Notes: generated by a model not told the origin, from the letters alone. DNA of 64,000 nt from Squalus acanthias (GCA_030390025.1 CM059432.1:54438001-54502000), one strand, 5' to 3'; positions 1 to 64,000 are shown, counted from the first letter of the stretch. Made by a program: numbers and translations.

Positions 1-382
1 CCTGACCACCCGACTGAGGTGGATCTGCCATGAGCACACCTGCTTCAGTCCTCCGGCTCCTTCTCCTTGTTGTGCTTCTCCTCGCTGAGGCAGCTGCACA
101 GCCAGCAATGTTGGGAATGAGGTGCTGCAGCATCAATGAACCTTCCCTTTAAGTACTGGGAAAAGCCTGTGGCAATGAAGAGTTGCGATTAGACTGCACC
201 CAATATTGGTCCACTTGTGTAACACCACTGAGCTAGGCCTTTAAGACTTGATTTAGCACTCCTATCATTTCTTTGAACAGTGAGAATGAATTTTGCGTGC
301 AGTCTAAAGCAGCACCTGGCACTAATTCTCAAACTTTTCTAAAGATACCACCCATTCCTTGGCTATAATAAATTTCTAGCCC
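1..382. mobile_element. Right end of a degraded Harbinger-derived element (runs off window start)
   Basis: Ends in AAATTTCTAGCCC, matching the GGGC..AAATT terminal motif of other Harbinger derivatives here; internal CCTTTAAG motif as in their subterminal regions. Confidence 0.35.
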
Positions 383-639
383 GCAGAGTTCTCGGAGGGT
401 TGTAGGGCTCGAGAAGGATACAGAGATAGGAAGGGGCAAGGCCACATCCTCCAATGTCAGGGAGCCAGACTCAAGGCTAACACCAGGTTCTTTTGGACGC
501 TACTAAAATGGCCGACCTTTGGTCACACAGAAAAAACCTCATCTGCATGGCTGCCATTGTCTTGCACCTGTTGCTTTCAACAACTGCTAAACTGCAATTT
601 TCTTTCACAAATATTTCATTTAAAGTTGAGTAGAATTAA

Positions 640-1298
640 AGGCCTTTAGCCCAGAGGCGCATTCCATGCGGAGGGGATGTTTTGAGGTCGGGAAACCCGG
701 AAGAAAGAGTTTCCCAAACGTCTCATCTTTAAAAAAATTTCTGTCGGTTTCCCACCCACAGACAGCCTGATGGACCGGATGGTGGTCGGGGTGGCAGATG
801 GTGGTCTGGGGGAGCAAATGGTGGTCGGGAGGGGTCCAATGGTGGCGGAGGGGCAAATGGTGGTCGGGAGGGGTCCAATGGTGGCGGGGGGGGCAGACAG
901 ATCACGGAGGGCGGGGAGGATTACTGGGGAACTTGTTGGGCCTGGAGGAAACACTCCTGCTCCTCCTGGCCCACAAGCAGTTCCGTAAAGGCACTTATAT
1001 CATGTATTCAACCCTTCTCACCTCCTTTCAGCTGCCGGGTTTTCCGAGGCCTCTGAAACCCGGCCGCCAGTGGCTAAAAATAGAATCACTGTTAAAATTA
1101 AGCCATGCAGCATCATTAAAATATTTAAATTACCAACCTACCTCCTTCGAGTAGATTGGTCACCCCCCCTTGACCCACCTCCGGTAAAACTGGAAGTGGG
1201 CAGGTTTGAGGTGGTTTGGATTCCTGTTTCAGATTGTTTGAATTTTAACCTCTTACCCAACCTCAACCCACCCGTTTGTGGGAGTTAAGATTCAGCCC
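640..1298. mobile_element. Harbinger-type non-autonomous element (MITE-like), left boundary uncertain
   Basis: Right terminus AAGATTCAGCCC; G-rich 39-bp tandem unit at ~815-892; CTCCTGCTCCTCCTGGCCCACAAG..CACTTA motif shared with elements at ~15275 and ~54208. Confidence 0.5.
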
Positions 1299-1848
1299 AA
1301 AGTGTAGGCATGCTGTGTGATTTCAGTTTTCAATCCATGAACAATATGTCAATTTTCCATATTGTCTTAGGTTTTTGAATACACAGCCTCACTTCTATAT
1401 TTGTTTTATAAAGAGGGATGCCAGTAAGAAGTTCTTTGTTGCTTACTCAAGGTGAAGTTGAAAAGAATGAAAACAACTCTGACAATACATTGTATTACTT
1501 CAATCTTTAACAATGACGACTCGTCCTTCTTCTCACCACCTCGTCATAGCTGCAATGTCAGCTATTGTAAGGATCTCTTTTATTAACACGGGCAAAGATT
1601 GGTGCAGAGAGACAGTTTCAAAAATACTTGCTGATGGCCTTCACAGTCCATCTTCAAATTCCATTACCAAACCATTACCTTCTACAAATCACTTATTGAA
1701 ACCCACACAAAGTTTTCATAAGTTTCATGAAATTTTAAACAATAAAATATGTGGGAGAACTTTAGAAGCATCAAGAGTTCTGTCTGTCATTGTCTCCTCT
1801 CCCTCAGTACGTACAGACTCCATCACATATTACATGATGCAGTTGATG

Positions 1849-3533
1849 TGTAAGGGGTGACACGCCTGTGGCTCTGTGCTTAGCCTGGGTGCTAGTGCGA
1901 GGTTAGGCCTTGTTGCCTGTTCTGGTCTCCAGCCAGCCTGGTAACACTAGACCCCTGTGAGTGGTTCGACCCACTCGCCCTTACGGTTCTGACACTGGAC
2001 TTAGGTGCGAGAGCAATAATGCAGAGAAAACTCAGGTAGACCCGGTTGAATAGTGCGAAATGGAAAATCTTTATTGCATATTATTCAAGATTACGAAATA
2101 CATGTCATAAGCACAGATTAATGACAGTACAATCTTACACGCAGTTATGTAACTAATTTTAGGGAAACGAGGAGCGCACGACACATCGTAAAAGGGGGCA
2201 CACATTACAATTATCCTTAAAACTTAAACCCTCCCCTATCAATACCTGTCCTAAACTAGATTTGTAGGATCGAGACTCATGCTCACCACTCGTGATAACT
2301 CGGAGAATTCCGAAACTCTGCTCGGATGTTTTTACCGCAGCACCTGACCACCCACGTGTTGATCAGGGGTCTCTGTACCCCACTTGTTTACTCGCTTTTG
2401 CTCCGGCTAGCAGGCTGGACCGTCTGCTGTCATGAAGATCTGTGTTGTCCTCGGAGTTCCGACACTACTCAAAAAATAGTCTTCCTGTGCCCTCGCACCG
2501 ATGCGATAAAACTCGAAGAATGGTCTTCCTGTGCCCTCACCAGTTTGTAAAACTCAAAGAATGGTCTTCCTGGGCAAGGAAAGTGTTTATTCGACCTACA
2601 GGCGCGGTCGGGGCTTACTGACCGTGGCGATACGTATTGTCGTCTTCTTCTCATCTCATCTCATCTCATCTCATCTCATCTCGGGCCTTCGGTTCCAGCA
2701 CCGTTTACCGACTTCTCGGGATGGTGTGCCCGTTTCAAGGCTTCACAGCCCAGTTCCACACAGATCTTCGCGGCAAGCCACGAGGTTGATCCTGGCGGAT
2801 CAGAAATTTCAATAGTCTTCCAGCAAGTCAAACAGCAAGAGGCAGAGACAGCAGTCAAGAGTCAAGAGAAAGATGGACGGTTGTACCTTACAGTTATAGT
2901 GCTGTAATTCCTCTTTTCCCGCCCAATCTTAATGTCTTTCTTTTGTCAGGGTTTTGGCGCTCAAACTTCTTGTATAGGGTGATCTCCGTTTTTAATGGGT
3001 TTCGGTGATACTTGTAACTGCCTGAGTACCCGTTAATACTTCTCCCATTGTGGAACCGGTCAGTATTCTCCCTGGAGGGCTTTTGGGGCTTCCAAATGTT
3101 TTCTGTAACTACCCGCAAACGGCTCTCTCATCGTAGAGTCGTGGGGATTTTGCATATTAATGTCTTTGGATGGGTTCTTGATCGCTCGGTACAATAGCCC
3201 TTATTCGCACCTGGGAGACCGATTCCAGTATTTATGTGTAAAATGCAAACCCATTATGTCTTGTGAATTATCTCAAATGTGCTGAGTCTTGTCCGATCTC
3301 GCACAAATGTTTATTGGAACGCCATCTTGTCTGCTCATTGAAAAGTCTAGAATGTTCTGCCACGAGGCGTGGCGGCCATTTTACAGGCTGCTTGTGTCCA
3401 CTTTGAAAACCTGACAGCATTCTGCTGAAATAAAGCTGTTTGTACAAAACTATATGTCTCCTTCTTATTTTATAAAATCGCGATAATTTTGCGAATTCTA
3501 CAGATGACAAAGGCAGAATTTAATAAATTCACA
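1849..3533 (-). mobile_element. Solo LTR-like element (~1.7 kb)
   Basis: TG...CA termini (minus strand TGTGAATT...CCCCTTACA), minus-strand TATA-like at ~2895 and AATAAA at ~2070-2075, 3' motif shared with the TSD-flanked LTR at 8308-9413; no clear TSD. Confidence 0.6.
2649..2682. repeat. (TCTCA)n microsatellite
   Basis: Direct reading. Confidence 0.95.
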
Positions 3534-6114
3534 CTATCTAGTGTTACTCAGATAGAAAGTTATTATACAAATATGTGATGTGTATTGCATGGATGGATAT
3601 GTGTTTGTTTCTCGGCAAAACCTGCTGTGTATCATACATACGTGCATAAAATTAACATGTTATTGGATATTCTATAATATCCTTCAGGATTTATTTCCAA
3701 AACCTCCAAGGATCCTAACAATTTTCCAATGGGTTATTTTGCAGGATCTGTCGGTAAGTGTAAAGTTTTCTAAACTTTCCCACTAGTCCAGAACACACTG
3801 AGATGAAATCAGTGTAAGTAGGGAAGAATCCTTTCCTATGATCTATTTAAAATGGAAAATAATCTTTTATGCCTCTGACATTCTTCAAATATGTATTATC
3901 AGGAATATCACCTATACAAATGATAACGAAAGATGGGCTTTGAGAATGGGTGAAGAGGTGTACATATGATGAACCTAATATTTCTCCCCCCTTTGCCCAG
4001 GAACTGGACAGGCATTTGACAGCTGAAGTGCGCTATGCCAGTCCAGTCCTCAGAGTGTCTGAGTTTGGTGAGCCAGGTCATTTGCATGGCCTGGTTGCAC
4101 ACCCAGGGTCCTTAGCAAGGCCTTGTGCCAGGAAACGAAAGGCTGGGGGTGGCAGGGGGCGGGGTGGGGGGGTGCAGGTGGGGAGTTAGTGCAGGGAGAC
4201 AGGCACAGCTGAAGGCCTGAGATACCAGCTGTTGGTAAAAACAGAAGGCTTCCAATCTGAGAATTGTAAGGGAGGCTACAAAAGAAGGCTTCACTTACTT
4301 TCTCAGGTCTCTCTTGCCTTGCTGCCTGGCTCCCTCAGACACTCCATTCTAAGGCACTCCCAGACATAAGGCTTAAGTGCTTCTTCGTGCACCCCTGCAA
4401 AAGGTGGCCCTTCCAATGGAAACGAAACTGAAGTGGAAGGATGGGAATACCCCGTCCCATCTCATTTCCATGACTGCTCTGGCCTGTGCTTGTTGCAGGC
4501 CCAGGTCTGCCTATCTGGGGAAGCCCCAGAAATTCTGGGCAACATAAAGGGGTGGTAACTCAGTAACAAATCTCTCCCCCGCCCTTTTCCTCTCTGTAGT
4601 ACCTGGGAACTGGGCATTTCCCAGGTGCTACAAGAGAGGAATATCATGTAAAGCTGCCATGATAATCTCACTAAAACCTATATGCCTCAAGGAATCTCTC
4701 TGTGAAAATACATCTCTGTGATGAAGCAGAAATATTGAAGGAATCACTCACAATTTGTACTACTTGTATTGCTGCATTTTGAAACTTACTTGAGTTATAA
4801 TTCATTGACCCTGATTTATTGCAAAGAAAGAAAAGCATGTACAGTAACAAATATTATGGATACATTCCATGTGTTTTACAACGATGAAAAACAACAGTCC
4901 TTGTGTTTTCTCTGTCTAAAAGTTGCTTTGTACTTTATCACAGTACACTCCATGTTTACATTGTTATTCACAAGGGATCTGTCCGAGAATGCAGCACTGC
5001 TGGACTGCTGAAACCATGACAACTTACTGCTGTTCTCACTGATGGCCAAAGCACTTTAATATCTATCTGATATGTTGCCCCACGCTATGATCTGTCAACC
5101 ACAATAGTGACCTGACTCCGATCAAACTTTTGAAGAGATCTATAACAATGGCCATTTCAACTTGATAAATAAAAGAAACCTACTGGGATATACCATTTAA
5201 TTTATCATCTTTGTTCAATCAACTTTCAATATATGCAGAGTTCTGCTCAATAATAGTGTTATGGTCAAGCTCGAAAGGGGAATACGAATGATTTTGTTGA
5301 TCAACAAAATTAATTTGCACATATATATCTGATATTCTTCTCAATCAAGATTAATTTATTTTTGTGGCTACAATTGAACTGCATTACATGAGGGGTACAA
5401 ATTTATTTCTTCATCCACCTGCAGAGGGAACATGTGTAAATTTTCCAGTCCTAAGTTTGGTACTCAAGTATATACACTGGGCTGACCTCACAGGCTCTAT
5501 CATACATATCTTTTCATTTTCTATAGGTGGCCCATAAGAACCAGCTCGATCTGCTCCAGATGGCCACCAATTCAGTACCTCGCAGTGCTCCAGGGGTACT
5601 TTTACAAGTCCGCTCTGCCAGCAGGGAGGAGCTTCATCTGCTGGCAGTGCATATCAGGCACTTACTTTTCTGACCACACCCACCTCAGGCAGCATCATAT
5701 GCACCAACCACAAAGGGGCAGATGTTGGACTGCTTCGTCACTTTTCCCAAGAATTGGTACAGCACCTACATATTGGGTTTCTTCTTTGCCTGTCATATCT
5801 GTCTCCCCTCAGTCTTGTCAAAGGCTGCCATGGGATTGAAATGTCTTTCTAAAGGCTGTGAAAATGTTTGTCTCATGCTACCATTTTCCTTTAAGTGGTT
5901 GTTTCCTTTAAATTAACCCCTAGCAAATCTCCACTTGGAGCTGTGAATAATTATGCAAGTTAGCTGACCCAGGAAAATTGTGTGCAATTAGCACTTTGCC
6001 ATCCTGGCATGATTTACACCAGTCATTCCTTCAGCACTGAGTTATACCAGTACATGAAATCAGCTGCTATCATTTTAATGGGTTTAAGACATCTTACCAG
6101 AAAAACTTGAAGGA

Positions 6115-6664
6115 ATTCAAGAGGAAGATGTTTTCATCTAAGTTAGGAGGAACAGTAAACTGTGCAGATGGGAGCAGGAAGTTAAAAAAAGGACATTGAC
6201 AGATTAAGTGAGTGGGCAGATGGAGTTCAATATGGGGAAGTGTGAGGTAATCTACTTTGGATCCAAGAAAGGCAAATCAGAATATTTTCTTAAAGTCGAG
6301 AGACTAGCAACTATGGAGGAACAATGGGATTAGGGTGTTCATATACACAAATCATTAAATGCCGGAGCACAGGTACAAAAAACAATCAAATAGGCTAATG
6401 GAGTGTTGGCCTTTATCTCAAGGGGGTTGAAAAACAAAGGGGAGGAAATTATGCTTTAGTCATACAAAGCCTTGGTCAGACCCCATCTGAAGTACTGCAT
6501 TCAGTTTTAGGCATCACATCTCAGGAAACATATATTGGCCTTGGAAGGGGTACAGCACAGATTAACCAAAATGATCCTGGGCTTAAAAAGTAAAATTATG
6601 AAGAGAAATTACACAAACTTGGATTCTATTCCGTTGAGTCTAGAAGGTTGAGGGGTGATCTAAT
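6115..6664 (+). mobile_element. Old CR1 family A LINE fragment (RT C-terminal part)
   Basis: Degenerate match to the KCEVIHFG / ANGMLAFI / LVRPHLEYC region of the younger copies. Confidence 0.85.
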
Positions 6665-7013
6665 TTTTTTATTGGATTATGGGATGTGGGCATCGCTGGC
6701 AAGGCCAGCATTTATTGCCCATCCCTAATTGTCCTTCAGAAGGTGGTGGAGGCAGACTCAATCATGGCTTTCAAAAGGGAATTGGATAAGTACCTGAAGG
6801 AAGAAAAATTGCAGGGCTATGGGGATGGGCGGGGGAGTGGGATTAGCTGAAGTGCTCTTGCAGCAAGCCGGCACGGGCCCGATGGACCGAATAGCCTTCT
6901 TTCATGCTGTAATCATTCTATGATTCTATGAAGCCTAAGTGAGTTGCTGTAGTGCATCTTGTAGATGGTACACATTGCAGCCACGTTGCGCCAGTGGTAG
7001 AGAGAGTGAATGT
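6665..7013 (-). mobile_element. CR1 family B 3' end, with an embedded + strand CR1 3' tail (~6745-6930)
   Basis: Reverse complement of the family B tail GGGCAATTAGGGATGGGCAATAAATGCTGG; embedded piece ends in (ATTCTATG)2. Confidence 0.8.
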
Positions 7014-7675
7014 TTAAAGAGAAATGGAGAGGCAGAGAGATTTTGGGAGGGAATTCCAAAGCTTAGGACCTAAGCAGCTGAAGGCACGACCGCCAATGGT
7101 GGAGCATGTAAAATTGGGGATGTTAAAAATGCCAGAATAGGCGGAGTGTAGAGGTCTCGGGGGGTTATAGGATTGGAGGAGAATACAGAGATAAGGAAGT
7201 GCGAGGCCATGGAGGGATTTGAAAACAAGGATGAGAATTTTAAAATCAAGGCGTTGCTTTCCTGGGAGCCAATGTAGGTCAGCAAGCACAGGGGAGAAGG
7301 GTGAGCAGGACTTGGTGCGAGTTAGCACACAGGCGGCAGAGTTTTGGGTGATCTCAAGTTTATGGAGGGTAGAACTAGGGAGGCTGGCCAGAAATGCATT
7401 GGAATAGTCAAGTCTAGAGGTGATAAAGGCATGGATGAGGGTTTTAGCAGCAGGTAAGGGCGGTGACAGGCGATATTATGAAGGTGCAAATGGGCAGTCA
7501 GTGACAGAACGGATATGTGGTCGGAAGCTCAAATCATAATCAAATATGACACCAAGGTTGCGAACAGACTTGGACAACCTTAGACAGTTGCTGGGGAGAG
7601 AGATCGAATCAGTGGAAAGGGAATGGAGTTTGTGGCGTCAACCGAAGACAATGACTTTGGTTTTCCAGGTATTTA
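7014..7675 (-). mobile_element. L2 LINE fragment (ORF2 C-terminus)
   Basis: ORF 7014-7328: SPVLADLHWLP..RLDFKIL..KSLHGLA..YL..GGRAFS..GPKLWNSLP, typical L2 C-terminal motifs. Confidence 0.9.
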
Positions 7676-8307
7676 AGAGCTGAGTCAAGAGGTGAGTCAC
7701 TCACCATAGAATACCCAGCCTCTGACCTGTTCTTGTAGCCACAGTATTTATGTGGCTAGTCCAATTAAGTTTCTGGTCAATGGTGACCCCCAGGATGTTG
7801 ATGGTGGCGGATTCAACGTTGATAATGCCATTGACTGTCAAGGGGAGGTAGTTAGACTCTCTCTTGTTGGGAATGGTCATTGCCTGGCACTTGTGCGACA
7901 CGAATGTTACTTGCCATTTATACGCCCAAGCCTGGTTTTGCTGCATGCGGGCATGGACTGCTTCATTATAAGAACATAAGAACATAAGAAATCGGAGCAG
8001 GAGTAGGCCATTTGGCCCTTCGAGCCTGCTCTGCCATTCAATAAAATCATGGCTGATCTTCTACCTCATCTCCACTTTCCTGCACTATCCCCATATCCCT
8101 TGAGTCCCTTAATATACAAAAATCTATCGATCTCTGTCTTGAATTTACTCAACAACTGAGCCTCCACAGCCCTCTGGGGTAGAGAATTCCAAAGATTCAC
8201 CACCCTCTGAGTGAAGAAATTTCTCCTCATCTCAGTCCTAAATGGCCGACCCCTTATTCTGAGGCTGTGACCCCTGGTTCTAGACTCCCCAGCCAGGGGA
8301 AACATCC

Positions 8308-9413
8308 TGTAAAGTTTCCAAAATTTGCAGATCCCCAAAAATCTAAGGAAAAAGGACTTTGGAACTACCCCAGAGTGATAAAAATGCATTTGGGCCTAAC
8401 ATAAGGAATTTAAGACCAAAACCAAGCTTTGGCATTTTAAAAGGCTGGAATTCAAGCCCCAGCAAACATTAACATTTGGACAATAGGCCCTGGGAGAAGG
8501 CAGCCCCACCCAAAACACAGAACCCATTAAAGAGACGCATAAAGATAGGAATGCTAGGCCCAGCAAGAAACCCAAAACATGAGGACAATGCAAACTCCGA
8601 TTAAACAACAGATCGACAGGACGCAAGCCATTTGACACTCAGTAAAAAGCCGTTACTGTTGACGAGGTCTCACAATGACCAGGATTTGATTTGGTTTAGC
8701 ATAATTGAAGGCCCATCAAGCAGTTACAACAGTTCAGTAAGAAGAGAGTTCAGAACATTTTAACACCAAGTTAAACCCATCAAAACTTAACAAGCCTGCA
8801 AGGAACCAAGACAATGGAATGAACAGGCCTCAACTGAAACCAAATCACTTCGCACAAAACTATTTTTAGTAAGGGGTTCTGGGAGTGAAAAGAGCAAAGG
8901 AGCTGAACAAGTATAATAGGGGGGCCTAATTCCCCAAGAGGCACTCTCTCCGGACTTTCCGACAACGCTGGCACAGCTCCCTCTCGGCTCTGTTCCAGAA
9001 GCAGCACGTTCCAGGAAGACACTCGATGACCAGACCACCATCGCAATCAACTTACCTGGTTGGATTTCGCACTGTTATATCCCCTGTTTGGTGAGCATTA
9101 TCCCTGATCTCCTGAAACCGAAACCTAGCTAGATAGTGGGATTTTTGGGAGGTATAAGGGTTTTTGTATATTGTCATTCTCCCTCGCCTGTACCGTGTGT
9201 TCCTCAACCTGTTTAAGTGTTAAGTGTATTTTTAAGTTTGTTACCTTTTTCTTTTAATAAAGGTCTAAATTCTTTCATCAGAACCTGTTGTCTACTGCAT
9301 CTTTATTCAGAACCCCTAAATAAGTCCAAGTTCTGAACCTGGGGCGTGGGAGCGATTCGAACCGCTCACTGAGTCAGGGGTAAGGCTGACCCCTACCACC
9401 ACCACCTCCTACA
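8308..9413 (+). mobile_element. Solo LTR (Gypsy/ERV-type) inserted in CR1
   Basis: TGT...ACA termini, exact 4-bp TSD ATCC (8304-8307, 9414-9417), AATAAA at ~9255; CR1 sequence resumes on both sides. Confidence 0.9.
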
Positions 9414-10804
9414 ATCCTCCCTGCATCTACCCTGTCAAGCCCTGTAAGAATTTTGTGTGTTTCAATGAGATCACCTCTCATTCTTCTAAACTATAGAGAA
9501 AATAGGCTTAGTCTACTCAATCTCTACTCATAGGACAATCCTCTCATCCGAGGAACCAGCCTGGTGAACCTTTGTTGCACTCCCTCTATGGCAAGTATAT
9601 CCTCTCTTTCAGTAAGGAGACCTAAACTGTACACAATACTCCAAGTGTGGTCTCACCAGTGCCCTATATAATTGCAGTAAGACGTCTTTACTCTTATACT
9701 CAAATCCTCCTGTAATAAAGGCCAACATACCATTTTCTTTCCTAATTGCTTGCTGTACCTGCATGTTAACTTTAACTTTCAGTGATTTGTGTACAAGGAC
9801 ACCCAGGTCCCCCTGAACACCAACATTTCCCAATCTCTCACCATTTAAAAAATACTCTGCTTTTCTATTTTTCCTACCAAAGTGGATAACTTCACATTTC
9901 TCCACATTATATTCCATTTGCCGTGTTCTTGCCCATTAACTTAGCCTGTCTATATCCCTTTGAAGTCTCCTTTCATCCTCCTCACAACTTACATTCCCAC
10001 CCAGCTTTGTATCATCAGCAAACTTGGATATATTACATTTGGTCCCCTCATCCAAATCATTGATATAGATTGTGAATAACTGAGGCCCAAGCACTGATCC
10101 TTGCGGTACCCCACTAGTTACAGCCTACCAACCCGAAAATGACTCGTTTATTCCTACTCTCTGCTTTCTGACTGTTAACCAATCCTCAATCCATGCTAGT
10201 ATATTACCCCCAATCCCATGAGCCCTAATTTTGCTTAATAACCTCTTGTGTGGCACCTTATCGAATGCCTTCCGAAAATCCAAATACACCACATCTACTG
10301 GTTTCCCCTTATCTATTCTGCTAGTTACAACCTCAAAAGACTCTAACAGATTCGTCAAACATGATTTCCCTTTCATAAATCCATGTTGACTCTGCCCAAT
10401 CCTATTATTATTTTCTAAGTGTCCTGTTACCACGTCCTTTATAATAGATTCTAGCATTTTCCCTACTACTGATGTCAGGCTAACTGGTCTGCAGTTCCCC
10501 GTTTTCTTTCTCCCTCCTTTCTTAAATAGTGGGGTTACATTTGCTACCTTCCAATCTGCAGGAACCGTTCCAGAATCTATGGAATTTTGGAAAATTACAA
10601 CCACTATCTCTATAGCCACCTCTTTCAAAACCCTAGGATGTAGACCATCAGGTCCAGGGGATTTATTTGCTTTCACTCCCATTAATTTCTGCAGTACTAT
10701 TTTTTTACTAATACTAATTTCTTTCAGTTCCTCATTCTCGCTAGACCCTTGGTTCTCCACTATTTCCGGGAAGTTTATTGCTTCTTCCGTGAAGACAGAC
10801 ACAA

Positions 10805-11649
10805 GGGGCTGGATTTTCCAAGCCCCGAGGAGGCAGGCATGGAGGCGGGACTGCCGGTAAAGTAGCAGAAAGTGGGGGCAGATGGCACACCCGACCCCAT
10901 CCTGCCTCCGTGCCCTTTTGCCAGGAGGCGGGAAGATGTGTTGCTTCGGGTCCCGTCTCCTGAAGACGGGAAAGGCATTAAATACTTTTAACTGCCTGTT
11001 AACAGGTAGTTAACAGGCAGAAAAAAGGATTAGTGCCATTTTACCTTCAAAGGTGAAGGCTTCCCGACCTCGGAGAACCCAGTCGGGTTGGAGGAGACGT
11101 GAAGGAGGTCTGCGGCGGTCGGAGGCACCTGGAAGTAAGATGTAGAGGTGAGTGATGAGTGCAAGTGTGGAGTGGTAAGTATGTAAGGTGAGTGATAAGT
11201 ATAAAAAATGTTCACTTACCTTGTTTTCTTCCTACAGACTTCATCCTCTCTGGATCGGGAGACCTGACATCCTCGTTGTCGATTTCACAGACTGGCTTTT
11301 GGATCCTCTGAACCAACAGCTTTCTGAAATCGACAAAGTTGAAAGGTTTGATGAGTCCTGAACACGAGGCCTCATCAAACTACAGAGAATGTCAGTGTTT
11401 GACAGCTTCACAGAACTGTCAAATGCTGACATTTCTTCTTCCAAGAAGTCTTGACAGATAGCACGTCTGATGTTGATGTGCTCTGTCAGTGACTTCCTCC
11501 CTAATTGGCTTGCTGAGCCCACAGGGCAGGCTTAACAAGCTCAATCAGAGGAAAATCCCTCTGGTTGATCAGGCAAGGATAGAGGTGGGACATTGACACA
11601 ACAAGCAGCAGTCCCACCTCCAACTCGTCTCCATTGAGAAAATCCAGCC
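10805..11649. mobile_element. Harbinger-type MITE inserted in CR1
   Basis: TIRs GGCTGGATTTTC / GAAAATCCAGCC; TSD CAA; removal restores CR1 GACACAAAGTATTTG. Confidence 0.9.
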
Positions 11650-14171
11650 CAAAGTATTTGTTTAATTTCTCTGCCACTTCCTTATTCTCCATTATAATTT
11701 CTCCTGTCTCAGCCTGTAAGGGACCCACATTTACTTTCGCTAATCTTTTCCTTTTTATATATCTATAGAAGTTTTTACAGTTTGTTTTTATGTCTCTCGC
11801 TAGTTTACTCTCATATTCTATTTTCCCTTTCTTTATCAATTTCTTGTTCCTCCTTTGCTGAATTCTAAAATCCTCCCAACCCTCGGGCTTACTACACTTT
11901 TTGGCAACGTTATAAGCCTCTTTCTTTGATCTAATACTATCTTTAACTTCTCTTGTTAGCCACGATTGGACCACTTTTCCTGTGGGGTTTATGTGCCTTA
12001 AAGGAATGTATATTTGTTGTAAAATATGTATTAATTCTTTAAATGCTAGCCATTGCTTGTCTACCATCATACCTTTTAATGTAGTTTCCCAATCTACTGT
12101 AGCCAACTCGCCCCTCATACCTACGTAGTTTCCTTTGTTTAGATTTAAGACCCTAGTTTCGGATTTAACTAAATCACTTTCAAACTCAATATAAAATTCT
12201 ATCATATTATGGTCACTCTTCCCTAAAGGCCCCTTTACTACAAAGTTATTAATTAACCCTTTCTCATTGCACAATACAAGATCTAAAATAGCCTATTCCC
12301 TAGTTGGTTCCTCAACATACTGATCCAGAAAACTATCTTGCATACATTCCATGAATTCGTCCTCCACATTATTACTGCAAATGTGTTTGCCCTGTCTATA
12401 TGTAGATCACTGTATTACCCTTGTTACGTGCGCCTCTAATTTCCTGATTTATACTCTGTCCTACATTACAACTACTGTTTGGGTGCCTATAAACAACTCC
12501 CACCAATGTTTTCTGTTTCTTAGCTCCACCCAAACTGATTCTACTTCTTGATTTTCGGAGCTAAGACCCTTTTGCTCTACTGTCTTTATCCCATCCTTTA
12601 TTATCAGGGCTGCCCATCCTCCTTTTCCATTTTGCCTATCTCTTCTAAAAGTTAAGTATCCTGGAATATTTAATTCCGAACCTTGGCCACTTTGCAACCA
12701 CGCCTCCGTTATGGCTATTAGATCAAACCTGTTAATTTCTATCTGCGCTATTAATTCATCTATTTTGTTGCGAATGCTTCACGCATTCAGATATAGTGCC
12801 TTTAGCTTTGACTTATTTCTATTTTTCCCTGATGTCACTTTAGTCACTGATGCCTTATTACCTTTGTTACTCTCTCTGTCCCTTCCTGACCCACTCTGCT
12901 TATTTTTACCCAAAACTCTACTCTGCTCTAGAGCCTTGACATTTCTCTTGCTGCTTTTAAATTTACACTTTCCTGAATAATCCCACCCACCTCCCCTTCA
13001 TTAATTTAAAGCCCTGAGGAATTGCGAATGGAACTGAACACTGTGCAATCATCAACGAATATCCCTACTTCTCACCTTATGATGAAGCAGCTGAAGATGG
13101 TTGGGCCTAGGACACTGCCCTGAGGACCTCCTGTGGCGATGTTCTGAGGCTAAGATGATTGGCCTCCAACAACCAAAACCATCTTCCTTTGTGCTAGGTA
13201 TGACTCCAGCCAGTGGAGAGTTATCCTCCTGATTCCCATTGACTTCAATTTTACTAGAGCTCCTTGGTGCCACATTCGGTCAAATGCTGCCTTAATGTCA
13301 AGGGCAGTCATTCTCTCCTCACCTCTGGAATTCTTTTGTCCATTTTTTAACCAAGGCTGTAATAAAGTCTGGAGCTGAGTGGTCCTGGCAGAACCCAAAC
13401 TGAGCATCGGTGAGCAGGTTATTGGTGAGTATGTGCCACTTGATAGCACTGTCGACGACATCTTCTATCACTTTGCTGATGATTGAGAGTAGGCTGATGG
13501 GGCGGTAATTGCCGATATTGGATTTGTCCTGCTTTTTGTGGACTGGACACACCTGAGAAATGTTTCACTTTGTCGAGGAGATGCCAGTGTTGTAGCTGTT
13601 TTGGAACAGCTTGGCTAGAGGCACAAGTCTTCAGCACGATAGCTGGGATGTTGTCAGGGCCCATAGCCTTTGCTGTATCCAGTGCACTCAGCCATTTCTT
13701 GCTATCACGTGGAGTGAATTGAATTGGCTGAAGACTGGCTTCTGAGTTGGTGGGGACCTCAAGAGGAGGCCGAGATGGATCATCCACTCGGCACTTCTGG
13801 CTGAAGATGGTTGCGAACGCTTCAGCCTTATCATTTGCACTCACGTTCTGGGCTCCGCCATCAATGCGGATGTGGATGTTCATGGAGCCTCCTCCTCCTG
13901 TTAGTTGTTTAATTCCCCACCACCATTCATGACTGGATGTGGCAGGATTCCAGAGCTTTGATCTGATCCATTGTTTATGGGATCGCTTGGTTCTGTTTAT
14001 AGCATGCTGCTTCTGCTGTTTAGCAAGCGGAGCAGGCTCGAGGGGCCAAATGGCCTATTCCTGCCCCTATTTCTTATGTTCTTATGAGGAAATGATTTTG
14101 CTACCTAGATACTTGCTTTTCTTTTAATCAGTGTTTGCACTATAGATAATTCTAATTACCTAATTGCTGCA

Positions 14172-14287
14172 CAGACTGCAGTGATTCAAGAAGGTAGCCC
14201 ACCACGTACTCAAGGCCAATTAGGGATGGGCAATAAATGTTGGCCTTGCCAGCGACGCCTACATCCCATGAACGAATACAAAAAAAT
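14172..14287 (+). mobile_element. Short 3' tail of CR1 family B
   Basis: CTGCAG..TTCAAGAAGG..AATTAGGGATGGGCAATAAAT..CATCCCATGAACGAAT-A tail. Confidence 0.85.
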
Positions 14288-14974
14288 TGCCTCATATAGC
14301 TACAAGAGTTAATTTTCCACACCAGAATATCTCGTCTTCAGTCATTCTACTTGAATTTTCAATTCAAGGACAGCATATTCAACAATAAAATTCAGTTCTG
14401 CTTTCTGTGAGAGCACAAATTAGCAAGTACTGCTATTCTTTGCGAAAGGAAGTGATTTGTAGAATGTACGATAGGAACTTTCAAGCAGTCACAAGCAAGG
14501 ACATGTGACGAGCATCTATCAGCTAGAAACTGTTTGTATCAGATCTACTCATGCTTGAAAGAAGTTGATCATACCATTAAATACTGCTGTATATGGAAAA
14601 GTGCTGCACCTGACTTAAAACATGTAAATCCAAAGAAAAGCTCCAGAAATTGAGTCATTTGTTGGTGCATTAAGGCAATGCATTGCAGGATACAGGTTTG
14701 TGGCTGCAATTCCACATACAATGAGATTCTTATCTTTGGAAGGTCAAAAGAAAGGTTTTGGCTGAGGTGGTTGGAACGCGGTCATTTTTGGTGTTTTCAA
14801 GTTATTCTGAAACATCCAAATCTGACTTACTTTGGATCTCCAATTTGGATCAGTATTCATCTGCACTGCTATTTGCACAATACAAGCTGGGATCCATTGC
14901 ATTTAGTCAAGTGTTGGAGAATAAGAACACATACTTTATCAAATAATACTATTTTGTCTGAACTAAGTTTTGAT

Positions 14975-15622
14975 TGGAATTGGGGACAGTCCCCGGTATT
15001 CGGAATAGATCGAGTCATGGTGGGGGGGTTGGAGCATGGCAATCGGGAGGGAGAGAGGGAGGCAAAGATTGGGTCATGGTGGAGGGTTGAGAGCATAGCA
15101 ATTGGGAGGGAAGCAAAGCTTGGGGCATGGTGGTGGGGTTGAAGCATGACAATCGGGAGAGAGGCAAAGATCGGAGCATGGTCAGGTGGTGGGGGGGGTG
15201 GTGGGTTCGGACAATCGCTGCAGCTAAGAGAAGCCACGATCGGCAGAAGGTTTGCTTGAGGGGCCGGGGGAGTACTCATGCTCTTCCTGGCTCACAAGCA
15301 ATGCTATAAGAAGCACTTATCTGCTTGATTCAGCTGCTCTTGTCTCCATTTAGCTGCCAGGTTTCCTGAGCCGAGCGAAACTCGGTCGGCCAGAGTTAAA
15401 TTTAAATCAGGCTCCCAACTGCACTGTGGAAGCCTGATTTAAATATTATAATGAAGTATCCCACCTCTCAAGAGCAGGACACAGACATGCCATGCAACCC
15501 ATTGCCGTAAAAATGGCAGCAGACGTGTACGTGGCGAGTTGGGGCTACATTTTGCGATTTTAATTTTTAAACCCTCAACCGACCCGCTCCTGCCCATCAC
15601 AGGTGGGTTAATATCAAACCCC
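14975..15622. mobile_element. Degraded Harbinger-type non-autonomous element with ~50-58 bp minisatellite (15016-15185)
   Basis: Right terminus AATATCAAACCCC; same internal motif and layout as 640-1298. Confidence 0.5.
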
Positions 15623-15624
15623 TA

Positions 15625-15895
15625 CTCACTATTTTCTCCCTTCTAACCAATTTTTAACCCACATGTTATCCTTCCACTAATTCCATACCACTGAATCTTC
15701 TCTAGTAATCCTCTGTGTGGTACCTTATCAAAGGCTTTTCCAAAGTCCATATACACTGTATCCATTGCATTTCCCCCGTCAACCATATCTGTTACCTGCT
15801 CAAAGAATTCTATGAGGTTGGTCGAACACCATCATAGTTCTGAAATCCATACTGGCTACTTTTAACTATTTTCACTTTATCTAAATATGTGGCAA
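15625..15895 (-). mobile_element. Old CR1 RT fragment
   Basis: Reverse strand encodes decayed SQYGF...YMDFGKAFDKVPH. Confidence 0.8.
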
Positions 15896-16747
15896 TGTCT
15901 GTCTGTAAATCAGCTTCGACCAACTTTTCATTGCCTGAGAAACAAAACAATATCTCTGGAGATTTTGGTGGTCTAAGCAGGGGTAACAAAGACATAGCCT
16001 GTGATGTAGCCTTTTTTCATATATTAAGGGGTCTCTTTTATGTGTATATGGGGGGGAATTGCAAGTTTTTGTGCACAGGAGACTCACTCTTCATGTATGG
16101 AGATTGTGCTTATTGTAGATTTGGGTCTCACTTTTAAAGGTGGATGTGGGTCTCACTTTTAAGGGTCACATTTTTTATTTGGATGGGGGTGACACCTTGT
16201 TGTGTATGGGGTCTCACCTTTTGAATCTATAGGGGTTTTGGGCCGGAATTTTCCGGGGTGGTAGCGGGCGCGATCGGAGGCGGGTCAGGTGGGAAATTTG
16301 TTATTTTTGGGAGCGGGTCAGGAACCTGCTGTCATCCCGCTCCCACGTGCCTTTCCCCCAGACGCATCTGTCAGTGCGGACCCAACCCGGCCAGCAGAGG
16401 CGGACGACCCAATTTAAATTATTAGTAGCTAGTAGCCAGAGTGGCTTTAACCTTACCTTTTAAATTTAACTGAATGGCCACGGGAAACACGCTGCTCGGG
16501 AACCACGTCTGTCAACCTGAGGTGGGAGTTCAGTGGCCATTGCGCCAGCTGATTAGTTGACAGCATCAAATCTACTATAAAAGCTCCCACTTGATAGATG
16601 ATCATTTTCCTCAGCAGAAGCTGTTTCTCACTGCATTCCCAGCACAGATTCTGCAGGCTGCAGTCTTTCCAGCAAAGTCTCCATCGAGTGTCACCTCATT
16701 GGAAGAACCTCTCCCACCATTACTTCTGTCATCTCTACTTCATCTGC

Positions 16748-16967
16748 ATGGATGCCGTTTATACTGTCTCACCTTGGTCCTCAGAATCTGACCACGATGA
16801 ACCCCAACACCAGCAGCACCAGGTACACCAGCAGCACCAACAACAACACCATCAAACTTCTCCGCAATCACCTGATGCTGCACAGGACCGAGGCCATCAG
16901 CACCCGAGCACAGTACTGCCCGGGAGGCCAGGGATGGCCTCATCATGGCCAGATTTACTTCACTTGA
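16748..16967 (+). pseudogene. Harbinger transposase remnant: N-terminal Q/H-rich leader joined to extreme C-terminus, catalytic core deleted
   Basis: DEPQHQQ..AAQDRGHQH followed (other frame) by AREARDGLIMARF, resembling the C-terminal helix of the transposase at 54736 (AARALQQRLIEECF). Confidence 0.6.
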
Positions 16968-17458
16968 TGCTGTCCACCCATATGGCTGCCACATGATGTG
17001 CCAGGTTAGCACCGCCCCAGAGCAACACCATAAAGCATCCCTGCAATGACCAAGCCATTCTTTTCACACTCACCACCTTTGCTGGAGGTACCATTATGTC
17101 TCACTATTCATTGCAAATCACTAAGCCACTTAAAAAGGCGCACACAAATATGTCCAAGACCGGAAAGTGTTGAAAATAAAGTTTTTTTTTAAAGGTATAA
17201 AAATGCAAACACAAATACACACATATACATAAAAACACACAAACACACAAACACAAACAGCCTCTATTTATTTCTCAGCAATCGTCAAATTTGTAAGAAC
17301 CTACTAATACTTTTACAACGAGCTTGATTGAAACCTAAATGATTCCAAGGTAGCGCAACGTAAATATTTAGAAACATAGAAAAATAGGAGCAGGAGTAAG
17401 CCATTTGGCCCTTCGAGCCTGCTCCGCCATTCAATATGATCATGGCTGATCTTCTATC

Positions 17459-20210
17459 TCAGTACCATATTCCCGCTCTCTCCCCATACCCCTTGATGCC
17501 TTTTGTGTCTAGAAATCTATCTATCTCCTTCTTAAATATATTCAGTGGCTTGGCCTCCACAACCTTCTGTGGTAGAGAATTCCATGGGTTCACCACCATC
17601 TGAGTGAAGAAATTTCTCCTCATCTCAGTCCTAAATGTCCTACCCCGTATCCTAAGACTGTGAACCCTCGTTCTAGACCCCCCAGCCAGGGGAAACATCC
17701 TCCCGGCATCCAGTCTGTCTAGCCCTGTCAGAATTTTATACGTTTCAATGAGATCCCCTCTCATTCTTCTAAACTCTAGTGAATACAGGCCTAGTCGACC
17801 CAATCTCTCCTCATACGACAGTCCTGCCATCCCAGGAATCAGTCTAGTGAACCTTTGCTGCACTCCCTCTATGGCAAGTATAGCCTTTCTTAGGTAAGGA
17901 GACCAAAACTGCACACAGTACTCCAGGTGTGGTCTCACCAAGGTCCTGTATAACTGTAGTAAGACATCCTTGTTCCTGTACTCAAATCCTCTTGCAATGA
18001 AGGCCAACATACCATTTGCCTTCCTAACTGCTTGCTGCACCTGCATGTTTGCTTTCAGTGACTGGTGTACAAGGACACCCAGGTCCCTTTGTACATCAAC
18101 ATTTCCCAATCTATCACCATTTAAATAATACTCTGCCTTTCTGTTTTTCCTACCGAAGTGGATAACTTCACATTTATCCACGTTATACTGCATCTGCCAT
18201 GTATTTGCCCACTCACTCAACTTGTCTAAATCGCCTTGAAGCCTCTTTGCATCCTCTTCACAACTCACAATCCCACCTAGTTTCGTGTCGTCAACAAATT
18301 TGGAAATATTACATTTGGTTCCCTCATCCAAATCATTGATATATATTGTGAATAGCTGGGGCCCAAGCACTGATCCCTGTGGTACCCCACTAGTCACCGC
18401 CTGCCACCCTGAAAAAGACCCATTTATTCCTACTCTCTGTTTCCTGTCTGTTAACCAATTTTTAATCCATGCCAGTATATTACCCCCAATCCCATGTGCT
18501 TTAATTTTGCGCACTAACCTCATATGTGGGACTTTATCAAAGGCCTTCTGAAAATCCAAATACATCACATCCACTGGTTCTCCCTTATCTATTCTACCAG
18601 TTACATCCTCAAAAAACTCCAGTAGGTTTGTCAAACACGATTTCCCTTTCATAAATCCATGTTGACTTTGTCTAATCCCATTGATATTTTCTAAGTGTCC
18701 TGTTATCATTTCCTTTATAATAGACTCTAGCATTTTCCCTACTACTGATGTTCCCTGTTTTCTCTCTCTCTCCTTTTTTAAATAGTGGGGTTACATTTGC
18801 CACCCTCCAATCTGCAAGAACTGTTCCATAATCTATAGAATTTTGGAAGATGACAACCAATGCATCCACTATTTCCATGGCTACCTCTTTTAGTACTCTG
18901 GGATGCAGATTATCAGACCCTGGGGATTTATCGGCTTTCAGCCCCGTTAATTTCTCAAGCACTATTTTTTTACTAATACTAATTTCCTTTAATTCCTCCT
19001 TCTCACTAGACACTTGGTTCCCTAGCATTTCTGGGAAGTTATTTGAGTCCTCTTCCATGAAGACAGAACCAAAGTATTTGTTTAATTGCTCAGCCATTTC
19101 CTTGTTCCCCATTATAAATTCTCCTGTTTCTGATTGTAAGGGACCTACATTTGTCTTCACTAATCTTTTTCTTTTTACATACTTGTAGAAGCTTTTACAG
19201 TCCGCTTTTATGTTCCTTGCAAGTTTATTCTCATACTCTATTTTTCCCCTCTTAATCAATCTCTTGGTCCTTTTTTTCTGAACTCTAAACTTCTCCCAAT
19301 CCTCAGGCTTGCTACTTTTTCTAGCAACTTTATATGACTCCTCTTTGGATCTAATACTATCCTTAATTTCTTTTGTTAGCCAGAAAGGAATGTATAACTA
19401 TTGCAATTCATGCATTTGTTCCTTAAATGTTAGCCATTACCTATCCACTGTCATGCCTTTTAATGAAGCTCCCCAATCTATCATAGTCAACTCACTCCTC
19501 ATACCTTCGTAGTTTCCTTTGTTTAGATTTAGGACCCTAGTTTCGGATTGGACTTCTTCACTTTCCATCTTAATGAAGAATTCTATCATGTTATGGTCAC
19601 TCTTCCCTAAAGGACCCCGCACAACATGATTATTAAGTAACCCCTTCTCATTGCACAATACCCAACCTGTTCCCTAGTTGGCTCCTCAACGTGCTGGTCT
19701 AAAAAACCATCTCGTACACACTCCAGGAATTCATCCTCCACAGTATTATTGCTAATTTGGTTTGGCCAGTCTATATGTAGATTAAAGTCACTCATGATTA
19801 CTCTAGTACCCTTGTTACATGCATCTCTAATTTCCTGTTTGATGTCATCCCCTACATTACCACTACTGTTTGGAGGCCTATAGACAACTCCCACCAATGT
19901 TTTCTGCCCCTTGGTGCTTCTTAGCTCCACCCAGACTGATTCTACATCTTGATTTTCTGAGCCAATATCCTTTCTCACTATTGCTCTGATTTCATCCTTT
20001 ACTAACAACGCCACCTCACCTTCTTTTCCTTTTCACCTGTCCTTCCTAAATATCGAATATCCTTGGATATTCAGCTCCCAGCCTTGGTCATCCTGCAGCC
20101 ATGTCTCCGTAATCGCAATTATAACGTATTCATTTACATCTATTTGCGCTGTTAATTCGTCTACCTTATTACGAATGCTTCATGCTTTCAGATACAGTGC
20201 CTTTAGATTT
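17459..20210 (-). pseudogene. CR1 ORF2 (APE endonuclease + reverse transcriptase), frameshifted; RT-to-end part open for 424 aa (17459-18733)
   Basis: [63 protein letters not shown]. Confidence 0.95.
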
Positions 20211-20459
20211 GTCTTTTCAACATTTTTAGACATCTTAACATTTTTTTGTACTATGGCCCTATTTGTCTTATTACCATTTTTTCTTACCCGGACCTTATTT
20301 GTTAGTGCACTCCTTTGTTTGTACGCCCTGTCCCTTCCTGACACAATCTGGTTATCCTTACCCCAATCACTTTCCTGCACTGCTTCCTTGTCTTTTCTCT
20401 TTAGCATTCCAGATTTCTCTCCACCGGGACCCTTCCCCCCGCCCCCCCCCCCCACTTAT

Positions 20460-21403
20460 TTAGTTTAAAGCCCTATCTACCTCTCTAGTTATTCAATTCG
20501 CTAGAACTCTGGTCCCAGCATGGTTCAGGTGTAATCCGTCCCAACGGAACAGCTCTCTCTTTCCCCAGTACTGGTGCCAGTGCCCCACGAGTCGAAACCC
20601 ACTTCTCCCACACCAATCTTTCAGCCATGCATTCATCTCCCTGATCCTATTGACCCTATGCCAATTTGCTCGTGGCTCCAGTAATAATCCAGAGATTATG
20701 ACCTTTGCGGTTCTGCTTTCTAATTTAGTTCCTAGCTGCTCAAACTCTCTCAGCAGAACCTCTTTCTTTGTCCTACCTATGTCATTGGTACCTACGTGGA
20801 CCATGAGAACTGGATCCTCCCCCTCTCACTCCAAGTTCTTCCCCCCGGAGGAGATGTCTTTACCCTGGCACAGGGTAGGCAACATAACCTTCGGGACTCA
20901 CGCTCCTGGCTGCAGAGAACAGTGTCTATCCCCCGAACTATACTGTCACCTACTACAATCATCTTCCTTTTTACTCCCCCCACTTCAACACCTTCCTGTA
21001 CCACGGTGCCGTGGTCAGTTTGCTCGTCCTCCCCGCAGTCCCCGCGCTTGTCCACAAGGATTGCAAGAACCTCAAATCTATTGGACAAGTGTAGGGACTG
21101 AGGCAATACTACCCCCTGGATCCCCATACCTGCCTCACTCGCAGTCACACCCTCCTGTCCCTGACCACGTGTCAATTCTAAAGTATTTAATCTAAGGGGT
21201 GTGGTTGCCTCCTGGAGCAAAAGGTCCAGGTAACTTTCTCCCTCCCTGATGTCTCGCAATGTCTGCAGCTCAGACTCCAGCTCCTCAACTCGGAGCCGAA
21301 GTTCCTCGAGCCGCAGACACTTACCACAGATGGAGTCGCCCTGGACAAAAATGTCCACAAGCTCCCACATATTGCAGCAGCAACACATCTCCTGTTCTCC
21401 CAT
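20460..21403 (-). pseudogene. CR1 ORF1: CxxC..CxxC zinc finger, coiled coil, SGNH/GDSL esterase; frameshifted
   Basis: CCCCNMWE..CGKC, LRLRVEELESELQTL, VVGDSIVRG, VHVGTNDIG, DGLHLN. Confidence 0.92.
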
Positions 21404-21655
21404 TATTTTATTTATTTAATTAATTAGTTTAATGTTATCAAATTATTTACCTCGTTTAGTTTATTAAATTAATTAAATTAAGTTTAGTTTTTAAAATTTA
21501 GTTACATGTTAACTTAAAACTTAGCCCACAGTCACTACCAATCACTTACCTGCCTTACCTGTGATGTCACACTGCCATTTTCTCTAGAGAGGATGTCTAT
21601 GAGCCTCTGCCATCTATTCTCCATACATAGCCATCTATTCTCCATAGAGACCATG

Positions 21656-22533
21656 GAGGAGAAATTCAGTTTCGCCCCATTTGGGGCGCAATTATCGGCC
21701 AGGCGCAAAGATTAGCGCCTGGCGCTAATTATCGCCTCCGACTGCAAACTTGGCTTTTATCGCCCCTGGAAGTGATTGCAGCGCTAAATCAGGTGCTTCA
21801 CAACTGTCTTAAGGCGCAAAGGCCGAGGAGCGAGGCGCTACCTCAGAGCGCTGGCGAAGCTCATGTGATGTCAGTCAGCAATAGAACACACACACAATGG
21901 CACGGGCCAGTTCTTAAAGGGGAGGGTTGATCTTGCTTTCCATCCACATCCTGCTCATTGCAGCCTTGAATCTCGGCCTGGAGAGACCTGTACATCAAAT
22001 CTGCTGGAAAGAACAATGGAGAGATCCAGGGAAAGAGCTCAGAGTGCAGCACCCACAGTCTCTTCTAAATCGATACAAGGAAGGGCAAATCAAAATGAAC
22101 CTGCAAAGTGCTGCTCAGTACCCAAAACTCCTTCACACAGCGTTGAATCTCTCCAGAAGTCTCTCTCTCTCTCTCTCTCTCTCTCAGAATGCGTGGTGCA
22201 AAAATGTCACCAACAAAAAAGGGCAGGAAGCGTTCGCCTTTAAATAGCGCTCCCCCAGTCCCTTCCTGACTGCAAAACGCTCGCCTCAGCCAGTCGTTCC
22301 TAGCATCAGGCGGTAAGGCAGGGGGTGCTACCGGGGCATTGCGCACTTGACTGACGTCACAATCTGCTGGCGCAGGAGATTGTGGCGGTAGTGTTTAGCG
22401 CCGCCACAAAATGTCTAGTTAATTTCGTGAGCGGTGCAAACATCGCCGCGCACGGGCGCTAGTTGCTTTGCGCCCTATTAGCGCCCTCTTAAGGTGCTAA
22501 CAGGAGGCGCAAACCAACTGAATTTTTCCCCCC
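21656..22533 (+). mobile_element. CpG-rich Harbinger-type MITE (copy 1; paralog at 60997-61888)
   Basis: TIRs GA(G/A)AAATTCAGT / ACTGAATTTTTCCCCC, TSD ATG, colinear with second copy. Confidence 0.92.
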
Positions 22534-23155
22534 ATGTGCTCCTGTGAGTGGCGCATTAGCTGCTCCATGTAGGTGGCCATCGTATCCATGGAGGAGCCTA
22601 CAGTCACCAGCGCCTACAACATGGTGGTGTTCATGTTAGAGATGGACTCCTCCATTCTCTGACCATTTGCAGACATTCCTCTCGCAAAACCTGTCAGAGC
22701 CCCCTGCACTTCTTCCTGCTCCTCCAGGATCGCCCTCTCTCTGGATGGCCCCCGAGGCTCAGCGCCTGCATGTAGCTGAGCAGAGCTAGGAGCGTCCTGC
22801 GCCCTCTGGCAAGGAGTCTCCACTGTTGTCCCTGTCTCCACCATCTGCTCTTGCTCACTTGTGAGTTATGCGACACCAGGTGACAAGACTACTCTATCTC
22901 GCATGCCACCCACCGAGGTGTGCGTATCTGCGCTGGTGTTGGGTGCGCTTATGTCTGGTGACGTTGCGTCCTCAGAGGCTGGAGGCTCCTCTGAGGAGGC
23001 ATCCTCCACTTCCTCCTGGACGGTGGGGGGGAGGGTGGTTCTTGATGGACCTGTGGGACAGTAAAAAGATGAGTTAGTTATGTCATATGAAGATTGGGTA
23101 CATATACCAATATGCACATGATGACCATTCAGTGACTGCTGACATCAGTGCCCAT

Positions 23156-24853
23156 ATTTATTTTTTATTCGTTTATGTGGGCGTCGCTGGCAAGGCCAGC
23201 ATTTATTGCCCATCCCTAATTGCCCTTGAGAAGGTGGTGGTGAGCCGCCTTCTTGAACCGCTGCAGTCCATGTGGTGAAGTACTCCCACAGTGCTGTGAG
23301 ATAGGGAGTTCCAGGATTTTGACCCAGCGACGATGAAGGATCGGTGATATACTTCTAAGTCAGGATGGTGTGTGACTTGGAGGGGAACTTGGAGGTGGTG
23401 GTGTTCCCATGCGCCTGCTGCCCTTGTCCTTCCAGGTGGTAGAGGTCGTGGGTTTGGGAGGTGCTGCCAAAGAAGCCTTGGTGAGTTGCTGCAGTGCATC
23501 TTGTAGATGGTACACACTGCAGCCACGGTACGCCGGTGGTGGAGGGAGTGAATGTTTAAGGTGGTGGATGGGGTGCCATACAAGCGGGCTGCTTTGTCCT
23601 GGATGGTGTCGAGCTTCTTGAGTGTTGTTGGAGCTGCACTCATCCAGGCAAGTGGAGAGTATTCCATCACACTTCTTACTTTTGCCTTGTAGATGGTGGA
23701 AAGGCTTTGGGAAGTCAGGAGGTGAGACACTCGCCGCAGAATACCTAAGGCTCGATTTTGTCATGGGGTGGGCTGGAGTCGTGTCATCCGCTTTTCGTGT
23801 TAGCCACCCGACTCCAATTGGATGTGGGAGAATTATTCGATTTTCCCCTAATTGGGCAATTGAGTTCCAGCATGTGGGAACCCATGACCCAATTAGTTTT
23901 TTCAGTCTGAAAGTCGCCTCTGATGATGTCATCATTGCTGCTGCATTTAAGGTCTGCAAAGACTGGGAAGCTTTTGGCCTTTGCTGTGAGAGGGACCTGG
24001 AGGCAAAATGAGCAGCAGGAGACCTAAGTCTGCTCCCAGATTTTTCCTCCACCGCCACCGCCACCGCCCCCACCCCAAAGTTCCACAACAATGGTTATGA
24101 CTGCTAAAAGTTCCCCCAGAATAATGATTGATCAAATCTCCTTCTTAATGGTGGACCTGCAGCTGATAGTCAGCAATCCAAGTGTGCTACCACCAGGTTT
24201 CACCGTCGTGTTTCAGAGGAGGCATGCATCACGTCGGAAAAGTGTTAAAATCAGAAAGGCCTCTCAAAATGGGATTATAGAGGCAATTAAGTGGTTGTTA
24301 AGGGCCTTAAGGGCCTATCCTGCCTCTTGGAGACGGGACGGAGACGGATCAGAAACCACGCATTTGGGAAAATTGCTTGGAGGCGGGATGGAGGCGGGGT
24401 CGGGCCTGCCCGCCGTTTTTTGCAATTTTAACACCCCACACGCCTCCATTCCCGCCTCCTCGGGCCTGGCAAAATTGAGCCCCTAGTCTCTGACCTGCTT
24501 TTGTTGCCACTGTGGCTGGTCCAGTTAAGTTTCTGGTCAATGGTGACCCCCAGGATGTTGATGGAGGGGGATTCAGGCGATGGTAATGCCATTGAATGTC
24601 AAGTGGTGGTGGTTAGACTCTCGCTTGTTGGAGATAGTCATTGCCTGGCACTTCTGTGGCGCGAATGTTACCTGCCAATTATCAGCCCAAGCCTGAACAT
24701 CGTCCAGATCTTGTTGCATGTGGGCTTGGACTGCTTCATTATCTGAGGAGTTGTGAATGGTGCTGAACACTGTGTAGTCATCAACGAACATCCTCATTTC
24801 TGACTTTATGTTGGAGGGAAGGTCATTGATGAAGCAGCTGAAGATGGTTGGGC
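23156..24853 (-). mobile_element. 5'-truncated CR1 family B LINE in the Myb gene intron 2
   Basis: FSCFINDLP..MFVDD, VRSVMEYSPLAW, family B 3' tail. Confidence 0.93.
23748..24482. mobile_element. Harbinger-type MITE inserted in CR1 family B
   Basis: TIRs (A/G)GGCTC(G/A)ATTTTG / CAAAATTGAGCCC, TSD CTA; removal restores AGAATACC(T)AG(T)CTCTGACC. Confidence 0.9.
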
Positions 24854-25386
24854 TGATATGAGTGACTGATGTATGCCATGTAGCTGTATGATATGTAATT
24901 CTGTCACCAGGTTGCTGAGAAGTCCCCCTCTCTCCGCCTCCCCCTCTCTCCATCTCCCACTTCCAGCTGCTCGGCAACTCCAGATATTTCTAAAGTAGCC
25001 TCCTCTGCTGTTGTGAGGTTTGCAAATGATGGAGGACCACTGCTGGTTCTACCCCTCTCCCTTTTATTTTGGGCTCTTTTCCTGCAAGGAGGAAACGAAG
25101 AGAAGGTTGAGTGAAAGTGATGGAATGAGTGTAAGGAATTAATCGGTTAGATCTTTAGAGGGTGACTATGATGGAGTGGCGTGGCAATGCCAAGTGGCCT
25201 CCTTGTGTGTTGTTAGTTGGTATGATTGCATTAGGGTGAAGGTGAGTGTGAGAGTGGCTAGTCAGATGGGGATGTGATAATGTAGAAAGAGAGATTGGGT
25301 GGACATGCAAGGTATGTTGTTGTGAGTAAGGATGTGCAGGGGTAGGGTTGGGAAGGCAGAGTGATGGGGATGTGATGAGAGGCACA

Positions 25387-25654
25387 TAGAAACATAGCAA
25401 AATAGGAGCAGGAGTAGGCCATTCAGCCCTTCGAGCCTGCTCCACCATTCAATATGATCATAGCTGATCCTCTATCTCAACACCATATTCCCGCTCTCTC
25501 CCCATACCTCTTGATGCCTTTTGTGTCTAGAAATCTATCTATCTCCTTCTTAAATATATTCAGTGACTTGGCCTCCACAGCCTTCTGTGGTAGAGAATTC
25601 CACAGGTTCACCACCCTCTGAGTGAAGAAATTTCTCCTCATCTCAGTCCTAAAT
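25387..25654 (-). mobile_element. Short 3' fragment of CR1 family A in Myb intron 1
   Basis: FRTEMRRNFFTQRVVNLWNSLP + tail; TSD GCACA. Confidence 0.93.
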
Positions 25655-27057
25655 GCACAGCATGATGAAGGTGAGTGTGGCTTTGTACTCACGTTTCCTG
25701 ATCTAATGAGATCATTGAAACATTTGCGGCACTGAACCCAGGTCCTCCTGACCACATCCCTGCTGGTGACCTCCTCTGCAATCTCCAACCAGACTGTTTG
25801 GGTGTCCTGGGGAGGTCTCTTCCGCCCATTGGAAGAGGACCTCCCTGGATGCTCTGACTCCCTCCATAAGCATATGGAGGGAGTCATCGGAGAACCTGGG
25901 TGCAGCCCTCTGCCTCTGTGCAGTCATTGACAGTGTTTGTAGCACTCCAATGCTGTAGTGCCTGACAGCACTATGTTACATTGACATTCAAATCTAATGT
26001 GGCCATGGCCCCTTTAAAGATCCCGGCTGAAAACGTGTCATCAATGACGTCACCATACCCGCACCACTTAATTGGGCTGGGTAACACGCAGGACGGGCTT
26101 AATAGGCCCTATTAAGGGAAAGTCATTTTCAGCAGCGGGATGGAGCCAGCAGCGGGGTCGTGAACCGCCATCGCCACCGCCCGCACCGGACCCGCCCAGG
26201 TAGGCAAAATTCCAGCCTTGCTGTTTTATCTATGATGTCTCGCATTTTTGTGTATGGGGACTCACATTACTGTGTAATCTTACACAGTTTGTGAAACTCC
26301 TGCCAATGACGTGGAAGCTTTGAATCTCAGTTTCTTTAACATTCCTGGGCCTGGAGGACTGGAAAAAGCTTTTTCCTGACTGGTGGAATTTGACCAGTCA
26401 GTGAGCATCCTTTACCAGTTCTCCATGCCTGGGAATTTTAAAGAGCTAAAGCTTCCACGTTTTCAGCCTTTTGAGGTAGGCCAAGAACAAGGGGACAGAA
26501 ATGGAGGTTAGGGAGGTCCTTGCAATTTTTGTGTATGGAGGAGTCTAAACTCTTTTTGTGAATAGAGTAGACACACTTTTTTGTGTATGGTAGTTCTCAT
26601 TTTTTGGTATATTAAGGGGTCTCTTTTTTGTGTATATGGCAGGTGGGGGTGGAAATTGCAAGTTTTTGTGTACAGGTGACTCACTCTTCATGTATGGAGC
26701 TTGTGCTTATTGTGGATGTGGGTCTCACTTTTAAGGGTCTCACTTTTTGTGTGGATGGGGTGGCACCTTGTTGTGTATGGGGGTCTCACCTTTTGAATCT
26801 ATAGGGGTCTTGCTGTTTTGTATATGATGTCTCGCATTTTTGTGTATGGGGTCTCACATTACCGTGTAATCTTATGCGGCTAATCACTGGTTTGAGACAT
26901 GTATCTGGCTTCAAAAGGTGGGACATCCCTTGTCTAAGCAAAGTGTTGTTGCTGTCTCCAAATAGTTGATTTAGAGGCAGATTCTGCAGTGAGCATATCC
27001 TTGGTAGCAGCATTGAAAGTGTCTTCCATTCTTATCTTCTATGCTTCCAGGTTATTA

Positions 27058-27735
27058 CAAATGTGAGAAGTCGCACAACACCAGGTTATAGTCCAACAGC
27101 TTTATTTGAAATCACAAGCTTTCGGAGCACTGCTCCTTCGTCAGGTGAAGTAAAGGCGGCCTTCAAGACACACGACAACGCAAAATCGTCGAGCAGAAAC
27201 TGATAGCCAAGTTCCGCACCCATGAGGACGGCCTCAACCGGGATCTTGGGTTCATGTCACGCTACATGTAACCCCACCTGACGTAGAGTCATCCAGACTC
27301 GAGTCGTCGTTGGCTTGTTCTCTCTACACAGATGCGGCCGGACCTGCTGTGATTTCCAGCAAAAAAAGTAAAAAGTTTTTTGTTTTCCATACAGACTCCA
27401 GCATCTGCCACATTTGACCCCTTGTGACACCACCTCATTGTCTTTGATGTAATGTTTTCCTGACTGACCTGTTTGGACACCATCTACACCTTTGATTGTC
27501 GTGATTATCTCTCTGCCGAGGTGTGATAAAGGGCAGTTAGAAAGATTAACTGTAATCATCTGGCATTGTTCTCTGACTATATATGCTGTGCCTATATGCA
27601 TTTCTTCACTTCACCTGACGAAGGAGCAGCGCTCCGAAAGCTTGTGATTTCAAATAAAGCTGTTGGACTATAACCTGGTGTTGTGCGACTTCTCACATTT
27701 GTCCACCCCAGTCCAACACCGGCATCTCCACATCA
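27058..27735 (+). mobile_element. Penelope-like retroelement, 5'-truncated, with inverted pseudo-LTR
   Basis: GIY-YIG C-terminus GGLQDTRQRKIVEQKLIAKFRTHEDGLNRDLGF (~27155-27272); ~95-bp inverted repeat 27058-27151 vs 27608-27702; flanking duplication AGGTTATTACAA (27049-27060, 27736-27747). Confidence 0.92.
27610..27650 (+). ncRNA. Minimal hammerhead ribozyme motif (inverted copy at ~27108-27149, minus strand)
   Basis: CUGACGA core, helix II GGAGC-agc-GCUCC, GAAA, palindromic AAGCUU in place of helix III, as known for Penelope pseudo-LTRs. Confidence 0.8.
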
Positions 27736-27867
27736 AGGTTATTACAAGCTTCAGCAGGTAAGCCAGTGCATCAAATTATATCACACAAGCCAAGTAAGAG
27801 CTGCTTTGAACATCCATGTTAGTAAATAGGGAGGGGGGAAATCCTCCAATAAGACCACAATGACATT

Positions 27868-28609
27868 GGGCCGAAAATTGATCCCGGGACGCGAGAGTAC
27901 GCACTGCGTACTCTCGCGTATTCCCACTCCAATTGCCGGTTTTCTGCATGCCCTGCGCATGCGCTGAAAACCGGCAATTGCTCTTCTGAAAAGGGGGCGG
28001 GGCCTGGGTGCATCGCGTGCGCGCTACAGGCTGCGCGCACGCTGTGCACTTCATGCTTTGGACGCGCAGGTAAGTAGGGAAGATTTTGGAAATGTAAAAA
28101 GGAGGAGTAAGACCCGCTTTTAAGAAGGTAAGTAGTGAATTAAGTATTTTTTTGAATTTTTTTTTACAGGTATATCTTTTTTATAGACTTTAAAGACAGG
28201 TAAGTTTATTTTTATAACTTTTTAAAAGATTTTAAATTTTTTCAAAAATTTAATTTTTTATTTAAAATGGTTAATTTAATTAACTATACTTATTTTATTA
28301 ATGTGATGGTTTTTTTTAAATTTAATTGAGGTTTAGCTGTTATTTTGGGGGGGTGTAAGATTCATAGATTTCACAGCCATGCTGTGAGACTTATGAATGG
28401 AAGATGGTGTGCTGCCATTGGCTCTAACTGAGTCACGTGATCCCACAGCTCGCACGAATTCACTACGCCGCTGGGATACGCAAGCCCAGCACAGCTGATG
28501 TCTGGAACATCAAGTTCGTGCGAGCTGGATCTGAAAAAGCATAAGCGAGGTGAGACATCGCGGGGAAGGCTTACCCCCGCGGGAACAGAGCGAGATCAAT
28601 TTCTGGGCC
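27868..28609 (+). mobile_element. Harbinger-type MITE with CpG-rich ends and AT-rich core
   Basis: TIRs GGGCCGAAAATTGATC / GATCAATTTCTGGGCC, TSD ATT; related to 49093-49851 (GCGCATG(C/T)GCTGAAAACCGGCA). Confidence 0.88.
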
Positions 28610-30261
28610 ATTAAGTACAGTTGGATTCTGACGCCACAATGAGCTTCCCAAGGCTAGAGTTAGTAACAGATTTCCAGAATGTTACATTATTGGCATTGCT
28701 GCAGACAAATTCAGCTCTACAATCAGATACAGTTGTGTTCTGTTGAATAATAAATCGTTCTTGATGCTCACAAAGCCCTCATCAACCCAAAAATGACATC
28801 CTCTTCCATCCAGAATATTAGCTCAAGGTCATTCCCCGGAAAGGACATGACTCAGTCTGAGTCAGAAACATATTGAAAAAGTTGGTCAGTAAGACTACAG
28901 AATAGCAGTGGTGCAGCTTTACAATGCTTCTCCTGCCTGTAGAACTGTCTCTCATAGGGCCATAGGTCTTATCTCTGCTGACATTTTAAAACCAAAAGTT
29001 GGGAACTAATTCAGTAATCCCACTGGCATTCAATGGTAATTAACTAATTTCTGCAAGCAGCAAAATCATTTCACCTGATTGTTTGCCACTACAGACAGGT
29101 ACAAAATCAATCAAAAAGCAGGCAGCACATTTCCCCGAACAGCAATATCCAGCTTTGTCTCTCTGTTGATATTAATTCATGTTGATTGGTCTTAGGAAGG
29201 GGCGCTGATAGTGGAAACTTGCCTTTTAAAACAAAAAATGAGCTAAAAAATTTTGAAAGAAATAACATTTTAAAAGTATTTTCTTATTGCACAGCATTAC
29301 TTATTTTGTTCTTCTGAAGTTGATGTACTCCCCAGAACCACTTAGTACAACTCAGAGATCTCAGAAGTAATGTCGAATGCATGGCCTGTACTCAGGTTTT
29401 TAATGATTGTTTGTTCTGATCCCCTGATGTGCAATGCACCACAGCGACATCCTGACTGGCAAACTGGAGTGTGAGCAGAATAGAAATGAACAGTGGTCAG
29501 TTTAATTGCAGCCGGTGAACAACTCAGATGCTTTAAATTCCAATTATTTTGTTGAAGCTATTTATTTCACAATATCTAAATATTTATTTTCATAAAGCAA
29601 TAATTGTGGGATCATATATCTGTAAGAAAAGGCATTTTCTTAAAATCTGGTTAACAAGGCGATTAAAATCCACTAGGGAAAAAAAATGTTAGGTCTCAAT
29701 TTTTTTTTACACGTTTGCCTTCATTCTGGAATCAACCCATGTACATTCCGAGGCTTTTGAATTGTAGGGAGTTGCCTCAGGATCACAATTTTCTGCCAAG
29801 TATTTGTATTTTAACTTGTATATGTAATTAGAATTTCCAGCAAGATTGGCAGATAACTATTTGTATGATGCAGCCCACGTTGAAGTGCATTGATGTGATC
29901 ATCCGAAGCCACGGAGCCACACTGCAATGGTTTTTCCCTCCAGTTCTGCACACAGTGAGATCACTCTCTCTACTAGGTTGTCTCGGAAAGGAACAGAGCA
30001 AAAGCAAGCAGACCTGGTAAGTGACACCCACCAAGAGTGAGAATCGCTCATTCTGGTTAAAATATATCTTCTATTTTGATGAAAGTCACTTTTAAAAATA
30101 AACATCCCTTCATACATTTAAATAGGCTCATAATCTGCATCATTCTTGCTAATTGCAAATATCTCTGCTGTTGACAGCTATGAACAAGCTTCTCCCACAG
30201 GAAGGAATAGAAAATTAGAAGTATTTCACAGACTTCATCCTGGCCAATTACAGTAAGGGGA

Positions 30262-30680
30262 AAAAAAGAACTTACACATCATCAGGACAGCTCAAAAGTG
30301 CTTCACAAACAATAAATTACTTTTGTAGTGTTATCACTGTTGTTATTTAGGCAAATGTGGCAGCCAATTTGCACACAACAAAGAGCAAATGAGATAAATT
30401 AGTAGTGTTGGTTGAAGTGGTAGAGGCCGAGGAACAAGCTGCGTGCTTGCCATTTTGTTGATATAGAATAATTTAGCACAATCTAAAGAGGAGGAGAAAT
30501 TGGGGGAGAAATTGGTTATGGTCCCTTTCCAAGCAGCTAACCAACTGTGCACAGGTGCTGGTCGTGCCTCCTTCGGCAGCTCGGGCCGAGTATATGTAGG
30601 AAATGCAGCAGCCAATTTGCGCACAGCAAGCTCCCACAAGCAGCTGATAATCTGCTTATTATCTGGTAATCTGGTAATCT
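30262..30680 (-). mobile_element. Degraded DeuSINE/L2-tail fragments
   Basis: GCAGCCAATTTG(C/T)GCACAGCAAGCTCCCACA matches the element at 43455-43828. Confidence 0.65.
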
Positions 30681-30693
30681 GCTCTAGAGGTTT

Positions 30694-31048
30694 TGTGGGA
30701 AGGAACCTCGCTTCAATATGCATTCTGGGCATCATGTGATGTGACTCAGTTAAAGGAGAAGATCCTTTAAGGATGCCTAGAAGGTCTTTTTGGACATGTG
30801 ACAGATGAGTAAAAGAGAATGGGTAGCTTCTTGTAGTTAGAGCTCACGGGACTTTTGGAAGTCCAACCCCTACAGAAGCGAAGCTTGATCACCTTGGGTC
30901 TGCAGGAAACCAGGCTGTATAAGTCTATTGTATAACCGTAATAGTTATTGTACTATTGGTGTCTGAGTAATAAACTTGTATTTGGACAATACGCTCGAGC
31001 CTGAACCACAAGGAATCATTTAATTGAGTTTAAAGAGATTTCCTTACG
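30694..31048 (+). mobile_element. Possible short solo LTR
   Basis: TGTGGGAAGG..TTTCCTTAC ends, TATA-like at ~30918, AATAAA at ~30969; no TSD. Confidence 0.4.
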
Positions 31049-32720
31049 GTGAGCCGCCTTCTTGAACCGCTGCAGTCCATGTGGTGAAGGTACTCCAACA
31101 GTGTTGTTAGGGAGGGAGTTCCAGGATTTTGACAAAGCGACTATGAAGGAACGGCGATATATTTCCAAGTCAGGATGGTGTGTGACTTAGAGGGGAACTT
31201 GAAGGTGATTGTGTTCCTATGCGCCCGCTGCCCTTGTCCTTCTAGGTGGTAGAGGTCGCGGGTTTGGTAGGTGCTGCCGAAGACGCCTTGACGAGTTGCT
31301 GCAGTGCATCTTGTAGATGGTACACACTGCAGCCACAGTACGCTGGTGGTGGAGGGAGTGAATGTTTAAGGTGGTGGACGGAGTTCCAATCAAGTGGGCT
31401 GCTTTGTCCTGGATGGTGTCGAGCTTCTTGAGTGTTGTTGGAGCTGCACTCATCCAGGCAAGTGAGTATTCCATCACACTCCAAGCTTGTGCCTTGTAGA
31501 TGGTAGAAAGGCTTTAGGGAGTCAGGAGGTGAGACACTCACCGCAGAATACCCAGCCTCTGACCTGCTCTTACAGCCACATTATTTATGTGGCTGGTCCA
31601 GTTAAGTTTCTGGTCAATAGTTACACCCAGGAATTTAATGTTGGGAGATTCGGCGATGGTAATGCCGTTGAATGTCAAGGGGCAGTGGTTAGATTCTCTC
31701 TTGTTGGAGATTGTCATTGCCTGGCACTTCTGTGGCACAAATCTTACTTGCCACTTATCAGTCCAAGCCTGAATGTCATCCAGGTCTTGCTGCATCCGTG
31801 CATGGACTGCTTCATTATCTGAGGAATTGCAAATGGAACTGAACACTGTGCAATCATCAGTGAACATCCCCACTTCTGACCTTATGATGGAGGGAAGGTC
31901 ATTGATGAAGCAGCTGAAGATGGTTGCACCTAGGACACTGCCCTGAGGAACTCCTGCAGCAATGTCCTGGGATGAGATGATTGGCCTCCAACAATCACAT
32001 CATTTTCCTTTGTGCTAGGTATGAGTCCAGCCAGTGGAGAGATTTCCCCCCGATTCCCATTGACTTCAATTTTACTAGGGCTCCTTGATGCCACACTCGG
32101 TCAAATGCTGCTTTGATGTCAAGGGCAGTCACCCTCACCTCTGGAATTCAGCTCTTTTGTCCATGTTTGGACCAAGGCTGCATGAGGTCTGGATCTGAGT
32201 GGTCCTGGCGGAACCCAAACTGAGCATCAGTGAGCAAGTTATTGGTGAGTAAGTGTCGCTTGATAGCACTGTCGATGACATCTTCCATCACTTTGCTGAT
32301 GATTGAGAGTAGGCTGATGGAGCGGTAATTGGCCGGATTGGATTTGTCCTGCTTTTTGTGGACAGGACATTCCTGGGAAATATTCTACTTTGTCAGGTAG
32401 ATGCCAGTGTTGTAGCTGTACTGGAACAGCTTGGCTAGAAGCGCGGCTAGTTCTGGAGCACATGTCTTCAGCACAAAGCTGGGATGTTGTCGGGCCCCAT
32501 AGCCTCTCTGTATCCAGTTCATTCAGCCGTATCTTGATATCACGTGGAGTGAATCGAATTGGCTAAAAACTGGTTTCTGAGTTGCTGGGGATCTCAGGAG
32601 GAAGCCGAGATGGATCATCCACTTGGCACTTCTGGCTGAAGATGGTTGCGAACACTTCAGCCTTGTCTTTTGCACTCTGAGGATGGGGATGTTCATGGAG
32701 CTTCCTCCTCCTGTTAGTTA
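31049..32720 (-). mobile_element. CR1 family B LINE fragment (RT domain)
   Basis: MFTDDC, LGVTIDQKLNW, AAPTTLKKLDTIQDKA. Confidence 0.93.
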
Positions 32721-33732
32721 CTAAAGTGTCCAATGATTTTTCATCAGCAGCAAAGAAAATACAAGAACTCAAGCCATGATCCCATTCGTTGACTTGCCGC
32801 TGTCTTGTCCCTGTTTGGTTTAGGACTTGGGAAAAGGAGGTAACTGTATATAAACATATATGTATCACTAAGTTTGTCCTGTGCATTTGAATAAGATAGC
32901 ACAATAGCTTGAAGCAGTACCCTACACTTCTAGGATCTGGATCCAAATCTAGTGGTATTAAAATGGCCCCTCTTTGATTGCTGTTTGAGTTCTAAGTGAA
33001 ATAGGTTTGAAATATGTCATCTTAGTTTCACGGAGCACAGCATAAAACCATTTTGCACTAGTTCTTTTTAGCCAATAGTCATTATAAATAACAAACAGCT
33101 GAAGAAACTCTGGCATAATAAACAAGACCTCCTGCTATATCAGAAGTACTATATCATGGATGAAATTGGAATCACACATAACTTTTTATATTAATTATAC
33201 ATCCACACCAACGTGGTATTGTTTGATAATGATGGAAGGAATTCCCTATTGCATTTTGACTTTCACACCAGTATCAAGAGGAATCCAGGAAATATGAATT
33301 ATGCAAGCTAATACAAATTGAAAACTACACACTTCAGTGGTTTATTCTTTAACATTAATCACACTCCCCAGATATTTATTTATGATGAATGAAATGTATT
33401 TGTGCATTTACTATCCAAGGCTTGAATTTAATGTTTAACAGCCCATACTGACCCCTGATGTTTTATTCACAGGCCATATCCCTATGCAAAACTAATTTAT
33501 AAGTGCAATGCAATTGCACTTTCCATCAGTCTTTCAGAGTCCTTATCAAATCAGTTTTATCCTTGAACCTTTGTTGGTATCTGTATTAAACACTGAAAGA
33601 AAAAGAAAGACTTGCACTGATATACCAATTTAGCACATCTCTCAGAACATTCAAAAAAATTCTCACTTCCAATTAATTAAATAAAATATGCTTCCATTCA
33701 GTGAATGTGGTTTGTTGTATTTCATATTAATT

Positions 33733-33990
33733 GCCGCGAAATTTGGCACCTTAGCGCTGATAGTTAAGGCCGGTTTGGAATAAAAAGGCGTTCGCCTCAC
33801 TTCCACCCACTTCCGGTGCAGCCTGCACTGTTCGCCATCTTGGTGAGGTCGATAGAGCGGGCAGGACGTGCATGGACCAGCAATATGCAGAGTAGGCAGG
33901 TCGTAACATCAGTCAGCATGTAACGCTGATTTGGCACACGACCTGCCATTTTGGACATCGCCACTCCATTCAACGCCCTTTCCTAAACAG
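33733..33990. mobile_element. Left end of a Harbinger-type MITE
   Basis: GCCGCGAAATTTGG start and CpG-rich subterminal sequence; partner end not found. Confidence 0.4.
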
Positions 33991-33991
33991 C

Positions 33992-36900
33992 TGAGGTTGC
34001 GGGTTTGGGAAGTGCTATCGAAGAAGCCTTGGCGAATTACTGCAGTGCATCTTGCAGATGGTACATTGCAGCCACAGTGCACCAGTGGTGAATGGAGTGA
34101 ATGTTTAAGGTGGTGGATGAGGTGCCAATCAAGTGGGCTGCTTTGCCGTGGATGGTGTTGAGCTTCTTGAGTGTTGTTGGAGCTGCACTCATCCTGGCAA
34201 GTGGAGAGTATTCCATTACGCTCCTGACATATGCATTGTAGATGGTGGAAAGGCTTTGAGGAGTCAGGAGGTGAGACACTTGTCGCAGAATACACAGCTT
34301 CTGACCTCCTCTTGTAGCCACATTATTTATATGGCTGGTCCAGTTAAGTTTCTGGTCAATGGTGACACCTAGGATGTTGATGGTGGAGGATTTGGCAAAG
34401 GTAATCCCATTGAATATCAAGGAGAGGTGGCTAGACTCTCTCTTGTTGGAGATACTCATTGCCTGGTACTTGTGTGACACAAATGTTACTTGCCACTTAT
34501 TAGCCCAAGCTTGAAAGTTCTGCAGGTCTTGCTGCATGCGGGCACAGACTGCTTCATTATCTGAGGAGTTGTGAATTGAACTGAACACTGTGCAATCAAA
34601 AGCGAATATCCTCACTTCTGACCTTATGATGGAGGGAAGGTCATTGATGAAGCAGCTGAAGATGGTTGGGCATAGGACACTGCTTGAGGAACTCCTGCAG
34701 CAATGTCCTGGGGCTGTGATGATTGACCTTCAACCACCACAACCATCTTCCTTTGTGCTAGGTATGACTCCAGCCAGTGGAGACTTTTCCCCCTGATTCC
34801 CATTGACTTCAATTTTACTAGGACTCCTTGATGCCACACTCAGTCAAATGTTGCCTTGATGTCAAGGACAGTCACTCTGGCCTCACGCCTGGAATTCAGC
34901 TCTTTTGTCTATGTTTGGACTAAGGCTGTGATGAGGTCTGGAGCCAAGTGGTCCTGGCAGAACCCAAACGGAGCATTGCTGAGCAGGTTATTGGTGAATA
35001 AGTGCCACTTGATAGCACTGTCGACGACACCTTCCATCACTTTGCTGATGATTGAGAGTAGACTGATGGGGCAGTAATTGGCTGGATTGGATTTGTCCTT
35101 CTTTTTGTAGACAGGACATACCTGGGCAATTTTACACATTGTCAGATAGATGCCAATGTTGTAGCTGTACTGGAACAGCTTGGCTAGAGGTGCGGCTAGT
35201 TCTGGAGCACATGTCTTCAGCACGATAGCTGGGATGTTTTCGGGGCCCATAGCCTTTGCTGTATCCAGTGTGCTCAGCCGTTTCTTGATATCACGTGGAG
35301 TGAATCAAATTGGCTGAAGTCTGGCTTCTGTGATGGTGGGGACCTCAGGAGGAGGAGGAGGAGGAGGAGGAGGAGGCCAAGATGGATCATCCACTCGGCA
35401 CTTCTGGCTGAAGATGGTTGCAAACGCTTCAGCCTTGTCTTTTGCACTCAGGTGCTGGGTTCCGTCATCATTGAGGATGGGGATCTTCATGGAGCCTCCT
35501 CCTCCCATCAGTTGTTTAATTGTCCACCACCATTTATGAATGGATGTGGCAGAAATGCAGAGCTTTGATCTGATCCATTGGTTGAGGGATGATTTCGATC
35601 TATTTATAGTATGCTGCTCTGTTGTTTATCTATAGTAGTTCTGTGTTGTAGCTTCACCAGGTTGGCACCTCATTTTTAGGTACACCTGGTGCTGCTCCCT
35701 TCTACACTCCTCATTGAACCAGGGTTGGTCCACGGGCTTGTTGGTAATGGTAGCATGAAGGATATGCTGGGCCATGCATTTACAGATTGTGGTGGAATAC
35801 AATTCTGCTGCTACTGATGGCCCACAACGCATCATGGGTGCCCAGTTCTGAGCTGCTAAATCTGTTCTGAATCTATACCATTGAGCACAGTGGTAGTGCC
35901 ACACAGCACGATAGAGGGTGTCTTCAGGACTTAGTCGCCATAAGGACTGTGCGGTGGTCACTACTACCAATAATGTCATGGGCAGATGCATCTGCAACAG
36001 GTAGATTGGTGAGGACAAGGTCAAGTAGGTTTTTACGTCATTTTGGTTCTCTCATCACCTGTCGCAGGCCCAGACTGGCAGCCATGTCCTTCAGGACGCG
36101 GCCAGCTCACTCAATACTGGTGCTACCAAGCCACTCTTGGTGATGGACATTGATGTCCCCCACCCAGAGTAGATTATGTGCCCTTGCTACCCTCAGTGCG
36201 TCCTCCAAGTGGTGTTCAACATGGAGAAGTGCTGATTCATCAGCTGAAGATGAGCGGTAGGTGGTAATCAGCAGGAGGTTTCCTTGCCCATATTTGATCT
36301 GATACCAGGAGATTTCATGGGGTCCGAAGTGAATGTTGAGGACTCTCAGGGCCATTCCCACCTGACTGTATACAACTGTGCCACCACCGGTGGGACAGGA
36401 CATACCAGGGATGGTGATGGATGAATCTAGGGCATTGGCTAAAATTTATGATTATGTGAGTATGTCTATGTCAGGCTGTTGCTTGACTAGTCTGTGGGAC
36501 AGCTCTCCCAATTTTGGCACAAGACCCCAAATGTTAATGAGGAGGACTTTGCAGGGTCAACTGGGCTGGGTGTGCCTTTGTTGTGTCTGAATCAGGTGTC
36601 TCGATCAATGCCGGGTGATCTGTCCAGTTTTATACTTATTACTGTTTTTCATAGCAGTTTATTACAACTCATTGGCTTGTTAGGCCATTTCAGAAGGCAG
36701 TTAAGAGTCAACCACATTGCTCTGGGTCTGCAGTCAAATGTAGGCCAGACCGGGTAAGGGTGACAGCTTTCCTTCCCAACAGGATATTAATGAACCAGTT
36801 GGGTTTTTACAGCAATCGGGTAGTTTCATGGTCACCATTACTGATACTAGCTTTTTATTCCAGATTTATTTAATTAAATGAATTTAAATTTCACAGCTGC

Positions 36901-38512
36901 CGTAGTAAGATTTGAACTCATGTCTCTGGATTACTAGTCATAAGAATATAAGAACATAAGAAATAGGAGCAGGAGTAGGCCATTCGGCCCTTCGAGCCTG
37001 CTCCGCCATTCAATGAGATCATGGCTGATCTTCTGCCTCAACTCCATTCACCGGCCCTATCGCCATATCCCTTGATGCCCTTACTAGTCAGAAATCTATC
37101 GACTTCTGTTTTGAATATACCCAATGACTGAGCCTCCACAGCCCTCTGGGGTAGAGAATTCCAAAGATTCACCACCCTCTGTGTGAAGAAATTTCTTCTC
37201 ATCTCAGTCCTGAATGGCCTACCCTTTATCTTGAGGCTGTGGCCCCTGGTTCTAGTCTCCCCAGCTAAGGGAAACATTTTCCCAGCATCCATCCTATCAA
37301 GCCCTGTAATAATTTTATATGCTTCAATGAGATCCCCTCTCATTCTTCTGAATTCAAGAGAATACAGGCCTAGTTTACTCAATCTCTTCTCATACGACAG
37401 TCCCGCCATCCCAGGAATCAATCTTGTGAACCTTCTTTGCACTCCCTCTATGGCAAGTATATCCTTCCTTAGGTAAGGAGACCAAAATTGTACACAGTAC
37501 TCCAGGTGTGGTCTCACCAAGGCCCTATATAATTGGAGTAAGACTTCTTTACTCCTGTACTCAAATCCTCTTGTAATGAAGGCCAGCATACCATTTGCCT
37601 TCCTAATGGCTTGCTGCACCTGCACATTCACTTTCAGTGACTCATGTACAAAGACACCCAGGTTCCTTTGAGCATCTGCATTCCCCAATCTTTCACCATT
37701 TAGGAAATACTCTGCCTTTCTGTATTTTCTACCAAAGTGGATAACTTTACATTTATCCACATTATATTCCATCTGCCATGTTCTCGCCCACTCACTGAGC
37801 CTGTCGAGATCCCCTTGAAGCCTCTTCGCAACTGACACTGCCACCTAGCTTTGTATCATCAGCAAATTTGGAAATGTTACATTTAGTCCCCTCATCCAAA
37901 TCATTGATATAGATTGTGAATAGCTGGGGCCCAAGCACCGATCCTTGCGGTAACCCACTAGTCACAGCCTGCCATCCTGGAAAAGACCCGTTTATCCCTA
38001 CTCTTTGTTTTCTGTCTGTTAACCAATTCTCAATCTATGCTATTACCCCCAATTCCATGTGCCCTAATTTTGTTCACCAACCTCTTGTGTGGGACCTTAT
38101 CGAAGGCCTTCTGAAAATCCAGATACGCCACATCTACCGGTTCCCCTTTGTCTACTCCACTAGTTACATCCTCAAAGAACTCCGATAGGTTTGTCAAACA
38201 GGATTTCCCTTTCATAAATCCATGTTGACTCTGCCTAATCTTACTATTAATTTCTAAGTGCCCAGTTATTGCATCCTTTATAATAGATTCCAGCATTTTC
38301 CCAACTACTGATGTGAGGCTAACAGGTCTGTAGTTCCCCATCTTCTCTCTCCCTCCTTTCTTAAATAGCGAGGTTACATTTGCTATCCTCCAATCTGCAG
38401 GAACCGTTCCAGAATCTATAGAATTTTGGAAGATGACAACCAATGCGTCCACTATTCCAATGGCCACCTCTTTCAAAAGGTTGCCATTGGATTACTAGTC
38501 CAGTAACATAAC
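33992..38512 (-). mobile_element. CR1 family B LINE with tRNA/Meta-like head (36670-36938 + 38489-38512), APE and RT; 3' end lost; head split by CR1 family A
   Basis: Colinear reverse complement of 44228-47200; GDINVHHQEWL, NYCPISLLS; (GGA)n expansion at 35348-35376. Confidence 0.92.
36940..38478 (-). mobile_element. 5'-truncated CR1 family A LINE
   Basis: ORFs 38030-38476 and 37038-37844 with RT motifs; (TTCTTAT)n tail. Confidence 0.95.
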
Positions 38513-38605
38513 AAAGTCTGAGCTTTAATAGTTTAAAATAGTAATAAAAGTTTTAATAAAAATTCAATCCAGCAAAAATGTGATCAAAATTTAAAAAAAG
38601 ACTTT

Positions 38606-39338
38606 GGGCTGGAAATTGGCCTCCTTAGCGCCTCCCGTTATCGCCTCTGGGGGGGCGATAACAGGGCACGAACGACTTACTGCCTGGGCGCGGTGAGATG
38701 AACAACTCCCGCTAACTTGGCTGGGAGGTTTGTGGCAGCAGTACCACTTTGCGCAACGATCTCCTGCACCCGGAAATCGTGACCCCGGTAGCGCCCCAGA
38801 CCCGAACCTCGTTTCCACCCCTTGCTGCATCGCCGGGTGAAAATACCGACAGCTGCAGGAGGCATTTTTCGGGAGGCCGGGAGCTTCAGGGGCAGAAGTT
38901 AAAGGGGAGGTTGCCGAGGTAAGTAGGAAAATTTCTAATGCTTTATTCCAATTGTTTTCAATTCTCCTGCGCCGTGATCAATCAGCTCAGCACTCTGCTG
39001 AAGTGCTTGGGGCTGATCGGGCCAGATCACGGCTGCCATTGGGGACCAGCTAACCGGTCCCAATGCAGAGCCTGCAGCGATGGCCCTTCCTTTTAAGGGA
39101 GGGAAGGAGCCTCAGATCGCGGCAGCACTGCACAGGACATTGCGCAGCGCTGCACCACTACTGCCCCGCCTGTGTCCTTTAGCGCTCCAGAAATGAAGTG
39201 GAGCGCTTGATTTAGCGCTCCACTGCCTTCCTGGAGCGCTAACACCGAATTTAGAAAAAGCTGGGAATCATTGGTGCCTGGCGCTAAGTTTCCCAGCTTT
39301 CAAAGGGTACCGCCCCCAACGGTACCGAATTTCTCCCC
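38606..39338. mobile_element. CpG-rich Harbinger-type MITE related to 62065-62725
   Basis: TIRs GGGCTGGAAATTGG / CCGAATTTCTCCCC; shared GCGCCTCC(C/T)GTTA..GGGGGCG(A/C)TAAC motif; TSD ambiguous. Confidence 0.75.
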
Positions 39339-39341
39339 CCA

Positions 39342-40749
39342 GGGGGGCGATTTTCCCACTGGAGGCGAGATGGAGGCGGGTTTCCATTTGGATGTGTTTG
39401 AAACTTGCCTCCACTGATAGGTTTCAAAAATTTGTGATTTTCCCATGGTTGGCCACTTGATTTCAGAGGTGTAGGATGCCCTTGGTCAATTAGTGTTTTG
39501 GGACTGAAACTCGCCTCTGTTGACAGCACTTTTCCAGCCTGATTTTATGGCTTCTTGCTCCCTTGGCTCATTCCACAGCATTTCTGCATCTCCGGCACCA
39601 ACTCCAACATCTTTTGAGAAACCATTATGTCCAATTCCAAGGCAAGGGCCTACCCGAAGCTCTCGGATGAGGCACTGCAAATATTGTTTGAGGGGGTGAC
39701 AGCTAGCATGGAGGTGCTCTTCCACTCATCTCAGAGGAAGAGGCCTGCCAAAGAAACCAAGGCTGTGTGGGTACAGCTGGCAAGGGATATAACCTCCAGA
39801 TCTGTGTGCAGGTTGGGAGACTGTTTCTGTGTATTGATGAAATGCCATCCCTGTTGGAAAGCATTAAAATGATTTGAAGTCAAAATGTTGGCATTATGCC
39901 ATCTGTGCTTTCGCCTTAGGCAGCGCCACATTGCGGCATCCGCCACACTTGCATTGTCAGGTTGGTGGCCTGAGTGAAAGGAGGCCAGAGAGTCATGTCC
40001 ATTGTCAATGATGTCCTTGGATGGAGCCAAGGACATGTGCCAACTTGGGCAACCTATGCAAATCTGGCCATGATAAGTTCATCCCTTGCATCCCGGGCAG
40101 CCATGTGCTCAAGTGCTGCTGCTGCCACGGGTCAATATACCAGCGCTCTGACCTCCTCCTCCTCCTCCAGATTCTCCTCCTCCTCATCCTCATCTGAGGT
40201 CCATGCAGAAAGAAAACAAATGGTTCCCATGCTGCTTGTAGATGCCTTCTTTGGGAAAGTGCTCATTGCAAGCAGGGAGAGGCTCTTCCAAGGAGGTCCC
40301 ACAGTTGATGGAGTCAAGCTGCAGCACCTCCGACTTCGGAAGGCCTTCTAAAAGTGCTCAGAGACCTTTTAGAGCCAAGGTTTGGCACCTGCAAGTAATC
40401 CTTGCTGCAATAAATTATGTCTTGTTAGACCTGCAGCAGTGAGGAGGCCACCCACGAGTCAACCCACCAGGTTTACCTGGCGTGGTTCAGGAGGTGTGTG
40501 GATCACACCGAAAAAGCTGAAAAAGTCACGAGGGCCTCTCAAAATAGGCTTAGAGAGGCCCTTAATGAGCATCTAATAGCGCAATGACCAGCTGGAGGCG
40601 CGAGCGTTTCCCGACCTCCAAAACCGGCACCGGCAAAATCCCGCGGAGGCGGGTTGGGGGCGGATTCCAAACCCGACCTCTTCGATTCTGATTTTCCCGC
40701 CTTTCCCGCCTCCAAACCCACCTCCTCCGATGTCAAAAAATCCCCCCCC
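39342..40749. mobile_element. Internally deleted Harbinger: Myb exon-1 remnant (+, 39627-39810) and core-deleted transposase (-, ~40060-40235)
   Basis: TIRs GGGGCGATTTT / AAAATCCCCCC; ARAYPKLSDEALQILFEGV..KRPAKETKAVWVQLA; acidic tract + AARDARDELIMARFA. Confidence 0.8.
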
Positions 40750-40754
40750 TGGTC

Positions 40755-41752
40755 TCTGGAAATCCATTATAGTAGGCACTAAAAATGCTCTTGATAAATG
40801 TTCACCATGACAGAAGTCTGAGCTTCCACTGCAGCACTCAGACGTTGGGTCGCTTCCGCTTGTGCTATAATGGAAGCTGAGACATTGCCCATCACACCCA
40901 GCATCATGGATAGGTCCACAAGTGCTCCTCCATGCTCTTTGACATTGACAACAGCCTTTCTGGCAGGTCTGCCAATGCATCAAGCATTTTTGTGTTCATG
41001 CCCATCACCCTTCTTCTGAAGGCCACCCCATCGAGGTCATTATCTGACTCCTCTGCAGCAGAACTCATGTGCCACCTCGCCCTCGAGGGAGCTGGCACCT
41101 GTGCTACCTTTTGCCCCTCTACCACTCTCCTCCTCTTATTCCTGCACAGGTTGGGCTGGTTGGGGTTCTTGGGTATCTGAAAGGAGAAAGGCACAGGGTA
41201 GGTTGTAGTGAGGGGAGGGGGGAAAGCAAGATACGCATGCATACACCATCAGCAGCTTTTAAGTGAGAAGAGATTGTGGGATGTGAGGGAAGTGGGACGT
41301 GAGAAGGAGGATTACGTATGAGCATACTGTCATCTTCAATGCTTTCAGCCTCGCTGATTGCCACAGCCTCAGTGACGGCCCCTCCACTGATATCCAGCAC
41401 TGTTTTCTCCAGCTGGGTCAAGTTCTGCAGTTGTGCCTGCCCCCCGCCTGTTAGCTGCTGATGGCGCCGGTTATGTACACGTTGGCCTGCGAGAGAAAGG
41501 GAAGTATGTCAGTGAGTGTGGTGCACTTAGCATGTCTCCACAGGCAGCTCGAACATTTTATAAATATCGATGTCCGGCCGCTTGCCTCACCAGGAGCTTG
41601 AAAGTAAGTCCTGGAGAACATGAGGAGGCCAATCCCGGCGTGGCAGCAGCTTTCAGGAAATGAAATGGAAAGGAATATCGGATGGGGTGCATAACAAGTG
41701 GCCGATCCCACACCGGCAGTTTTCCACCCCCGCTGAAATTGAAAGTAATTCC
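40755..41752 (-). pseudogene. Remnant of another Harbinger Myb-gene (exons 2-3)
   Basis: HNRRHQQLTGGG..LTQLEKTVLDI, then GT-AG intron, then AFRRRVMG..LADLPERL..MEE, paralleling exons 2-3 at 25081 and 23050. Confidence 0.7.
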
Positions 41753-41925
41753 CAGTATCTCATCTACCCCTTTAGCACCCAGCAGCCTTTGGTCTGAATA
41801 CTGGCATTAGTAACTTCAGCCCTTTGCTATACCCCCCATTTTCTCACAGCAGAGACTGCCGTAGTATGAAGAGTAACTGCCTGTACTTTTGAGAGGGTCT
41901 GCCAGTGTCGGGGTTGGTGGCTTTG

Positions 41926-43199
41926 TGAAGGAATACGCCATATTCAGAAAAATACACCATCCTATGAAAGAATTTTGACTTTATTAAAACATGACAAACT
42001 GGGCTTGAAAATCTGGAAGCCTCAACAATCTAAAGCTGTGAACAGCATACAGGCTGTTGAGATAAGATAAGTTGTTGACACTGAATCAATAGCCTTAATG
42101 AAACAAAAGGTTAAAGGTTCCTGGAAGTCTGAAGCCTTGGAAAGAACATAATGGTATACTCAGTTAAGGTGTCTTAAACCAACATTTTGAAATTAAACAC
42201 AGAAAATTAAAGAAACATATGCCTTCGTAAAAATGACATCAAATGAAATATGGAGACACGATTATGTGTTGCAACCAACTGAGGTAACTAAGAAGACAAT
42301 GGTGCAACCGGTTGAGGTGTTCTAAATGCAAAAGATACAAACAGAAGACCTTGGTAATAATGGCATCAAGTGGGGGAGGCACCACCTGTCACATTGTTTT
42401 TGTGTTGAACTTGAAACACCTAAAGGAGAGACACGAGTCTGAATGCTACCAGCTGAACTAACTGTAAGAATAGAAGGGGTCAGCAGAAAAATGACTCGAG
42501 ATAATTAGCTTACATCAGCAGAAAACTTCAAAGGAAATACCACTGAGAAAGGGTATAAAAATTGAACTTTCAAATGGGAAGACAGATTCGCTTGAAGGGG
42601 CAAAGCGATTCTCAGGCTTCAGAGGCAAGCTCTGTAAGTCTTCAACTCTTTGTATCTCGGGGATCAAGGTACTTGTATTTGATTTTGGTGGGATATCCTG
42701 GAATAAGACTAAGAAATGTAAAAATGTAACAAAGTTAAGATTTGAGAATAAGGATCTCTGATAATAGAATTGTAAAAACTTACTTGTTTTTGGAATTGTT
42801 AAAGTTGCGATTGAAACACCAACTGTAAATTACATGTCGGTTCTTTAATAAATCTATATATTTTTAGAATTGTCTCACATAGTACTTCTGTATCAAACTC
42901 GCAAACTCAATCTCTGTACGCTCTTTGGTGAGGAGTTGCAGAGTTCAGGGGGAGTTTTCCGGACCCTCATAATATCCAGAACAATACAGTCTAGCTAAAC
43001 TTATTAAAAGTGCTATCTGGAGAACGGTAACATCTTCAGGCTGTTCCTTTCCTTTAGGGAGAGATAGTCTGGACCTTTAGACCCAATTAAGCGTCTTTAA
43101 TATTCGGCTACCTCTAACTTTAGTTGAAGGTGAACGTCTGGGGAATACGCCTGATCCGGGGTAGCAAAAACGGGGCTAGGACTAGTAATTATCCCTTCA
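41926..43199 (+). mobile_element. Solo LTR-like element (~1.27 kb)
   Basis: Inverted termini TGAAGGAATA / TATCCCTTCA, TATAAAA at ~42554, AATAAA at ~42847; TSD not clean. Confidence 0.65.
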
Positions 43200-43454
43200 G
43201 CGTGATGTGTGGCGCAAAGACTCTTCATATTGCATTGTAGCTATTTCAGAGATGATCAACAGCATCCAAATCAATTTATGCATATTTTTGGATGTGCAAC
43301 AGTACAAATTAGCTCTCTGATTATCTTTTCATATCAACTAATTGGTTCATATTCAATAGTTTGCAGGTCATTTAACACAGTAACTCCCTCCTTGCAATCG
43401 GCACATGTTAGTTCTTTTCCCATCTCATCGTCCCTTTTTCTCTTTTTTCCAAAA

Positions 43455-43828
43455 TAAAAGAAAAAAGACTTGCACTTATATAGCGCCTTTCACAACCATC
43501 GGACGTCCCAAAGCATTTTACAGCCAATGAAGTACTTTTTGAAGTGTAGTCACAGTTGTAATGTAGAAAACGCGGCAGCCAATTTGTGCACAGCAAGCTC
43601 CCACAGACAGCAATGTGATAATGACCAGATAATCTGATTTTGTTATATTGATTGAGGGATAACTATCAGCCAGGACACCGGGGATAATTCCCCAGCTCTT
43701 CTTCAAAATAGTGCCATGGGATCTTTTACGTCCACCTGAGAGATGACAGGGCCTCGGTTTAACGTCTCATCCGAAAGACGGCACCTCCGACAGTGCAGCA
43801 CTCCCTTGATTTTTGTGCTCAAGTCTAG
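43455..43828 (-). mobile_element. DeuSINE (SacSINE1/AmnSINE-like), head truncated, L2-type tail
   Basis: Minus strand AGTGCTGCACTGTCGGAGGTGCCGTCTTTCGGATGAGACGTTAAACCGAGG (Deu domain, from memory); tail GAAAGGCGCTATATAAGTGCAAGTCTTT. Confidence 0.85.
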
Positions 43829-44227
43829 GCATTACTGAAATGCCGGCTTATCTTTCAGTTCGGATGAAGGGTATGCACCCAAACCAAAATAACCTGCCTT
43901 TTTTCTATGCAGAAGCTGATTACATTTTCAGAATTTTCTATTTTGATTTCTACATGTTTTTATTTTTATTTCTGTGTGTTCTTGTTTTTTGCCCTCCTGT
44001 ACCATTACTTCAAAATAGAATAATTGATTATGCCTTTATGTTTGGGATATATTAATGCTAAAATTTGTATGTATCCTCGTGCATTTTCTGGATGAGAAAA
44101 TAAAAATGCCCTTTGCAGGATCATCTTACGTTTCACAGCCATTTCACTGACAGAAGGTACACAGTGGGCAATAGTGAAATACCCTTTTAAGTCTACAAGT
44201 TGAATTTCCTGAAGGTCTCACTTCTAT

Positions 44228-47200
44228 GTGGTAATGTCACTGGGCTAGTAATGTCCAGAGGCCTGGACTAATAATCCAGAGACGTGAGTTCAAATCCCAC
44301 CATGGCAGCTGGGGAATTTAAATTCAGTTAATTAAATAAATCTGGAATGAAAAGCTAGTATTAGTAATGGTAACCATGAAACTATCGGATTGTCGTAAAA
44401 ACCCATCTGGTTCACTTTAGGGAAGGAAATCTGCTGTCTTTACCCGGTCTGGCCTATATGTGACTCCAGACCCACAGCAACGTGGTTGACTCTTAACTGC
44501 CCTCTGAAATGGCCTAGCAAGCCACTCACTTGTAAAAAAAACTGCGACAAAACACAATAATAAAAATGAAACTGGACGGACCACCTGGCATCGAACTCAG
44601 CACCGGCTACAGACACGGCAACGGTGCACCCAGCCCAGTCGACCCGGCAAAGTCCTCCTCACCAACATCTGGGGAATTGTGCCAAAATTGGGAGAGCTGT
44701 CCCACAGACTAGTCAAGCAACAACCTGACATAGTCATACTCACAGAATCATACCTTTCAGCCAATGTCCCAAACTTCTCCATCACCATCCCTGGGGATAT
44801 CCTGTTCCACCAGCAGGACAGACACAATGGTATACAGTCGGGAAGGAGTGGCCCTGGGAGTCCTCAACATTGACTCTGGACCCCATGAAGTCTCATGGCT
44901 TCAAGTCAAGCATGGTTAAGGAAACCTCCTGCTGATTACCACCTACCGCCCTCCCTCAGCTGATGAATCAGTACTCCTCCATGTTGAACACTACTTGGAA
45001 GAAGCACTGAGAGTAGCAAGGGCACAGAATGTACTCTGGGTAGGGGACTTCAATGTCCATCACCAAGAGTGGCTCGGTAGCACCACTAGTGACCGAGCTG
45101 GCTGAGTCCTGAAGGACCTAACTGCCAGTCTGGGCCTACAACAGGTGGTGAGAGAACCAACACGAGGGAAAAACCTACTTGACCTCGTCCTCACCAATCT
45201 ACTTGTCGCAATTGCATCTGTCCATGACAGCATTGGTAGCAGTGACCACCGCACAGTCATTGTGGAGACGAAGTCCCATCTTCACACTGAGGACACCCTC
45301 CATCGTGTTGTGTGGCACTACCATTGTGCTAAATGGGATAGATTCAGAACATATCTAGCAGCTCGAAACTGGGCATGCATGAGGCGCTATGGGCCATCAG
45401 CAGCAGCAGAATTGTATTCCACCACAATCTGTAACCTCATGGCCCGGCATATCCCTCACTCTACCATTACCATCAAGCCAGGGGACCAACACTGGTTCAA
45501 ATAAGGAGTGTAGAAGAGCATGCCAGGAGCAGCACCAGGCGTACCTAAAAATGCGGTGCCAACCTGGGGAAGCTGCAACACAGGACTACATGCATGCTAA
45601 AAAGCGGAAGCAGCAAGCTATAGACAGAGCTATGTGATCCCACAATCAACGGATCAGATCAAAGCTCTGCAGTCCTGCCACATCCAGTCATGAATGGTGG
45701 TGGACCATTAAACAACTAATGGGAGGAGGAAGCTCCATGAATATCCCCATCCTCAATGATGGTGGAGCTCAGCACATGAGTGCAAAAGACAAGGCTGAAG
45801 CGTTTGCAACCATCTTCAGCCAGAAGTGCCGAGTGGATGATCCATATCGGCCTCCTCCTGAGGTCCCCACCATCACAGAAGCCAGTCTTCAACCAATTCG
45901 ATTCACTCCACGTGATATAAAGAAATGGCTGAGCGCACTGGATACAGCAACGGCTATGGGTCCTGACAACATCCCGGCTATCGTGCTGAAGACTTGTGCT
46001 CCAGAACTAGCTGCGCCTCTAGCCAAGCTGCTCCAGTACAGCTACAACACTAGCCTCTATCCGACAATGTGGAAAACTGCCCAGGTATGTCCTGTCCACA
46101 AAAAGCAGGACAAATCCAATCGGCCAATTACCGCCCCATCAGCCTACTCTCAATCATCAGCAAAGTGATGGAAGGTGTCATCAACAGTCCTTTCAAGTGG
46201 CACGTACTCACCAATAACCTGCTCACTGATGCCCAGTTTGGGTTCCGCCAAGACCACTCGTCTCCCGACTTCATTACAGCCTTGGTCCAAACATGGACAA
46301 AGGAGCTGAATTCCAGAGGTGGTGAGAGTAACTGCATTTGACATTAAGGCAGCATTTGACCGAGTGTGGCATCAAGGAGTCCTAGTAAAACTGAAGTCAA
46401 TGGGAATCGGGGGGAAAACGCTCCACTAGCTGGAGTCATACCTAGCACAAAGGAAGATGGTTGTGGTGGTTGAAGGTCAATCATCACAGCCCCAGGACAT
46501 CACTGCAGGAGTTCCTCAGGGCAGTGTCCTAGGCCCAACCATCTTCAGCTGCTTCATCAATGACCTTCCCTCCAACATAAGGTCAGAAATGGGGATGTTC
46601 GCTGATGACTGCACAGTGTTCAGTGCCATTCACAACTCCTCAGATAATGAAGCAGTCCAAGCCCGCATGAAACAAGACCTGGACGACATTCAGGATGGGC
46701 TGATAAGTGGCAGGTAACATTCGCGCCACAGAAGTGCCAGGCAATGACTATCTCCAACAAGCGAGAATATAACCACCGCCCCTTGACATTCAACGTCATT
46801 ACCATCGCCGAATCCCCCATCATCAATATCCTGGGGGTCACCATTGACCAGAAACTTAACTGGACCAGCCACATAAATACTGTGGCAACAAGAGCAGGTC
46901 AGAGGCTAGGTATTCTGCAGCAAGTGTCTCACCTCCTGACTCCCCAAAGCCTTTCCACCATCTACAAGGCACAAGTAAAGAGTGTGATGGAATACTCTCC
47001 ACTTGCCTGGATGAGTGCAGCTCCAACAACACTCAAGAAGCTCGACACCATCCAGGACAAAGCAGCCCACTTGATTGGCACCCCATCCACCACCTTAAAC
47101 ATTCACCCCCTCCACCACCGGTGTACCGTGGCTGCAGTGTGTACCATCTACAAGATGCACTGCAGCAACTCGCCAAGGCTTCTTCGGCAGCACCTCCCAA

Positions 47201-47502
47201 CCTGCGACTTCTTCCACCTAGAAGGACAAGGGCAGCAGGCGCATGGGAACGCTACCACCTCCAAGTTCCCCTCCAAGTCACACACCATCCTGACTTAGAA
47301 CTATATCGTCGATCCTTCATTGTCGCTGGGTCAAAATCCTGGAACTCCCTCCCTAACAGCACTGTGGGAGTACCTTCACCACACGGGCTGCAGCGGTTCA
47401 AGAACGCAGCTCACCACCACCTTCTCGAGGGCAATTAGGGATGGGCAATAAATGCTGGGCTTGCCAGCGACGCCCACATCCCATAAACAAATTAAAAAAA
47501 AA
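44228..47502 (+). mobile_element. Essentially full-length CR1 family B LINE: tRNA-derived head, Meta-like body, single APE-RT ORF, short hairpin 3' UTR and A-tail
   Basis: B-box GTTCAAATCC 44288-44297; body 44401-44528; ORF remnants 44649-47438; tail GGGATGGGC..GCCCACATCCC + A-run. Confidence 0.93.
44649..47438 (+). pseudogene. APE endonuclease + reverse transcriptase ORF of family B LINE, multiple frameshifts/stops
   Basis: [63 protein letters not shown]. Confidence 0.93.
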
Positions 47503-49092
47503 CTCCATGTTGAATTGTTCCCCATTATGTGCTCTCCAATGTTTCTAGATGTTCTGAAAGCACTTTGAATTATGCCAGTACACAAGAAAACACACCGGAA
47601 GCACCAAAAAATCATATAGCAGCACTCAAGGTCTGGCATCTCTGTGATTTCACTAGGAAAGAATTGCAACAAAGCATGGAACCACAGATGCCACCACTTG
47701 TCAACACAATGAAACTTACAAATGCTCGGATGTCGTCTCCACCCAAAATATCTTCTCTTCCATAGCCTTAATTTTTTTTTAACAATCACCCGTTAGTGGT
47801 CATATGGAATTTTGTAGGCATAGTAATTACATATAATATATATACTGACTGTTCTTTTCTGGTAATTTGCCACAGATTACCATTCGGCACTTGTATTTGT
47901 AGCACAGTTGTTAATGCTTCAGTCATCACACAGCAGCTGCTTAAAGCGTGCTGAGAACCAGTGACCACTATGACATCTGCCACAGGAAAGAAAAGAAATG
48001 GAATGTAACAGATCACAGTAAATTATAAACTTCTTGAACTTTGTTCTTGGAATTAAAACATCATATGAGCACCTCTGCTTTCTATTCACTCCACTAGTCT
48101 CTATGTGAATGGCACTCAGCTCTTTTAATGTGCTGTTCCATGGGAGGAAAGTCGAAGGAGCAGAAGTAACAGCTGAGCTGCATTAGAAATATTTGCATTG
48201 CGATATCAAGGTGGACTTTTTTGTCGAAGAGGTACTGAAAAGAAAGAAAAACGTAGCTCGGGGTGTAATATACAGGGCTCTCATTCCAACAGAGAGGAAG
48301 AATGTCAGACATCATCTGGCTCTGAAAATTAATATATTTTTGCAGGTCAAGAGGTCAGGTTATGAGTGTCTCATGTGATTTAATATGTTGTCAGCTGGTC
48401 TCACAAGAAGCTATGTGCCAGAAAAGGACCATGATGGGCATTAGTGATGAATCTAATACTTCCAGTATATGCTAGCCCTGGTGCAGTGTTGACATCATTT
48501 ATTTTGGCCACTCATAGCATTATGTCGGAGCTCCATATATAAATGAATGCACAGAGTACAATTTACCAGCTTCCTGTACTGCTGCTGAATTTTCCTTTGA
48601 TTGCAAATAAGTAAAAGACGAATGTTATGCCAACTATAGCTGAAGTGCTGTCGGCACAAAAAAATCAATGCAAGACTACTTCCAAGAGGTTTTTACCATT
48701 ATCCTGATAGGAAAATTCCATTGCACCAGCACAAATTGTGTACCCTTGTGCCAAACAGAAAATTTAGCCCCCCAAAATATAAGTATCCCTGTTTTAAAAT
48801 TTAATAACAGCAAAATGGTACAAGTCAATCTGTAATATGGAATAAAATGACAGCCAGGTCAGATTCAAGAAAGTAAAGTAGTGAATAAATATTCATTTTC
48901 ATCTCATTTCAAGCTGCCTTTTTGAGTTAAAACCTACAAATCACATTCATTTTAAAGGATTTGCAACATAATACAGATAAATGCTTGGAAACTTGTAATT
49001 AAAATTACTTTTGTAAAAGGCAAGTCATGTCTGCCAAATTTAATAGAGTCCTTGAAGGAAATAATGGAATGTATTGATAAAGATAAAGTAAT

Positions 49093-49851
49093 GGTCCGCA
49101 TTTTCCGATGCCTACGGATGTGTACGGGCTGTGTACACACTCGTAGGGACATCGGAAATGCCGGTTTCAGGCATGCGAAGCGCATGTGCTGAAAACCGGC
49201 ACTTCCGATCTGTCAAGAACCTTCTTGACAGATCGGACGCCTGCCCTGGAGAAGGGCCTCTGCGGGTGGAGTGTTCCGCTTTCTGCAGAACCTCCACCCG
49301 CTGAAATCACTTAAAAATCTTACGCCTGATAAAAGCAGGCGTAAGGCCTGCTTTTACCAGCATAAGAGTTTAAAAAAGTTAAAAAAATATTTTTTTTCAC
49401 TCATTTATAATTTTAAAATACTTTTAAAAAAGGTAAGTTTATTTTTAGCCCCGTAAAAAAACTTTAATTATTTTTTCAAAAAATTAAATTTTTGTTTAAA
49501 ATATTTAATTTAATGTAATTTTAACTCATTTTAAAAACGTGATTTAAAAAAAAATTATTTAATGTTTTAGTGTCTTTTTGGGGTGATCTCCATTCATACT
49601 TTTGACAGGTCTATCTGTCAAAAGTATGAAGGGAGATTCCCTTCTTTCATTGGCTCGCCTGTCCCACGTGATGCCAGAGACGCTTGCAAACCGCATGCGC
49701 CCCTGGGATACGTGGGCCCTGCGCATTTTGACTGTGGAGAGGCCCAGGAGCGGAAGTGTCCGGACCTCGGGAGCCCTCAGGTAAGTGCGTAGATTTTTTT
49801 CCAATAGGAGGCATACGCACGCAGGAAGCCTCCTGTTGGAAATTACGGGCC
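49093..49851 (+). mobile_element. Harbinger-type MITE with AT-rich core
   Basis: TIRs GGTCCGCATTTTCC / GGAAATTACGGGCC, TSD AAT. Confidence 0.88.
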
Positions 49852-52087
49852 AATGTCATGTATGTAGATTTTCAAAAGATGTTTGATAAGGTGTCGCATA
49901 GAAGGGTTGCTAATAAAATTAAAAGGAACGTGGCAGCCTGGACAGGAAGTTGGTTAATGAGGGGTCGCTTTTCAATTCTGGCATACAATGGGCAGCCAAT
50001 GGGCGGGGCATCCACTCCATCCACCTACCTGCCCAATGACGTCGGCGGGAGGCCCGATCACTTTTCATGATCAGGTCTCATTTAAATACAGGAGACAAGC
50101 TGTCAACGCTAATCACGCTGCTTATAGGCTGCTCACTGTTTGGAACGAAATCGGGTAGGCCTGGTTCTGGATGTCTTCCAGGGAGCTTCCGTAACATATC
50201 GAAGATGGTGGAGGAGTCCACTACCAACTTCTGAGCAAAGCACTGACGCTCTGCAACCAACCATGGAGCATGTGGTCACCTCAGTGGACACTGCTGCTGG
50301 GCCCTCCTTGCAGGAGTAGGTGGCCCCAGTAGTAGCATCTCAGGGATGTTCATACTGGGACCATGCAGGATCTGGGCTGCACCATCTCCTTCCCCCTTGG
50401 ATAGGCTAGGGCACGGCTGGATTATGGCTACTGTCACATCGCAGATCTCCTCGCATATCAGTGCGAGAGCATTGAGCCACATCCCGATAGCAGGGGCAGT
50501 CATGCAAAGGGTGTGGACCATGTTGCCCTCTCTCAGGATGGCAGCACATCCACAACCTCGCAAATCCCCCTCAACCAATGCCCACACTGGTGCCAGAAAG
50601 ACAGCTGGGCCTGACCGCCCTGGCAGCCATGGAGATGCTGCAGTCAGCAGCCAGGCCCTCTCACACCCATTCCTAGATATCACGTGCCACAAGCAACTCA
50701 CGAGCCCTTGACTGAGCCACAGTGGGTAAAATTACAGAAGATCAGTGGGAGATGTTCAAAAAAGAATTTAACGTGATACAGAACTAGTTTATACTCCTGA
50801 GGGGCAAGAGCTCTACTTGCCAAAAAAACCAGCCATGGACAACTAAAGAGGTAAGGGACAGCATAAAACTAAAAGAAAAAGCATACAAAAATGCAAAAAA
50901 TAGCACAGATCCTGGCAAATGGGAAAAATACAAAGAGCAGCAAAGGGTCTCAAAACAGAGCGTAAGAGCTACAAAAAGGGACTATGAAAAGAAACTTGCA
51001 AGGGATATCAAAATCAATACCACAAATTTTTACAATTACATTAGGAAAAAGAGCGTAGTCAGGAGCAATGTTGGCCCCTTAAAAATCAAAAGCGGTGATA
51101 TTGTTAATGACAATAAGGAAATGGTGGACATGTTGAATAATTACTTTGCATCAGTATTTACAGTAGAAGAACAGGATAGAATGCCAGAAATCCCAAGGAA
51201 ACTAATATTGAATCGGGGACAGGGACTCATTAAAATTAAAGAAAGTAATGAAGAAAATAATGGCACTAAAGAGTGGCAAATCCCCAGGACCAGATGGTTT
51301 CCATCCCAGGGATTTAAAGGAAGTAGGTGAGCACATTGCAGATGCCCTAATTATAATCTTCCAAAGTTCTCTCGATTCAGGAACCATTCCTTTAGATTGG
51401 AAAATTGGGTATGTCACTCCGCTATTTAAGAATGGCGAGAGAGGGAAAGCAGGGAATTATAGACCAGTTAGCCTAACATCTGTTGTCGGGAAATTGCTAG
51501 TCTATAGTTAAGGATAGGGTGACTGAACACCTTGAACATTTTCAGTTGATCAGAGAGAGCCAGCATGGATTTGTGAAAGGTAGGTCATGCCTGACAAACC
51601 TGATTGAATTTTTTGAAGAGGTGACTAAAGTAGTAGACAGGGGAATGTCTATGGATGTTAGTTATATGGACTTTCAGAAGGCATTTGATAAAGTCCCACA
51701 TAAGAGACTATTAACTACGGTAGAAGCCTACGGAGTTGAGGGAAAATTATTGACCTGGTTAGGAAATTGGCTGAGCGCAGGAGAAAGAGAATAGGGGTAA
51801 TGTGTAGGTACTCAAATTGGCAGGATGTGACTAGTGGTGTTCCGTAGGGATCTCTGTTGAGGCCTCAACAATTCACAGTATTTATTAACGTCTTAGATGA
51901 TGGCATAGAAAGTCATATATCCAAATTTGCCGATTCACAAAGATAGGTGGCATTGTAGGCAGTATAGATGAAAGCATAAAATTACAAAGAGATATTTCTA
52001 GATTAAGTGAATGAGCAAAACTGTGGCAAATGGATTTCAATCTAAGCAAATGTGAGGTCATCCACTTTGGACCTAAACAGGATAGAA

Positions 52088-52517
52088 AAACATAGAAACA
52101 TAGAATCTAGGAGCAGGAGTAGGCCATTCGGCCCATCGAGCCTGCTCCGCCATTCAATACGATCATGGCTGATCATCCAAATCCAGTACCCTGTCCCTGC
52201 CTTAATCCCCACAGTACACACATCCCACCCTACCCCCATAACCCCACGTATTTAATTCCCCCTAACATATCCCATCCTATCCCCATAACCCCACATATTT
52301 AATTCCCCCTAACACTAAGGGTCAATTTATCATAGCCAAATCAACCTAACCCACACATTTTTGGACTGTGGGAGGAAACCGGAGCACCCGGAGGAAACCC
52401 ACGCAGACACGGGGAGAATGTGCAAACTCCACACAGACAGTCACCCGAGATCAGATTCGAACCCGGGTCTCTGGCGCTGTGAGGCACCAGTGCTAACCAC
52501 TATGCCACCGTGTTGCC
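52088..52517 (-). mobile_element. HE1-type V-SINE
   Basis: tRNA head with A/B boxes, V-domain TGCGTGGGTTTCCTCCGGGTGCTCCGGTTTCCTCCCACA, CR1 family A 3' tail. Confidence 0.93.
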
Positions 52518-53122
52518 AGAACAGGGTGCTTTCTAAATGGTGAAAAGCTAAAAACAGTGGAGGTCCAAAGAGACTTGGGGGTCCAGATACATTGATCATT
52601 AAAATGTCATGAACAGGTACAGAAAATAATCAAAAAGGCTAATGGAATGCTGGCCTTTATATCTAGAGGACTAGAATACAAGGGGGTAGAAGTTATGCTG
52701 CAGCTATACAAAACCCTGGTTAGACCACAGCTGGAGTACTGCGAGCAGTTCTGGGCACCACACTTCAGGAAGGATATATTGGCCTTGGAGGGAATACAGC
52801 ATAGGTTTACCAGAATGATACCCGGACTTCAAGGGTTAAGTTACGAGGAGAGATTACACAAATTAGAGTTATATTCTCTAGAATTTAGAAGGTTAAGGGG
52901 TGAGCTCATTGAAGTTTTCAAGATATTAAGGGGAACTGATAGAGTAGTTAGAGAGAAACTATTTTCGCTGGTTGGGGATTCTAGGACTAAAAATTAGAGC
53001 CAGACCTTTCCGGAGTGAAATTAGGAAACACTTCTACACACAAAGGGTGGTAGAAGTTTGGAACTCTCTTCTGCAAATGACAATTGATGCTCGATTAATT
53101 GTTAATTTTAAATCTGAGATTG

Positions 53123-53557
53123 GGCAACACGGTGGCATAGTGGTTAGCACTGGTGTCTCACAGCGCCAGGGACCCGGGTTCGAATCTGACCTCGGGTGAC
53201 TGTCTGTGTGGAGTTTGCACATTCTCCCCGTGTCTGCGTGGGTTTCCTCCGGGTGCTCCGGTTTCCTCCCACAGTCCAAAAATTTGCGGGTTAGGTTGAT
53301 TTGGCTATGATAAATTGACCCTTAGTGTTAGGGGGGGATTAAATATGTGGGGTTATGGGGATAGGATGGGATATGTTAGGGGGAATTAAATACGTGGGGT
53401 TACGGGGGTAGGGTGGGATATGTGTACTGTGGGGATTAAAGCAGGGACAGGGTACTGGATTTGGATGATCAGCCATGATCGTATTGAATGGTGGAGCAGG
53501 CTCGACGGGCCGAATGGCCTACTCCTGCTCCTAGATTCTATGTTTCCATGTTTCTAT
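53123..53557 (+). mobile_element. HE1-type V-SINE
   Basis: GGTGGCATAGTGG A-box, GGTTCGAATC B-box, V-domain, CR1 tail, TSD GATTG. Confidence 0.95.
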
Positions 53558-53878
53558 GATTGATAGTTTTTTGTTAACCAAATGTATTGAGGGATATGGG
53601 CCAAAGGCAGGTATATGGAGTTAGGTCGCAAATCAGCCATGATCTCATTGAATGGCGAAACAGGCTCAAGGGGCTCAATGGCCTACTCCTGTTCCTATGT
53701 TCCTAGAAGCCTTCCACCTCCTATCCTGAAGCCACTGAGGGACTATATCATATGAATAGTACAGTACGTAAGAGATCAGTTAAGCCAAGGCACTATGGGC
53801 TCACACTGGGTGATTATTGTGGAATTTGTGGGTTTGTAGGCATTTGTGTAAACCAGTAAGAATATAAAGCAATTTGAA

Positions 53879-54563
53879 ATTCCAATTTTAACTCAGGGCA
53901 AGAGTGTGGCGTGGAGCGACAAGCTCGCAGGGTTGCGCCAGCGGGAGGCCCAAGTCATTTTAACTGTCGGGCCTCATTTAAATTTTTTATTCATACTCCT
54001 GCCAGAACCCAGTGTGCATAATGAGATGGTCAGCAGGCAGGAGCAGGAAATTGCACAGCAGCAGGCCAACACCAGGAACTCAAGGAAATAGTCCCCGGCA
54101 CAACTGAGTGATAAGGGTGGGGGGGGTCTGAGGTGACCATGGTCCCATGAAAGGGAAGGGAAGCCTGGACCGGGGAGTACAAGGGTTCCTGTAGGACGGG
54201 AGGAACAGTCCTGCTCTTCCTGGCCTGCAAGGCATCCTTCAAAAAATTAAAAATATTTGCTTACCTCCGCCTCTTCTGTCCCTGGGTCCAGGTCGGGGCA
54301 GAATCCCCAGGAGCAGTCGGCACTGTGTGCGACTCACACAGCCCAGTGTTAAAATAGTGTCAGGGTCTGAATCACATCGCCGCACCCCAACTTTTAAATA
54401 TTCATATATGCTTACAGCAAGGGCCTCACACGCTTCCCGAAGAACAGGAGTTAAAATAGCAGCTGGCAGGAGTGCAGTGTCCAAGGGGACGTAAGTAATC
54501 TGTCTATATTTTAACCCCCACATGCCCTGTTCTCACCGGGCACAGAGGGGTTAAAATTGGGGC
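53879..54563. mobile_element. MITE-like element
   Basis: TIRs CCAATTTTAAC / GTTAAAATTGG; shared CCTGCTCTTCCTGGC..CTTAC motif. Confidence 0.65.
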
Positions 54564-54735
54564 TTTTGTGTGCAGAGTGTTCCTGTCGTATCTATTGATC
54601 CTGAAATTTCACGTGACATGTATCTCAATGCCAGTCTTTTGGCAGTAGTAGGTTATTGCAGGGTAGAAGGACTGGGAGAGACATTAGACGGTTAATGCGG
54701 GGGGGGGGGGGGTGGGGGGTGGGGGCAGGGATTGT

Positions 54736-56010
54736 TCAACTGAAGCACTCTTCAATGAGCCGTTGCTGAAGAGCTCTGGCTGCAGGCTGGTGTTGGTGCC
54801 CTCCTGCTTCTTTGCCATCTGTGTTGTCTTCATCGTCTGGTTGAAGATCATCATCCAATGGTAACTCCGTGTTGTCCCTGTTGCAGAGCAATGTTATGCA
54901 GCATACAGCCAACCATGTTGATACGGGACACTCTGGGCTATATAGGAGGAAGCCACCAGACCTGTCCAGGAGCACTCGATGATATGCTCGATGAGGGCTC
55001 TGGTTGACCCATGGATCTGACTTTAGCACAGTTTGGCCAGTGAGCGTGGGCCTCTGAGTTGAGTCATGAGCCAAGTGTGCAAGGATAGCCCTTGTCCCCA
55101 AGCAGCCAACCTCTCAATTAGGGTTGGGATGGAGGATTGGTGCAAGGTAAAGCTCTCATGTCAGATACCAAGTAAGTGGGCACAGACCTGCATGATGTGC
55201 TGCTGGTGATCACACACCAGTTGCACATTAATAGAATGGAAGGTATTGGGATTCATGAAGGCAGCAGGCTCATCTGCAGGAGCCCGCATGGTGATTTGCA
55301 CATTCTCCCCGTGTCTGCGTGGGTTTCCTCCGGGTGCTCCGGTTTCCTCCCACAGTCCAAAAATGTGTGGGTTAGGTTGATTTGGCTATGATAAATTGAC
55401 CCTTAGTGTTAGGGGGGATTAAATATGTGGGGTTATGGGGATAGGATGGGATATGTTAGGGGGAATTAAATATGTGGGGTTACGCGGGTAGGGTGGGATA
55501 TGTGTACTGTGGGGATTAAAGCAGGGACAGGGTACTGGATTTGGATGATCAGCCATGATCGTATTGAATGGCGGAGCAGGCTCGATGGGCCGAATGGCCT
55601 ACTCCTGCTCCTAGATTCTATGTTTCTATGTTTCTATGTGATGTGGGTGCAGTCAATGACACCCTAGACTCGGGGGAAGCCTGTAATCTGCGTGAATCCC
55701 ACAGCCCTATCCTGCTGTTTCTGATTGTCCATGGGGAACATGATGTAATTGTTTGCTTTAACAAACAAAGCATTTGTCATCTGCTTAATACAAGCATTAA
55801 CTAATATTGCCTGTTGCAGCCTGCAAGGAGTTGGGGGCCTAGAAGTTGAGGGCCGTAGTGACCTTGACTGCAACAGGCAACACAGTGCCAGCTGTGGCAA
55901 TTGGTTGCCGCTCTTGTTGTAGGAGGCAACCTAGTTCTTTGACAGCCTCTCTGAAGAAGCGCAGCCTCCTTATGCACTACTCCTCTGAGAATTGCAGGTA
56001 TGTGAAGGTT
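54736..56010 (-). pseudogene. Harbinger (HARBI1-like) DDE transposase, near full length but disrupted
   Basis: YLQFSEE*CIRRLRF, GVIDCTHI, FHSINVQLVCD, WLLGDKGYP, TRALIEH, LDRSGG.L.YSP; split by a SINE just after the first catalytic Asp motif. Confidence 0.92.
55296..55637 (+). mobile_element. 5'-truncated HE1-type V-SINE
   Basis: Near-identical to 53213-53557; TSD GTGAT. Confidence 0.93.
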
Positions 56011-57056
56011 GTCCAGCCACTACAAGAATTTATAAAGTGATTCGGTAGTCTAAAATGACTGTGGACTAACAACAAGATGTCTGCCAAACATTTACAGTGA
56101 TTTAAATGAGAGCAGGTGAGGATTCCTTTAAGGAGTGTTGGAAATGATCGCCTGCCACCCTGTACCACCCATGATTTGTGGGCAGGTTGAGGACTTAGCA
56201 CTGATTTACACAAAAACAGCATTTAGATCCTAACAACATCATAGGATCCTTATTTGAATGTATTTATTTAGCCCTTGTCTGTTTCCGGCAGGAGCGCTGA
56301 CAACCTAAGTCGAGATCTGCCGAAAAATTGGAATGGTGAGTCAGTAATTTTTTTCTCCGTTTTTGACCCGCTAAACCCCAAGAAATGGGGTGGGAGGCAG
56401 ACGAAAATCAGCCCCTGAATGTCTTTCAGATTGGTGGGGTGTAAGCAGTGGTGTCTCCCAAGGGTCAGTATAGGTGCTATTAATCTTATATATATAAATA
56501 TACACACAAATTATCTGAACTAGGGTATGGGGGCATTATATCAAAATTTGCAAATGGCATAAAAATAGGGAGTGTTGTTAAATGTGAAGAGGACTATAAG
56601 CAACTTCGGGAGAACATAAACAAGTTAGTAGATTGGGCAAATAGATGTCAAATAATGTTTAATGTGGAGAAACGTGAGTTTTGGAAGGAAGAACAAGGAG
56701 AGGAATTAGATACTAAATGGTTAAACTTTAAAGGAGTACTGGAGCAAAGAGACTTAGAGGATCAGGTACACAAATCTTTAAAAGTACAAGCTGTAAGAAA
56801 AGCATATAGGATTCTAGGTTTTTTTAAATAGGGGTATAGAACACAAAAGCAAAGAGGCAAGACTAAACCTGTGCAAATCATTGATTAGGCCACAGTTAGA
56901 ATATTCTGTCCAGTTTTTGATGTCCTACTTAGAAAAGATGTCACAGTCATGGAGAGGATGTAGAAAAGATTCACTAAAATGATCCCAGGGATGAGAGGCT
57001 TTAGTTATGAGGCGAGACTAGAACAACTGGGGTTCTTTTCATTAGACCTGGGCACA

Positions 57057-57410
57057 GGGGTATGGCAACATAGTGGTTATGTTACTGGGTTAGTAATCCA
57101 GAGGCCTGGACTAATGATCTGGAAATATGAGTTCAAATCTTGCCATTTTAAATTCAGTTAAATAAATCTGGAATTAAAAAGCCTAGTGTCTGTAACAGTA
57201 ACCATGAAACTACCAGATTGTCAGAAAAACCCACCAGGTTCACTAATGCCCTTTAATTTTCACCTACCCTAAAATTACCCAGTCTGACCTATGTGTGACT
57301 CCAGGCACAGCAATGTGGTTGACTCTGAAATGGCCTAGCAAGCCACTCTGTTGGATCAAACCGATATAAAAAAGCCAAGTTTTCTTTGATAGCACCTCCC
57401 AAACCCACCT
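57057..57410 (+). mobile_element. tRNA/Meta-like head of family B joined to a short piece of its 3' ORF region (SINE-like derivative)
   Basis: Colinear with 44228-44535, then TTCTTTGATAGCACCTCCCAAACC matching ~47180-47202. Confidence 0.8.
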
Positions 57411-57419
57411 TGACAGCTA

Positions 57420-58148
57420 CAGGCAGTGCTGCCCATGCCCTAGTACGAGGCTCAAATTGTAGCTGGAATAGGTGGGATAGCTCAATGACAGTCTACTGTG
57501 TGAAGCAAAGGAATCTGAGGCATTGCTCCTTAGTGGCATTCATGTAGAAGTGTTCCCTGAAGAGCCACTGTGGGTACAACCTCCTGCATAGCACCCTTCT
57601 CCTCCCTCTTCTGTAAGCTGCTCCAGCTCTATCCTGTCTTCCTTGCTGCTTCCCCTTGTCCTCTAGCCCCAAGACAACCCCACCAGACCACCCATGACCA
57701 CAGCACAAGTGTTGTGAAGACAGCCAAAAGCAGTGCAGCACCAGCAAAAACTGCTCAGAATTAGGTTTTCACAGTCAGAAAACAGGCAAGAAAACGCCAA
57801 GAAGTTAACCAACAGCCTCAAATGACAAACCAGTAACTAACCTTGGATGAGCCCTTTAAATAGCACTGCTGATGGGTCTTTCCTGCCTGGTACCCCCACG
57901 AGTTGCTGGGCGGTTTTATCACGTGGCGAGTCAGGCACTGGGGCAGTCCAATGCCAACAAGCTTAGGACACTTTGTGATTTAAATAGTTCTAGTGTGTGT
58001 CGTCGACACCTACAGAGCAGCCAAATCTAATATGGCGGATGCGCACTTCCAGCATGTAATGAGCATGTGGCCCCGCCCATCATATGGGATGCTTAGGCGC
58101 CTGTTTTGCTCTTGAATAACGGGCACAGCGCCATCAAATTTCTAGGCC
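57420..58148 (-). mobile_element. Terminal fragment of a Harbinger element with transposase N-terminus
   Basis: ORF 57493-57747 RRLYPQWLFRE..YMNATKEQCLRFLCF; terminus AAATTTCTAGGCC. Confidence 0.7.
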
Positions 58149-59421
58149 TATATGTTTTTTAAAATATTTTGCATTATAATCACTTTACATTTTTAATAGT
58201 TTTAATTTTTTATAAGAAATATTTCTGCCTAACTTCAACACATAAATAGTGTATGTGCACAACATAATTTGCCAACAGCCCTCAATTAAAGTATGATACA
58301 CTGGGTGCTGTCAGGATCTGGAGTCATTACCTCCAACATAATTAGAAATGTACCTGAAATCTTACAAAAATACAGCATTGCAGTTTTAATAATCCTCTGG
58401 AGACACTCTAAGAGTATCGCTAGTGATGAGTTTATTTCATTCCAATATTAACTGGCCACAACCACTGAGAAAATCACTAGACAGTTTCCAGAGAAGGTCA
58501 AATGTTAGGAAGAAAGTAGCTTTTACCTTGTGTGAATGTAAGTATATATTTTCAACAAATAGTATAGATGCCTTTATGAAACAGAGATTAAGTATTGTAG
58601 ATGATAAAGGTGGATGAAAGGTGTGTAATTCTCTTTACATCTTGGTTTCTACAAGGTTCCAACCATTTATCAGTATTCAGCCCAAGAATCCTTTAAAATG
58701 CATGTGATGTGTGGGTTTTAACTTGAATAGATGCGCTGCATGCTGAGACATAACCAGTAGACACACACTTTCAGAAATGTGAAGGTTGCAGTGACAAAAA
58801 CTGTGACAATAACGGAAGGGTACTGAGCTCAGGATCAGGTAATGAGGGAAATATCTTTGTAAAGATCAATACAAAGAAATACAACGTGGAGAGCTTGAGT
58901 CAGTCTGACAGGCGAAATGAGACTAGAACCTGTCAGCAGCTACTCAACAGTATCGCTAGGCACCATGTGCCCTTGGTGAATATAAGAAAAGCTTTTTTTT
59001 TACTTACGGTTTCCTAGCCAGTTTAATGAAACGTTTTACTTGATTGCTGCTTTAGTCATTCCTGCCACTGAAACTTACAGTACAAACTTGATAAGACTTC
59101 GCTCTTTGGAAATGATTGCAATTAGTTCCATCCCTTTTTTTTCTCTTCCTCTATATATCCTGACCTTGGTATTTTAACGTTACAAGCAATTAACTGTGGT
59201 CTGGATTCAAACTTTAACTACAAATTTGCACTACAACTTTCAAAGGTGGCAGTTCAAATAATTAAAATAGCAAAGCAATTTAATTAACTCTTACATTAGT
59301 TGTGTATTATATTACAGAATTTTGCTCTTTCAGCTAAGGTTAACTGGATAAAAAGGTAACAATCTATTTGACAATTGTCATATGTTAGAAAAGATGCAGA
59401 CTGAAAAAAAACATAGATAGC

Positions 59422-59608
59422 AAGAAAAAAGCGTGAATGCTGGAAATCTGAAATAAAAACAGAAAATGTTGGAAGCATGAGAAAAGTTAAAATTTTGGAT
59501 GGGTCCCATCATCAGTCATGACAGATTGTCCCACTCAATACTTTATCCTTTCTTTCTCAGATGTTGACTAGCCTGCTGTGCATTTGCAGTATTTTCTGTC
59601 TTTATTTA
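59422..59608. mobile_element. Degraded Penelope-derived fold-back repeat
   Basis: Both arms resemble 27320-27410 (CAGATG..CCTGCTG..CAG(C/T)ATTTTCTG); arms are roughly inverted. Confidence 0.55.
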
Positions 59609-60996
59609 ACAAACTAGCAGATCTCCCATGGTGTTGTTTATGGTGAGTCAGACAATACACTGTTGTATAACAATGGGGGGGTGGGGGTTATGCCATGTAA
59701 GGGATGACATCAGGGCTACTAATTTACAGTAACAATACAGGAACCCAGTTGCACATGAGAGGAAATAATTGCTCATGTTTTTCCTCCCCCAGGTCATTTG
59801 CCTGGCTGGGCCATGTACTTAAACGTCAGACACGAATTCCCATACCTCGGAGATCAGGGCCATCTGGCTGCTACTGTGGAATAGCAGCCCAAAGCCCAAA
59901 GGCCCCAAGTGCCTGAATTCATCCTGGAGCGTGGGTGGGGGGGGGGGTTATTAAAATATTGAACCTGTTTGGGTTTATCTTCAGTCTGGAACCATTGCAG
60001 ACCTAATGTTCAGTGGAGATCTGTGGGCAGACCATAGTGCCAGCTTTTCATGAAGAGCCCTGTGCTGAGGCACCCTTTGAGTGAATCCATCAGAGAATGA
60101 GGTGGGAGGCTAGGTTTACTGGGCCTGGGCCTACTGCAGACACAGACACCTCATAGAGAAGCCTCAGGAAATCTCTGGGAAGGTACAGTGGGGGCCAGAG
60201 ACCTGATTTATTGGGTCTCTGCCCCTTTATCCTCTGCTCTGTACCTGGGAACACCAACAGAATCTGCCACAGGTGTGCAATCAGTACATTCTGTCAGGTT
60301 CTCTCTCTCTCACACACACACACACACGTACAAACAGACATGAATTTTAAATTACAGTATAAACAGTATAAATTTTAATTGATCAAAGGATTTGAAATTT
60401 GCCCACAAGTACTGGTCTTGAATAATTTTCAAAAGTAAAAGTAGCCAAATAAATTTAGTTACAGGCTGGGTTTTTGGCCCCATTATTTTTGCAGTAAATT
60501 TAAATTTGAGCTTTTTGTTGGAAAACTGGCAACAAAGATAAACTGTAAGATTATCACGGATTAGTTGGTTTTTAGAATACTTGTTTTAATATCTTATAAT
60601 CATTAATATCTTATAATCATCAGCAATGGATTTATAATCGTGTGTAAGATTTAAATATAGACGTCTGTAATCATCAACTGTAGTCAATGATAACCTGAAT
60701 TATATATGACATGTACTCTTTTGCTTATAATTAAAAGTCTGTGAGTAAGCTGTAACCCAGACAGCTTGGGGTGAGAAATAGGACTGCCATAGTCGAATAG
60801 GGAAGCTGTTGAGTGAATTAACGAAAGTTGGATATTAGCCAACAGTAAGGATGAGGCATAGAGTGCAGCTAGCCTGGGAACCAAGGTCAGATGTAGTTGT
60901 GACTATGTTGGAATGTTATGATGTCTGCAGTGAGTTAAAAACATAGCCCTTTCACAGGACCAGCAAGGGCATGTATCTCTACAGTATGGAGACATG

Positions 60997-61888
60997 GGGG
61001 GAAAAATTCAGTATCGCCCCATTTGGGGCGCCATTATCGGCCGTGCGCAAAGTTTAGCGCCTGGCGCTAATTATCGCCTCCGACTGCAAATTTGACTTTT
61101 ATCGCCCCTGGAGGTGATTGGAGCGCTAAATCAGGCGCTACACACCTGTCTTAAGGCGCAAAGGCCGAGGAGCGAGGCACTACCTCAGAGCGCTGGCGAA
61201 GCTCATGTGATGTCAGTAAGCAATGGAACACAGACACATTGGCGCCGGCCAGTTCTTAAAGGGGAGGCTCGATCTTGCTCTACATCCACAACCTGCTCAT
61301 TGCAGCCTTGAATCTCGGCCTGTAGAGACCTGTACATCAAATCTGTTGGAAAGAACAATTGAGAGGCCCAGGGAAAGAGCTCAGACTGCAGCCCCCATAT
61401 TCTCTTCCAAATCGATGCAAGGAAGATCAAACCAGAAAGAACCTGCAAAGTGCTGCTCAGTACCCAAAACTCCTCAACACAGCGTTGAATATCTCCTGCA
61501 GTCTCTCTCTCTCACTCAGAATGCGTAGTGCAAAAATGTCGCCGACAAAAAAGGGCAGGAAGTGGTCGCCTTTAAATAGCGCTCCCCCAGTCCCTTCCTG
61601 ACTGCAAAACGCTCCCCTCAACCTGTCGTTGCTAGCAGCAGGCGGTAAGACAGGGGGCGCCAGTCAATATCCGGTCCGGGACGCTACCGGGGCGTTGCAC
61701 TCTCAACTGACGTCACGATCAGCCGGCGCAGGAGATCGTGGCAGTAGTGTTTAGCGCCGCCGCAAAATGTCTAGTTAATTTTGTGAGCGGCGCAAAGATC
61801 GCCGCGCACGGGCGCTAGTTGCTTTGCGCCCCATTAGCACCCTCTTAAGGCGCTAATGGGAGGCGCAATCCAACTGAATTTTTCCCCC
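60997..61888 (+). mobile_element. CpG-rich Harbinger-type MITE (copy 2)
   Basis: Perfect 16-bp TIRs GGGGGAAAAATTCAGT / ACTGAATTTTTCCCCC, TSD ATG. Confidence 0.95.
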
Positions 61889-61947
61889 ATGTTCTTTTGT
61901 GTTGCTATAACTACCTCAGATGGTAGTTGATGGTCAAACACAGATGA

Positions 61948-63036
61948 TGTAAGGGGGTCATAAGACTAGAACCTGTGTAAACCAAGGTGCTGTGGATGTG
62001 GCATATTTATGATTGGATTTTGGGTTTTGGGTGTAAGCCAGTGATTGGTTCAGTAAGACTCCATGGGGGACAAAATTCGATTGCTTTGCGCCTCCTGTTA
62101 GCGCCCTAAGGGGGCGCTAACGGGGCACAAAACAACTAGCGCCCAGGCGCGACACCACTAACATCTCCCACGAAATTCAGCAGGAGGTTAGCGGCGGCAG
62201 TAGCCGGTAGCGCCCCATGGCGCTGCACCTCCGGCGATGACATCATTGCCGTGCGCAGCGCCCCGCTCGCGCCCCGGCCACAAACTTCGGTTGCACCCCC
62301 CACGTACTGCCGGACACTATGTCCGACAGGGTCAGGGGGGGGCGTATGTGTGGCCAGGGCAGCGGTATTATTTTTGCTGGCCGCCTGCCAGCACCTGCCC
62401 CCTCTGCCGTCCCCCTGCCGGCCGCGATCGGGCAGCCCGGCACTCCTCTTGAGTGCTGGGCTCTTTTACCGGCACCCTAATCTTTGGTGGCCCAACTGGG
62501 CCCCGGTTCGTGCAGCGCAATGCCCCTACCCTTTAATAAGGGGAGGAAGGCCAGCAGTACCGCGGCGTGACATGCCGGCACGCCTGGCACTGCAGCATGT
62601 AGCACTGCGATATTGGGCTGGAGCACCCCAAGAGGGAGGGGGAGCGCTTCCAGTAGCGCCCCGCCTCCTGCTTCGGGCGCTACCATCGAACTTCGGGCGC
62701 GGGGGCGTGACCCAATTTTTGCCCCCATAGGTTTTGAATGAGAATAAGGATATAAGAAGGGGCTCTCAACAGCCACAAAGAGTAGAAGATTTCAGGAAGA
62801 ATCAAGGAGACACCCAGGAGACAAAGAGAGACGAGAGACAAGAGACACAGGATGCAGCTTACTCACGGTTGTGGCTTCTACCCAGGGGTAATACAAGTCT
62901 CAATTACTCTCTGTAAATTGCTGCTCGATTACTGTAACATATTAAGTCTTGCTTGTGCTGAATAAAGTTAAATCACTGTCCCCAATACAGGTCAACCTCG
63001 AATCATTTGGAATCAGGGTCCCTCTGGGATTCTACA
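61948..63036 (+). mobile_element. Solo LTR-like element interrupted by a MITE
   Basis: TGTAAG..CTACA termini, TATAAG at ~62751, AATAAA at 62961; no TSD seen. Confidence 0.55.
62065..62725 (-). mobile_element. CpG-rich Harbinger-type MITE
   Basis: TIRs GGGGGACAAAATT / AATTTTTGCCCC, TSD CAT; left end is the reverse complement of the right end of 60997-61888. Confidence 0.88.
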
Positions 63037-63469
63037 AAACTTATTATGATAATATGGAATGTATTGCATATAGAGTTTGAACATGTGCACACCCCCCACC
63101 CCCAACCTCACTTTTAACACATACATTTAAACAATACTAAGTTGCTAACCTATTTTATTTACTACAACAGCTGCTGGGAAGGGAGTGAGAGGAAATTAAA
63201 GAGTGGCAGTCAGAAGCTGCTTTTATATTGGTTTTGTGGCATGCTACTGCCATCAGCTCCCAGTGCGTGGGTCTTGCTTAGCCGGTGGAAACTCCCAGGT
63301 AAATTTGCCTGATTCCCTGAGGCCAGTGACTCAATCCTCCCTCTAATCCTATTTTTTTCAGAGAAGCACATTTTTTCAAGCCTGTACAATAATAAGTTTG
63401 ATTGCACAGCAGTCAGTAGATCTTACTTGTCTTCTGAAAAGTTCAGTTTACTCACAGGAATATTTTGTA

Positions 63470-63615
63470 GAATCATAATCTTACAGCACAGAAGACGACC
63501 ATTCGGCCTGTCGTGTCTATGCCGGCCCTTTGAAAGAACTGTCCAATTTAGTCCCACACCTCAGCTTTTTTCCCATAACTCCGCAAATTAGTTCTCTTAA
63601 AGTACATGTCTAACT
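63470..63615 (-). mobile_element. Old CR1 3' tail fragment
   Basis: AGAATCATA..ACAGCACAGAAG..CCATTCGGCC pattern, reverse complement of tails like 6870-6930. Confidence 0.6.
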
Positions 63616-64000
63616 TGGAAGGAAATATGGGTTTAGAATGTATTTGGGGAAACTGGGCCAAAAGAATTAAAAATTGCAGCCCTGCCTAGAACAGAGGATT
63701 CACCTTAAACTACTACAATTGATAATCGGCTTTTCCAGACTACCGAGTATTCTATTTATTCCTTTGTCCAATTTACAATCTCTTTAATCTTTAATTAGTT
63801 TATAATATTGGACCTTGGTAGACTACATTTAGCTTCGATAGGCCACAATTACATTCATTCCTCTAAGTAAATTAGTAAAGAGAACAATGTTTTGAGACTT
63901 GATTGCAGTCAGTAAGGCCATTAGTTTCAAGGTCTGCAGGATGGGCCATTAACCCAGAGACAATAGAAGCTTGTGATGAGACTGAAGACAGAGATAAGAG

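Follow-up and report, generated by a model that had tools for sequence, protein, structure and literature searches.

The conventional view holds that Pol II transcribes LINEs and that RNAs made by Pol III do not code for protein; the tRNA-headed LINEs known belong mainly to the Ingi clade. Zenon LINEs of elasmobranchs possess, like the element described here, a single ORF, no ORF1 and a poly-A tail; the absence of ORF1 is a general Zenon trait, headless Zenon elements are likewise poly-A tailed, and SquAca_Zenon-1, -2 and -3 have been catalogued (PMC13343379, 2026 supplement). For one other LINE, RTE-1_DAn, a tRNA-like sequence has been mentioned with no claim of Pol III transcription (PMC5786205). 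As far as the available portions of the sources extend, the heads of MetaSINEs are closest to tRNA-Thr (PMC4824008), SlmI is listed as tRNA-Leu-derived and paired with RSg-1 (PMC3747384), Zenon tails partner Meta SINEs of bivalves (PMC11481361), and ORF1p is dispensable for Pol III transcripts in the L1/Alu system (PMC2666806). An IRES of the intergenic region (IGR) type has been speculated for non-LTR elements, where it would force a rethink of ORF2, according to the relevant passage of PMC3894237.

The locus at 44228-47502 of the window (the whole 64-kb stretch of DNA analysed) holds a decayed member of a shark and ray retrotransposon family that is very abundant and is headed by a tRNA-like promoter (Table 1). 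Compared with the family consensus, which was built from 23 copies and totals about 3310 nt, this copy lacked the first 15 nt, comprising most of the A box, and its ORF contained 6 stops as well as frameshifts. The family was organised, from 5′ to 3′, into a tRNA-like head, an AT-rich linker, a body of about 160 nt, a 973-codon frame, a hairpin with AATAAA, and an A-tail. The A box was located at consensus +9 and the B box at +74, the spacing between them being stretched by the duplicated anticodon arm. The Rfam tRNA match within the head scored 24.4 bits (E 0.0097), below the gathering score of 29, and ARAGORN predicted no tRNA in the 64-kb window. An earlier note on this DNA had described a tRNA-like head with a B box, a body with certain motifs, one APE-RT ORF and a hairpin tail, with no room for ORF1, and this description was borne out: the B box, the motifs and the hairpin were present, the head was matched by Rfam albeit under the gathering score, Pfam APE and RVT_1 domains were found on sister copies with 973 codons open in the 23-copy consensus, and no space for ORF1 existed at the locus. 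Its 120-bp spacer has to be reassigned, being mostly the coding stretch of the basic N-terminus of the ORF, since in many relatives the endonuclease is preceded by an initial Met and a basic leader that is about as long.

Table 1. Features of the retrotransposon family in the window (positions counted from its first letter)
Feature	Position	Strand	Evidence or remark
Near-full-length decayed copy of a tRNA-headed LINE assigned to Zenon	44228-47502	+	95.3% to family consensus 16-3303
tRNA-derived head, anticodon arm duplicated	44228-44308	+	Rfam RF00005 match 44247-44308
B box	44288-44297	+	Sequence; 20-mer pattern anchored on it
Conserved body, about 160 nt	44380-44533	+	Sequence comparison; without Rfam family
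Last hairpin of body	44504-44529	+	7-nt loop (44514-44520) resembling the anticodon loop of the head, AGC at the anticodon position
In-frame Ala codon, candidate start region of AUG-less ORF	44544-44546	+	GCT in family, GCG in this copy
One ORF encoding a basic N-terminus, then APE (from about 44650) and reverse transcriptase	44538-47438	+	
3′ hairpin, AATAAA (47447-47452) in internal loop	47438-47482	+	Computed fold
TT + A8 tail	47493-47502	+	Sequence
Second copy	33993-36939	-	Consensus 52-3024, 87.7%; 3′ end absent
5′ piece of the head of the second copy	38480-38512	-	Severed by CR1 insertion 36940-38478
Older head and body, without ORF or recognisable tail	57058-57366	+	75.5%

The same layout had also been noted at 33992-38512. 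A second copy of the family indeed occupied this region; however, it lay on the minus strand, its last 280 nt or so were gone, and its head was split by a CR1 of 1.5 kb, with 13 nt repeated on both sides of the insertion. The family as a whole numbers tens of thousands of copies. Exact-match patterns in the source genome (3.7 Gb), which give lower bounds on decayed copies, yielded 9,424 matches for the B-box-anchored 20-mer (control, 0), and exact 15-mers were counted at least 11,269 times for the body end and at least 87,188 times for the tail.

Among the best 30 matches to the head alone (self included), 29 continued into the ORF and one was a head-plus-tail deletion; among the best 30 to the endonuclease start, the head was in place in 21, mostly present in one and displaced by an insertion in two, and the remaining six were 5′-truncated with no common same-strand leader abutting the break, both sets being biased to young copies. 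Of 151 distinct heads, 93 began at +1 to +3 and 121 by +12, and the columns upstream were unconserved except for the last three. The head is thus a trait of the family and not peculiar to one copy, and no alternative 5′ UTR or ORF1 was seen among the family copies examined. Target-site duplications of at least 7 nt were observed in 2 of 22 cases versus 4% by chance; therefore, no such duplications were established. No relatives of the element were found in viral contigs.

An older subfamily (176 matches) possessed a single anticodon arm and consisted mostly of short elements. Its body was 90% identical to the young body over 157 nt, and the anticodon position was AGC in its head and AGT in the young one. 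At least 2 of 30 copies of this subfamily ran into the ORF, with 67-73% identity, indicating that the union of head and ORF is old. The head, body and tail of the older subfamily presumably resemble AmnSINE2; on this likeness, head and body would predate the shark lineage.

Judged by sequence, the element is an ORF1-less Zenon LINE (CR1 group) of sharks and rays. In the entries given in the available part of the PMC13343379 supplement, the first 400 nt of SquAca_Zenon-1, whose length is 3314 versus about 3310 for the family consensus, agreed by eye with this consensus at nearly every letter. The first 400 nt of the SquAca, CarCar, HypSab, RhiTyp and ScyCan Zenon-1 entries all started with an A/B-box head followed by the same body (by eye), and no head was visible in the first 400 nt of two hagfish entries and one coelacanth entry of the same supplement. 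The terms tRNA, promoter, polymerase, translation and start codon do not occur in the text of PMC13343379. As to whether the structure was already catalogued, a possibility raised in the earlier note, the sequence is that of SquAca_Zenon-1 and ORF1 absence is general in Zenon, but the tRNA head went unremarked there. A literature search found no paper on a tRNA-headed Zenon, although annotation may exist in Dfam, Repbase, SINEBase or subscription papers, and no shark SINE matching the element was found in the available portions of PMC3747384, PMC11481361 and PMC5499810. Hence the family and its loss of ORF1 are already known, whereas the conserved head, the terminator purge, the AUG-less start and the shedding of SINEs were not found in print.

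The consensus frame comprised 973 codons from +330, with PF14529/PF03372 (APE) and PF00078 (RVT_1) matched on sister copies, and its closest protein relatives shared 39-46% identity; the longest other frame in the 5′ region had 76 codons. The first in-frame Met was codon 286, located after the endonuclease, and eight upstream or out-of-frame AUGs but no in-frame AUG preceded the endonuclease. Of 135 copies in which the spacing was standard, 117 had an in-frame TAA three codons upstream of the GCT. Entry into the frame by a -1 shift from the ATG at +358, which is out of frame, was rejected, there being no slippery heptamer before the endonuclease and ATA replacing this ATG in 35 of 112 copies. 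In the five published Zenon-1 consensuses, the frame read Ala-Thr/Lys-Lys from a conserved GCT and continued with synonymous changes (by eye); before the GCT, one species had a stop and another a 1-nt gap, gaps in such consensuses being possible artefacts. Among the 142 copies in which the GCT was located, 73 had ACG as the next codon, most of the others fitting CpG decay; the four other species had ACA or AAA there (by eye). Synonymous changes accounted for 36 of 60 shared non-CpG variants of the ORF and therefore the masters made protein, a pattern indicating that the ORF is under protein-level selection. Frame-preserving indels amounted to 59/123 in the N-terminal stretch, 63/424 in the leader and 266/968 in the ORF; little weight is placed on the N-terminal enrichment because 3- and 6-nt repeats there could cause slippage.

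Pol III terminators were defined as T4 or more, or TVTTT, following the available portion of PMC8466645. None was present on the sense strand of the consensus, versus 7.05 expected by base shuffle (P 0.0007), 3.5 by synonymous-codon shuffle (P 0.01) and 5.0 by third-position redraw (P 0.0003), in agreement with the depletion anticipated in the earlier note; the antisense strand contained 21. For T4 alone, the sense strand had 0 versus 3.9 (P 0.02), and the difference was not significant under codon-aware shuffles (0 versus 1.8, P 0.13). T3 runs were depleted too (5 versus 11.3, P 0.005), and A4, C4 and G4 runs were not. The CR1 consensus of the same genome contained 6 terminators versus 7.4 expected. 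Decayed Zenon copies (209 pieces) carried 0.45 terminators per kb where 2.7 were expected, and decayed CR1 copies (45 pieces) carried 6.1 where 4.5 were expected. From 80 related LINE loci in metagenomes, the 49 whose frames reached at least 600 codons were used as controls; these headless relatives contained 1636 terminators versus 1385-1616 expected and all 49 had some, the controls being distant (24-41% identity), mostly T-richer, and perhaps outside Zenon. No pair of A and B boxes was found upstream of the 80 loci; relaxed ARAGORN matches there were scattered and were treated as noise. With 20% T, the sense strand is poor in this base, and an avoidance of U-runs could have other causes, such as splice or cleavage signals. 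Taken together, a tRNA-like promoter, the lack of Pol III terminators and the lack of a normal start codon suggest that this 3.3-kb coding element is probably transcribed by Pol III.

The consensus 3′ end lacked a terminator, with a single T before the A-tail and AATAAA 45 nt before the end. An A-run of 4 or more shortly followed the hairpin in 78 of 87 tails, and the T-run before the A-tail was 0-1 in 41, 2-3 in 17, 4-6 in 20 and unclassified in 9. Lengthening of the T-run at the expense of a short A-tail has been reported for ageing T+ SINEs in the available text of PMC8466645. The spread of T-runs in the 87 tails matches this pattern and is no proof of Pol III transcription; T-elongation is a DNA-level process, which counts against reading the T-runs of the tails as support for Pol III.

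Short elements combining head and tail were frequent. A junction pattern joining the body end to the tail within 30 nt matched 432 times in the genome (control, 0), and among the 100 junction matches listed, 26 had one common junction and the others varied (by eye). The first 60 body-motif matches, all on one contig, comprised 29 short head-plus-tail elements (23 classified by script and 6 by reading rows), 30 running into the ORF and one ambiguous; among the first 70 B-box matches, which do not presuppose the body, 32 were short. In these 32, the break coincided with the end of the last hairpin or followed it in 26 (including two degraded rows read by eye), lay inside the hairpin in 6 and occurred earlier in none, a count that leaves out 21 B-box loci classified as "after gap/insertion" (12) or "other" (9). 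The right breakpoints were scattered over 3141-3263. A similar body-to-tail junction occurred in contigs of three other organisms, with 52-157 records per listed place. These results agree with the origin of head-plus-tail SINEs by internal deletion that had been suggested from the sequence; given the varied junctions and the fact that about half of the sampled heads were short, short elements with a tRNA head have been shed by the LINE time and again, and several of them have amplified with the body retained.

The last hairpin of the body had a 7-nt loop shaped like an anticodon loop, and its AGC was complementary to the GCT about 20 nt downstream. A 15-nt core of this hairpin in the old body shared 14 of 15 letters with the anticodon arm of the old head, a level reached by 0 of 1000 shuffles, and in the young body 13 of 15 letters, reached by 5 of 1000. 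Across copies, the loop AGC was nearly invariant and the commonest stem variant gave a G-U pair; the GCT varied mainly by CpG decay, a fourth possible pair between loop and GCT varied freely, and no compensatory change was seen. Rfam searches of the 5′ region returned no IRES (E up to 10) and no ribozyme, and the predicted fold of its 453 nt was no better than that of shuffles (z -1.3). A hand-built structure model of the body was unsupported by the changes between old and young bodies, which affected 6 of 72 paired and 10 of 85 unpaired positions (P 0.6), with one compensatory pair, three broken pairs and one pair lost to a gap.

The reading that we favour, with moderate confidence, is that Pol III reads the whole element from its internal A and B boxes, that translation proceeds from the body and needs neither cap nor AUG, and that the one protein encoded copies the RNA that specifies it, beginning at the 3′ hairpin, the LINE being the parent of the head-plus-tail SINE-like elements. 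ORF1 was lost first, in all Zenon, and a switch of polymerase would therefore have been affordable. Pol III would then make a 3.3-kb RNA from the A/B-box head, and the uncapped RNA may recruit ribosomes through the body, with translation starting near the Ala-Thr-Lys codons. The AATAAA and a short T-run could give a polyadenylated end as in T+ SINEs, and the protein would bind the 3′ hairpin and copy the RNA by target-primed reverse transcription, which is established for the clade. Internal deletion of the LINE generates the head-plus-tail elements. A 3.3-kb coding element that retains a tRNA promoter across sharks and rays, is free of Pol III terminators and has lost its AUG provides a natural test case for the translation and cis retrotransposition of Pol III RNA; it also suggests a simple route of SINE birth, a single deletion being enough to give head, body and tail, as well as a concrete function for the SINE body that can be put to the test.

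The main competing explanation, which we regard as unlikely but well worth weighing, is that the element is a LINE transcribed by Pol II whose 5′ UTR is a captured SINE head. This head would be a passenger or serve as a Pol II promoter, and the avoidance of T-runs would reflect base composition or the avoidance of splice or cleavage signals. Almost all LINEs are Pol II units, the depletion of T4 alone loses significance under codon-aware nulls, and AATAAA 45 nt before the end together with a poly-A tail fits Pol II cleavage; the poly-A tails of headless Zenon (PMC13343379) and the tRNA-like sequence of RTE-1_DAn, noted without a Pol III claim (PMC5786205), point the same way. However, the purge of both terminator types taken together reaches significance under three nulls and is not seen in CR1 or the 49 relatives, five species retain the A/B boxes and the start point, and a capped RNA scanned from +1 would meet the eight upstream or out-of-frame AUGs before the endonuclease, none of them in frame. 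In a division of labour, Pol III would make the RNA that is copied, and the protein would come from rarer Pol II read-through or from near-cognate initiation at ACG or AAG, with no IRES. The ACG that follows GCT in about half of the copies (73/142) could serve as an ordinary near-cognate start, and such an arrangement suits the lack of an Rfam IRES match and of covariation support; against it, the corresponding codon is ACA or AAA in four other species (by eye), and selection on the frame implies that the copied RNA benefits from its own protein. This explanation is considered improbable.

The earlier note had related the head and body to MetaSINEs such as SlmI and the tail to its partner LINE RSg-1. 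A MetaSINE head and body fused to an RSg-1-type LINE would be in keeping with the tRNA-Thr affinity of MetaSINE heads, the young head having AGT at the anticodon position, and with the partnership of Zenon tails and bivalve Meta SINEs in the available part of PMC11481361, but the older subfamily has AGC instead of AGT. Moreover, the body bore no resemblance by eye to the Meta domain of BivaMeta-SINE1 and BivaMD-SINE1, the bivalve members compared from PMC4824008; SlmI and RSg are absent from the available text of that paper, SlmI is tRNA-Leu-derived, and the element matches Zenon. MetaSINEs, in which a 66-bp Meta domain directly adjoins the tRNA head, are short and non-coding, and the present element is coding and 3.3 kb long. 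Neither the Meta domain nor the kinship with SlmI and RSg-1 is therefore supported, and a fusion of this kind is very improbable.

Returning to Pol III transcription of the element, a more specific form of the favoured reading can be framed by comparison with the dicistrovirus IGR IRES. In both cases, a hairpin adjoins a start without AUG; the loop of the Zenon hairpin could act as a mimic of an anticodon-codon pair, and about 190 nt of conserved RNA precede the Zenon frame. In contrast to the viral IRES, there was no Rfam IRES match, no equivalent of PKII or PKIII identified and no covariation support, and the relation is one of analogy, not of membership. By this analogy, an autonomous coding retrotransposon made by Pol III might have its uncapped RNA translated through an IRES built from a tRNA, in which the copy of the anticodon arm pairs with GCT in a PKI-like manner and the body is kept by the derived SINEs; we hold this tentatively and think it rather unlikely. 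If it is true, the central domain of SINEs gains a function, namely ribosome binding, and SINEs would be born complete from a LINE by one deletion, possibly since before the split of sharks and bony vertebrates.

The element also shares features with several known retrotransposons. Like the T+ SINEs B2, Dip and Ves, as described in the available portion of PMC8466645, it has A and B boxes, AATAAA near the end and a T-run that may lengthen at the expense of a short A-tail; these SINEs, however, are short and do not code for protein, and a full terminator is present in their masters, where the Zenon consensus shows a single T. In Lepidoptera, Zenon yields internally deleted elements consisting of 5′ and 3′ ends, as with the SIDE Persaeus, which according to the available text of PMC6740152 has no tRNA homology or Pol III promoter, whereas the deletion product in sharks is at once a tRNA-headed SINE. 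The bodies of bipartite LINE-derived SINEs have similarly been traced to the 5′ ends of LINEs (PMC5786205), but those bodies come from RTE and Vingi only and the tRNA head was added afterwards, whereas the shark LINE, a member of the CR1 group, itself carries head, body and tail.

Pieces of the shark Zenon LINE with a tRNA-derived head and no ORF1 recur in two tandem arrangements. At 61.35-61.37 Mb of contig C10 (L162, L172), at least four near-identical units spaced by a few kb each comprised one short head+tail element together with fragments of the Zenon ORF and form a tandem array assembled from Zenon pieces. On contig C1, one head was found in three copies with identical flanks at 7.00, 7.07, and 7.14 Mb (L370-L372), spaced by about 70 kb, and represents a tandem segmental duplication. 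Individual copies were also altered internally: an expanded microsatellite encodes an in-frame poly-proline run in the second Zenon copy of the window, and the copies at L351 and L360 were each interrupted by insertion of another tRNA-headed SINE.

Features in the window and beside Zenon copies at two other loci
Feature	Position	Strand	Remarks
(GGA)n microsatellite, expanded	window 35349-35378		within ORF of minus-strand second Zenon copy
CR1 3' end	window 52088-52517		97-98% identity among the three
CR1 3' end	window 53123-53553		inverted relative to first
CR1 3' end	window 55295-55633		inverted relative to first
CR1-type LINE piece	L125:1318-3624	+	open frame 769 codons; adjoins Zenon copy
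CR1-type LINE piece	L126:1799-4096	-	open frame 766 codons; adjoins Zenon copy

The three near-identical CR1 3' ends, which together span window 52086-55638, may reflect either recent local duplication and inversion or very young insertions. The long open frames of the CR1-type pieces adjoining Zenon copies, which served as controls only, indicate that CR1 activity here is more recent.

An older subfamily (L420-L449) possessed a tRNA head without the duplication, with AGC at the anticodon position; its linker differed from that of young Zenon, and body and tail were the same. Several of these copies may be conserved non-coding elements, and the subfamily presumably resembles AmnSINE2.
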